From: a virus
Direction: 5' to 3' (one strand)
DNA: 37,165 nt
Virus genome (UHGV): UHGV-0093680
Both the position numbers and the translations under genes were made by a program. This document shows, in pieces, positions 1 through 37,165 of this stretch. How positions within the stretch are numbered: the stretch's first letter is position 1; every line of letters starts with the position of its first letter. The notes beneath the pieces were generated by a model. That model searched no databases. It was given only the letters and a program-made list of their open reading frames with translations, and was not told the DNA's origin.

Positions 1-87
1 TGGCGAGCGTTCCACTCCTGAAGTGTCAAGTACATCGCAAAGTCTCCGCAATTACTCGCAAGGGAACGAGTAGTGGTTGATTTTTCT

Positions 88-115
88 CCAACAAAAAAGG
101 AGCCGAAGCTCCTTT
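88..115 (-). terminator. Rho-independent terminator 3' of the antirepressor-like gene
   Basis: On the minus strand: hairpin AAAGGAGC-UUCG-GCUCCUUU followed by a U-rich run, directly after the CDS stop at 121-123. Confidence 0.6.
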
Positions 116-120
116 GATGA

Positions 121-744
121 TTAAAATTCGAATTGTCTCGCCCGAAGGCTTTTCAACATTGGTCTTGCCCGTTCGAAAACGGCGCTTGCCTGGTCAAGTC
201 GTGTCGCCTCCCTGAGCAGTACATCTCTGTTTTTCGTCACCGCATAGAAGGTTTCAAACGCAATGTCATACAGCTTACTCGCGTATGATGAGTTAAGTTC
301 CTTCATTATCGGGTACAGGCGTTTGCAGATGTCCTGTGCATTCTCCATCTGTACCTGCATGTAGCAGAGGAGGATGATTTCCTCGTCTGTGAATTGCTGC
401 GCTGGTTGCATGCTGCGAAGTTTCTTTTCGCACTCGATGAAGTATCGGCGTATCTGGCGGCCTTTTTCGTTGCGCTCGACCATCGCAGTTTCTTTGGCCG
501 TATCGAGGGTGAGGTGATAGTCTTTGCTACGGCGATCGCCTCCTCGACCTTTGATTTCCCGATTTGGGGAAACCAAAATATAGTCCTGATTTTCAACGAA
601 ACCATATTCAGCAATGCGTTCTGTAATCCACGATGCAAAGCGTTTACCTACCCCAAGAAAAGTATGTAAATCGCGAGCATTAACGAGAAGAGTGGTTTCG
701 TTGGCGATAGTGCCGTTGAATACGGGGATGAGTTGAATAGCCAT
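121..744 (-). CDS. AntA/AntB-family phage antirepressor-like protein
   Basis: ORF 121..780; N-terminal segment NARDLHTFLGVGKRFASWITERIAEYGFVENQDYIL matches my recollection of the AntA/AntB domain. Start placed at the in-frame ATG (MAIQLIPV) 9 nt after AGGAG. Confidence 0.7.
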   Translation of the reverse strand: MAIQLIPVFNGTIANETTLLVNARDLHTFLGVGKRFASWITERIAEYGFVENQDYILVSPNREIKGRGGDRRSKDYHLTLDTAKETAMVERNEKGRQIRRYFIECEKKLRSMQPAQQFTDEEIILLCYMQVQMENAQDICKRLYPIMKELNSSYASKLYDIAFETFYAVTKNRDVLLREATRLDQASAVFERARPMLKSLRARQFEF

Positions 745-1024
745 AATCATGACTCCTGACGTTTTAGTATTGACTGCCACCTTAGTGGGGTGGCGGGCTT
801 CAACTACCGCGTCAGACGGCGGAGCTTATTTCCCGAAAGGGTGTTCTATTAGGCTCTCTCGACCCGCCATAGATATGGCGATACCTGTAAACAGGCATAA
901 AAAAGCCGCAAAGCTATCGGGTGCGGTTGACCGCTGACGTTGTAGTGCGGTCAGTATGCGATAGCTCTGGCGGATTTGTCAAATCATGTAGCCTTTATCC
1001 TGCTGTAAGCCGCGCCATTCGGGA

Positions 1025-1046
1025 TTTTCCCCATATTTGGGGAAAA
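1025..1046. repeat. Perfect inverted repeat TTTTCCCC-ATATTT-GGGGAAAA in the antirepressor upstream region
   Basis: 8-bp arms with a 6-bp AT spacer, read directly; a shorter copy (TTTCCC-GATTTG-GGGAAA) lies at about 555-572 inside the antirepressor CDS. Confidence 0.5.
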
Positions 1047-1085
1047 CTATCTGCGAAGTATTCACCTTTGACGGCAAGTTGCAGG

Positions 1086-1571
1086 TTAGCCACGGTTAAC
1101 CTCCTGAGGCGGTTCTGGTAGCGGCATCCAATTGATTACATCGCATTCAGGGATGCTGATATCATCACCAAGCCACCCTTGACCTTCAGACCTGCATTGC
1201 ACGTAATACCCGTATTCTGTGTTCACTACGCACCACTGCGCGTCGTTCGGCATTCGCTCACTACAGCTTATCCAACCATCCGGAGTTACCGGCACTGGCT
1301 GGGCGGTGTAAAGCGGAACAACTCGCCCTCCCCATTGCTTAACACTACTCTCAGCGAACACTAAATGCTCAGTCCGATAATACCCAGGGGCATCAATATC
1401 TTTTCTTTCGCTATCCCACATGTAAACCACCGGCTCTGCTGTCAGCGATGCCAGAGCAATTCGTGCCAGTTCTTCCGCTTCTTCTGCTGGCAGTACAACG
1501 TTGCTACCAGGTCCGTATGTTTCGCGCCACTGCCTGATTGTCAGCAGTCGCTCTTTGGTAATAGTGGTCAT
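1086..1571 (-). CDS. DUF551-like phage protein
   Basis: ORF 1086..1652; C-terminal signature W-x-PLPEPP is typical of DUF551 proteins; start at MTTITKERLL preceded by AAAGGAGAG; start lies 1 nt from the upstream gene's stop. Confidence 0.65.
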   Translation of the reverse strand: MTTITKERLLTIRQWRETYGPGSNVVLPAEEAEELARIALASLTAEPVVYMWDSERKDIDAPGYYRTEHLVFAESSVKQWGGRVVPLYTAQPVPVTPDGWISCSERMPNDAQWCVVNTEYGYYVQCRSEGQGWLGDDISIPECDVINWMPLPEPPQEVNRG

Positions 1572-1572
1572 A

Positions 1573-2301
1573 TCACTCTCCTTTGATGCGAATGCCTGCG
1601 GCGCGTGGCACATTAACTTCCACGATGCGCACAGTTGGTTTGTACATCTCAATCGCTGTCAGCCAGTCAGCGCCAGTCATGCGCTTTTCTGCATCGCCAT
1701 TAGTCCACTTAACCGGTACACCAATAGCCTTCATCGCGATTTCTATTTCCCCGGCAATGGCGCTTTTTCCGCAACCAGTAAAACCAGATACAACGACAAG
1801 AACTTCGCCTTTGGCTGGTTTTATTTCCCGCGCTTCCAGTTCTGCTATGCGCTTCTCTGATGCTTCAAGTAACGCCTGCTTATCGCGTAGCGCTTCTTCC
1901 AGTTCAGCAACATGGCACTCACTATCAATAAGGTTGTTCTCTGCGGCTTCCAGCTCAACACGCAGCTTCCCTACCGTTAGCGCAATATCCTCGTTCTCTT
2001 GGTCGCGGCGTTTGATGTATTGCTGGTTTCTTTCCCGTTCATCCAACAATGCCAGCACGGTAACTGGATTGGCTGCGGCGATGAATTCAGCATTGGCCTG
2101 CTGTTCCATTTGGAAATCTTCATCGAAACCGCTTTCAGGATGCGCTCCTTCAATTCTGCAAATGGGAAGATATCCAACAACTTCACGATGAATTAGCGCA
2201 TCACCAGCATCAAATCTCTCCTCTCCATATTCTAGCGACCACACACCACACGTTGCTTTTTCTGCCTTAGCACGCAGTGCCTGGTAATTAATTTCGCTCA
2301 C
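1573..2301 (-). CDS. Ead/Ea22-like protein
   Basis: N-terminus MSEINYQALRAKAEKA and a central acidic coiled coil match my recollection of Ea22-like prophage proteins; GTG start 6 nt after AGGAGG. Confidence 0.7.
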   Translation of the reverse strand: MSEINYQALRAKAEKATCGVWSLEYGEERFDAGDALIHREVVGYLPICRIEGAHPESGFDEDFQMEQQANAEFIAAANPVTVLALLDERERNQQYIKRRDQENEDIALTVGKLRVELEAAENNLIDSECHVAELEEALRDKQALLEASEKRIAELEAREIKPAKGEVLVVVSGFTGCGKSAIAGEIEIAMKAIGVPVKWTNGDAEKRMTGADWLTAIEMYKPTVRIVEVNVPRAAGIRIKGE

Positions 2302-2542
2302 TGGCTGCCTCCTGCTTTTCTGCCTTCAACACCATGCGAGAACCATCATCCAGCTCCCACACTATCTCACCACCTTCAGCCATGACCAGTTGCCACACCA
2401 ATTGAGCAGCCTCATTGGTAACATCACGACCTGGATCATTGCCAACGCGCATACGTCCACCTTCAACATCGCGCATTTTTGCCAGCATGATAGTTTTTGA
2501 TAGCGGTGAAAAACCAAGCTGTAGTCGTGCTGAATTACTCAC
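2288..2542 (-). CDS. Hypothetical phage protein (84 aa)
   Basis: In-frame GTG start (VSNSARLQ) 6 nt after GGAGG within ORF 2288..2575; stop overlaps the Ea22-like start; GTGA overlap with the upstream gene. Confidence 0.5.
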   Translation of the reverse strand: MSNSARLQLGFSPLSKTIMLAKMRDVEGGRMRVGNDPGRDVTNEAAQLVWQLVMAEGGEIVWELDDGSRMVLKAEKQEAASERN

Positions 2543-3039
2543 TGGTTGCCTCCTTTGCGAAGCTGTTCCGCCCATTCTTCAAGGGATTTCTCCGCATATT
2601 CACCGGACAGGCCATCAATCGGGTACGGTTCATTAGCCAACTCTTCTTTCGCTGACAGAATCATGCGCGTAACGTCGAAAACTTCACGCAAAGACTTATT
2701 GATAAATCCGTGATTGAACGCAGCAGCAAGACGGCTGGCGGTATAGTTAATCCCCTCGTTGCGTGCTTCCGCACGAATTTCAGCCAGAAAAGCATCGGTG
2801 GCTGGGGTTTCCGTGAAGTTGTCCTCCCAACCGTAGTACTCCTGACGACAGAAGTTATTAAATTCCTTCTCCGACTGTTTAAGCGCCGCATTCTCCGCTG
2901 CCAGCGCCGCGCACTTGGCCTCCGCTTCAGCAAATTTACGCACCAGATATTCAGCGTTTGTTTCGTTAACCTTTAAATCACTTGGGATGCATTTACCTTT
3001 AAGAAATCCATCCATCTCAATTAGTGACATTTGTTTCAT
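2539..3039 (-). CDS. Hypothetical phage protein (166 aa)
   Basis: Long ORF in the same orientation and tightly packed in the early-left operon; no motif recognised. Confidence 0.55.
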
Positions 3040-3200
3040 TTCTTCCCACTCCGCAACATCGCATTCAGATATTTGTTTTGATTCACTGATGGAAAAGAAT
3101 TTCTCTTAAGCAATTCCTCTCTCGATGGCATTGGCTTTACGCGTTGGCGAATAATCATTTCTGCCGGAAGAATGCCGGGATTGTATGCAAGTCCTCTCAT
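3036..3200 (-). CDS. Hypothetical small protein (54 aa)
   Basis: ORF 3036..3233; start chosen at MRGLAYNPG, 6 nt after GAGGAA; ATGA overlap with the downstream gene. Confidence 0.4.
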
Positions 3201-3210
3201 GGTAAATTCC

Positions 3211-3507
3211 TCAGTCATTACTGATAGCGCCATAGCGTGAGCGGTAATTACGCAGGCGCGGGTCGATATATTCAGGGAATTTGTCTATTGTCGCTTTTCG
3301 CAACGGTCTCATTGCTGTTTCGTTTGTTCGGTCCTTCTCCTGTTTTAGCGCGAGTTGTATATCGCGTCGGTACATCCGTTCTGCTTTTGTTTCTGGTGTC
3401 AGAGCAAGAAACGCGTCGAAATTGTTTTTGATATTTTCCAGCACCTCCGCCTTGGAACTACCGGAGCAATTGCGCGGGTCATCCGCACCATACAGAGGCG
3501 CTGGCAT
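3211..3507 (-). CDS. Hypothetical phage protein (98 aa)
   Basis: ORF fitting operon packing; no motif recognised. Confidence 0.5.
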
Positions 3508-3530
3508 AATGGGAGCCTTATTTTCAATAA

Positions 3531-4118
3531 TCAGAAAGGAGGGTAATCGTTCTGGCTGTAACCATAATCATCTGCATGATTATGGCTTACGTTTTTAGAG
3601 CGATTGTATTTATCTTTGAGGCTGGCAACCATGTTGGCGATAGTTTCTGGTTGCTTGCCTTCCGCCTTTTCTTTAAGGGTTTGACCTGTTTGTGCAATAA
3701 ACGGGATGCGTATTTCCATCTGGTAGCTGTCTGCGCCAGTCTTTTTGTTTGTGGTTAATACTTTCTGGAGCACTAACCCGATTTTCTTTCCATGAAACTC
3801 AGGAGCAACAAATTTACTGGCGGAAACCATATGTTGCGTTAATTGTCCAATCCCGGCACACCCCATCATGGCGTGAACGACATTTGCGCCAAATTTGTTT
3901 TCCGTTCCGTCATTTTTCTGAACACAGACGCTAAGATATTGGATTTTACGTCCGTCGTCAGATTCGCCAGAAAACTCAATAAATTTGGCTCCTTTTTCTG
4001 ATTGCTTTAGTTCTGCTTCAGTAATGGTAATGATATGAGCACCAGTTTCGTTAATAAAACCACCTTGCCCTGCGGTCAGTGCTGCTTCTTCGTTATAAGT
4101 AAAAATCACGTTGCTCAT
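3531..4118 (-). CDS. Putative ssDNA-binding protein (SSB-like partner of the Sak4-type ATPase)
   Basis: ATGA overlap with the upstream ATPase gene; aromatic/acidic C-terminal tail (DDYGYSQNDYPPF) resembles an SSB-type tail; the DUF669/DUF2815 assignment is tentative. Confidence 0.5.
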   Translation of the reverse strand: MSNVIFTYNEEAALTAGQGGFINETGAHIITITEAELKQSEKGAKFIEFSGESDDGRKIQYLSVCVQKNDGTENKFGANVVHAMMGCAGIGQLTQHMVSASKFVAPEFHGKKIGLVLQKVLTTNKKTGADSYQMEIRIPFIAQTGQTLKEKAEGKQPETIANMVASLKDKYNRSKNVSHNHADDYGYSQNDYPPF

Positions 4119-4795
4119 GCGGCGTTTTCCTTAATTTGATGAACATTATTGATGCCGTAGTAATCACAAACAGTGGCATCGACGAAAGAGAGATCGTTAT
4201 CAATCTCATTAGAATCAAACATTCCCATTGGGGATTTTACAGTGTCTGCACCGTTGTTTTTCGTGGTGAAAAAGAACTGGTCATCGCGGGTAAGGGTGCG
4301 AAGAACTATAGTAAACATGCCTTCGACAGTGATTTTCTCGTCCAGCATTTTGCCGATAGTCTTCATTTTCACACGCCCCATAGGGGTTTCTTCGGTGTGT
4401 GCAAGAAAATAGACTCTCAGGTCATCAGGTGCATCCTGTGCAGCCTTAATCACCTCCCATGCGTGGCGGCCTATCTCAGTGAATTTATCAAACGATTTTT
4501 CTTCTGAGCGGCGCATAAACTCATTGCTCATCACATACTGGAAGTCATCAACAATAACGATTCTTTTCCCGTATTCGTGAGCACGCTTAATTACGGCAAC
4601 TATTACGTCCCATTTGTCAGTGGTAACTACGGTTCCTTTTTTTGCTCTGGCATCCCATGCCAGCCAGTCTTTTGATTTAAATGGAAGCGGCTTGCCTATT
4701 GGTTTTATAAGTATTGCTTCCTCTGGATTGATATTTCTCATGCTGGTTGATTTTCCGGTGCCAGATTCACCGAGTATTAATGTCGCAGTTCCCAT
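4115..4795 (-). CDS. Sak4-like RecA-fold ATPase (phage recombination protein)
   Basis: N-terminal Walker A LILGESGTGKST and Walker B-like IVIVDDFQ; about 226 aa, a RecA core only; sits where lambdoid recombination genes lie, between kil and the accessory genes. Confidence 0.7.
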   Translation of the reverse strand: MGTATLILGESGTGKSTSMRNINPEEAILIKPIGKPLPFKSKDWLAWDARAKKGTVVTTDKWDVIVAVIKRAHEYGKRIVIVDDFQYVMSNEFMRRSEEKSFDKFTEIGRHAWEVIKAAQDAPDDLRVYFLAHTEETPMGRVKMKTIGKMLDEKITVEGMFTIVLRTLTRDDQFFFTTKNNGADTVKSPMGMFDSNEIDNDLSFVDATVCDYYGINNVHQIKENAA

Positions 4796-4803
4796 AATTT
4801 GCC

Positions 4804-4992
4804 TCAGAATGGTAATTCGGATGGGGAGGAAAGAAACTCACGCTCATTCATGCGCTCTCTTTGTGCCTGCCATAAGCAAAGTTGTTTCTTTGATTTATCT
4901 CCCGCTTTACGCCAGTAACGAGCCTCAGCAATGTGATATTCTCTTTTTAATCGACTTAACTCTGGAGTTTTCGCCAGTTCTACCGGAATCAT
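4804..4992 (-). CDS. Hypothetical small protein (62 aa)
   Basis: ORF 4804..5004; start at MIPVELAK with GGAGG 5 nt upstream; ATGA overlap with the kil-like stop. Confidence 0.45.
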   Translation of the reverse strand: MIPVELAKTPELSRLKREYHIAEARYWRKAGDKSKKQLCLWQAQRERMNEREFLSSPSELPF

Positions 4993-5102
4993 TTTGACCT
5001 CCATTTTCTGTAGGCTTCGACGGCCTCACGAAACATCTTTTCATCGCCAATAAAAGCGGCGATAGTGAATTTAGTCTGGATAGCCATAAGTGTTTTATCC
5101 AT
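4989..5102 (-). CDS. kil: Kil-like host-killing protein
   Basis: In-frame ATG within ORF 4989..5228 gives MDKTLMAIQTKFTIAAFIGDEKMFREAVEAYRKWRSK, resembling my recollection of lambda Kil; lies directly downstream of cIII as in lambda; GGAG upstream. Confidence 0.6.
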   Translation of the reverse strand: MDKTLMAIQTKFTIAAFIGDEKMFREAVEAYRKWRSK

Positions 5103-5235
5103 TCTTTGGGACTCCTGGCTGATTAAGTATGTCGATAAGGCGTTTCCATCCGTCACGTAATTTACGGGTGATTCGTTCAAGTAAAGATTCGGAAGGGCAG
5201 CCAGCAACAGGCCACCCTGCAATGGCATATTGCAT
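5095..5235 (-). CDS. cIII: CIII (FtsH inhibitor, CII stabiliser)
   Basis: In-frame ATG within ORF 5095..5337 gives MQYAIAGWPVAGCPSESLLERITRKLRDGWKRLIDILNQPGVPKNG, essentially the lambda CIII sequence as I recall it (C-terminus shorter); AAGGAG 7 nt upstream. Confidence 0.85.
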   Translation of the reverse strand: MQYAIAGWPVAGCPSESLLERITRKLRDGWKRLIDILNQPGVPKNG

Positions 5236-5296
5236 GGTGTGCTCCTTATTTATACATAACGAAAAACGCCTCGAGTGAAGCGTTATTGGTATGCAT

Positions 5297-5322
5297 ATAA
5301 AAAGGCCCTCACACTGGAGGGC
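5297..5322 (-). terminator. Rho-independent terminator (tL1-like) between the 80-aa gene and cIII
   Basis: Minus-strand hairpin GCCCUC-loop-GAGGGC followed by UUUUUAU; position matches an N-antiterminated leftward terminator. Confidence 0.55.
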
Positions 5323-5384
5323 AAAGAAGATTTCCAATAATCAGAACAAGTCGGCTCCTGTTTAGTTACGAGCGACATTGCTCC

Positions 5385-5412
5385 GTGTATTCACTCGTTG
5401 GAATGAATACAC
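5385..5412. repeat. 9-bp perfect inverted repeat GTGTATTCA-N10-TGAATACAC
   Basis: Read directly in the intergenic region between the 80-aa gene and cIII; function unknown. Confidence 0.5.
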
Positions 5413-5450
5413 AGTGCAGTGTTTATTCTGTTGTTTGTTCCAAAGTGAAT

Positions 5451-5693
5451 TTAATCAGCAATAAAATCTTCTGGTAATTTATCAACCACTTGATGGCTTA
5501 TTATCAGCCATTTGCCATCCTTCGTTTCGTATGCATATTTTTGGTCTTTTATCATCATGTGTTCAGCTACTGCCTTAACTGCCTGTTCGGTTACATCTTC
5601 TTTCTTTCCCACCCACATTCCTTTTTCAGTGTTTAATGTTCCTTGAAAAATACGACCACTTAATGGGCTTGCGCCCATAGTTTTTACTCTCAT
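5451..5693 (-). CDS. Hypothetical protein (80 aa) at the ral/ea10 position
   Basis: ORF with GAGGG 7 nt upstream of ATG; immediately downstream of the N-like gene. Confidence 0.5.
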   Translation of the reverse strand: MRVKTMGASPLSGRIFQGTLNTEKGMWVGKKEDVTEQAVKAVAEHMMIKDQKYAYETKDGKWLIISHQVVDKLPEDFIAD

Positions 5694-5753
5694 GTATCAG
5701 CCCTCAAATAAGTGGTTTGCTGCCTAATTTCATTTTCTGGCGACCAACACAAG

Positions 5754-6137
5754 TCATCTCGCCGTCAGTTGTTTTGATTTCCGGTATCCTGCTGCGTAAA
5801 GAGCTACATCTGGAAGACATACACCAGTTTCTGGTTGCTTATGTCCAAACTCATTCGCGTACACAATGGCCGCTCTCTCCAGATTGCGTCTGTATTCTTT
5901 CTGTTGCCAGATCACGTCCTGTGCCATGAACTTAATTGGCTTAGCGTCTTCTATGCGCTCAGGCGTTTCGTGAGTACCTTTAGCCTGAATCTGCGCTCTG
6001 CTTAGAGTAGGGCGGTGTAATACTTCTGAACTTATTGCTTCTTCGCGGGCCAGCACGCCGTTAGCTAATGCCTTTGCCTTTAAACGCTCACGACGACGAG
6101 AACGTGAATTGCCTTTGAACTGAGTTCTGCGTGTCAT
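5754..6137 (-). CDS. N: N-type transcription antiterminator (P22 gp24-like arginine-rich motif)
   Basis: In-frame ATG within ORF 5754..6203 (MTRRTQFKGNSRSRRRERLKAKALANG), an arginine-rich N-terminus; AGGAGG 6 nt upstream; a boxB hairpin lies in its leader. Confidence 0.75.
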   Translation of the reverse strand: MTRRTQFKGNSRSRRRERLKAKALANGVLAREEAISSEVLHRPTLSRAQIQAKGTHETPERIEDAKPIKFMAQDVIWQQKEYRRNLERAAIVYANEFGHKQPETGVCLPDVALYAAGYRKSKQLTAR

Positions 6138-6266
6138 ATGGAACCTCCTGATGAACTTTGGCGGTGAATACAGCCGGGCGACTAACTCCGGTCGCGTAAT
6201 CATTGCAAAGCGCCTCCGCCGAGAAGGTTAGCTTCTGCATTCACCCCAAAGTTCACTTTGGTTATT

Positions 6267-6281
6267 GCGCTTTGTCAGCGC
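6267..6281 (-). promoter_or_regulatory. nutL boxB hairpin
   Basis: Minus-strand GCGCUGACAAAGCGC (5-bp stem, GACAA loop); the same 13-nt core recurs in nutR at 8776-8790 and matches the P22 boxB as I recall it. Confidence 0.75.
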
Positions 6282-6350
6282 CGTAGATTCATATTCGAAT
6301 CGTTGTATATTCACCGCCCTGGTGAGTAGTGCGTCCTGCTGATGACGATA

Positions 6351-6379
6351 ATAATGAACCAATAGTTCGACATTATCAA
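6351..6379 (-). promoter_or_regulatory. Candidate pL (leftward early promoter)
   Basis: Minus-strand TTGATA - 17 nt - CATTAT, about 65 nt upstream of boxB; operator half-sites not resolved. Confidence 0.3.
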
Positions 6380-6564
6380 GAACTATTGGTACGAATTTTG
6401 GTGATTTATTAACTCTACGAAGTATGATTCTGATATATAAGGAAATTTATTTTTGAAAATGTGGCTGATGAAGGTTATGCGGCAGGGATCAGAACTGCAT
6501 GGTTTAGCGAGTTACATCAATAAATACAATTGGTTATGTGTTTTTAGGTGGGGGAGCGAGAGGC

Positions 6565-6592
6565 AAATAAAACCCGGCACTGAGGCCGGGTG
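6565..6592 (-). terminator. Rho-independent terminator (tImm-like) after the cI-cassette operon
   Basis: Minus-strand hairpin CCCGGC-loop-GCCGGG followed by UUUUAUUU, starting a few nt after the 227-aa gene stop. Confidence 0.75.
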
Positions 6593-6596
6593 TGTA

Positions 6597-7280
6597 TTAG
6601 GGGGTTGAGACTCCAGAGAGCAATCCGTAGATTTTATATACAGCAAATGCTAATGCTGGCAAGCCAAGGGCCCATTTGATTATATCAAGCTTAACATCAC
6701 TAAGCTTACCTTCTAACTTTGCCTCTTGAACAGAAAGAGCTGCATCGATCTTTTTTGATTGGGAGTCAAGGGCACTCTCAATTCTACTCGATTGTATGTC
6801 CAGACGACTGTTGATTTGTTCGTGCTGAGTAACAACTAAATGCTTCATCTCCTTTATATCTGAAGCCATTAGTTCACGCCATTTGGCCATATCAGCCTGC
6901 ATTTTTGAGGCCACTGCATCCACTTCAGCTTTATTTGCCTTCAGAAGTGCCTGTATTTCGTTTCTGCTCAAATCGGACATTGCGGTTCCCTGTATAGGAG
7001 TTTCCTCGTACGGTGGGATAACATTAGATTGTCCTTTACAATCGGCAACCCCTCCTTTATCTACGATTGTAGCAGTTAGCTGGGAATTGGTCGCATCATC
7101 CACCATGTTTTTTGGTGAATAAGAGGAAATAGGCGTAGAAAACAGATTACCTTTTGCTGTTTCCATGAACATCATGAAATCGCGAGTATTAACGTTATTC
7201 AGGGAAACTTGCAGTGGTTTAACAATACTTGATGTTTTGTAAGTAATAGTTAAATCACCTACTTCTTCCGGTTGTTGCAT
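6597..7280 (-). CDS. Unknown tail-anchored coiled-coil membrane protein (227 aa), distal gene of the cI-proximal cassette
   Basis: Long ORF; central heptad-like region (…AEVDAVASKMQADMAKWRELMASDIKEMK…) and a C-terminal hydrophobic helix (WALGLPALAFAVYKIYGLL); start overlaps the upstream stop (TAATG). Confidence 0.7.
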   Translation of the reverse strand: MQQPEEVGDLTITYKTSSIVKPLQVSLNNVNTRDFMMFMETAKGNLFSTPISSYSPKNMVDDATNSQLTATIVDKGGVADCKGQSNVIPPYEETPIQGTAMSDLSRNEIQALLKANKAEVDAVASKMQADMAKWRELMASDIKEMKHLVVTQHEQINSRLDIQSSRIESALDSQSKKIDAALSVQEAKLEGKLSDVKLDIIKWALGLPALAFAVYKIYGLLSGVSTP

Positions 7281-7612
7281 TACGACTTCGCTCCATTAGA
7301 GTTTTGTGCCTCTAATTGTTCGAAAAGAAGAACTATATTCTCCTGAAGAGCCTTTAGTTGTGCCATTGGCATTATCACAGTGCATTGCTGATTGAGTTCA
7401 TTTACAGAGCCTATCTGCATATTCGCTCTACCTGGTTGATCTGGTATATCATTTTGGGATAGTACCGCAGGTATTGACTTGTTTGCGATAAAATGTATAC
7501 AAATGAGATTTTTTTCCGCTCCCGGTAGTGGAGCAAAACTAGCGAAGTCCGCATAGGTTTCAATATAATCCACAGATGGTTTAATTTTGACCGGTTCCAT
7601 AACGCCTCTCAT
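7280..7612 (-). CDS. Unknown protein (about 107-111 aa), proximal gene of the cI-proximal cassette
   Basis: ORF 7280..7615; first ATG at 7612, with an alternative ATG at 7600 preceded by GAGAGG; no motif recognised. Confidence 0.6.
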   Translation of the reverse strand: MRGVMEPVKIKPSVDYIETYADFASFAPLPGAEKNLICIHFIANKSIPAVLSQNDIPDQPGRANMQIGSVNELNQQCTVIMPMAQLKALQENIVLLFEQLEAQNSNGAKS

Positions 7613-7617
7613 CAAAT

Positions 7618-7646
7618 ATTGTAGGTTTTTTAATTCAATGTGTTAA
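7618..7646 (-). promoter_or_regulatory. Candidate sigma70 promoter for the two-gene cassette
   Basis: Minus-strand TTAACA - 17 nt - TACAAT in the AT-rich gap between the cI stop and the cassette. Confidence 0.35.
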
Positions 7647-7723
7647 ATGTTGGTGGTGTGTTATTTAAAGTTATTTTGACATCCTCCACGCCCTGAAGGA
7701 CGGGGCTTGTCGCGTACTTGAAG

Positions 7724-8431
7724 TCACAAACTTTTCAGCCACTCCCTTGCCTCGATGTCATCCAGATGGCGAGATTGCTTCAGAATACCAGCCACATACT
7801 CCACCTTTGCTACTTGATGATAAGGCAACGTTATTGGCCTATGGTCCTGGTTGATGCTTGTAAACTGGTATTCTCCGTCTCTGTCATAGCCAAGAACCTT
7901 AATCATGTTGTGTCCTTCAACGGTTCTGACAAACACCTCATCACCCGGGAATACTTTGGTGTTAGGCTCAATGAGTACATATTCTCCTGATTTTATTCTG
8001 GGCCACATGCTGTCTCCTTTCACACGAAGGCCAAAGGCATCTGGATCATCGCTATAAATTTTGAGCCACCCATCGCGCTCTTCGGTCATCTCGATGGCAC
8101 CATCAACACCAAGAATTGCCTCACCAACCACGCGCACTAACCCTTTTTTTAATTTGCCAACAAATGAAAGAGTATCTTCATCATTCGCTCCATTTAACGA
8201 AGTGCCGTGCTGAAGCCAAACAACATCAACGTTTAGAAATTTCGCAAGCGCATTCATTTTTTCCTGACGCGGTAAAGACTCAGCATTAAACCATTTGCTA
8301 ACGCCTTTGGACGAAAGAGAAAGGGCACGGGCTATAGCCATTCCCCTACCATGTTCATCAAGACCAGCTTCTTTACAGGCTTGCGCTAGCCGCTGGGCGA
8401 ATTCTTTGCGCACTTTTTCATTCTGAACCAT
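7724..8431 (-). CDS. cI: CI-type repressor (HTH plus S24 LexA-like peptidase domain)
   Basis: N-terminal HTH region, C-terminal GDSMWP…K autocleavage motif; divergent from cro across an operator region. Confidence 0.85.
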   Translation of the reverse strand: MVQNEKVRKEFAQRLAQACKEAGLDEHGRGMAIARALSLSSKGVSKWFNAESLPRQEKMNALAKFLNVDVVWLQHGTSLNGANDEDTLSFVGKLKKGLVRVVGEAILGVDGAIEMTEERDGWLKIYSDDPDAFGLRVKGDSMWPRIKSGEYVLIEPNTKVFPGDEVFVRTVEGHNMIKVLGYDRDGEYQFTSINQDHRPITLPYHQVAKVEYVAGILKQSRHLDDIEAREWLKSL

Positions 8432-8509
8432 GAGTACGATACTAAAGCACTTGCAAAAACTTTCAGTTCAATCATAATGCGTACTGAAAGTACGAAAAAG
8501 GATATCCCT
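8432..8509. promoter_or_regulatory. OR region with divergent pR and pRM
   Basis: Plus-strand TTGCAA - 16 nt - CATAAT upstream of cro; minus-strand TAGTAT about 7 nt before the cI ATG, implying a leaderless cI mRNA as in lambda; repeated GTAC/ACTTTCAGT-type motifs are likely operator half-sites. Confidence 0.5.
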
Positions 8510-8737
8510 ATGCAAAATCTTGATGAGCCGATTAAAGGTGTCGGCATCCCTGAAGTTGCGAAGGCTTGTGGAGTTAGCGAAAGAGCTGTCTATAAGTGGC
8601 TCAAAAACGGCTTCCTCCCTAAGACTGAGTTTTTTGGGAAAACGAAATACGCATCAAAAATCGAAGAGATTTCTGGTGGCAAATATCAAGCAAGCGAAAT
8701 GCTTGAAATAAGCAAAAAGAACCTTCTGGCTGCATAA
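8510..8737 (+). CDS. cro: Cro-like repressor
   Basis: In-frame ATG within ORF 8477..8737 (MQNLDEPIKGVGIPEVAKACGVSERAVYKWLKNG, an HTH); AAGGA 7 nt upstream; about 75 aa. Confidence 0.75.
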   Translation: MQNLDEPIKGVGIPEVAKACGVSERAVYKWLKNGFLPKTEFFGKTKYASKIEEISGGKYQASEMLEISKKNLLAA

Positions 8738-8775
8738 GTAACACCGCTATTTTCACAATGGACATTCGTCCTACG

Positions 8776-8790
8776 TCGCTGACAAAGCGA
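8776..8790 (+). promoter_or_regulatory. nutR boxB hairpin
   Basis: TCGCTGACAAAGCGA between cro and cII; same loop and stem core as nutL; a possible boxA (CGCTATTTT) lies about 22 nt upstream. Confidence 0.7.
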
Positions 8791-8875
8791 GTCCCAATAT
8801 ATCTGACCAACTAAGGCCATATGCGTTTCCACGCATACCTTTCAACTAACTATTCACTATTGGAAATCTTAAAAA

Positions 8876-9172
8876 ATGGAACAAACAAGTTACAGCAAAC
8901 TATCACAGCGCGACGTTGATCGCGCAGAAACAGATTTACTCATCAACCTGTCAACGCTTACCCAGCGCGGTCTGGCAAAGATGATTGGCTGTCATGAATC
9001 GAAGATAAGCAGAACGGACTGGAGATTTATTGCTTCGGTCTTGTGTGCTTTCGGAATGGCATCAGACATCAGTCCGATTAGCAGGGCTTTTAAGTATGCG
9101 CTTGATGAAATCACAAAGAAAAAATCCCCGGCTGCCACCGAGGATTTTAAGCAAATTGATATGCAATTCTGA
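8876..9172 (+). CDS. cII: CII-like transcriptional activator
   Basis: C-terminus [18 protein letters not shown] resembles lambda CII (…KKRPAATERSEQIQMEF) and a central HTH; position after cro and nutR. Confidence 0.8.
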
Positions 9173-9204
9173 GGGAATTACTGGATCAATCCACAGGAGT
9201 AATT

Positions 9205-9351
9205 ATGACAAAACAACTCAGTCCTTACCAGGACAAAATTCACAAACACATACTACGTGATCGCTTCCTGTCCAGCTTCAAGCAGCCTGGTCGATTCCGG
9301 GCTGAGTTGGAAAAAGTGAAGCTGATGCAGAAGGAGAAAGGTCATGAGTAA
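9205..9351 (+). CDS. Small ORF (48 aa) between cII and the O-like gene
   Basis: Not in the ORF track (under 60 aa); ATG 4 nt after AGGAG; overlaps the O start by 8 nt; a 48-codon ORF occupies this position in P22 as I recall. Confidence 0.4.
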
Positions 9352-10204
9352 TCTTGCAACCGTAACACATTTAAGGCCCTCACAACGGCCTGTGGAGCGT
9401 CGTGTGGCAGAAGTTGAAGATGGTTATACCCGTCTTGCAAATGCCCTGTATGAAGAGCTTATCGGCGCAGATTTAACAAAAAATCAGAGCAAGGTTGCCC
9501 ACGCCATATGCCGTAAAACATACGGATACGGTAAAAAGATGGATCGCATCTCTGATAGTCAGTTAGCTCAAATTACCAGGCTGCCAAGACAGAAGGTAAA
9601 CAAGGCCAAGAATGAGCTTATCGCGATGAAGGTAATCCTTCGCGAAGGCCAGCAAATCGGGCCTAACAAGAACATCGAGGAATGGCAAATCGAAGGGTGT
9701 CACTACTCTGGTGATAATGTCACTGCATTGGTGACAAAAAGTGTCACCAAAACGGTGACAGCGCTGTCACCAAAACAGGGACACACAAAAGAAACTATTA
9801 CAAAAGAAAAAAGAAATAATAAAAACACTATGTCCGAAAGTGTTCGGACGGAGTGTGAAAAATCATCTGACCGTCACGAAGAAACCGACAAGGCATTCGA
9901 GGAAATATTCTGGTGTGCAGGCATGCGGAAAGCCGGGAAAAAAAACGCAGCTTCGGCATTCAGAACACAGTTCAGGGAATGGCGTAAAACTACCAGGGGT
10001 ACGGCAAGCGAGTTTGCCACGATGCTGGCAGAAGACATCGCATGCAGGAATGGTAAGCAGTTCGGATTCGACAGGTTGTTACCATCGAGCTACTTGAACG
10101 GTCAGCGCTGGAACGACGAAAAGCCAGAAACCATTCAACCACAATCCAAACCATCATCCGCAATCACCGTATCGAAAACTGGCTACGTGTTTTTCGACAG
10201 GTGA
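9344..10204 (+). CDS. Replication initiator, lambda O-like
   Basis: N-terminal region ([56 protein letters not shown]…GPNKNIEEW) aligns by eye with lambda O; iterons lie inside the gene. Confidence 0.85.
9700..9830 (+). repeat. Replication origin: iterons plus AT-rich tract inside the O-like gene
   Basis: Repeated GGTGACA / TGTCACCAAAAC units around 9705-9785, followed by an A/T-rich stretch; same arrangement as the lambda ori. Confidence 0.7.
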
Positions 10205-10311
10205 ACCATGAAATCAAAAATCAAATCGCTACTGGTCGCTGGTTATAACCACGGCTGGTTAAGTATTTCGTTTGTCGATTTCTGGTTTAAAAATCTCAAT
10301 CTGAGGGAATC

Positions 10312-12192
10312 ATGAGGCCAAGTGAACTTAGCGACCTGCTTTGGGCGCAGGTTGACAGGGTGGCTCCGCACCTGTTGCCAAATGGCAAGAAAGAGGGGCA
10401 TGAGTGGGTTGCCGGTAACGTCAACGGTGACAAGGGAAACAGCCTTAAGGTCAACCTTAGCGGCAAGAAAAAATGGGCTGATTTCGCTGAGGGAGACGGC
10501 GGTGACATGCTTGATTTGTGGATGGCATGTCGTGGAATTAACCTGCATCAGGCTATGCAGGAAGCGAAAGCATTTCTCGGTATCAAGGATGACGATCACC
10601 ATTTCGATGCCAGACGTGAGAAGAAATTCTCCAGACCTGATCGCAAGAAAATCGCCCGCTACGTTACCAGAACAGAATCCCATCTTGAGTACCTGCAATC
10701 GCGTGGCATATCGCCAGAAATCGTAAAGCGCTACGAGGTTGTCAGCGGCAAGGTGTGGAATGGAGAGCGGGAACTGGATGCTCTGGTGATTCCGTACAAA
10801 CGCGATGGTGAGTTGTTGCAGGTCAAGCGAATCAGCACTGAGCGCCCGGACGGGAAGAAAGTCATTATGGCAGAAGGTGATTGCGAACCTTGCCTGTTCG
10901 GATGGCAGGCTCTGGACGCTGGCGTGAGGGCGGTTGTGCTTTGCGAAGGCGAAATTGATTGTATGAGCTATGCGCAATACGGCATCTCGGCGTTATCCGT
11001 GCCGTTTGGTGGCGGGAAAGGCGCTAAGCAACAGTGGATTGAGTTTGAGTATCACAACCTCGACAGGTTTGAGGAAATATTCATCTCGATGGACGTTGAT
11101 GATGTTGGTCGTGAAGCCGCAAGGGAAATCGCAAGCCGACTCGGTGAACATCGTTGCCGTCTTGTTACTCTGCCGTACAAAGACATCAACGAATGCCTGA
11201 TGAACGGTGTTACCGAGGATGAAATCTGGCAGTACATCGGCACGGCATCCTACTTCGATCCTGAAGAACTCTACAGCGCGCGAGAGTTTTACCAGGACAC
11301 TATCAACGCTTTCTACGGCAAGCAGCAGTATCTGTTTAATCCACCGTGGGAATCTCTGGCAGATAAATTCCAGTTCCGTGAGGCAGAGTTGACGCTGGTC
11401 AATGGGGTGAACGGTCACGGAAAAACGGAGGTTGTCGGGCATATGGCACTTGAGGCAATGCGTCAGGGTGTGAAGACGTGCATCGCGTCACTTGAGCTGA
11501 AGCCTGGTATTCTCCTTAAGCGCCTTACCCGTCAGGCGACGTGCTGCAAGATGCCGCCAGTGCTGGAAATTGACTCTGCATTTAAATTTTATGACGAAAG
11601 ACTTTGGGTGTTTGGCCTGACCGGAACGGCGAAAGCCGACAGGCTGATCGAAATATTCGACTACGCTCGCCGCCGATACGGGATCCAGTTATTCATCATC
11701 GACAGCCTGATGAAATGTGGCATAGGCGACGATGACTATAACGGGCAGAAGGCGTTTGTTGACTCGATTTGCGACTTCAAAAACAAAACAAACTCCCACG
11801 TCATTCTCGTTACTCACTCGCGAAAAGGAGACAGCGAAGAAAAACCAACCGGGAAAATGGACGTAAAAGGCTCTGGAGCGATAACAGACCTGACAGACAA
11901 CCTTTTTATCATCTGGCGTAACAAGGCTCGCGAGAGAGCGTTACAGAGAGTTCAAAGCGGTGAACAGATGTCAGAGAAGGACGAACAGCTACTGGTGTCT
12001 CCGGCATCTGTTTTGATGCTTGAAAAACAACGTAACGGCGAAGGTTGGGAAGGTGGTGTCCCGTTGTTCCTTGACGAGCAATCGCACCAGTTCCTGCAAC
12101 TTGAATCAGGATCGCCATATAGCTACATCGCCAATATGCCGAAATCGGAATATGACGAGGCGTGGCGACAGGAAAACGTGACGGAGTATTAA
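10312..12192 (+). CDS. Primase-helicase fusion (TOPRIM primase plus RecA-fold helicase)
   Basis: TOPRIM-like VVLCEGEIDCMSYAQYG, Walker A GVNGHGKT and Walker B-like IIDSLMK; 626 aa, directly downstream of the O-like gene. Confidence 0.8.
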   Translation: MRPSELSDLLWAQVDRVAPHLLPNGKKEGHEWVAGNVNGDKGNSLKVNLSGKKKWADFAEGDGGDMLDLWMACRGINLHQAMQEAKAFLGIKDDDHHFDARREKKFSRPDRKKIARYVTRTESHLEYLQSRGISPEIVKRYEVVSGKVWNGERELDALVIPYKRDGELLQVKRISTERPDGKKVIMAEGDCEPCLFGWQALDAGVRAVVLCEGEIDCMSYAQYGISALSVPFGGGKGAKQQWIEFEYHNLDRFEEIFISMDVDDVGREAAREIASRLGEHRCRLVTLPYKDINECLMNGVTEDEIWQYIGTASYFDPEELYSAREFYQDTINAFYGKQQYLFNPPWESLADKFQFREAELTLVNGVNGHGKTEVVGHMALEAMRQGVKTCIASLELKPGILLKRLTRQATCCKMPPVLEIDSAFKFYDERLWVFGLTGTAKADRLIEIFDYARRRYGIQLFIIDSLMKCGIGDDDYNGQKAFVDSICDFKNKTNSHVILVTHSRKGDSEEKPTGKMDVKGSGAITDLTDNLFIIWRNKARERALQRVQSGEQMSEKDEQLLVSPASVLMLEKQRNGEGWEGGVPLFLDEQSHQFLQLESGSPYSYIANMPKSEYDEAWRQENVTEY

Positions 12193-12274
12193 ATGGCCAT
12201 CTACATCACTGAGCTGATAGCAGGGTTATCGTTACTAATGGTTCTTACTGTATATATTATTAAGTATATTCTTT

Positions 12275-12886
12275 ATGCGAATAAAAAAACTAATTGATCA
12301 CGATGAGCTTCTGTCAACATTATCATATGACTCAGAAACAGGAATATTTAAATGGCTAAAAACAAATTCAGTAGTAAGAGTAAAAGGTAGTATTGCTGGA
12401 GGTGTTAGTGGTGGTTATATATGCATTAGCATAAATAATGTTTTGTATTATGCGCATAGACTTGCTTGGTTCTATGTATACAAAAAATGGCCTCCTAAGT
12501 TTATTGATCATGTAAATGGGAACAGACTTGACAATAGGATTTCAAATCTAAGACTGGCAACAGAGGAGCAGAATGCAAGAAACATTGTAGGGAATAGGTT
12601 AAACACATCCGGTGCGATTGGAGTGTCTTGGGATAAGACAACTGGCAGGTGGAAGTCTTATGTTGGTTATAAAAATAAGACAATATCGTTAGGGTATTTC
12701 GATAGCAAAGAAGATGCAGCATTCATAGCAGCACTAGCAAGAAAGAAACTATATGGAACTTATGCGAGTAAAGCACTTAATTGCGAGCATGAGCTTTTAT
12801 CTCAATTTAATAATGATGAGGATAAACTTGCGGAATATCTTAAGGAAAAATCTAAAAGGACTCGAAAGCGTGTTAAAAAAAGATAA
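12275..12886 (+). CDS. HNH endonuclease with AP2-type DNA-binding domain
   Basis: HNH motif IDHVNGNRLDNRISNLRLATEEQNARN followed by an AP2-like segment; sits in a visibly AT-rich island with no clear SD. Confidence 0.75.
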   Translation: MRIKKLIDHDELLSTLSYDSETGIFKWLKTNSVVRVKGSIAGGVSGGYICISINNVLYYAHRLAWFYVYKKWPPKFIDHVNGNRLDNRISNLRLATEEQNARNIVGNRLNTSGAIGVSWDKTTGRWKSYVGYKNKTISLGYFDSKEDAAFIAALARKKLYGTYASKALNCEHELLSQFNNDEDKLAEYLKEKSKRTRKRVKKR

Positions 12887-12920
12887 AGGCCTGCTGGTAA
12901 TCGTAGGCCTTTTGTTTGTA
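12884..12920 (+). terminator. Terminator-like palindromic hairpin after the HNH gene
   Basis: AAAGGCCT…AGGCCTTT stem followed by TTTGTTTGT; the long loop lowers confidence. Confidence 0.45.
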
Positions 12921-13041
12921 TGTAAGCAAAATCGATTTTAAGCCACATAAATAAGCCTGTGGCGACCTAATCATTGCTCAGGCATGTAATTAGGTGGCGA
13001 GATGCAAAAGTTAGTCAGAATGCGATTCAGGAGGTTTAAGG

Positions 13042-13488
13042 GTGAGGCAAATATACATGCTTCGCAACGAAGCAATCAGAAATAACGCCATAGACGCAAT
13101 ACTCTCACTTCCCATCGACGACAAGTCACCCCACGAAGTCCACGTTAAAGAATCCAAGCGTAGCAAAGCGCAGAATGACCGTATGTGGCCGATGCTGAAC
13201 GATGTTTCGCGTCAGGTGCTATGGCATGGTCAACGGCTGGCGCCGGAAGACTGGAAAGACCTGTTCACTGCCCTGTGGCTTAAGACCAAAAAACTGGAGC
13301 AACGAAGTGTGCCTGGTATCGACGGTGGCGTTGTCATGCTTGGCGTGCGTACCAGCAAAATGCGAAAGGCCAGCATGACTGAGCTTATCGAAATCATGTT
13401 TTGGTTCGGCTCAGAGCGCAACGTGCGGTGGAGTGATGACTCCCGGCGAGAGTATGAATGGTCACAACGAACAGGGAGGGAGGCATGA
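13042..13488 (+). CDS. ninB: NinB (Orf-family recombination protein)
   Basis: Similarity by recollection to lambda NinB (…DVSRQV.WHG…WSD…EW); GTG start 7 nt after AGGAGG (an ATG lies 5 codons downstream). Confidence 0.85.
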
Positions 13489-13667
13489 GGCGACAGCGAC
13501 GAAGTTTCACCGACATCATCTGCGAAAACTGCAAATACCTTCCAACGAAACGCTCCAGAAATAAACGCAAGCCAATCCCAAAAGAATCTGACGTAAAAAC
13601 CTTCAACTACACGGCTCACCTGTGGGATATCCGGTGGCTAAGACATCGTGCGAGGAAAACAAGGTGA
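13485..13667 (+). CDS. ninE: NinE
   Basis: [53 protein letters not shown]… is near-identical to lambda NinE as I recall it; ATGA overlap with ninB. Confidence 0.85.
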
Positions 13668-13834
13668 TTGACCAAAATCGAAGTTACGAACAAGAAAGCG
13701 TCGAGCGGGCTTTAACGTGCGCTAATTGCGGTCAGAAGCTGCATGTGCTGGAAGTTCACGTGTGTGAGCACTGCTGTGCAGAACTGATGAGCGATCCGAA
13801 TAGCTCGATGCACGAGGAAGAAGACGATGGCTAA
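13664..13834 (+). CDS. ninF: NinF
   Basis: [55 protein letters not shown] matches lambda NinF as I recall it; GTG start overlapping the ninE stop. Confidence 0.8.
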
Positions 13835-14438
13835 ACCAGCGCGAAGACGATGTAAAAACGATAAATGTCGGGAATGGTTTCATCCTGCATTCGCTAATCA
13901 GTGGTGGTGCTCTCCAGAGTGTGGAACCAAGATAGCACTCGAACGACGAAGTAAAGAACGCGAAAAAGCGGAAAAAGCAGCAGAGAAGAAACGACGACGA
14001 GAGGAGCAGAAACAGAAAGATAAACTTAAGATTCGAAAACTCGCCTTAAAGCCCCGCAGTTACTGGATTAAACAAGCCCAACAAGCCGTAAACGCCTTCA
14101 TCAGAGAAAGAGACCGCGACTTACCATGTATCTCGTGCGGAACGCTCACGTCTGCTCAGTGGGATGCCGGACATTACCGGACAACTGCTGCGGCACCTCA
14201 ACTCCGATTTGATGAACGCAATATTCACAAGCAATGCGTGGTGTGCAACCAGCACAAAAGCGGAAATCTCGTTCCGTATCGCGTCGAACTGATTAATCGC
14301 ATCGGGCAGGAAGCAGTAGACGAAATCGAATTAAACCATAACCGCCATCGCTGGACTGTCGAAGAGTGCAAGGCGATCAAGGCAGAGTACCAACAGAAAC
14401 TCAAAGACCTGCGAAATAGCAGAAGTGAGGCCGCATGA
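13827..14438 (+). CDS. ninG: NinG (Rap recombination endonuclease)
   Basis: 203 aa, Cys-rich, basic [12 protein letters not shown] tract; matches lambda NinG in size and sequence as recalled. Confidence 0.85.
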
Positions 14439-14641
14439 CGTTCTCAGTAAAAACCATTCCAGACATGCTCGTTGAAGCATACGGAAACCAGACAGAAGTA
14501 GCACGCAGACTGAAATGTAGTCGCGTTACGGTCAGAAAATACGTTGATGATAAAGACGGGAAAATGCACGCCATCGTCAACGACGTTCTCATGGTTCATC
14601 GCGGATGGAGTGAAAGAGATGCGCTATTACGAAAGAATTGA
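14435..14641 (+). CDS. ninH: NinH
   Basis: 68 aa ([37 protein letters not shown]…) with an HTH; matches lambda NinH as recalled; ATGA overlap with ninG. Confidence 0.85.
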
Positions 14642-15290
14642 TGGCAGCAAATACCGAAATATTTGGGTAGTTGGCGATCTGCACGGATGCTACACGAACC
14701 TGATGAAAAAACTGGAGACGATAGGATTCGACACCAAAAAAGACCTGCTTATCTCGGTTGGCGATTTGGTCGATCGCGGTACAGAGAACGTCGAATGCCT
14801 GGAATTAATCACATTCCCCTGGTTCAGAGCTGTACGTGGAAACCATGAGCAAATGATGATTGATGGCTTATCAGAGCGCGGAAACGTCAATCACTGGATG
14901 CTTAATGGCGGTGGCTGGTTCTTTAATCTCGATTACGACAAAGAAATTCTGGCTAAAGCTCTTGCCCATAAAGCAGATGAACTTCCGTTAATCATCGAAC
15001 TGGTGAGCAAAGATAAAAAATATGTCATCTGCCACGCCGATTATCCTTGTGACGAATACGAGTTTGGAAAGCCAGTTGATCATCAGCAGGTAATCTGGAA
15101 CCGAGAACGAATCAGCAACTCACAAGACGGGATCGTGAAAGAAATTAAAGGCGCGGACACGTTCATCTTTGGTCATACGCCAGCAGTGAAACCGCTCAAA
15201 TTTGCCAACCAGATGTATATCGATACCGGCGCAGTGTTCTGCGGAAAGCTCACATTGATTCAGGTACAGGGAGAAGGCGCGTGGGCATAA
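14619..15290 (+). CDS. ninI: Ser/Thr protein phosphatase (lambda NinI / PPase-like)
   Basis: In-frame ATG within ORF 14544..15290; metallophosphatase motifs GDLHG, GDLVDRG, GNHE; starts [25 protein letters not shown] as in the lambda phosphatase. Confidence 0.85.
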
Positions 15291-15769
15291 GAGAACTAAA
15301 CCTCACCAAAGAACAGCACGATTGGCTGAATGGCTGGCTTGAACTGTGGGGCGCATGGGTTTATTCAGGCCGCCTGGAAAAGCGCATGAGCAGCGTAATA
15401 GCGAAGTTCATGGAGAGCGTAGAGCCGGGAAGAGTTATGACAAGGCCAATGTGTAATGATGATGATGGAATGTTGATTTCTCAGGTCGTCGATTCCGTCA
15501 TGTGCATTGACAAGAAAGCCTTTGGCATCCTCCTCAGCTACTACGCTCATGGATCTTCCAAGCATGCCATTGCATCTTACTATCATCGTGCCGCAAGACC
15601 TCGCAAGATGTTATGCCGGGGCGGCGGGCGTATTCAAAAACCATCGCTCGCAACCTGTCGCCGGGAAGTTGACGAAATCCTCAATGCCTCGTTGTTTATG
15701 ATTTACCCGGTTCTGGATAGTGCGTTTAAAAACCGGAAACGTGTAGAGAAAATTAAACATGTAGCATAG
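15281..15769 (+). CDS. Q: Q-type late antiterminator (QuuD / phage-82-like family)
   Basis: Segment LELWGAWV…[21 protein letters not shown] resembles the DLP12 QuuD-type Q as I recall it; sits after the nin block and before the late promoter; GTG start after GGAGAAGG. Confidence 0.6.
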
Positions 15770-15775
15770 AATGTG

Positions 15776-15805
15776 TTGACATCATTGAGCAAATGAGCAA
15801 CACTA
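15776..15805 (+). promoter_or_regulatory. Candidate late promoter pR'
   Basis: TTGACA hexamer just after the Q stop, with a weak -10 about 17 nt downstream; a qut site is expected here but not resolved. Confidence 0.4.
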
Positions 15806-15825
15806 TTCGCATAAGCTGCCGTTAG

Positions 15826-15860
15826 TGACTCTTAAGTTGCAACGGTGGCTTTTTTTATTT
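15826..15860 (+). terminator. Candidate tR' terminator
   Basis: Imperfect 8-bp stem (CTGCCGTT…AACGGTGG) followed by TTTTTTTATTT, about 50 nt downstream of the candidate pR'. Confidence 0.5.
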
Positions 15861-15935
15861 GGGGCAGTCGTATAAAGGTCATTACGGAAGGCTGTTAACC
15901 TTCTTATCGTGGTTCGAGTCCACGCTGTCCCGCCA
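15861..15935 (+). tRNA. tRNA-like gene, anticodon GUU (Asn) by manual folding
   Basis: Acceptor stem GGGGCAG/CTGTCCC (one G-U pair), anticodon stem GAAGG/CCTTC with loop CTGTTAA, T-arm CGTGG-TTCGAGT-CCACG, discriminator G, encoded CCA; D-stem only 3 bp. Confidence 0.5.
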
Positions 15936-15940
15936 AATAT

Positions 15941-16016
15941 GCTGGTTTAGCTCCAATGGTAGAGCAGTCGCCTTGTAAGCGAATGGGTGGCGGTTCAAGT
16001 CCGTCAACCAGCACCA
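15941..16016 (+). tRNA. tRNA-like gene, anticodon UGU (Thr) by manual folding
   Basis: Acceptor stem GCTGGTT/AACCAGC, D-arm GCTC-CAATGGTA-GAGC, anticodon loop CTTGTAA, T-arm GGCGG-TTCAAGT-CCGTC, encoded CCA; one mismatch in the anticodon stem. Confidence 0.55.
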
Positions 16017-16059
16017 TAACTGAGCCGTAGCCACTGGCTATCCTGAATTCATCAGTGAT

Positions 16060-16092
16060 AGTTACGCTGCGGCCTTCTTTTTTCCCCTTCCC
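16060..16092 (+). terminator. Possible terminator between the tRNA locus and the holin gene
   Basis: GC-rich segment (CGCTGCGGCC) followed by TTCTTTTTTCC; the stem is not cleanly defined. Confidence 0.3.
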
Positions 16093-16134
16093 AATATAAG
16101 AACTACGCAATCCGTTACTGGCGGAGGCGTTGCT

Positions 16135-16350
16135 ATGAAATCAATGGACAAAATCTCAACTGGCATTGCCTACGGAACATCCGCTGGTAGTGCGGGATAC
16201 TGGTTTTTGCAGTGGTTGGATCAGGTCAGTCCATCACAGTGGGCTGCGATTGGTGTACTGGGGAGTCTGGTTCTGGGCTTCCTGACTTATCTGACAAATC
16301 TGTACTTCAAAATCAGAGAAGACAAGCGTAAGGCTGCACGGGGAGAGTAA
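16135..16350 (+). CDS. S: Class II pinholin, phage-21 S-type, with dual start motif
   Basis: [63 protein letters not shown]… is near-identical to S21 as recalled; 71 aa, two TM segments, Met1/Met4 dual starts; GGAGG upstream. Confidence 0.9.
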
Positions 16351-16354
16351 TTCA

Positions 16355-17161
16355 ATGACTCAAAACTATGAACTGATTGTGAAAGGGATCCGCAATTTTG
16401 AGAATAAAGTTACGGTAACTTTAGCGTTACGGGACAAAAAACGCTTTGACGGTGAAATTTTTGACCTGGACATCTCGCTGGACCGTGTTGAAGGTGCCGC
16501 GCTGGAGTTTTATGAGGCAGCAGCCAGAAGGAGCATCAGACAGGTCTTCCTGGATGTTGCTGCCGGGTTATGTGAAGGGGATGAGCAGTCGCCGGAAAAG
16601 CGCCCCGTAATTTTAGAGGCGCAGGATGTGTTGATAACCTGCAAAGGAAAGCTACCGGGAAGAATTACTGGTTCTCTGAAGATGCCGCCGTCAACACTGC
16701 GGTCAGAAAAAGAGGCGTCTTGTCTGCAGTCTGAGTACTCCATTACGGTTAAAAGTGCCGGAGAGGAAGGAAATAAACGTTATTTTATTGCGTCTGCACC
16801 TGATAAAGATCAGGAATGGGAGTGTAACCGGCCATCCTTTGTTGTATACGGAGATGGCGGGAAAATAACCATCTCAGAAAATGGGAAATTAACACCGCCA
16901 TCGCACCAGCATAGTGAGGCGCTCATTGAATTTGCCATTGATTACCTGAAGAACAATAAAAAGCAGGGGCTGATGAAGCGCATTGGTCATTGCATGGGAT
17001 ATCTGCAGATAGCTGCTGAGATTGAAGCGCTGGCCAGTGGTGCGGACAAGGATGCAGTTGTGCGGGAGGCTCTTCTTCGTGATTTTGATAATCCGCCCTT
17101 TAAAAAAGTGCCGGCTTACTGGTTTCATCCAGGACTGACTTATCTTAAAGGACGTATATAA
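16355..17161 (+). CDS. Unknown 268-aa protein inserted between holin and endolysin
   Basis: Starts 4 nt after the holin stop with GGGGAGAG upstream; predicted soluble; no motif recognised. Confidence 0.65.
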   Translation: MTQNYELIVKGIRNFENKVTVTLALRDKKRFDGEIFDLDISLDRVEGAALEFYEAAARRSIRQVFLDVAAGLCEGDEQSPEKRPVILEAQDVLITCKGKLPGRITGSLKMPPSTLRSEKEASCLQSEYSITVKSAGEEGNKRYFIASAPDKDQEWECNRPSFVVYGDGGKITISENGKLTPPSHQHSEALIEFAIDYLKNNKKQGLMKRIGHCMGYLQIAAEIEALASGADKDAVVREALLRDFDNPPFKKVPAYWFHPGLTYLKGRI

Positions 17162-17203
17162 GCTGGCTCGTTATCTGTTGCCGATAAATCCTGATAAATA
17201 TCC

Positions 17204-17737
17204 ATGAACACCAAAATCAAATACGGCCTGTCGGCTGCCGTTCTGGCGCTGATTGCCGCTGGTGCGCCTGCGCCTGACATTCTCGACCAGTTTCTGGATG
17301 AAAAGGAAGGTAACCACACTACGGCATACCGCGATGGTTCCGGCATCTGGACCATCTGTCGGGGTGCCACGATGGTGGATGGAAAACCCGTTTTTCCCGG
17401 TATGAAACTGTCGAAGGAAAAATGCGACCAGGTTAACGCTATTGAACGTGATAAGGCGCTGGCATGGGTGGATCGCAATATTAAAGTAACACTGACCGAA
17501 CCACAAAAAGCGGGTATCGCGTCATTTTGTCCCTATAACATTGGCCCCGGTAAGTGTTTCCCGTCGACGTTTTATAAGCGGCTGAATGCCGGTGATCGTA
17601 AGGGGGCATGCGAAGCGATTCGCTGGTGGATTAAGGATGGTGGGCGCGATTGCCGCATACGTTCAAATAACTGCTATGGGCAAGTTATTCGTCGTGACCA
17701 GGAAAACGCATTAGCCTGTTGGGGGATAGAGCAGTGA
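17204..17737 (+). CDS. R: SAR endolysin (T4-lysozyme-like fold)
   Basis: N-terminal signal-anchor-release segment [17 protein letters not shown] followed by the lysozyme catalytic region (E…D…T around [20 protein letters not shown]). Confidence 0.85.
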
Positions 17738-18171
17738 GCAGAGTCGCCGCGATTATTTATGCTCTGGTTATCTGCACCATCGTCTGCCTGTCATGGGCTG
17801 TTAATCATTACCGTGATAACGCCATCGCCTACAAAGACCAGCGCGATAAAGCCACATCTATCATCTCTGATATGCAGAAGCGTCAACGTGATGTAGCTGA
17901 ACTCGACGCCAGATACACAAAGGAGCTTGCTGATGCTAACGCGACTATCGAAAGTCTCCGTGCTGATGTTTCTGCTGGTCGTAAGCGCCTGCAAGTCGCC
18001 GCCACCTGTGCAAAGTCAACGACCGGAGCCAGCAGCATGGGCGATGGAGAAAGCCCAAGACTTACAGCAGATGCTGAACTCAATTATTACCGTCTCCGAA
18101 GTGGAATCGACAGGATAACCGCGCAGGTTAACTACCTGCAGGAATACATCAGGACGCAATGCCTGAAATAA
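17734..18171 (+). CDS. Rz: Rz i-spanin
   Basis: GTG start overlapping the endolysin stop (GTGA); N-terminal TM ([17 protein letters not shown]) and coiled coil; aligns by eye with lambda Rz (…[21 protein letters not shown]…). Confidence 0.85.
17927..18118 (+). CDS. Rz1: Rz1 o-spanin, embedded in Rz in the +1 frame
   Basis: Lipobox LLVVSAC followed by a Pro-rich periplasmic region ([16 protein letters not shown]); entirely nested within Rz. Confidence 0.8.
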
Positions 18172-18201
18172 TTTTTTGCAAATCACAAAGTCCATTTAAT
18201 G

Positions 18202-18228
18202 AGCCTCGCGATGCGGGGCTTTTTTTAC
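18202..18228 (+). terminator. Rho-independent terminator after the lysis cassette
   Basis: Hairpin AGCCTCGC-loop-GCGGGGCT followed by TTTTTTT, about 30 nt after the Rz stop. Confidence 0.75.
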
Positions 18229-18375
18229 ATCTGAATTTCACAGCGCATCTCACGCGCATATTACATCACCCGAGCCTTTCAGAAAGTTGAGCCTGAGAAC
18301 TGCCGTATATGGTGGCGACCATCTCGGGGCGGCTTTTCTGTGAGACAGGCTCACTTTCTAAAAGGTAAAGACGCT

Positions 18376-18864
18376 ATGAACCAATTAGAAGAAAAGCTTC
18401 AAAGAATGATTTCCTTATACAAGGAAGATAACTGCCAAAAAGTTCCTGAAAACATCGCAGAGTTAATGGAATTGGCAAGTGAATTTTCTGGCATGCTTAA
18501 GTCGTCAGGTGTTCGGTCAGCGTTCTTTGTTGAAATGCTGATGCACGGCGGACTTATGGCAACAATGAGACGTGTAATGGAAGACCAGAGAAAAGAACCT
18601 CCTCAGGTATACGTTTTGTCATCGAAGAAAACTGGGCTAACCAAAATTGGGTATTCATCCAACATTCCACAACGCATCAAATCGCTTGGCAACTCTGGAC
18701 CAGACTGCTTGAAGCTTGAGTGCCTGATCCCTGGTGGAAGAGAAACTGAAAACATGCTTCATCGCAAATTTGCCGCAAAGAGAAAGCACGGTGAATGGTT
18801 CGCCCTGTCCAAGGATGACATTGAGGGATTGAAATCTGTAGCGATTACTTCTGATGGCTATTAA
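18376..18864 (+). CDS. T5orf172 / GIY-YIG-like domain protein (putative nuclease)
   Basis: C-terminal motif block VYVLSS…LTKIGYSSNIPQRIKSLG…ETENMLHRKFAAKRKHGEWFAL fits the T5orf172 family as I recall it; ATG chosen inside ORF 18340..18864. Confidence 0.6.
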   Translation: MNQLEEKLQRMISLYKEDNCQKVPENIAELMELASEFSGMLKSSGVRSAFFVEMLMHGGLMATMRRVMEDQRKEPPQVYVLSSKKTGLTKIGYSSNIPQRIKSLGNSGPDCLKLECLIPGGRETENMLHRKFAAKRKHGEWFALSKDDIEGLKSVAITSDGY

Positions 18865-18899
18865 TGCTTGTTTAGAGCAATTTTCATAACAACTCTTCA

Positions 18900-18933
18900 T
18901 TACAAAGCCCATTTACGGGTGGGCTTGATAATG
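18900..18933. repeat. Hairpin element copy 1 (ACAAAGCCCA-loop-TGGGCTT-GATAATG)
   Basis: 7-bp stem followed by GATAATG; a second copy with the same stem and flank lies about 435 bp downstream. Confidence 0.5.
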
Positions 18934-19125
18934 AAACCGGAATTTATTCTGGGCCACCAGTTAACGGCAGTACCACGAAACAACCCAAGCCAGAAAGTGG
19001 GGAAATAACACTGGCAGCCACTGAAAGATGAACCTCCTGCCTTATGGCAAAAAAGATTCTTTGTGGTGGCGGACTGATGGAAAGACATCCGCTGAATCGA
19101 TAACGAACAAGTGGAAGATGTTGCG

Positions 19126-19296
19126 ATGGTTTCCGTAAACAAAGACCAGAAGGAAGGCGTTGAATATATCACTGGTGCTGATGGTGTGAAAAGGCCAATG
19201 GCTTATTACAAAGCGGCTGAAGAGAGGGCAAGAATGGAAAATCCCCCTAAATGCGGATCATTTTTCGACATACTGGACCTTCAATGGAAGTTGTGA
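19126..19296 (+). CDS. Hypothetical small protein (about 56 aa)
   Basis: ORF 19111..19296 with an in-frame ATG after GGAAG; followed by a terminator. Confidence 0.35.
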   Translation: MVSVNKDQKEGVEYITGADGVKRPMAYYKAAEERARMENPPKCGSFFDILDLQWKL

Positions 19297-19301
19297 ACAA
19301 C

Positions 19302-19330
19302 TAACAGGTCGCCCAGGCGGCCTTTTTTAT
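19302..19330 (+). terminator. Rho-independent terminator
   Basis: Hairpin AGGTCGC-CCAG-GCGGCCT followed by TTTTTTATT. Confidence 0.6.
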
Positions 19331-19335
19331 TGCTA

Positions 19336-19373
19336 TCACAAAAGCCATTCCTTACTGAGTGGCTTTGATAATG
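19336..19373. repeat. Hairpin element copy 2 (ACAAAAGCCA-loop-TGGCTTT-GATAATG)
   Basis: Same stem sequence and 3' GATAATG flank as copy 1, with a different loop. Confidence 0.5.
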
Positions 19374-19435
19374 GCTTATACCCTACACGGGATAACTTAA
19401 CTGATATCCCTTTTAACGGATAAACGGAGCCAACA

Positions 19436-19678
19436 ATGGCAGAGATTATTCCCATGACTGAAGAACAGAAATTCCAGTTAGAGATTTACAAACTGGTCAT
19501 GAACCAGAACGCAGCCGCAGAAGAAGCATTTCAATTCATTGGCACTGACGAACTGAAGCTTGAGCTATTCAAAATTCACTTCCAGTCAGGCGGCGCTAAT
19601 TCGGATATCACGACCCGCACTATCGAAGCGGTGCGTAAATCGAAGGAAGCGTTAGACCTGTTCACTACCGGAGCATAA
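19436..19678 (+). CDS. Hypothetical protein (80 aa) upstream of the small terminase
   Basis: ORF with GGAG upstream; stop 2 nt before the terS ATG. Confidence 0.5.
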   Translation: MAEIIPMTEEQKFQLEIYKLVMNQNAAAEEAFQFIGTDELKLELFKIHFQSGGANSDITTRTIEAVRKSKEALDLFTTGA

Positions 19679-19680
19679 AC

Positions 19681-20121
19681 ATGGCGCGCCCAACGAAGTA
19701 TCAAGAGGCGTATGCCGAACAGGCACGCAAACTGTGCTTGCTGGGCTGTACAGACGCCGAACTCGCGGACTTCTTTGAAGTTAGCGAGGCAACAATCAAC
19801 AATTGGAAATTGGAATATCCGGAGTTTTTAGAGTCCATAAAAAAGGGTAAGGCAGTCGCTGATGCAGAAGTTAGTGATCGTCTTTATCAACGCGCTATGG
19901 GCTTCGTGGCTCCAGACATCGATATTCGTGTTATTGAAAACAGAATTGTCGAAACTCCTCTTGAGAAGTATTACCCGCCTGATACAACAGCTGCCATCTT
20001 CTGGCTTAAGAACCGACAGAAGGATAAATGGCGCGACAAGGTTGATCACGAGCTAACAGGCAAAGACGGCGGCGCAATCCAGATTGAAACATCACCGATG
20101 AGCACTCTATTCGGAAAATGA
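19681..20121 (+). CDS. Terminase small subunit (Sf6 gp1-like C-terminus)
   Basis: C-terminal tail …ELTGKDGGAIQIETSPMSTLFGK matches the Sf6 small-terminase C-terminus as recalled; N-terminal HTH-like domain; ATGA overlap with terL. Confidence 0.75.
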   Translation: MARPTKYQEAYAEQARKLCLLGCTDAELADFFEVSEATINNWKLEYPEFLESIKKGKAVADAEVSDRLYQRAMGFVAPDIDIRVIENRIVETPLEKYYPPDTTAAIFWLKNRQKDKWRDKVDHELTGKDGGAIQIETSPMSTLFGK

Positions 20122-21533
20122 CCTCGATTAATCCTATCTTTGAACCGTTCATTGAGGCGCATCGCTACAAAGTCGCCAAAGGTGGTCGAGGTAGCGGTAA
20201 GTCATGGGCAATTGCGAGGCTGCTTGTTGAAGCGGCGCGTCGTCAGCCAGTGCGTATTCTCTGCGCTCGTGAACTGCAAAACAGTATCAGCGATTCGGTA
20301 ATCCGGCTGCTTGAAGACACCATAGAGCGTGAAGGGTATACGGCTGAGTTTGAAATTCAGCGTTCCATGATTCGTCATCTCGGAACAAATGCTGAATTCA
20401 TGTTCTATGGCATCAAAAACAACCCGACGAAGATTAAATCGCTCGAAGGCATTGATATCTGCTGGGTGGAAGAAGCGGAAGCGGTAACAAAGGAATCGTG
20501 GGATATCCTGATCCCAACCATCCGTAAGCCGTTCTCTGAAATATGGGTGAGCTTTAACCCGAAGAACATCCTCGACGATACCTATCAGCGATTCGTTGTA
20601 AATCCTCCCGATGATATTTGTCTGCTGACGGTGAACTACACCGACAATCCGCATTTTCCTGAAGTTCTCCGTCTGGAGATGGAAGAGTGTAAACGCAGAA
20701 ATCCGACACTGTATCGTCACATCTGGCTTGGTGAGCCAGTGAGCGCAAGTGATATGGCAATCATCAAACGTGAATGGCTTGAAGCCGCAACCGATGCGCA
20801 CAAGAAACTCGGATGGAAAGCGAAAGGCGCTGTTGTCTCTGCGCATGACCCATCAGATACAGGGCCAGATGCTAAAGGTTATGCATCGCGTCACGGTTCG
20901 GTAGTTAAGCGCATTGCCGAAGGTCTGCTGATGGACATCAACGAGGGTGCTGACTGGGCTACTTCGCTGGCGATTGAAGACGGCGCTGACCATTACCTGT
21001 GGGATGGTGATGGTGTTGGTGCCGGGCTACGCAGACAGACAACGGAAGCGTTCTCCGGCAAGAAAATCACCGCCACGATGTTCAAGGGCAGCGAATCGCC
21101 ATTCGATGAAGATGCACCGTATCAAGCCGGAGCATGGGCTGATGAAGTCGTACAGGGTGACAACGTTCGCACTATTGGCGATGTGTTCCGCAATAAGCGA
21201 GCGCAATTCTATTACGCGCTGGCTGACAGGCTGTATCTGACATATCGGGCGGTTGTTCACGGTGAGTATGCAGACCCCGACGACATGCTGAGTTTCGACA
21301 AAGAAGCGATAGGCGAGAAGATGCTGGAGAAGCTATTTGCAGAACTGACGCAGATTCAGCGCAAATTCAATAACAACGGGAAGCTGGAGCTTATGACTAA
21401 GGTCGAAATGAAGCAGAAGCTCGGTATTCCATCTCCTAACCTGGCTGATGCGCTGATGATGTGTATGCATTGCCCGGAGTCGGCTGCGCAACCCGACTAT
21501 TCCAGTTACTCAATTCCTTGTGGTGTAGGTTGA
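20118..21533 (+). CDS. Terminase large subunit (Sf6/P22 type)
   Basis: Walker A KGGRGSGKS near the N-terminus and Walker B ICWVEE; 471 aa; N-terminus MTSINPIFEPFIEAHRYKVAKGGRGSGKSWAIARLL resembles Sf6 gp2 as recalled. Confidence 0.9.
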   Translation: MTSINPIFEPFIEAHRYKVAKGGRGSGKSWAIARLLVEAARRQPVRILCARELQNSISDSVIRLLEDTIEREGYTAEFEIQRSMIRHLGTNAEFMFYGIKNNPTKIKSLEGIDICWVEEAEAVTKESWDILIPTIRKPFSEIWVSFNPKNILDDTYQRFVVNPPDDICLLTVNYTDNPHFPEVLRLEMEECKRRNPTLYRHIWLGEPVSASDMAIIKREWLEAATDAHKKLGWKAKGAVVSAHDPSDTGPDAKGYASRHGSVVKRIAEGLLMDINEGADWATSLAIEDGADHYLWDGDGVGAGLRRQTTEAFSGKKITATMFKGSESPFDEDAPYQAGAWADEVVQGDNVRTIGDVFRNKRAQFYYALADRLYLTYRAVVHGEYADPDDMLSFDKEAIGEKMLEKLFAELTQIQRKFNNNGKLELMTKVEMKQKLGIPSPNLADALMMCMHCPESAAQPDYSSYSIPCGVG

Positions 21534-21534
21534 T

Positions 21535-23733
21535 ATGGCTGAAAAAAAGATGACTGACTGGCATCGCAGGGTGCTGTGCAACTTTGATAATGCCTGGTCA
21601 GCAACGCAGGATATGCGTGAGCAGATTATTGAGGCTCAACGTTTCGTCCGGGTATCCGGCGCACAGTGGGAAGGCAGCACAAACGCTGGTTACTCATTTG
21701 ATGAAGGCAGGTTTGAGCATTACCCGCGCTTTGAACTGAATAAGATTTCCCGTGAATGTGATCGCATCATTGGCGAGTATCGACAGAATCGCATCAGCGT
21801 TAAATTCAGGCCGAAGGACGATAAGGCATCGGAAGCGTTAGCCGAAAAGATGAACGGAAAATTCCGCGCTGACTATCAGGAAACATCCGGTGGCGAAGCG
21901 TGTGATAACGCATTTGATGATGCTGTAACGGGCGGATTCGGTTGTTTCCGCATGTGTGCCGATTACGAAGATGAAATGGATCCGAGTAACGAGCAACGCC
22001 GTATAAGCCTTCTCCCGGTTTACGACCCAGCGACATGCGTCTTCTTCGATCAGGACAGCAAGCAATATGACCGCTCTGATGCTATGTGGGCTATGGAAAT
22101 GTTCTCCATGACGCCTAAAGCGTTCGAGGCTGAATACCCTGATTCCATCGCGGCAAGTCTTTCTCGTGATGACACTGGCACTCAATATGACTGGTCAACT
22201 CCTGATGCTATCTATGTTGGTCGCTACTACGAAGTTCGCATAGAGAAGGTGAAGCTCACAGCATGGCGTAACCCTGTTAGCGGAGAAACGGCAATCTATG
22301 ATGAAGAGCAAATCAAAGATATTGTCGACGAGCTGACCGATGGTGCATTCGAACTGATTGGTGAGCGGACAGTGAAGAAACGCCGAGTTTATTGCGGTCT
22401 TCTGTCTGGCGCTGAATGGCTGGAAGAACCGAAGCGTATTCCGGGCGAACATATTCCTCTCATCCCGGTATATGGGCGTCGTTCATTTGTTGATAATCAG
22501 GAGCGAATCGAAGGCCACGCAGCAAAAGCGATGGATGCACAGCGTCTTGAGAACCTGATGGTTTCCATGATTGCAGATAACGCTACTCAGGCTGGCGGTG
22601 ATGGCATTCCTGTAGTTGATGTTGACATGATTCCTGGTCCTCTTGCCACTCATTGGGCGGAGCGCAACAAAAAGCGCCCGGCGTTCCTGCCGATGGTCAG
22701 TCTGAAAAACAAAAACGGAGATATTACTGCGCAGGCTCAGGTCAGCAGTTATACACCTCCGACACAAATGCCTCCAGCTCTTGCCGGGCTATTGCAGTAC
22801 ACCGGAACGGCTATTCAGCAAATTACAGGTGCGTCGCAGTTTGAGAACATGCCGAGCAACGTCGCCACCGATACCGTTGATAGCATCTTTAACCGGATGG
22901 ACACGCAGTCCTATATCTACATGGACAACATGGCTAAATCCATGCGCCGCGCTGGCGTTGTGTGGCTTTCTATGGCGCGTGAGGTCTATGGCAGTGATAC
23001 GCCGATGCGTATCGTTAATGAGGACGGCAGCGATGACGTGGCGCTGATGACTGGTGAAGTGGTTGACCGTCAGACAGGGCAGGTTATCGCGCTTAATGAC
23101 CTTTCGCAGGGCAACTATGAAGTGACTGTCGATGTCGGTCAGTCGTTCGCTACTCGCCGTGATGCAACGGTTAAGTCGTTACTTTCCATGCTGGCACTTA
23201 TCCCACCAGGAACGCAGAAGCACGACCTTGTATCGTCGATGATTCTCGACAATATGGACGGCGAAGGGATGGACGACCTTAAAGAATACAACCGCAATCA
23301 GTTGCTTCTGTCTGGCGTTATCAAGCCGAGAACGCCTGAAGAACAGCAGATGGTTGAACAGGCGAAACAACAACAGGCCAGTCAGCCAGATCCGGCTATG
23401 GTTGCAGCGCAAGGTCAACTTCTTGCTGGTCAGGCTGAATTGCAGAAAGCGCAGAACGAACAGGCAGCTATTCAGGTTAAAGCATTCCAGGCACAGACGG
23501 ATGCTCAGGTTGCTGCGGCAAATGTTGTGAAAATCCTCGCATCTGCCGATAGCCAGCAGAAATCTGATATCCGCGAGGCTCTGAAACTGCTCGGACAGTT
23601 CCAGCAACAGCAAGGAGATAACGCCCGTGCTGATGCAGAGCTTGTCCTGAAAAGTCAGGCACAGGGCCATGCACAACGAATGGACATCAGCAGCATCCTG
23701 CAAAAATCAACCCAGCAACAACCACAGCAGTAA
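21535..23733 (+). CDS. Portal protein (P22 gp1-like)
   Basis: 732 aa; blocks …KRRVYCGLLSGAEWLEE…GEHIPLIPVYG… and the Gln-rich C-terminal barrel region align by eye with the P22 portal. Confidence 0.9.
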   Translation: MAEKKMTDWHRRVLCNFDNAWSATQDMREQIIEAQRFVRVSGAQWEGSTNAGYSFDEGRFEHYPRFELNKISRECDRIIGEYRQNRISVKFRPKDDKASEALAEKMNGKFRADYQETSGGEACDNAFDDAVTGGFGCFRMCADYEDEMDPSNEQRRISLLPVYDPATCVFFDQDSKQYDRSDAMWAMEMFSMTPKAFEAEYPDSIAASLSRDDTGTQYDWSTPDAIYVGRYYEVRIEKVKLTAWRNPVSGETAIYDEEQIKDIVDELTDGAFELIGERTVKKRRVYCGLLSGAEWLEEPKRIPGEHIPLIPVYGRRSFVDNQERIEGHAAKAMDAQRLENLMVSMIADNATQAGGDGIPVVDVDMIPGPLATHWAERNKKRPAFLPMVSLKNKNGDITAQAQVSSYTPPTQMPPALAGLLQYTGTAIQQITGASQFENMPSNVATDTVDSIFNRMDTQSYIYMDNMAKSMRRAGVVWLSMAREVYGSDTPMRIVNEDGSDDVALMTGEVVDRQTGQVIALNDLSQGNYEVTVDVGQSFATRRDATVKSLLSMLALIPPGTQKHDLVSSMILDNMDGEGMDDLKEYNRNQLLLSGVIKPRTPEEQQMVEQAKQQQASQPDPAMVAAQGQLLAGQAELQKAQNEQAAIQVKAFQAQTDAQVAAANVVKILASADSQQKSDIREALKLLGQFQQQQGDNARADAELVLKSQAQGHAQRMDISSILQKSTQQQPQQ

Positions 23734-23823
23734 TTAACCAATAACGTGCAATGGCTGTCTTTATGAGGCCTGGCACCCTATTGCCTTCCGATGGGCTGAA
23801 CATCGAGTAAACAGGGGTAACAA

Positions 23824-24720
23824 ATGGACCAGATGGCAGAAAACACACCAGAAGTTGAAATAGAAACCGATACATCAGAGCAGATTCCTGATGATGTCGA
23901 ACTGGCTGAAGAAGTCGAAACAGAAGATGGCAGTGAGTCCTCCGGCAATGATGCAGAGGAAGCTACTGAAACTGATGACGACGAATCAGAACAGGAATTC
24001 TACTTTGGTGACGAAAAGCTGGATTCGCCAACCAGCGAAGATGGCGCTGAGCATGGACTGGTAAAACACCTGCGCAAGACGATTAAAGAGAAAGACCGCG
24101 AGCTGAAAGAGCTGATGCGTCAGTCTCAGAAACCCGTCGAGCAGCAGCCGGTAATCACTCAACCACCGCGAATGCCAAAACTGGACGATGAGGACATCGG
24201 TTTTGATGAAGAAATCTACCAGCAACGCATGGCTAAGTGGGCAGAGGATAACGGCAAATACCAGGAGCAAGTACGAGAGCGGAAACGAGAGGAAGAGGCG
24301 CGTACCGCAACGCTTCAGCAGAAAGCAGCCAATTACATGCATAGAGTAAAAGCACTGAAAGTGGCTGGTTACCAGGATGCAGAGCAGGCTGTACGCGAAG
24401 ATGTTCCTGTTCACATTCAGGACATGATCCTTCTTGAGTCAGAGAAGCCGGAAATCGTTGTTCTGGCACTCGGTCGCAACGCTGAACTGCGCAAGCAACT
24501 GGCAGAAGCTACCAACCCCGTAGCAATTGGTCGTCTGCTGGAACGTATCGAATCGAAGGCCAGAATCATGCCAAAAGCAAAAACCACGGCAGCCACAACC
24601 CCGACAGTTAAGGGGAGCAACGGCGCAGTAATCAATAACCTCGACAAACTTCTCGAAAAAGCGCGCGACACCGGTGATTACACCGAATACCGGGCGGCGA
24701 AGAACAAAGCTAAAAAATAA
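23824..24720 (+). CDS. Scaffolding protein
   Basis: 298 aa, highly acidic N-terminus and charged helical C-terminus, lying between portal and coat as in P22-like phages. Confidence 0.65.
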   Translation: MDQMAENTPEVEIETDTSEQIPDDVELAEEVETEDGSESSGNDAEEATETDDDESEQEFYFGDEKLDSPTSEDGAEHGLVKHLRKTIKEKDRELKELMRQSQKPVEQQPVITQPPRMPKLDDEDIGFDEEIYQQRMAKWAEDNGKYQEQVRERKREEEARTATLQQKAANYMHRVKALKVAGYQDAEQAVREDVPVHIQDMILLESEKPEIVVLALGRNAELRKQLAEATNPVAIGRLLERIESKARIMPKAKTTAATTPTVKGSNGAVINNLDKLLEKARDTGDYTEYRAAKNKAKK

Positions 24721-24740
24721 TCCATCGGAGCTAAATACCT

Positions 24741-26000
24741 ATGTCTAACCAGTTAACAAAAGACCTCGAAATCCTCTTTGAGAGCGTCATTGATAGTTTT
24801 GAGGCGTCCAATGTCGTTTCCCGCGAGTGCAGCAAGTTCCGACCGGGCGACATTGAAATGCAGCGCGCTGGCGACGTTGTTTATCGCCCTCAGGGCTACC
24901 ACCTGAAAACCGTGAGCGGACTTGATCTGACTTCGGCCACTGCAAACTCACTCGTTCAGCGTCAGGTGCCTGCTCGCTTCCGCGAGCCAGAGAACGTCAT
25001 CTACGAACTGGACGCAAAAGAAATGCGCGATCCGTGGCACAAAGAGCAGGCTGGCAAGGCGGCGGGTCGCCAGTTGGCGGCGTGGGTTGATAACATGATC
25101 GTCGATGAGGTGGTCGCTCGCTCCACCAACGTGGTCACCATTAAATCGGCGTCCACCGGTAGCACTCTCGGCGAAGAACTCTGGAACGCATCGGCTGACG
25201 TTGATGCAATGATGCTGTCCATTGGTGTGCCTCAGGGTGGTCAGCGCAAGGCGTTCTACAACCCGTTCAACTACAAAGACCTGGCTAAGGAGCTTGGCTC
25301 TCGCGCATATGCGGTCGGTGCAACTCTGACAGCCTATGAGAAAGCTCAGATTCCACCTGTGGCATCCTTCGACAGTTTCCGCGTTGATTATGCTGGCGCA
25401 ATGAAGGCTGGTTCAGCTACCGCTGTAACTCTCGGCGGCGCAGTAAAACACAAAGTTACCGCGATGGATTCCAACGGCGCGCCTACCGATAACCGCCAGG
25501 GTGACATCACCGTATCCACTGCTGGCGTACTGGCTGTCGGCGATGCATTCACTATCGCAGGCGTTAACAGTGTCCACATGATCAAGAAGGTGGATACAGG
25601 TAAGCCGCAGGTATTCCGCGTCCTGGCAGTAAATGGCACTACCGTTACCATCAGCCCGAAAATTCTGCCACCAGACAACGCGGATAAGGCGTCTATTCCT
25701 TACCAGAACGTTACCGCCAATCCGGTGGCAAACGCGGCGATCACCATCCTCAACAAGAAGGCTGCGGCTTCCAACATCTTCTTCGCTGAGGGTTCTGTTG
25801 AGCTGATGTATGGCAAGTTGGCATTCCCTACCGGCCAGGGTCCGCAGGTTATGACCGCAACGACCGAGCAGGGTGCGACCATCATCATGGCTTACCAATT
25901 CGACGCTAAATCTGGCAAAACGTGGACTCGCTTCACCACGCTGGCTGGCGCAAGCGTACTGGTCCCGGAATTCACCGGCCTGGTATTGGCTAACCAGTAA
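24741..26000 (+). CDS. Major capsid (coat) protein
   Basis: 419 aa ORF directly after the scaffold gene and followed by a strong terminator; size and position match a P22/Sf6-type coat gene. Confidence 0.7.
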   Translation: MSNQLTKDLEILFESVIDSFEASNVVSRECSKFRPGDIEMQRAGDVVYRPQGYHLKTVSGLDLTSATANSLVQRQVPARFREPENVIYELDAKEMRDPWHKEQAGKAAGRQLAAWVDNMIVDEVVARSTNVVTIKSASTGSTLGEELWNASADVDAMMLSIGVPQGGQRKAFYNPFNYKDLAKELGSRAYAVGATLTAYEKAQIPPVASFDSFRVDYAGAMKAGSATAVTLGGAVKHKVTAMDSNGAPTDNRQGDITVSTAGVLAVGDAFTIAGVNSVHMIKKVDTGKPQVFRVLAVNGTTVTISPKILPPDNADKASIPYQNVTANPVANAAITILNKKAAASNIFFAEGSVELMYGKLAFPTGQGPQVMTATTEQGATIIMAYQFDAKSGKTWTRFTTLAGASVLVPEFTGLVLANQ

Positions 26001-26004
26001 TCCA

Positions 26005-26030
26005 AGGGGCTTCGGCCCCTCTTTTTTTTT
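26005..26030 (+). terminator. Rho-independent terminator after the coat gene
   Basis: Hairpin AGGGGC-UUCG-GCCCCU followed by CTTTTTTTTT. Confidence 0.85.
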
Positions 26031-26040
26031 GGAGATCGAA

Positions 26041-26229
26041 ATGTCTCAAATCATGCTTTATAAGCCGGGATCGATGATCACCTGCGGCCCCCACTCGCTG
26101 GATTACATCATCGTTGATGACGAAGAAGTTAAATCTCACCTGAAAAAAGGCTGGGTAAAAACTCCTGAAGAAACCGCAACGAAGCAAAAAGTGGCTAAGG
26201 CGGAAGAAGATGGCGAAAACGAAGGGTGA
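26041..26229 (+). CDS. Hypothetical small protein (62 aa)
   Basis: In-frame ATG within ORF 25873..26229 with GGAG upstream; overlaps the next gene by 20 nt. Confidence 0.4.
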   Translation: MSQIMLYKPGSMITCGPHSLDYIIVDDEEVKSHLKKGWVKTPEETATKQKVAKAEEDGENEG

Positions 26230-26671
26230 TCTCGTTCTAAAGGCTTTACGAAAAGCCGGGCTGTATTCCAATGCCACGTTGACAGATGCTGACCCTCAGG
26301 CAATTGAAGATGCCATTAATGACCTCGAAGACATGATGGCAGCATGGCAGGCTAAAGGTATCGAGCTTGGATATCAGTTTGCTGATACAGAAAACGGCAT
26401 CATGCCGTTACCTGACGATGATTCAGGTATCCCTGCATGGGCAAATGATGGCGTCGCTTTGAAACTCGCTGTGCAAGTGTGCATGGATAACGTCATTCAG
26501 CCGTCAGACGCTCTCCTTACCGCTGCTGACAGTGCATATCAAACAATCTGTATCGCTTTAACCAAAATACCACCACTTGAGCGGCGAAATGATATGCCTC
26601 GCGGGGCGGGGTTAAAAAGCGCGTTTACGTGGAATCGGTTTTACATCGAGAAAGATGATCCGAGTACGTGA
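26210..26671 (+). CDS. Head completion / portal-closure protein (P22 gp4-position)
   Basis: 153-aa ORF immediately upstream of the gp10 homologue; assignment by gene order only. Confidence 0.5.
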   Translation: MAKTKGDLVLKALRKAGLYSNATLTDADPQAIEDAINDLEDMMAAWQAKGIELGYQFADTENGIMPLPDDDSGIPAWANDGVALKLAVQVCMDNVIQPSDALLTAADSAYQTICIALTKIPPLERRNDMPRGAGLKSAFTWNRFYIEKDDPST

Positions 26672-26680
26672 GGTGAATAA

Positions 26681-28099
26681 ATGCCGATTCAGCAACTTCC
26701 GCTTATGAAAGGTGTCGGCAAAGACTTTCGAAACGCCGACTATATCGACTATCTGCCAGTGAATATGCTGGCTACGCCCAAAGAAATACTCAACAGCAGC
26801 GGATATCTTCGCTCATTCCCGGGCATTGCCAAACGTTCTGATGTGAACGGCGTATCGCGGGGCGTCGAGTACAACATGGCGCAGAATGCTGTTTATCGCG
26901 TATGTGGTGGTAAGCTGTACAAAGGAGAAAGTGAAGTCGGTGACGTCGCCGGAAGTGGTCGCGTATCAATGGCGCATGGTCGAACATCTCAGGCTGTAGG
27001 CGTTAATGGTCAACTGGTCGAGTATCGCTATGATGGTACGGTTAAAACCGTCTCAAACTGGCCTACAGACAGCGGATTCACGCAGTATGAGTTAGGCTCA
27101 GTCCGCGACATTACGCGATTACGTGGGCGTTATGCGTGGTCAAAAGACGGTACTGATTCATGGTTTATCACTGACCTTGAAGACGAATCTCATCCTGACC
27201 GCTACAGCGCACAATATCGCGCAGAATCGCAGCCTGACGGCATCATCGGCATCGGAACATGGCGAGACTTCATCGTATGCTTTGGTTCATCAACGATTGA
27301 ATATTTCTCCCTGACTGGCGCAACCACCGTTGGTGCCGCGTTGTATGTCGCACAGCCATCACTGATGGTGCAGAAAGGAATTGCCGGAACCTACTGCAAA
27401 ACGCCGTTTGCTGATTCGTATGCGTTCATCAGCAATCCGGCAACGGGTGCGCCGTCTGTGTACATCATCGGTTCCGGTCAGGTGTCACCAATCGCCAGCG
27501 CGAGCATTGAGAAAATCCTCCGCTCCTACACTGCTGATGAACTGGCTGATGGCGTGATGGAATCGTTGCGCTTTGATGCTCATGAGTTGCTGATTATCCA
27601 CCTTCCGCGCCACGTCCTAGTATATGACGCATCTTCAAGCGCTAATGGTCCGCAATGGTGTGTGCTGAAAACAGGCTTGTATGACGATGTGTACCGCGCT
27701 ATCGACTTCATTTACGAAGGCAATCAGATAACGTGCGGAGATAAGCTGGAATCGGTTATCGGCAAATTGCAGTTCGATATCAGCAGCCAGTATGGGCTAC
27801 AGCAAGAACACCTGTTGTTTACACCACTCTTCAAAGCTGAGAACGCCAGATGTTTTGATCTGGAAGTTGAATCATCGACTGGTGTCGCTCAGTACGCTGA
27901 CCGCCTGTTCCTCTCTGCAACCACTGACGGCATCAATTGGGGAAAAGAGCAGATGATTGAGCAGAATGAACCGTTCGTTTACGACAAACGCGTTTTGTGG
28001 AAGCGAGTAGGGCGCATCAGGAAAAATGTCGGCTTCAAATTGCGCGTTATCACGAAGTCACCTGTCACTCTGTCTGGCGCTCAGATAAGGATCGAGTAA
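26681..28099 (+). CDS. P22 gp10-like head completion / tail hub protein
   Basis: 472 aa, the same length as P22 gp10 as recalled, directly upstream of the tail-needle gene. Confidence 0.7.
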
Positions 28100-28800
28100 T
28101 GGCTGATTCGAATCTCAACACCCCTGTTATTGTGCAGGCGACGCGGCTCGATACATCAATCCTTCCACGCAATATATTCAGCCAGTCTTACCTGCTGTAT
28201 GTCATTAATCAGGGGGCTGATGTCGGCGCAATTGCCGGGAAGGCAAATCAGGCTGGTCAGGGCGCTTACGATGCTCAGGTGAAAAACGATGAACAGGACG
28301 TCGAACTGGCAGATCACGATTCAAGAATCACCGCAAACACAAAAGCGATAAATCTCCTTGAGGTCAGGTTAACAACCGCCGAAGTGAAGATAGTCGTACT
28401 GCGTAGCGATGTTGATTACTTGCTGGATGAGGTTATCGATATTCAGGCGCATCTGGTCACTGTTGACAAAAGACTGGATGGCGTAGAAAGCGATGTATCT
28501 GACATTAAGAGTGATTACGTATCGAAAACCGTAACCAAATTGCAGTCTCTTGCGTCACCGCTGGATGTAAAAACATCATATTCAGTTGATGGAATTCAGG
28601 TTGTTGGAGCAAGAAATACCGGATGGACTGCAGCCACAGGTACACCTCTTCTTGGCTCATTCAACGCTAACCAGTCATACACGGTCGGCACTACGTACAC
28701 ACAATCCGAAGTCGCAGCTCTCGCTACAGGTTTGCAGCAGGCGCGGCAGCGTATTCTGGCGCTTGAAACGGCACTTAGATTACATGGGCTGATTGACTGA
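28099..28800 (+). CDS. Tail needle protein (P22 gp26-like)
   Basis: In-frame ATG within ORF 27997..28800; [36 protein letters not shown]…[14 protein letters not shown]… resembles P22 gp26 as recalled; 233 aa; TAATG overlap with the gp10-like gene. Confidence 0.85.
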
Positions 28801-29255
28801 TGATTACATTCAAACCAACGCGAAACATCGACCTGATCGAAGCAGTAGGAAATCACCCTGACATTATTGCCGGGAGCAACAACGGTGATGGATACGACTA
28901 CAAGCCTGAATGCCGTTACTTTGAGGTTAACGTGCACGGTCAGTTTGGCGGCATTGTTTACTATCAGGAGATTCAGCCGCTTACATTCGATTGCCACGCC
29001 ATGTACCTGCCAGAGGTTCGCGGATTCAGCAAGGAAATCGGGCTGGCGTTCTGGCGATACATTCTGACTAACACCACCGTTCAGTGCGTCACATCGTTCG
29101 CTGCACGCAAATTCCGCCACGGGCAGATGTACTGCGCAATGATTGGCCTTAAGCGTGTCGGAACCATCAAGAAATACTTCAAGGGCGTGGATGACGTGAC
29201 GTTTTACAGCGCCACACGTGAAGAACTAATCGACTTCCTGAATCACGGGAGATAG
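28800..29255 (+). CDS. P22 gp14-position virion protein
   Basis: 151-aa ORF between the tail-needle and gp7-like genes; assignment by gene order. Confidence 0.5.
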   Translation: MITFKPTRNIDLIEAVGNHPDIIAGSNNGDGYDYKPECRYFEVNVHGQFGGIVYYQEIQPLTFDCHAMYLPEVRGFSKEIGLAFWRYILTNTTVQCVTSFAARKFRHGQMYCAMIGLKRVGTIKKYFKGVDDVTFYSATREELIDFLNHGR

Positions 29256-29257
29256 CC

Positions 29258-29947
29258 ATGTTATATGCATTTAAGCTGGGCAGAAAACTGCGCGGCGAGG
29301 AACCTTATTGCCCTGAAAAAGGCGGGAAAGGTGGCTCTGATAAAAGTGCAAAGTATGCCGCAGAAGCTCAGAAGTATGCCGCAGACCTGCAAAATCAGCA
29401 GTTCAATACCATCATGAACAACCTGAAGCCGTTTACTCCTCTGGCTGGGAAGTATGTCGGCAGCCTTGAGAACTTATCGTCTCTGGAAGGGCAAGGTCAG
29501 GCACTTAACCAGTATTACAACTCTCAGCAGTACAAAGATCTTGCTGGTCAGGCTCGCTATCAGAGTCTGGCGGCAGCGGAAGCAACAGGTGGATTGGGTT
29601 CCACCGCAACCAGTAATCAGTTAGCAACAATCGCACCAACGCTTGGTCAGCAATGGCTGTCTGGACAAATGAACAATTACAACAACCTGGCAAATATCGG
29701 TCTTGGCGCTCTTCAGGGGCAGGCAAACGCCGGGCAGACATATGCCAACAACATGAGCCAGATTTCACAGCAAAGCGCGGCTCTTGCAGCGGCAAACGCC
29801 AACCGACCGTCAGCATTGCGGCAGGGTGTTAGTGGTGCTGCATCCGGTGCGCTTTTGGGTGGTGGCATAGCCAGTGCTCTCGAGCTATCAACTCCGTGGG
29901 GTGCTGGTATCGGTGCTGGTCTTGGTCTGCTTGGCTCGTTGTTTTAA
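29258..29947 (+). CDS. Ejection protein (P22 gp7-like)
   Basis: 229 aa, Gln/Ala/Gly-rich with a Gly-rich hydrophobic C-terminus; size and position match P22 gp7. Confidence 0.65.
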   Translation: MLYAFKLGRKLRGEEPYCPEKGGKGGSDKSAKYAAEAQKYAADLQNQQFNTIMNNLKPFTPLAGKYVGSLENLSSLEGQGQALNQYYNSQQYKDLAGQARYQSLAAAEATGGLGSTATSNQLATIAPTLGQQWLSGQMNNYNNLANIGLGALQGQANAGQTYANNMSQISQQSAALAAANANRPSALRQGVSGAASGALLGGGIASALELSTPWGAGIGAGLGLLGSLF

Positions 29948-29957
29948 GGGGTAATCA

Positions 29958-31409
29958 ATGGCTACGTGGCAACAGGGTATTAATTCTGGTGGTTTTCTGG
30001 CTGGAATTGGTGCGCAAAATGAGAATGCGCCAAAGGCAAGCGACATTAACGCAACGCTTGGTCTGATTCGCGAAAACAATGAACTGGCTCGATCAGGTGC
30101 AAATAACGTTGGTCTGACCGCGTTACGTGGTCTGGCTGGAGTTGCTGATATTTATAAGCAGCAGCAACAGCAGGAGCGTAAAGCGGCATTCCAGAAAGGT
30201 TATGCGGATGCTTATGCGTCCGGCGACAGGGAGCAGATGCGTAATCTTATTACAGCATTCCCCGAAGAGTTTGAGGAAGTCCGTAAAGGCATGGGGTATG
30301 TCGATGACGCCCAGCGGAATGATTTTGGCAATCTGGCGCTCAAGGCTCAGGTAGCTTCGTCGCTTGGTCCGGGTGCATTTGGCAGGTTCATGATGGATAA
30401 CGAAAAGGAGATGCGTCGTTTAGGTATCCCTCCAGAAACTATTGCGGAAATGCAGGTTAATGACCCGCAGGGCTTCCAGCACTTCGCAGGTAATCTGGCA
30501 CTATTTTCTCTCGGTCATGAGAAGTATTTCGATATCAAAGATCAAATGGAAGGTCGGGATATTGAGCGTGGCAAGTTGGCAGAGACGATTCGCAGCAATA
30601 AAGCTGGGGAAGGTTTAAAGGCGCAAAGCATTGCTGTTAGCCGTGAAAACTCCCTGCGCACTGCTGGAGGTGCTGTTCCTGCATCTGTTAAAGAATATCA
30701 ATATTTCAACAGCCTGTCTCCAGAGCAACAAAAGACATATCTTCGTGTTCGAGGTCGTCCTGATGCTGGCGGGGAGAATGTTGTGCAACTGGCAGATGGC
30801 AGAACGGTAACGGTTGGTAGGAAGCTTCACGGCGCTGGTGCTAATGCGTTCTACGAAGGAATAGACAACGAGGGCAATATGATTCGCGTCCCCGCAAGTT
30901 CTATTGCTGCTCCGGCTACATCGGCAGCTAATGCACAGAATTACGAAATGAAGAAAGATCTTGATGCAATTTCTGGCGCATCAATTGACGATCTTGGCTT
31001 CATGACAGGTATTACAGGTTCTTCAGGTTCTTTTGCTCTTGGTGCAGATATTCGTAGCCGGGCATCTGGTGTTGAGGAGAGGAGGCTATACAACGCTGCA
31101 CAGCGAATCCAAGGAAAGATGCAGAATCAGGGCATTGCAGCAGCCAGAGATATGGGGGCATCTGGCATCAACACCGAAGCAGAGGCCAATAGGTATTTTC
31201 AGGGTATGCCAAAGCCTGATTTCTCAAGTCCTGAAGCGCTGCAACAATCAATGCGCGACATTCAGCAATATACCGACAATTACAACCAGCAATATAACGT
31301 TAATGTTGGTAATGGCGGGAAGAAATCATCAAGGCAACAGCCAGCTACTCAGCAATCAGTAGGAGGTAGCTACACGTCAAAATCAGGCATTCAATTTACG
31401 GTGGAATGA
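29958..31409 (+). CDS. Ejection protein (P22 gp20-like)
   Basis: 483 aa; size and position match P22 gp20 (about 471 aa). Confidence 0.6.
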
Positions 31410-33541
31410 TGAAAGTAACTGCAAACGGTAAGACATTTACCTTCCCTGATGGTACGAGCACGGAAGATATTGGCACCGCCATTGATGAGTATTTTGCTGG
31501 TCAGGCTGTTCAGCAACAAACAGTTAATCAGGCCAATAATGAACCAGCACGTGAAGAACCATCATTGATGCAACAAGCTGGCGATTGGCTCACAGGTGGT
31601 CAAAGTGCAGGACAAATTGCAGAGCAGGCTGGTCGTGGTCTGGTAAACATACCATTTGACGTATTGCAGGGTGGCGCAAGTCTGATTAATGCAATCAGCC
31701 AGGGGCTTGGTGGACCCAAGGTTTTGGATGATGTTTATCGTCCAGTAGACAGACCGACAGACCCCTACGCGCAAGCCGGTGAAACAATTGGTGGGTATCT
31801 CCTGCCAATTGGCACAGCGGCAAAAGCTGCTGGAGCGCCAGCAAAGCTCGCTGGAGATATCGGTTCCGCAGGAAACATGATTGCAGGTTCTCTTGCTGAT
31901 GCTGCAAATCAGGAGGGCGACTTTGCACAAAATGCTGCCATTAACGGTGGTATCAATATTGGTGCTCAGGGGATACTTTCTGGGGCTGGAAGGATCTTAA
32001 CCTCTAAATCACCTCAAGTTCTTGGTGGCGGGGCAATAAATTCCGCTGCTGATGTTTCGAAAATGGCAAAGTCTGGTACAGGAAGAGAGATTATTGCCAG
32101 ACAGTCAGCTAATGTGTCAGACGAAATAGCAAAAGCAGCAGATACTGCTGGAATAGATATCAACGCATTAACTCCTGGCATGAGATCAGGTAGTCGTGGT
32201 CTTGCTCAGGCGGAGGGGATTCTGGCGTCAAAGCCCGGAATTACACAGGATGCACACACCAAAGCATTCAGTGAAATAGAGTTGAAATTTAACTCAGCAT
32301 TGGATGAGTTTGGGGCTGAAGCAGGAACTGCATCAGAAAAAAGTGCAGCCATAAAACAAAGGGTTTTGGCAAGTATTGATAAAATGAAAAATTCAGAAAA
32401 GGCCGCATGGGATAGCGTCCGCTCCACGATGCCTGACGCAAAGGCCAGAATGTCAAACCTGAACGCTACAATTCAGGGTGATATTTTGGCTGGTATGCCG
32501 CTAACTCCTGAGATGAAACAATTTGCATCTGCTTATGCTAAAACTGGTAAAAAAGGAATCACGTTTGATGCCATGAAGGCATGGCGAAGTAAACTTGCTG
32601 ACGCAGAGCAGAAGTATATAAGGTCTGGTGAGGCAAATACGGCAAGGCGCATGGCGGAGCTTCGTGATGCAGCAACGGAAGATATGCGCATAATGGCTCA
32701 AAATGGCGGTTTTCTTGATGACTGGCAAAAAGCTAATGATCTGTCAAAAGCAAGATTTACAGCACAAGAACAGGCTGAAGCAGCGTTTGGTAGAGACCTT
32801 GCAACTGATCAGTTGGTAACTAATGGTTCTAAGGCGTTACAGGGTTCAGCAAAAAGTGGAACAGGTCAGTTCCATAAAATAATAAGCGCCCTACCTGAGC
32901 CGGAACGCGCGCCAGCAATTGCATCAATATTACAAGATGCAATGTCGCAAGGGGTACGCGGAGGTAAGTCTGAAGAGGCTGGAATTAAGCATATCGCGAC
33001 TATTCTTACCCCACAAAACGTGAAGGCAATTAGTCGATATTCTCCAGAACTTGGCAGGATTACAAGTTCATACGGAGAACTTGCACGAGCAGCAACAAAG
33101 CCACTTCGATATGTTGAACAGACAGGGCGATCTATGCCAGCCATTAGCACTCTTGAGAATGGCCTTCATCCAGTTTTAGAGAGCGCATTGTCTGGCGCTT
33201 TTAGAACTACTGGCACTATCGCAGGGTTATCTGGAGGAGGCGTTATTGGAGCAATAGCGGGTGGCGCTGCAGGTGGGGCAATTGATGCAATGGCAAAAGG
33301 AGCGATAGCGAAATTATCCGCAACTAGAAGCGGTCGTTACGCTATTGAAAAGGCTGTTCAAGAGGCAACAAAGGCAGTTAAGGTTGGGGCAAGTGATGGC
33401 GCATTAGCGGCGGCGGAACGCAGATTTATGGCAAATAAGGCCGCCGTAAAAGCAATACGCGAGGCACTAGGAAACGAAGAGTTCCAGCGTTTAGCAAGAG
33501 CTGGAATTGTGGCATCGCTAAGCGGAATGGCACAGGAGTAA
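31406..33541 (+). CDS. Ejection protein (P22 gp16-like)
   Basis: 711 aa, Ala/Gly-rich; last gene of the virion operon, as for P22 gp16 (which is shorter, about 609 aa). Confidence 0.55.
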
Positions 33542-33946
33542 TTAGTCATCCATGGATGGATTGAGCTTATCTCGTGTTGATGTGGCAATTTTCCCAACAT
33601 TTTTCAACCAAGATTTTAAGAAGGATATGTCGTCCTTAATATCATGAATATCCTCATTCTTTATACGATCAACCTTATCCTCTAAGCTCTCTATAGAACG
33701 CTCAATGCTAGACAGAGAGATTTTTAAGTCCCCTTGCTCACGTTCCAGTGAGGATTTGAGAGCACAATATTCGTTTTCTAGAATTCCTATTTTTTTTGTT
33801 AGAGAGTGCATTCGATACTCATACACCAAACCAGAAACGACTAATGCAGCCAACAGAAACCATTCAAGCACACCAACCTCCTTAGTTTTGCTCAGGATAC
33901 CAGATGATAATGTGTAGTTGGAGTAGCGCGGTTGTAATGCAAGCAT
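33542..33946 (-). CDS. Unknown single-pass membrane coiled-coil protein (134 aa) at the sieA-equivalent position
   Basis: Hydrophobic helix LEWFLLAALVVSGLVYEY followed by a heptad-rich region; AT-rich; stop codon back-to-back with the gp16-like stop; no SD at the first ATG. Confidence 0.5.
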   Translation of the reverse strand: MLALQPRYSNYTLSSGILSKTKEVGVLEWFLLAALVVSGLVYEYRMHSLTKKIGILENEYCALKSSLEREQGDLKISLSSIERSIESLEDKVDRIKNEDIHDIKDDISFLKSWLKNVGKIATSTRDKLNPSMDD

Positions 33947-34028
33947 TTTGTTTTGGTTTTATGCTTGCTTGTATGTGTGTACAGTGTATATAATGCAAGC
34001 ATACATCACAATAAAGGTGCTTGCATTA
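33934..34028. promoter_or_regulatory. Divergent promoter region with four ATGCAAGCAT / ATGCTTGCAT operator-like repeats
   Basis: Four copies in alternating orientation within about 95 bp, with a TATAAT hexamer at about 33989-33994 on the plus strand. Confidence 0.55.
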
Positions 34029-35020
34029 TGACTGAAAAGAAAAGTGGCGAAGGGAAAGCTAAGGGCGGTATCGCTCGCGCAAAGTCGCTGACTAAAGAGC
34101 AGCGTTCTGAAATAGCAAAGAAAGCAGCGGCTGCAAGATGGAAGGATAAACCATTAATTGCTACGCATAAGGGATCGTTCCAGCATGAATTCGGGATTGA
34201 TGTTGAGTGCTATGTGTTAAATGATGATAACAAAACTGCCGTTATTAGCCAGAGAGGCATGGGAGAAGCGATTGGTCTTGGCGAAGGTGGCAGCAGGTTG
34301 CCAAAGTTTATTCAGGGGAAAACTATTTCTCAGTATATCGGGCATGAATTAAGGGCAAAACTTGAAAATCCTCTTATTTTTCAATACAAACAGGCGGGCA
34401 CGAACACTCCAGCTAATCCTGTAATACATGGCTACGATGTAACAATATTAATTGATTTATGTCGAGCAATCTCTAATGCTAAAGCTGAAGGTAAGTTGCT
34501 TTCCAGTCAGGAAGGGATTGCTAAGCAAGCCAGAATCATTATTGATGCATCAGCCAAGGCGGGCATTCAGGGGCTTGTTTATGCTTTGGCAGGGTATGAC
34601 AGAACAAAAGAAGAGGTAATTCAAGCATATAAGCGATATGTTGCTGAAGAGGCTCGTGAGTATGAAAGAGAGTTCACCCCTGAACTTTATGAGCATTGGT
34701 ATCGTCTGTATGGTATAGACAAACCAGTTAGAGGGCGACCATGGGCGTTTAAATATCTTACGATAGATCACATTTATTACCCATTAGCCAGAAGTGAAGG
34801 AAAGGTATTTAATTTAGCAAAAACGTCAAAAGAAGAAAAAGGCAGCAAAAACGATAAAATACACCAGTTTTTATCAGAGGTTGGAGTTAAGGCTCTTAGA
34901 ACCCAAATAGGTAAGGTTACTGGTATTGCAATGGTTTCTGATACTCGAGAAGAGTATGAGAAATACATAGATGAAAAGGTTATTGGACAAAGAACCATAG
35001 ACTTAAAAGATAAAGAATAA
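34028..35020 (+). CDS. P63C-domain protein (330 aa)
   Basis: In-frame ATG within ORF 33953..35020; segment GSFQHEFGIDVECYVLNDDNKTAVISQRGMGEAIGL resembles the P63C domain as recalled; Lys-rich N-terminus. Confidence 0.55.
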   Translation: MTEKKSGEGKAKGGIARAKSLTKEQRSEIAKKAAAARWKDKPLIATHKGSFQHEFGIDVECYVLNDDNKTAVISQRGMGEAIGLGEGGSRLPKFIQGKTISQYIGHELRAKLENPLIFQYKQAGTNTPANPVIHGYDVTILIDLCRAISNAKAEGKLLSSQEGIAKQARIIIDASAKAGIQGLVYALAGYDRTKEEVIQAYKRYVAEEAREYEREFTPELYEHWYRLYGIDKPVRGRPWAFKYLTIDHIYYPLARSEGKVFNLAKTSKEEKGSKNDKIHQFLSEVGVKALRTQIGKVTGIAMVSDTREEYEKYIDEKVIGQRTIDLKDKE

Positions 35021-35026
35021 GAAAAT

Positions 35027-35050
35027 CCCACCGTCAGGTGGGTTTTTTAT
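35027..35050 (+). terminator. Rho-independent terminator after the P63C gene
   Basis: Hairpin CCCACC-GTCA-GGTGGG followed by TTTTTTAT. Confidence 0.8.
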
Positions 35051-35061
35051 AAGGAGTAATC

Positions 35062-35247
35062 ATGACCATAGAAGAACGTCTGAACAACATTGAGTTGAAT
35101 CAAACCCTGCTTGACCAGCGACTTTCAGATCTTGAGCTTAAAGATCTAGATGTGCAAATATCAGAAGCAGAAGCCAAGCTCTCCAGCTTAAACCACCGCA
35201 GGAAGCAAATCCGCGACAGAATTACTCGTGGACGCGGAGGCTGTTAA
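35062..35247 (+). CDS. Hypothetical small coiled-coil protein (61 aa)
   Basis: ATG 6 nt after AAGGAG; heptad-like sequence. Confidence 0.45.
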   Translation: MTIEERLNNIELNQTLLDQRLSDLELKDLDVQISEAEAKLSSLNHRRKQIRDRITRGRGGC

Positions 35248-35324
35248 GGTGTGATGGTAATCCTTGCTCACTAAATTTAAGGATGCGAATCTTTCCGGCC
35301 ATAGGAGTAATCATGATTTACCCA

Positions 35325-35861
35325 TCAAACAACCCACCAGTTTGCCTGATTGGATACCAGCCTTGCAGTTTTTATGGAATTAATTATGCCATGCTCAAGA
35401 GCCTTGTTAGCATCCAAAATGGTCGAGTCTGCTATCAGGGATGCCCACCTAATATGGGTTCCGATGTCGATATTGAACGTCTCAACGAAGCGATCAAGAT
35501 CGTTATCGAGGCATTTCCCGTACTCTCTCAATCTGGCATGGTCGGCGGCTGGGGAGGCAAAGCACCATAATAGAGGATGTAACAGGAATCTTGATAATGG
35601 GTTTGCGAAACGTTCTGAGCCAGCCAGGAAAACGATATTAGCTATGGATTCAACATTGCTTATGTTGTGAGTTCTAACGGTAACAGGGAGTGACTTAAGA
35701 AAGTTATACGCAGTAAAGCCAGCGGCAGTTTCCCCTCCCTGACTTGATATATGGATATTTAATTCAGTTGCGCCTTGAGATAATGCGGTGAGACAGTGGT
35801 TCTGAAGTTGCCCAACAGTGGCAGTGTTAACGGGGCATAAGAAATGAATTGTGTGCAGCAT
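35325..35861 (-). CDS. ClpP-like serine peptidase (178 aa)
   Basis: ClpP/S14-like topology: oxyanion-hole-like HISSQGGETAAG, candidate Ser in NVESIAN, His in LLHPLL, Asp in DNDLDRF; start overlaps the mnt-like stop. Confidence 0.55.
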   Translation of the reverse strand: MLHTIHFLCPVNTATVGQLQNHCLTALSQGATELNIHISSQGGETAAGFTAYNFLKSLPVTVRTHNISNVESIANIVFLAGSERFANPLSRFLLHPLLWCFASPAADHARLREYGKCLDNDLDRFVETFNIDIGTHIRWASLIADSTILDANKALEHGIINSIKTARLVSNQANWWVV

Positions 35862-36109
35862 TATTTTTCATCCTTACCATACATGGTCTTTAGCGTCTCA
35901 AGCAGCGCCTCTTTGAATTTGTCAGCTTCTTGCTGAGCAAATGACTCAACTGACTTTGGCGACCTATCTTCATCAATCGCGGCTTGCAAAATCATGACGA
36001 TCTCGGAGTTAACAGAGCGACCATTTTTTGATGCTCTGACAGCAAGAGCCTCGCGTAAAGATTCAGGGATTCTTACCGTAGTTGGAGAAATTGACACACC
36101 CTTTGCCAT
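35861..36109 (-). CDS. mnt: Mnt-like ribbon-helix-helix repressor
   Basis: In-frame ATG within ORF 35861..36151; RHH N-terminus …RIPESLREALAVRASKNGRSVNSEIVMILQAAI… resembles P22 Mnt as recalled. Confidence 0.65.
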   Translation of the reverse strand: MAKGVSISPTTVRIPESLREALAVRASKNGRSVNSEIVMILQAAIDEDRSPKSVESFAQQEADKFKEALLETLKTMYGKDEK

Positions 36110-36223
36110 ATCACACCTTTGGTATTCAATTTGATAGCAAAGTGTATGCAAAAAAATTTTGACTAGATATACTCACTTTGATATCTTTTGTATTCGAAAA
36201 GAGTTGTTTGTGTGGAGGGTAAC
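36110..36223. promoter_or_regulatory. Divergent Pmnt / Pant-like promoter-operator region
   Basis: Plus-strand TTGACT - 17 nt - TATCTT overlapping the inverted repeat AGATAT-N10-ATATCT, between the divergent mnt-like and arc-like genes. Confidence 0.45.
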
Positions 36224-36376
36224 ATGGAGAAAGAAATAAGTAAGATTTTGGTAAGGATGCCGCAGTCGTTAAAGGATGCTATAGGTAGCAGGGCAAAGGA
36301 AGAGTGCAGGTCGTTTAACTCAGAGGTTATCAAGCGCCTGATAGACAGCTTGAAGAGAGAGGGGGTAATGGTATGA
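36224..36376 (+). CDS. arc: Arc-like ribbon-helix-helix repressor
   Basis: In-frame ATG within ORF 36188..36376, 5 nt after GGAGGG; MEKEISKILVRMPQSLKDAIGSRAKEECRSFNSEVIKRLIDSLKREG resembles P22 Arc as recalled. Confidence 0.7.
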   Translation: MEKEISKILVRMPQSLKDAIGSRAKEECRSFNSEVIKRLIDSLKREGVMV

Positions 36377-36576
36377 GTAAAGAATGTTGTTTCTGCGGCA
36401 TTAGCGAATCAGACGCTGATCAAACATACATTTACTCTAAAGAAACAGGTCGGATGCTGTGTAGTGACTGCGTGTTGGACATCATAAGATACAAGCATCT
36501 TGGATGTTCTGCCAGCATTAGCAATATAGGTGAAGTATATGAAGGGAAAGATATAACTGATAGATCAGAAAGTTGA
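36373..36576 (+). CDS. Small Cys-rich (zinc-ribbon-like) protein (67 aa)
   Basis: CFCG…CSDC pattern; ATGA overlap with the arc-like stop. Confidence 0.45.
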
Positions 36577-36638
36577 AGCCCCAACTGCGGGAACAGTCAG
36601 GGCTTCGGTTGTCAGTAAATCCGTGGAGAAAAACCAAC

Positions 36639-37085
36639 ATGAATAGTATAGCAATTTTAGAAGCAGTGAACACCTCTTACGTACCATTCAACGGTCAGCA
36701 AATTATCACCGCCATGGCTGCCGGAGTTGCATATGTTGCGATGAAGCCAATCGTTGAAAACCTCGGAATGAGCTGGGGTACTCAGCAACAAAAACTTATG
36801 AAACAACTAGATAAGTTCAACTGTATTCATATGAATATGGTTGCTGCTGATGGAAAGCTTCGTAAGCTACTCTGCCTTCCTTTGAAGAAGTTAAATGGAT
36901 GGCTGTTCAGCATCAACCCCGAGAAAGTTCGTGCTGACATCCGCGATAAACTGATTCAGTACCAGGAAGAATGCTTTACTGTGCTGCATGACTACTGGAC
37001 AAAGGGAAAGGCAGAAAATGCACGTAAGAAAACATCTGTTGATGACAGGACTCCGCTTCGTGATGCTGTAAATATGCTGGTCTGA
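36639..37085 (+). CDS. Short antirepressor-like protein (N-terminal domain only)
   Basis: In-frame ATG within ORF 36573..37085 after GGAGA; about 148 aa; the assignment rests mainly on its position after arc, with only a weak recollection of P22 Ant N-terminal similarity. Confidence 0.5.
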
Positions 37086-37165
37086 ACCGCCCCGGGTTTC
37101 CTGGAGAGTATTTTATCTGTGAACTCAGGCTGCCAGATCATCGTTTCCGATGGAAGCATAATAAG

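What the first reader, a model, noticed from the sequence alone, without database searches (positions are those of the whole stretch)
33542..35250. AT-rich divergent gene pair (membrane coiled-coil protein and P63C-domain protein) with a four-copy operator array between the virion operon and immI
Directly after the last ejection-protein gene lies a low-GC block. It has a minus-strand 134-aa single-pass membrane / coiled-coil protein at the P22 sieA position and a plus-strand 330-aa P63C-like protein followed by a 61-aa coiled-coil ORF. Their shared upstream region carries four copies of ATGCAAGCAT / ATGCTTGCAT in alternating orientation around a consensus -10, which looks like a dedicated repressor-controlled switch. 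The composition and position are typical of horizontally acquired lysogen-expressed morons, with superinfection exclusion as a candidate function.
Basis: partly seen in the sequence, partly recalled or inferred. Interest (0 to 1): 0.55.

Follow-up and report, generated by a model that had tools for sequence, protein, structure and literature searches.

The report
Self-regulating P63C gene cassette in prophage
The four short repeats are real and belong to one gene only: they form a promoter-and-operator unit that travels with P63C-family genes through phages and an IS1-type transposon in many bacterial phyla. The gene's own product most likely uses them to switch itself off.

Summary
The block is the lowest-GC stretch of the window. 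The four 10-mers (two exact, two with one mismatch) lie within 90 bp, around a perfect TATAAT.

The interpretation needs revision. The array is not a shared switch for a divergent gene pair. It belongs to a 1.1-kb cargo cassette (33903-35026: control region plus P63C ORF) that fills a variable slot of the P22-type "ant moron".

The minus-strand gene is the backbone gene hkcB. It is 109 aa, not 134, and is not a SieA homologue.

The same four-box layout precedes P63C genes in Proteobacteria, Acidobacteria, Firmicutes and other phyla. Box 2 carries the -35, box 3 abuts the -10, and box 4 sits between the ribosome-binding site and ATG. All 57 IMG/VR contigs with the box pattern carry a P63C gene beside it.

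The boxes co-vary with a 30-residue basic N-terminal motif of the protein. In the window only P63C carries this motif.

In about half of the genomic loci the cassette lies inside an IS1-family transposon with perfect terminal repeats and 8-bp target duplications.

Best reading: negative autoregulation by P63C through its N-terminal motif. The effector role is untested; prophage exclusion or defence is a candidate.

The parts
33542..33871 (-). hkcB homologue. 109 aa, with an N-terminal transmembrane helix followed by a coiled coil. It is a backbone gene, not part of the cassette.
   Evidence: phrog_5962 aligns to residues 26-134 of the long ORF. PGAP calls a 330-nt CDS. It is 98% identical to HK620 hkcB. 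It gives no alignment to P22 SieA.
33872..33902 (-). Backbone 5' region of hkcB, with SD AAGGAGG at 33877-33883 on the minus strand. Similarity to the hkcC-type backbone ends at 33902.
   Evidence: blastn junctions against L094 and HK620; sequence read.
33903..35026 (+). P63C cargo cassette: control region plus ORF. It is present or absent between isogenic prophages.
   Evidence: L094 is 99.7% identical up to 33902 and again from 35027. The left flank is identical in a Salmonella prophage whose neighbour is sieA.
33937..33946 (+). Box O1 (ATGCAAGCAT, exact). In the transposon versions it also supplies the -35 of the leftward transposase promoter.
33961..33970 (-). Box O2 (ATGCTTGCTT on the + strand, 1 mismatch). 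It contains the -35 hexamer TTGCTT at 33965-33970; the family consensus is TTGCAT.
33989..33994 (+). -10 hexamer TATAAT, 18 bp after the -35. Its last bases are the first bases of box O3. The inferred transcription start is about 34001.
   Evidence: Sequence read. The family-wide TAnnnT element abutting box 3 occurs in 40 of 50 arrays, with a 17-18 bp spacer.
33993..34002 (+). Box O3 (ATGCAAGCAT, exact), covering the end of the -10 through +1.
34017..34026 (-). Box O4 (GTGCTTGCAT on the + strand, 1 mismatch in the 10-mer; the 8-mer core is exact). It fills the gap between the SD (AAGGT, 34014-34018) and the ATG at 34028.
34028..35020 (+). P63C-family protein, 330 aa. Layout: basic two-helix N-terminal motif (residues 8-39, nt 34049-34144); beta-rich winged-helix/Bro-N-like domain (residues 43-137); helical region; Pfam P63C domain (residues 202-289, nt 34631-34894).
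   Evidence: Pfam. AlphaFold model with mean pLDDT 75. Weak fold matches to DNA-binding domains. Motif analysis.
35027..35042 (.). Bidirectional intrinsic terminator shared with the backbone.
   Evidence: shared with L094 and L095; HK620 annotates a bidirectional terminator in this region.
35062..35247 (+). Independent 61-aa gene (phrog_7586) with its own strong SD. It lies in a separate indel, 35066-35302.

Best explanation
Bases 33903-35026 are an autonomous, horizontally mobile cassette: a sigma-70 promoter, four 8-10 bp boxes and the P63C gene. It sits in the variable 'ant moron' slot of a P22-like prophage.

Mechanism: the P63C protein binds its own boxes, most likely through its basic N-terminal two-helix motif (GKAKGGIARAKSLTKEQRSEIAKKAAAARW).
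- O2 covers the -35 and O3 covers the -10 and the transcription start, so occupancy shuts off transcription.
- O4 lies between the ribosome-binding site and the ATG, and O1 lies upstream. Both probably add cooperative binding.

The result is negative autoregulation. It holds the protein at a fixed low level in the lysogen, independently of the phage's C2, Mnt and Arc repressors and of the host species.

Shown: the anatomy, the conservation, the exclusive association with P63C, and the co-variation with the N-terminal motif.
Inferred: the binding, its sign (repression) and the transcription start.

The rest of the protein (a winged-helix/Bro-N-like domain and the P63C domain) should carry the effector function. 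That function is unknown. A lysogen-expressed exclusion or defence role acting on DNA is the leading candidate.
For: 1. Conservation.
- 49 loci from other genera and phyla pass a strict four-box filter, with the order + - + - and spacings of 22-25, 31-32 and 23-25 bp.
- The boxes carry about 2 bits per position; the spacers carry 0.3 bits or less.
- The protein itself is only 51-68% identical across these loci.

2. Promoter geometry is conserved.
- Box 2 plus one base gives TTGCAT or TTGCAA in 45 of 50 arrays.
- A TAnnnT element ends on the first base of box 3 in 40 of 50.
- An SD-like element sits directly before box 4 in 44 of 50.
- Box 4 abuts the ATG.

3. Exclusivity.
- All 57 IMG/VR contigs with the three-box pattern have a P63C homologue beside it, including relatives at 28-36% identity.
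- Boxes are absent from the rest of the window.
- They are rare elsewhere in the transposons: 79 in arrays against 5 outside.

4. No other conserved partner.
- Cassettes without a transposase or the small protein keep all four boxes while their spacers diverge. This holds in Enterobacter, Serratia, Morganella, Salmonella, Klebsiella, Xenorhabdus, Mixta and phage ST104.
- In the window only P63C carries the motif.

5. Co-variation with the N-terminal motif.
- In distant relatives that keep the boxes, the motif is 47-72% identical, against 19-35% and 21-32% for the other domains.
- The three loci and the Streptococcus homologue that lack the motif have no boxes.
- An Acidobacteria clade with an altered N-terminus has altered boxes.
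- E. coli alleles that are 53-54% identical overall share the first 39 residues and the array exactly.

6. Sequence, not pairing, is selected: 23 of 26 variant positions break the inverted-repeat pairing and only one is compensated.

7. Fold matches, though weak, are all to DNA-binding domains.
Against: - No binding, footprint, transcript start or expression data exist; everything is comparative.
- The N-terminal motif has no Pfam, NCBIfam or PDB relative, so its DNA-binding role is inferred only.
- Part of the conservation of boxes 1 and 2 is explained by their role as -35 elements.
- In the window the -35 is weak (3 of 6) and the spacer is 18 bp, and the consensus promoter scan did not report it.
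- The shared N-terminus of the E. coli alleles could simply mark a recombination breakpoint.
Confidence: 0.6

Rival explanations
1. The inverted boxes act mainly at the RNA level. Transcripts entering from outside, such as late-operon read-through, fold O3 against O4 and bury the start codon. Only transcripts started at the cassette's own promoter are then translated. This would insulate the gene from foreign transcription, as described for IS10 and IS50 (own knowledge).
For: RNA 33985-34045 folds to -17.5 kcal/mol (z = -4.7) and pairs the AUG. RNA from the inferred start at 34001 is unstructured (-2.1 kcal/mol). The opposite orientation of O3 and O4 is conserved, and O4 always abuts the ATG.
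Against: 13 of 14 variant positions in O3/O4 break the pairing and none is compensated. The sequence is invariant rather than covarying. O1 and O2 have no such role. No Rfam family matches. This could still be a side benefit of protein operators.
Confidence: 0.15
2. One reading: one repressor-controlled switch shared by the divergent hkcB and P63C genes, both being lysogen-expressed morons.
For: The two genes diverge from a 156-bp gap. In the transposon relatives box 1 does serve as the -35 of a leftward promoter, with (C/T)ATAAT 17 nt further on.
Against: In the window the position of that leftward -10 reads AACTAC (2 of 6). The array and its left flank travel with P63C next to sieA, cI, tail genes or a transposase. 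hkcB occurs without the array in HK620 and L094. The cassette junction lies at 33902/33903, between hkcB and the array.
Confidence: 0.12
3. The boxes are bound by some other regulator: a host factor, phage C2/Mnt/Arc, the IS1-type transposase, or the small 'histone H1'-like protein that shares the motif.
For: In 22 transposon loci a roughly 80-aa protein carries the same motif and could bind the same boxes. The transposase has an N-terminal HTH.
Against: The window encodes neither protein. 55 of 57 viral arrays lack the transposase. Conservation from Firmicutes to Acidobacteria argues against a host factor. The immI operator region around 36160-36190 is unrelated in sequence.
Confidence: 0.08
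4. The array is a set of iterons (an origin or partition-like site) and P63C is an initiator-like DNA-binding protein.
Against: The boxes coincide exactly with the -35, the -10 and the SD-ATG gap. The cassette sits inside prophages and transposons, which have no need for an origin. The fold scores are weak. The boxes are 8-10 bp in alternating orientation, unlike iterons.
Confidence: 0.04

Closest known systems
The 'ant moron' / sieA-immI region of P22-like phages (PMC2629481; SieA: PMC10883804)
   Same: The position is the same, between gene 16 and mnt-arc-ant. The content is mosaic and variable, lysogen-expressed accessory genes are found there, and true sieA sits next to the same P63C cassette in a Salmonella prophage.
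   Different: hkcB is not a SieA. It has one predicted transmembrane helix, lacks the FxRYPxEAxxFNK motif, gives no Pfam SIEA hit and gives no BLASTP alignment. P63C is cytoplasmic and predicted to bind DNA.
BstA abortive-infection protein with its aba DNA element (PMC8585504)
   Same: Both are prophage accessory proteins of about 300 aa with a KilA-N/Bro-N-type DNA-binding region. Both have a short repeat-bearing DNA element overlapping the gene's own start. A P63C homologue in ST104 occupies the same cI-to-gene-24 slot as bstA.
   Different: There is no sequence relationship: the PADLOC library gave no match at E up to 0.1. aba elements are allele-specific, whereas the P63C boxes are nearly universal. 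The boxes coincide with promoter elements, which points to regulation. No defence phenotype is known.
Controller (C) proteins and C-boxes of restriction-modification systems (own knowledge)
   Same: Both are portable autoregulatory circuits: a small set of conserved boxes upstream of the regulator's own gene that move with the cassette between unrelated hosts.
   Different: C proteins are about 80-aa HTH dimers that activate and then repress.
MetJ/Arc-type arrays of short palindromic boxes (own knowledge)
   Same: Both use 8-bp near-palindromic boxes repeated two to five times across a promoter, with cooperative occupancy.
   Different: The predicted reader is a helix-turn-helix-like hairpin, not a ribbon-helix-helix. 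The box spacing is 22-32 bp rather than tandem.
IS1-family insertion sequences and passenger-carrying IS (own knowledge)
   Same: In related loci the cassette lies inside elements with an IS1-like DDE transposase, ends of the GGnnnTG type and 8-bp target duplications.
   Different: The window has no transposase, no terminal repeats and no small passenger gene. IS1 regulates itself through InsA at its ends, whereas these elements have an internal divergent control region.

Membership tests
Pfam P63C (PF10546) | HMM score above the gathering threshold | tested here: met
   35.9 bits against 26.1, residues 202-289. All 130 aligned homologues hit the model.
P22 SieA family (tested for the minus-strand protein) | Sequence similarity to SieA types A-C or a Pfam SIEA hit | tested here: not met
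   BLASTP gives no alignment at E up to 100. No SIEA family appears in the Pfam scan, whereas a true SieA in L096 hits PF26849.
P22 SieA family (tested for the minus-strand protein) | Several transmembrane helices and the cytoplasmic motif FxRYPxEAxxFNK (PMC10883804) | tested here: not met
   The sequence shows one hydrophobic stretch (LEWFLLAALVVSGLVY) followed by a coiled coil, and no RYP motif.
Moron (autonomous accessory unit in a phage operon; own knowledge of the definition) | Own promoter and terminator, presence/absence between related phages, deviant composition | tested here: met
   A conserved promoter geometry is predicted and a terminator follows. The cassette is absent from the isogenic L094. 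GC is 0.40 against 0.50. Promoter activity itself was not measured.
BstA defence family | Match to the BstA model | tested here: not met
   PADLOC-DB gave no match at E up to 0.1. That this library holds a BstA model rests on my own knowledge.
BstA defence family | Abortive-infection phenotype and a cognate self-immunity DNA element | not testable with these tools
   Only the architecture is analogous.
Bro-N / KilA-N DNA-binding domain | Sequence-profile match | tested here: not met
   Residues 1-160 gave no Pfam hit at E up to 1, and none of the 130 homologues hit these families.
Bro-N / KilA-N DNA-binding domain | Fold similarity | tested here: inconclusive
IS1-family transposon | DDE transposase with an IS1 signature, terminal inverted repeats, 8-9 bp target duplication | tested here: not met
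   The window has no transposase and no repeat at 2 mismatches or fewer. In related loci the features are met. DDE_Tnp_IS1 scores 25.5 against 24.1 bits, and NCBIfam transpos_IS1 gives E 6e-17, below its cut-off. The ends read GGTAGTGnnTCAGTTTGAA. 22 of 22 elements have perfect 8-bp duplications.
Autoregulated repressor-operator module | Operators overlapping the regulator's own promoter and co-evolving with the regulator | tested here: met
   Overlap with the -35, the -10 and +1. Co-variation with the N-terminal motif.
Autoregulated repressor-operator module | Demonstrated binding and repression | not testable with these tools
   Needs EMSA or footprinting and reporter assays.

The most novel reading that the evidence does not exclude
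P63C is a DNA-directed exclusion or abortive-infection protein carried by prophages and by a pan-bacterial IS1-type transposon. Its 30-residue N-terminal motif would then be an undescribed sequence-specific DNA reader. Its four-box array would serve both as a host-independent autoregulatory switch and as a self-recognition (aba-like) site that spares the element carrying it.
Probability: 0.15. Interest if true: 0.85.

Novelty: new variant of a known kind. Interest (0 to 1): 0.65.

Why it matters
A 90-bp promoter/operator is kept almost base for base at its boxes from Firmicutes to Acidobacteria, while the gene behind it drifts to 30-50% identity. That is unusual. It defines a portable, host-independent control unit.

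It gives a concrete, testable function (autoregulation through TGCAAGCA boxes) to part of the uncharacterised P63C family. That family has more than 2,700 relatives, all annotated as hypothetical.

It points to a short basic motif as a candidate new DNA-binding module. The same motif occurs in thousands of small proteins mislabelled "histone H1".

It also uncovers an IS1-family transposon whose constant passenger is this cassette. That explains the cross-phylum spread and links phage morons with transposon cargo.

For phage biology, it adds a new recurrent occupant of two classical lysogen-expressed hot spots: the sieA/immI slot and the cI-N slot.

Tried and rejected
- Known-family assignment. 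PADLOC, NCBIfam and PDB sequence searches of P63C, hkcB and the small ORFs gave nothing usable.
- Rfam on the region gave only spurious miRNA-hairpin hits far below threshold.
- Literature. Searches for the P63C domain, IS1 passengers and hkcB found no functional study. The paper that defined the domain is not held.
- Remnant of the transposase promoter. I suspected that the window's left flank (33896-33937) is a decayed transposase promoter or start codon. Identity to transposon loci is 37% against 33% for random segments, so this is not demonstrable. Which came first, phage cassette or transposon, stays open.
- RNA-structure reading. Tested by counting compensatory changes and largely rejected.
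- Homology of hkcB to SieA: rejected.
- First AlphaFold model (28 sequences, mean pLDDT 59): too poor in the C-terminal half. It was redone with 130 sequences (mean pLDDT 75).
- The afdb50 fold library was unavailable.
- The generic promoter scan missed the promoter. The promoter call rests on family-wide geometry instead.
Full report
**1. What is in the window**

The window is most of a P22-like (Lederbergvirus) E. coli prophage. The last ejection-protein gene (gene 16 homologue) ends at 33541. A mnt-arc-ant immunity I region starts at about 35861.

The flagged block is the lowest-GC 1.7-kb stretch of the whole window. Its GC is 0.405, against a mean of 0.474 (sd 0.033). The virion operon is 0.501.

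The four repeats are real.
- ATGCAAGCAT is exact at 33937 and 33993.
- Its reverse complement occurs with one mismatch at 33961 and 34017.
- The window as a whole has about the chance number of such 10-mers (7 against 5.4 expected). Four within 90 bp is not chance.
- The only three exact 8-mer cores in 37 kb are in the array.
- A perfect TATAAT at 33989-33994 overlaps box 3.

**2. Corrections to the gene calls**

The minus-strand ORF can be read as 134 aa, but the gene is 109 aa (33542-33871). It starts at a GTG five bases after AAGGAGG. phrog_5962 covers only residues 26-134, and RefSeq annotates the 330-nt version.

It is hkcB of phage HK620 (98% identical). Relatives occur only in phages 611R6, epsilon34, CUS-3 and SEN22.

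It has one N-terminal hydrophobic helix and a coiled coil. It shows no alignment to P22 SieA. It also lacks the multi-helix topology and the FxRYPxEAxxFNK motif that define SieA types A-C. It occupies the sieA position but is not a SieA.

The 61-aa ORF (phrog_7586) has its own strong ribosome-binding site. A terminator separates it from P63C, and it lies in an independent indel, 35066-35302.

**3. The array belongs to a cassette, not to a gene pair**

A prophage that is 99.7% identical on both sides (L094) carries hkcC and a small ORF instead. Similarity stops at 33902 and resumes at 35027, at a shared bidirectional terminator. Another prophage carries a Panacea-domain gene in the same slot. 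The cargo unit is therefore 33903-35026: 125 bp of control region plus the P63C ORF.

The array and even its left flank are identical in a Salmonella prophage where the divergent neighbour is a true sieA.

The same cassette is found in many other settings:
- in a prophage with a different tail module, and in one without hkcB;
- at the end of a P2-like prophage, and inside Mu-like tail genes;
- beside a lambdoid repressor;
- after tail-fibre genes;
- directly downstream of cI in phage ST104.

In several of these it has an upstream and a downstream terminator. HK620 has hkcB without the array. This region of P22-like phages is already known as the mosaic "ant moron" (PMC2629481).

**4. Conservation of the array**

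The P63C protein has 2,766 relatives at E up to 1e-5. The genome collection gave 80 loci from many groups at 51-68% identity. They include Beta-, Alpha-, Gamma- and Deltaproteobacteria, Acidobacteria, Firmicutes, Abditibacteria, Verrucomicrobia and Chloroflexi.

In 49 of them a strict filter finds the same four boxes in the same order (+ - + -). The 8-mer starts lie near -86, -62, -31 and -7 from the ATG. The boxes carry close to 2 bits per position. The spacers carry 0.3 bits or less.

The geometry is that of a promoter.
- Box 2 plus the next base reads TTGCAT or TTGCAA in 45 of 50 arrays.
- A TAnnnT hexamer ends on the first base of box 3 in 40 of 50, with a 17- or 18-bp spacer.
- An SD-like element directly precedes box 4 in 44 of 50.
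- Box 4 abuts the start codon.

In the window the elements are TTGCTT (33965-33970), an 18-bp spacer and TATAAT (33989-33994). The inferred start is about 34001, the SD is at 34014-34018 and the ATG at 34028.

A scan of IMG/VR for three exact boxes at the right spacing found 57 contigs. All 57 have a P63C homologue next to the array, including relatives of only 28-36% identity.

**5. Who reads the boxes**

No other gene travels with the array in the phage cassettes, and host factors cannot explain conservation across phyla.

The part of the protein that tracks the boxes is a basic N-terminal motif (residues 8-39, predicted as two helices).
- In distant relatives that keep the boxes, the motif is 47-72% identical to the window protein. 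The beta-rich domain is 19-35% identical and the P63C domain 21-32%.
- Three genomic loci and a Streptococcus satellite homologue that lack the motif have no boxes.
- The lowest-scoring motifs belong mostly to an Acidobacteria clade with a distinct N-terminus. That clade has a different inverted repeat (TATACTTGCyCGrG) around its -35.
- A Gordonia phage homologue with the motif has AGCAAGCA-type boxes.
- Three E. coli alleles that are only 53-54% identical overall share the first 39 residues and the array exactly.
- A six-frame search of the window finds the motif only in P63C.

The motif has no Pfam, NCBIfam or PDB relative.

The rest of the protein gives only weak fold matches, but all are to DNA-binding domains: DdrC winged helix, a baculovirus Orf22 N-domain, Dachshund, DnaD, and many Bro-N or "repressor domain" viral proteins. 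No sequence profile for Bro-N or KilA-N matches.

**6. RNA or DNA?**

The boxes form inverted pairs. A read-through RNA would fold O3 onto O4 and bury the AUG (-17.5 kcal/mol, z = -4.7). An RNA started at about 34001 is unstructured. This could insulate the gene from outside transcription.

However, among variant positions in the box pairs 23 of 26 break the pairing and only one is compensated. Selection therefore acts on sequence, as expected for protein recognition. I keep the RNA effect as a possible side benefit only.

**7. The transposon**

In 39 of the genomic loci the P63C gene diverges, across the array, from a roughly 290-aa IS1-like DDE transposase. Pfam DDE_Tnp_IS1 scores 25.5 against 24.1 bits. 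NCBIfam transpos_IS1 gives E 6e-17, below its cut-off.

In 22 loci a convergent roughly 80-aa protein follows. Its C-terminus carries the same motif as the P63C N-terminus. That small family has at least 7,989 relatives, some labelled "histone H1".

Twenty-four loci show both terminal inverted repeats (GGTAGTGnnTCAGTTTGAA). All 22 whose flanks can be read have perfect 8-bp target duplications. The elements are 2.3-4.7 kb and carry variable extra cargo.

There box 1, read on the other strand, supplies the -35 (TTGCAT) of the transposase promoter. A (C/T)ATAAT lies 17 nt further on. The same boxes should therefore control both genes.

The window has no transposase, no terminal repeat and no small protein, and only 2 of 57 viral arrays have the transposase. 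Box 1 is nevertheless kept in all these transposase-less cassettes. This argues that it works as an operator and not only as a promoter element.

I could not show that the window's left flank is a decayed transposase promoter (37% against 33% identity). The direction of descent is open.

**8. Mechanism and function**

The best-supported mechanism is negative autoregulation. P63C, probably through its N-terminal motif, occupies O2 and O3 to exclude RNA polymerase, with O1 and O4 adding cooperativity. The anatomy and co-variation are shown; the binding, its sign and the transcript start are inferred.

The effector function is unknown. The hints are:
- placement in two classical lysogen-expressed hot spots, the sieA/immI slot and the cI-to-gene-24 slot, where bstA and rexAB also lie;
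- strong divergence of the middle domain between alleles;
- an architectural parallel with BstA, a KilA-N-type prophage defence protein whose 63-bp aba DNA element overlaps its own start.

Against membership in the BstA family: there is no sequence match, and the boxes are universal rather than allele-specific.

**9. Novelty**

I found no paper on the function of P63C proteins, on these boxes or on this transposon. All 36 cultured-phage homologues are annotated as hypothetical or merely as P63C-domain proteins.

The kinds are known: a moron, an autoregulated repressor-operator unit, a passenger-carrying IS. This family, its box, the candidate DNA-reading motif and the phage-transposon link appear undescribed. 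ISfinder could not be consulted.

Noticed in passing
window 35325-35861 (-) and 35861-36109 (-): A 178-aa ClpP-like protein gene (PF00574, E 2e-11) starts where the mnt-like gene stops. A protease therefore appears to be co-transcribed with Mnt in the immunity I region. It is conserved in several E. coli prophages (L001, L094, L095).
   Followed up: partly
window 35283-35570 (+) against 35325-35861 (-): An 85-95-aa ORF matching phrog_7758 (E 2e-61) overlaps the ClpP-like gene on the opposite strand. Two database families claim the same DNA, so one is probably an annotation artefact.
   Followed up: no
window 35066-35302: The 61-aa gene (phrog_7586) sits in its own indel. That indel is absent from otherwise 99.6-99.8% identical prophages (L001, L094) and present in Kapi1- and Emek-type phages.
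   Followed up: partly
window 36373-36576 (+): A 67-aa cysteine-rich ORF (phrog_7150) lies between arc and ant. It has no Pfam family.
   Followed up: no
L011, L013, L024, L028, L031, L054, L079 and others (full elements): An IS1-family transposon of 2.3-4.7 kb. It has terminal repeats GGTAGTGnnTCAGTTTGAA and perfect 8-bp target duplications (22 of 22). The constant core is transposase, four-box array and P63C; a small basic protein is usually present. Extra cargo includes a DNA methyltransferase (L024) and, judged from the sequences alone, a PemK/MazF-like protein (L023) and a retropepsin-like protein (L085).
   Followed up: partly
L011:4969-5208 (-) and equivalents in 22 loci: A roughly 80-aa protein has a C-terminus (GGxKGGxARAxxLTxEERxEIAKKAAxARW) that repeats the P63C N-terminal motif. 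The family has at least 7,989 relatives and no Pfam model. NCBI labels some members 'histone H1'.
   Followed up: partly
L026, L029, L033, L035, L039, L041, L049, L055, L060, L072 (upstream 120 bp): An Acidobacteria clade of P63C genes has a different operator: TATACTTGCyCGrG inverted repeats flanking a TTGACT -35, plus an inner GAAGTCAAGA repeat. It also has a longer N-terminus resembling the small protein.
   Followed up: partly
L021, L028, L040, L045, L052, L079 (left of box 1): The transposase ATG lies about 7 nt after its predicted -10, which suggests a leaderless mRNA. Other loci (L011, L016, L038) instead have an extra inverted repeat, CTCAAGCAT..ATGCTTGAG, before an SD.
   Followed up: no
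L004, L005, L006, L007 against the window 34028-35020: E. coli prophages carry at least three P63C alleles that are 53-54% identical overall. Their first 39 codons and upstream array are identical, and the middle domain (residues 45-180) diverges most. The window's allele is closer to transposon-borne genes of other phyla (up to 68%) than to the other E. coli alleles.
   Followed up: partly
L157:2417-3496 (phage ST104 orf23): The annotated start of ST104 ORF23 is over-extended. The four boxes and the conserved N-terminus place the start at the ATG that opens MSDKESKEPTGKSKGG (locus 2450; the boxes are read). The gene lies directly downstream of cI, the slot used by bstA in BTP1.
   Followed up: partly
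L095:2340-2789: In one E. coli prophage a Panacea-domain (DUF4065) gene occupies the same cargo slot between hkcB and the ClpP-like gene. This is consistent with the slot collecting toxin-antitoxin or defence-type cargo.
   Followed up: no

Follow-up and report, generated by a model that had tools for sequence, protein, structure and literature searches.

A gene for a ClpP-like peptidase lies directly behind a Mnt-like repressor gene in a P22-type immunity I (immI) region, which raises the question of what such a peptidase does there. The window analysed is the whole 37,165-nucleotide stretch of UHGV virus genome UHGV-0093680. A sequence-only reading of this DNA had noticed the pair and suggested a proteolytic switch acting on a repressor or antirepressor, a toxin-like module, or a function in defence. 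The genes at the locus are the following.

35325..35861, minus strand: short ClpP-family peptidase gene, 178 aa, with Pfam, PDB, AF2 and Foldseek matches
35861..36109, minus strand: mnt orthologue, first gene of the operon, whose product is an 82-aa RHH repressor ending in a coiled-coil (Pfam Arc, E 9.6e-11)
36224..36376, plus strand: arc-like repressor gene, 50 aa (Pfam Arc, E 4.4e-12)
36639..37085, plus strand: ant (antirepressor), N-terminal domain only (P22_AR_N, E 1.5e-45)

The ORF check left no room for an upstream extension of the ClpP-like ORF. A 95-aa antisense ORF within the gene (35283-35570, plus strand) was set aside as a by-product of a repeated RBS-ATG sequence.

The ClpP topology anticipated for the 178-aa protein was borne out by profile search and structure prediction. 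Pfam CLP_protease (PF00574) matches at E 2.2e-11, with 44.4 bits against a cut-off of 20.2, and the PHROG of ClpP-type proteases matches at 7e-21. The best solved relative is PpClpP1 (PDB 9UXT, E 1.8e-35). In Foldseek, the AF2 monomer model (pLDDT 90.6) aligns with 9UXT at a TM of 0.90 and an rmsd of 2.0, and with E. coli ClpP at a TM of about 0.72 (probability 1.00); at a TM of 0.78, Listeria ClpP1 and ClpP1/2 also rank with the better structural matches. The NCBIfam ClpP equivalog models reach 19-40 bits against cut-offs of 228-361. The PpClpP1-type subfamily comprises 286 clusters at 50% identity (E<=1e-30), with a median of 8 residues ahead of the first strand, and the phage protein displays its defining traits: sequence similarity, a short N-terminus, and a Ser-His pair with a third position other than Asp. 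It is a ClpP-fold member of this short subfamily. Moreover, the gene is under purifying selection, with a dN/dS of 0.08 against the Pectobacterium copy.

A Ser/His/Asp triad had also been proposed, and two of its members stand. In the alignment with E. coli ClpP, Ser72 and His95 correspond to Ser97 and His122, and the oxyanion-hole motif SSQGG is present. Ser72, His95 and Gly42-Gly43 do not vary across 23 homologues, the most distant of which is 31% identical, and Ser, His and Gly43 are kept in all 142 subfamily representatives. The acidic member did not hold up. Because the canonical Asp171 aligns with Ser146, and because Asp is absent from the six commonest residues at this position among the 142 representatives (G, A, R and P being commonest), the active site reads as a Ser-His dyad. 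Asp145, the neighbour of Ser146, is unconserved. By conservation, candidates for another acidic residue that pairs with His95 are Glu71 (Asp or Glu in 116 of the 142 representatives), Glu113 and Asp121.

In the same alignment the ORF begins with the first core strand. Relative to E. coli ClpP, it lacks the N-terminal axial loops and about 24 residues of the mature N-terminus. Within the IGF/LGF pocket that docks ClpX or ClpA, five of seven residues are polar (N35, H37, S57, H65 and N87, in place of Y60, Y62, F82, I90 and L114). Such a pocket is consistent with a phage protein that does not bind ClpX.

A ClpP fold in a phage genome also brings to mind a misplaced or spare head-maturation protease. 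The phiv205-1 record uses that name, 'head maturation protease' families are the best PHROG matches, and automatic annotation usually calls the prophage gene either 'ATP-dependent Clp protease proteolytic subunit' or 'head maturation protease'. Phage prohead proteases (NF045542; PHROG 94/133) do share the ClpP fold and detectable profile similarity, but the phage protein scores 49.3 bits with NF045542 against a cut-off of 120, and its gene lies antisense to and outside the head module, neither fused nor adjacent to scaffold or capsid genes. That module is P22-type (Pfam matches to portal, scaffold and coat) and contains no protease; P22-type head modules need none. A Citrobacter prophage (L102) carries its own S78 head protease besides the ClpP-like gene, and the family includes a chromosomal Pseudomonas branch. 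A head-maturation protease, which the sequence-only reading had likewise discounted, is contradicted by score, location, strand and coexistence with S78, and we regard it as scarcely credible.

The link between the peptidase and the repressor is a matter of operon structure, and the following elements bear on it.

35859..35875, minus strand: translational-coupling joint, read from the sequence
36110..36223, no strand assigned: divergent control region between mnt and arc, from promoter scan and its position, which is that of P22 Pant, Pmnt and operators
35052..35316, plus strand: inserted 251-bp cassette, found by repeat search and absent from phiv205-1
35027..35042, no strand assigned: bidirectional intrinsic terminator, probable end of the mnt-clpP-like transcript, from terminator scan

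The predicted overlap of the RHH gene with the start of the ClpP-like ORF is present. The TAA stop of mnt (35863-35861) shares base 35861 with the ATG, forming TAATG at 35863-35859, and an AAGGA Shine-Dalgarno sequence at 35875-35871 falls within the last mnt codons. Different Mnt alleles that precede a ClpP-like gene have the C-terminal end ...TLKTMYGKDEK in common. In phiv205-1, alignment places the equivalent terminator about 28 nt after the ClpP-like stop. RNA folding of 91 nt in the window found no terminator hairpin directly after this stop (z-score 0.1), because, as the comparison with phiv205-1 indicates, the 251-bp cassette has been inserted ahead of the terminator. The cassette contains a 61-aa coiled-coil gene (35062-35247; phrog_7586, E 1e-43) and is flanked by a 14-nt direct repeat, AGGAGTAATCATGA, at 35052-35065 and 35303-35316; the direct-repeat count around it was reached in 0 of 100 shuffles.

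The one-nucleotide overlap, the Shine-Dalgarno sequence and the terminator directly 3' of the gene in phiv205-1 support a single operon of mnt and the ClpP-like gene. Its transcript would run from Pmnt through mnt and the ClpP-like gene to the terminator. As the second cistron, the peptidase would always be produced along with Mnt, and hence in the lysogen, to judge from operon position and orientation only. A consensus promoter scan gave a sigma-70-like Pant candidate at 36159-36187 (plus strand), with matches no more numerous than expected by chance, and found no Pmnt in the window. An inverted-repeat search of the mnt-arc intergenic region detected none. An AGATAT...ATATCT pair was seen by eye over the Pant candidate.

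The surroundings conform to the immI-type region that had been recognised earlier. The Mnt-like protein shows 36% identity with P22 Mnt across residues 11-79 (PGAP names its CDS 'Arc family DNA-binding protein'), and the mnt-ClpP-like pair is divergent from arc-ant and lies between the ejection-protein genes and the tailspike. A mobile element, which continues past the window end, truncates ant at about 37083: homology to epsilon34 ant stops near 37082, and the stretch 37070-37165 corresponds to regions of Stx phages named 'mobile element protein'. The premise that mnt is solitary in P22 proved mistaken, as the P22 record places orf59a before the mnt terminator and sieA after it. A passenger gene behind mnt is therefore the normal arrangement. 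P22 and the window share mnt divergent from arc-ant, a same-strand passenger, a terminator and adjoining ejection-protein genes, but they differ in the passenger (a ClpP-family peptidase here, orf59a/sieA in P22), in the low identity of Mnt and in the truncation of ant by the mobile element. The ClpP-like gene occupies the slot held by orf59a and sieA in P22. The cargo in this slot behind mnt varies: a sister prophage has a YafO-type toxin there, and the window has a P63C protein together with small genes.

An upstream RHH gene with overlapping stop and start is also the typical layout of a toxin-antitoxin operon. A type II pair, in which the ClpP-like protein would be the toxin and the RHH protein its antitoxin, would fit this gene order, and a FitA-like antitoxin RHH matches the Mnt-like protein (E 2e-8). 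Yet each gene is found without the other, so the two do not co-occur obligately, and ClpP-like copies with no Mnt-like gene within 1.5 kb likewise tell against the toxin-like module suggested before. Over its full length the RHH protein is an orthologue of Mnt, and its gene is divergent from arc-ant. Furthermore, PpClpP1 has been over-produced in E. coli with toxicity unreported (PMC12900304). The toxin-antitoxin pair was ruled out on separate occurrence and Mnt orthology, and we consider it highly improbable.

A more direct connection with immunity has to be weighed against the distribution of the gene, which is carried on a prophage in 178 of 5426 complete E. coli genomes (about 3%). A dedicated immunity-I switch, in which the peptidase would degrade Ant, Arc, Mnt or a c2-type repressor and so set lysogen stability or induction, draws on co-transcription with mnt. 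It also draws on the retention of the Mnt pairing in P22-like prophages of E. coli, Pectobacterium (79%) and Providencia (66%), and on the clpP-like-mnt-arc-ant block that moved as one unit into the lambdoid tail region of PhiR12 phages. However, the approximately 44 viral-contig copies at 51-74% identity all lack a Mnt-like gene within 1.5 kb, and Mnt and Ant are absent nearby in every one of them. Leclercia-type lone copies nest within the immI-linked clade in 199 of 200 bootstraps, and a clade of immI copies alone appears in just 1 of 200. A Mnt allele at 90% protein identity exists and works without the ClpP-like gene; in the window, ant is already disrupted and the ClpP-like gene is intact. 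The protein itself has neither a substrate-recognition domain nor an unfoldase docking surface. Mnt pairing is not obligate, and the switch on a repressor or antirepressor, as first put forward, is very unlikely in view of the lone copies. A secondary, immI-specific role in the Mnt-paired clade is possible.

The lone copies lie antisense to phage operons, between lysis and terminase, between N and erf, or in tail/lysis regions. They occur in Klebsiella, Leclercia, Citrobacter, Proteus, Chromobacterium and a second E. coli type. No conserved partner gene was found beside them, the same-strand upstream ORFs being mutually unrelated, and one locus (L143) has a terminator directly 3' of the gene. 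Upstream of lone copies, consensus promoter scans did no better than on shuffled controls; these null scans neither support nor refute autonomous expression. A scan of genome contigs returned mostly chromosomal Pseudomonas homologues with no RHH gene upstream, which served as the outgroup. Presence or absence among close relatives, varied sites in unrelated phages and a usually antisense orientation mark the ClpP-like gene as a mobile single-gene prophage accessory gene, or moron.

Residence in classic antisense moron sites and, in the window, in the variable cargo region that corresponds to the P22 sieA slot would suit a superinfection-exclusion or anti-phage defence effector that degrades incoming phage proteins or disturbs their Clp-dependent steps. 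Against this, PADLOC (5027 models) gave no match for the ClpP-like protein, and its scan of this protein, Mnt and four neighbours returned no defence family, with two chance-level matches on the neighbours. A conserved partner gene and an experimental report are both absent; the literature on prophage, immI or moron ClpP yielded generic mentions only, and no study of the E. coli prophage gene was found. The Pseudomonas branch is a syntenic chromosomal gene, with the same upstream gene at 38 of 80 loci, and therefore argues for a general proteostasis function. We judge a defence effector unlikely. Such a role concerns biological purpose and is compatible with a mechanism that acts through host Clp; a defence or lysogenic-conversion role is possible.

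Because the mobile accessory gene stands alone in many other phages, the ClpP-like protein is probably expressed in the lysogen to modify proteolysis of the host, and is probably not a dedicated antirepressor switch. The explanation towards which we lean, by a modest degree, is that of an N-terminally truncated, catalytically competent PpClpP1-type peptidase that is carried as a prophage moron and retunes host Clp proteolysis in lysogens. PpClpP1, from Pseudomonas plecoglossicida (9UXT), assembles as a homotetradecamer whose pore measures 42.7 A; it requires its Ser and His but can do without the third residue, it fails to bind ClpX, and with canonical ClpP it forms a more active heterotetradecamer (PMC12900304). 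The two proteins are alike in length (183 aa in PpClpP1, 178 aa here), in equal N-terminal truncation, in the positions of Ser and His (73/96 and 72/95) and in a non-Asp third position, which differs in being Pro there and Ser146 here. PpClpP1-type genes are syntenic and chromosomal in the P. putida group, whereas the present gene belongs to an Enterobacterales prophage and is co-transcribed with a repressor. Since identity is only about 38-42%, the properties of PpClpP1 may not transfer to the phage protein.

By analogy with PpClpP1, the retuning subunit would assemble into a heptamer-based barrel. Without axial loops and a hydrophobic IGF-loop pocket, it would not dock ClpX or ClpA alone. 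One option is an open-pored peptidase of low activity; the likelier option is that its ring stacks with a ring of the host canonical ClpP. Such a mixed barrel would alter the rate or the cleavage pattern of ClpXP/ClpAP proteolysis in lysogens, and the phage might gain in defence, lysogen stability or host fitness. P. aeruginosa ClpP2 offers a precedent for an accessory ClpP that tunes ClpXP; it, Listeria ClpP1 and Mycobacterium ClpP1P2 form hetero-tetradecamers that tune ClpXP output (PMC13056064). Like the phage protein, each of these accessory proteins is a second ClpP whose active site or docking surface is weakened or atypical, but they are host chromosomal paralogues, and here a prophage would supply the extra subunit to a one-ClpP host. 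E. coli is the textbook one-ClpP organism.

A broader and rather doubtful proposal is that temperate phages of Enterobacterales spread a 'plug-in' ClpP subunit, and that barrels in which it mixes with the single ClpP of the host, made in the lysogen and open to capping on one side only, reprogram ClpXP/ClpAP for the benefit of the prophage. In P22-like phages, the mnt promoter would tie the subunit dose to the lysogenic state. Benefits could include stabilised regulators or antitoxins, or a block of superinfecting phages that depend on Clp turnover.

In E. coli, a second, docking-deficient ClpP is thus present on a prophage in about 3% of the complete genomes. Should it combine with the ClpP of the host, as its relative in Pseudomonas does, a central proteolytic machine would be altered by lysogeny, with possible effects on stress responses, toxin-antitoxin stability, phage-phage interactions and the action of ClpP-targeting antibiotics. 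If the plug-in proposal is true, it would define a previously undescribed class of lysogenic conversion directed at the protease core of the host. The question is readily testable, since the gene is small and self-contained and natural pairs of prophages with and without it exist.

The window is a P22-like prophage, with Pfam matches to terminase, P22 portal, scaffold, P22 coat, gp4, gp10, gp7 and a gp20-type ejection protein; no prohead protease occurs among the Pfam matches across it. The features that matter here are the following:

31406-33541: last ejection-protein gene, followed by small cargo genes and then by the region of interest
35325..35861, minus strand: ClpP-like ORF, 178 aa
35861..36109, minus strand: mnt orthologue, ribbon-helix-helix protein of 82 aa
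36224-36376, divergent from the mnt and ClpP-like pair: arc-like gene
36373-36576, divergent from the pair: Cys-rich ORF, 67 aa (phrog_7150, E 1e-49)
36639-37085, divergent from the pair: ant

The ORFs, their overlap and the divergent arc and ant genes, as read from the sequence, confirm the coordinates and description of the locus in the sequence-only reading. An in-frame stop directly upstream limits the ClpP-like ORF to 178 aa. The TAA stop of mnt (35863-35861) and the ATG of this ORF (35861-35859) have one base in common, and the Shine-Dalgarno sequence serving it, AAGGA at 35875-35871, lies within the final mnt codons. Neither a terminator nor a promoter would fit at this junction. In the window phage, the mnt operon has the ClpP-like gene as its distal cistron.

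Both assignments made earlier, of a ClpP-like fold and of an Mnt-like gene upstream, hold. The 178-aa protein matches Pfam CLP_protease (E 2.2e-11; 44.4 bits against a cut-off of 20.2) and PHROG ClpP-type families (E down to 7e-21), while NCBIfam ClpP and ClpP-related models match it far under their curated cut-offs. Among solved structures the best match is 9UXT, the short ClpP of Pseudomonas plecoglossicida (PpClpP1), at E 1.8e-35; canonical ClpPs follow at 1e-7 or worse. AlphaFold2, given 23 homologues, yields a model with a mean pLDDT of 90.6; superposition gives a TM score of 0.90 and an rmsd of 2.0 A for 9UXT, and a TM score of ~0.72 for E. coli ClpP. The 82-aa protein matches Pfam Arc (E 1e-10) and shows 36% identity to P22 Mnt across residues 11-79, the C-terminal coiled-coil included. 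Judged by these matches, it is an Mnt orthologue.

The active site departs from the Ser/His/Asp triad proposed before. In the alignment with E. coli ClpP (reference checked as identical to PDB 3MT6), Ser72 corresponds to Ser97 and His95 to His122, but the Asp171 position is occupied by Ser146. The oxyanion-hole motif NSPGG aligns with SSQGG. Ser72, His95 and Gly42-Gly43 are invariant in the 23 homologues, down to 31% identity, and variation occurs at 145 and 146. When 1.84 billion cluster representatives were searched with a profile, 286 clusters were returned at E<=1e-30, mostly of 180-200 aa, and conservation was counted in the 142 whose length is 170 aa or more. All 142 have Ser, His and Gly43, and the Asp position holds chiefly G, A, R or P. 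The segment ahead of the first strand has a median of 8 residues in these representatives, against 40 in the E. coli precursor. The residues Y60, Y62, F82, I90 and L114 of E. coli ClpP, which belong to the pocket holding the IGF loops of ClpX and ClpA, are replaced by N35, H37, S57, H65 and N87. With Ser and His kept and the docking pocket mostly replaced, the protein looks like an active Ser-His peptidase unable by itself to dock an unfoldase.

The subfamily also has near-invariant residues that canonical ClpP lacks, namely His65-Asn66 (Asn in 137/142) and Asp121 (107/142), as well as an acidic residue directly before the catalytic Ser (116/142). Glu113 is kept in 130/142, and E. coli ClpP has Glu there too. 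One of these residues could stand in for the absent Asp or create a new binding site.

The structural description of the family dates from 2026 and came from a chromosomal Pseudomonas member. PpClpP1 is reported to be the shortest ClpP characterised; it lacks the N-terminal helix and axial loops, and assembles as a homotetradecamer with a pore of 42.7 A (PMC12900304). In its Ser73-His96-Pro site the third residue can be dispensed with but Ser and His cannot; peptidase activity is low and ClpX is not bound. With canonical ClpP it forms a more active heterotetradecamer, which ClpX serves via the canonical ring (PMC12900304).

Selection on the phage gene is evident from its substitutions. The window copy and the Pectobacterium copy (79% protein identity) give a dN/dS of 0.08 at a dS of 1.6; against more distant copies synonymous sites are saturated, and pN is only 0.19-0.34. 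By this pattern, the gene is functional. Its product is a short ClpP that is under selection, catalytically equipped and docking-deficient.

The DNA 3' of the gene is less constant. In phage phiv205-1, which also carries the gene, a bidirectional hairpin, CCCACCGTCAGGTGGG, lies ~28 nt after the stop codon. The window has this hairpin at 35027-35042, and between it and the gene lies a 251-bp cassette, with a coding sequence for a 61-aa coiled-coil protein (phrog_7586) and a repeat on either side:

35052-35065 and 35303-35316: exact 14-nt direct repeat AGGAGTAATCATGA (RBS and ATG)

Phage phiv205-1 lacks the cassette and keeps one repeat copy. The cassette looks to have been gained or lost through recombination at the shared RBS-start sequence. 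The 91 nt right after the stop codon in the window fold no better than shuffled sequences. A third copy of AGGAGTAATCATGA, with one mismatch, lies at 9195-9208. An antisense 95-aa ORF (35283-35570, plus strand) within the ClpP-like gene has an internal ATG at 35313 with the repeated AGGAGTAATC RBS before it; this ORF is probably not a gene but a consequence of the repeat.

The earlier description of P22 mnt as solitary does not agree with the annotated P22 record, where orf59a stands between mnt and the mnt terminator, and the next gene on the same strand is sieA, which has a promoter of its own. The ClpP-like gene therefore sits where P22 places passenger genes that are expressed together with the lysogeny-maintenance repressor or beside it. 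After the last ejection-protein gene and before the mnt operon, the window carries a membrane-anchored coiled-coil ORF (33542-33946, minus strand; phrog_5962) and a 330-aa P63C-domain protein (34028-35020, plus strand; phrog_2384). A sister E. coli prophage (L095) has a 188-aa protein and a YafO-family toxin in the same place, which marks 33542-35020 as a variable cargo slot.

On the divergent side, the start of the 67-aa ORF overlaps the arc stop (ATGA), and its product carries the motif CCFCG...CSDC; in P22, nothing but the sar antisense RNA region separates arc from ant. The ant gene encodes the N-terminal P22_AR_N domain only (148 aa), and its likeness to epsilon34 ant ends at ~37082. In Stx phages, 'mobile element protein' regions match the final ~95 nt of the window, a stretch that starts with TGAACCGCCCCGGG, apparently the end of an IS3-family element. 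IS insertion has probably inactivated the antirepressor.

DNA matching the ClpP-like gene and mnt occurs in 178/5426 complete E. coli genomes, always on the chromosome, where PGAP names the pair 'ATP-dependent Clp protease proteolytic subunit' and 'Arc family DNA-binding protein'. Pectobacterium (79%) and Providencia (66%) have P22-like prophages that retain the pair, and PhiR12 lambdoid phages carry the entire block (ClpP-like gene, mnt, arc and ant) between tail genes L and K. Mnt alleles ahead of the gene differ in the N-terminal DNA-reading part and share the C-terminal ...TLKTMYGKDEK, which carries the Shine-Dalgarno sequence; the ClpP-like cassette therefore recombines inside mnt.

Elsewhere the gene stands alone. 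Lone copies are antisense to their neighbours and differ in site: Klebsiella (57%), Leclercia (74%), Citrobacter (56%) and a second E. coli type (52%) have theirs between lysis genes and terminase, Proteus (54%) has it between N and erf, and in Chromobacterium (58%) it is flanked by tail-fibre genes on one side and lysis genes on the other. Across 80 viral contigs, Mnt is directly upstream of every copy of at least 94% identity and of the 79% copy, whereas none of the ~44 copies of 51-74% identity has a Mnt-like ORF within 1.5 kb. Genes flanking these ~44 copies are mostly on the opposite strand, and the same-strand ORFs preceding lone copies are mutually unrelated, with no conserved partner. 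A neighbour-joining tree places lone Leclercia-type copies within the immI-linked group (199/200 bootstraps); a clade of immI-linked copies alone appears in only 1/200. Temperate phages carry the ClpP-like gene as a mobile cassette of one gene.

The Citrobacter prophage with a lone copy also has its own S78 head protease. Given this coexistence and the low NCBIfam scores, a head-maturation role is rejected, as the sequence-only reading had anticipated. A toxin-antitoxin pair, in line with the toxin-like module suggested there, is rejected as well: the sister prophage has a 90%-identical Mnt that faces the YafO-type toxin gene instead of a ClpP-like gene, and the ~44 lone copies lack Mnt.

The second E. 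coli type (L166, L167, L172, L099; e.g., L167:4374-4922) has a conserved 182-aa ORF, MFDFTHFEELTLASHQ..., ~80 nt upstream on the same strand and without a Pfam match; it could be a co-cargo gene of that lineage only. The Pseudomonas branch (~40% identical, including PpClpP1-like genes) is chromosomal. In the P. putida group (L013-L082; e.g., L065:7595-7969), a conserved membrane-protein gene (MKFDRFAQWLANW...TWQLVINTSTT) lies ~25 nt upstream on the same strand at 38/80 loci. It is a possible operon partner of the PpClpP1-type gene, and the passages of PMC12900304 consulted do not mention it.

Position in immI had suggested a proteolytic switch, with the peptidase dedicated to controlling Ant or Mnt. 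This is unlikely, since most lineages of the gene do without immI, the gene has changed context within one clade, and the window copy is intact although a mobile element truncates ant. The favoured role is instead an action on host ClpP. In P22, Mnt is made in lysogens, and the ClpP-like gene of the window phage would accordingly be expressed there with it. Its product may form heptameric rings and would act mainly by combining with host ClpP, as PpClpP1 and the accessory ClpPs of P. aeruginosa do. In the P. aeruginosa ClpP1P2 heteropeptidase, a ClpX cap is possible on one side only, and degradation is retuned (PMC13056064). The phage could benefit through superinfection defence, through a fitter host or by the shielding of labile regulators or antitoxins. 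Lambda RexB is a conceptual precedent: in lysogens its gene is transcribed together with cI, and the protein is reported as an inhibitor of ClpP-dependent degradation.

Databases annotate the gene automatically, and no description of the prophage clade or of its mnt linkage was found in the searchable literature, where both appear undescribed. The system offers a testable case of a second ClpP supplied by a phage to a one-ClpP host.
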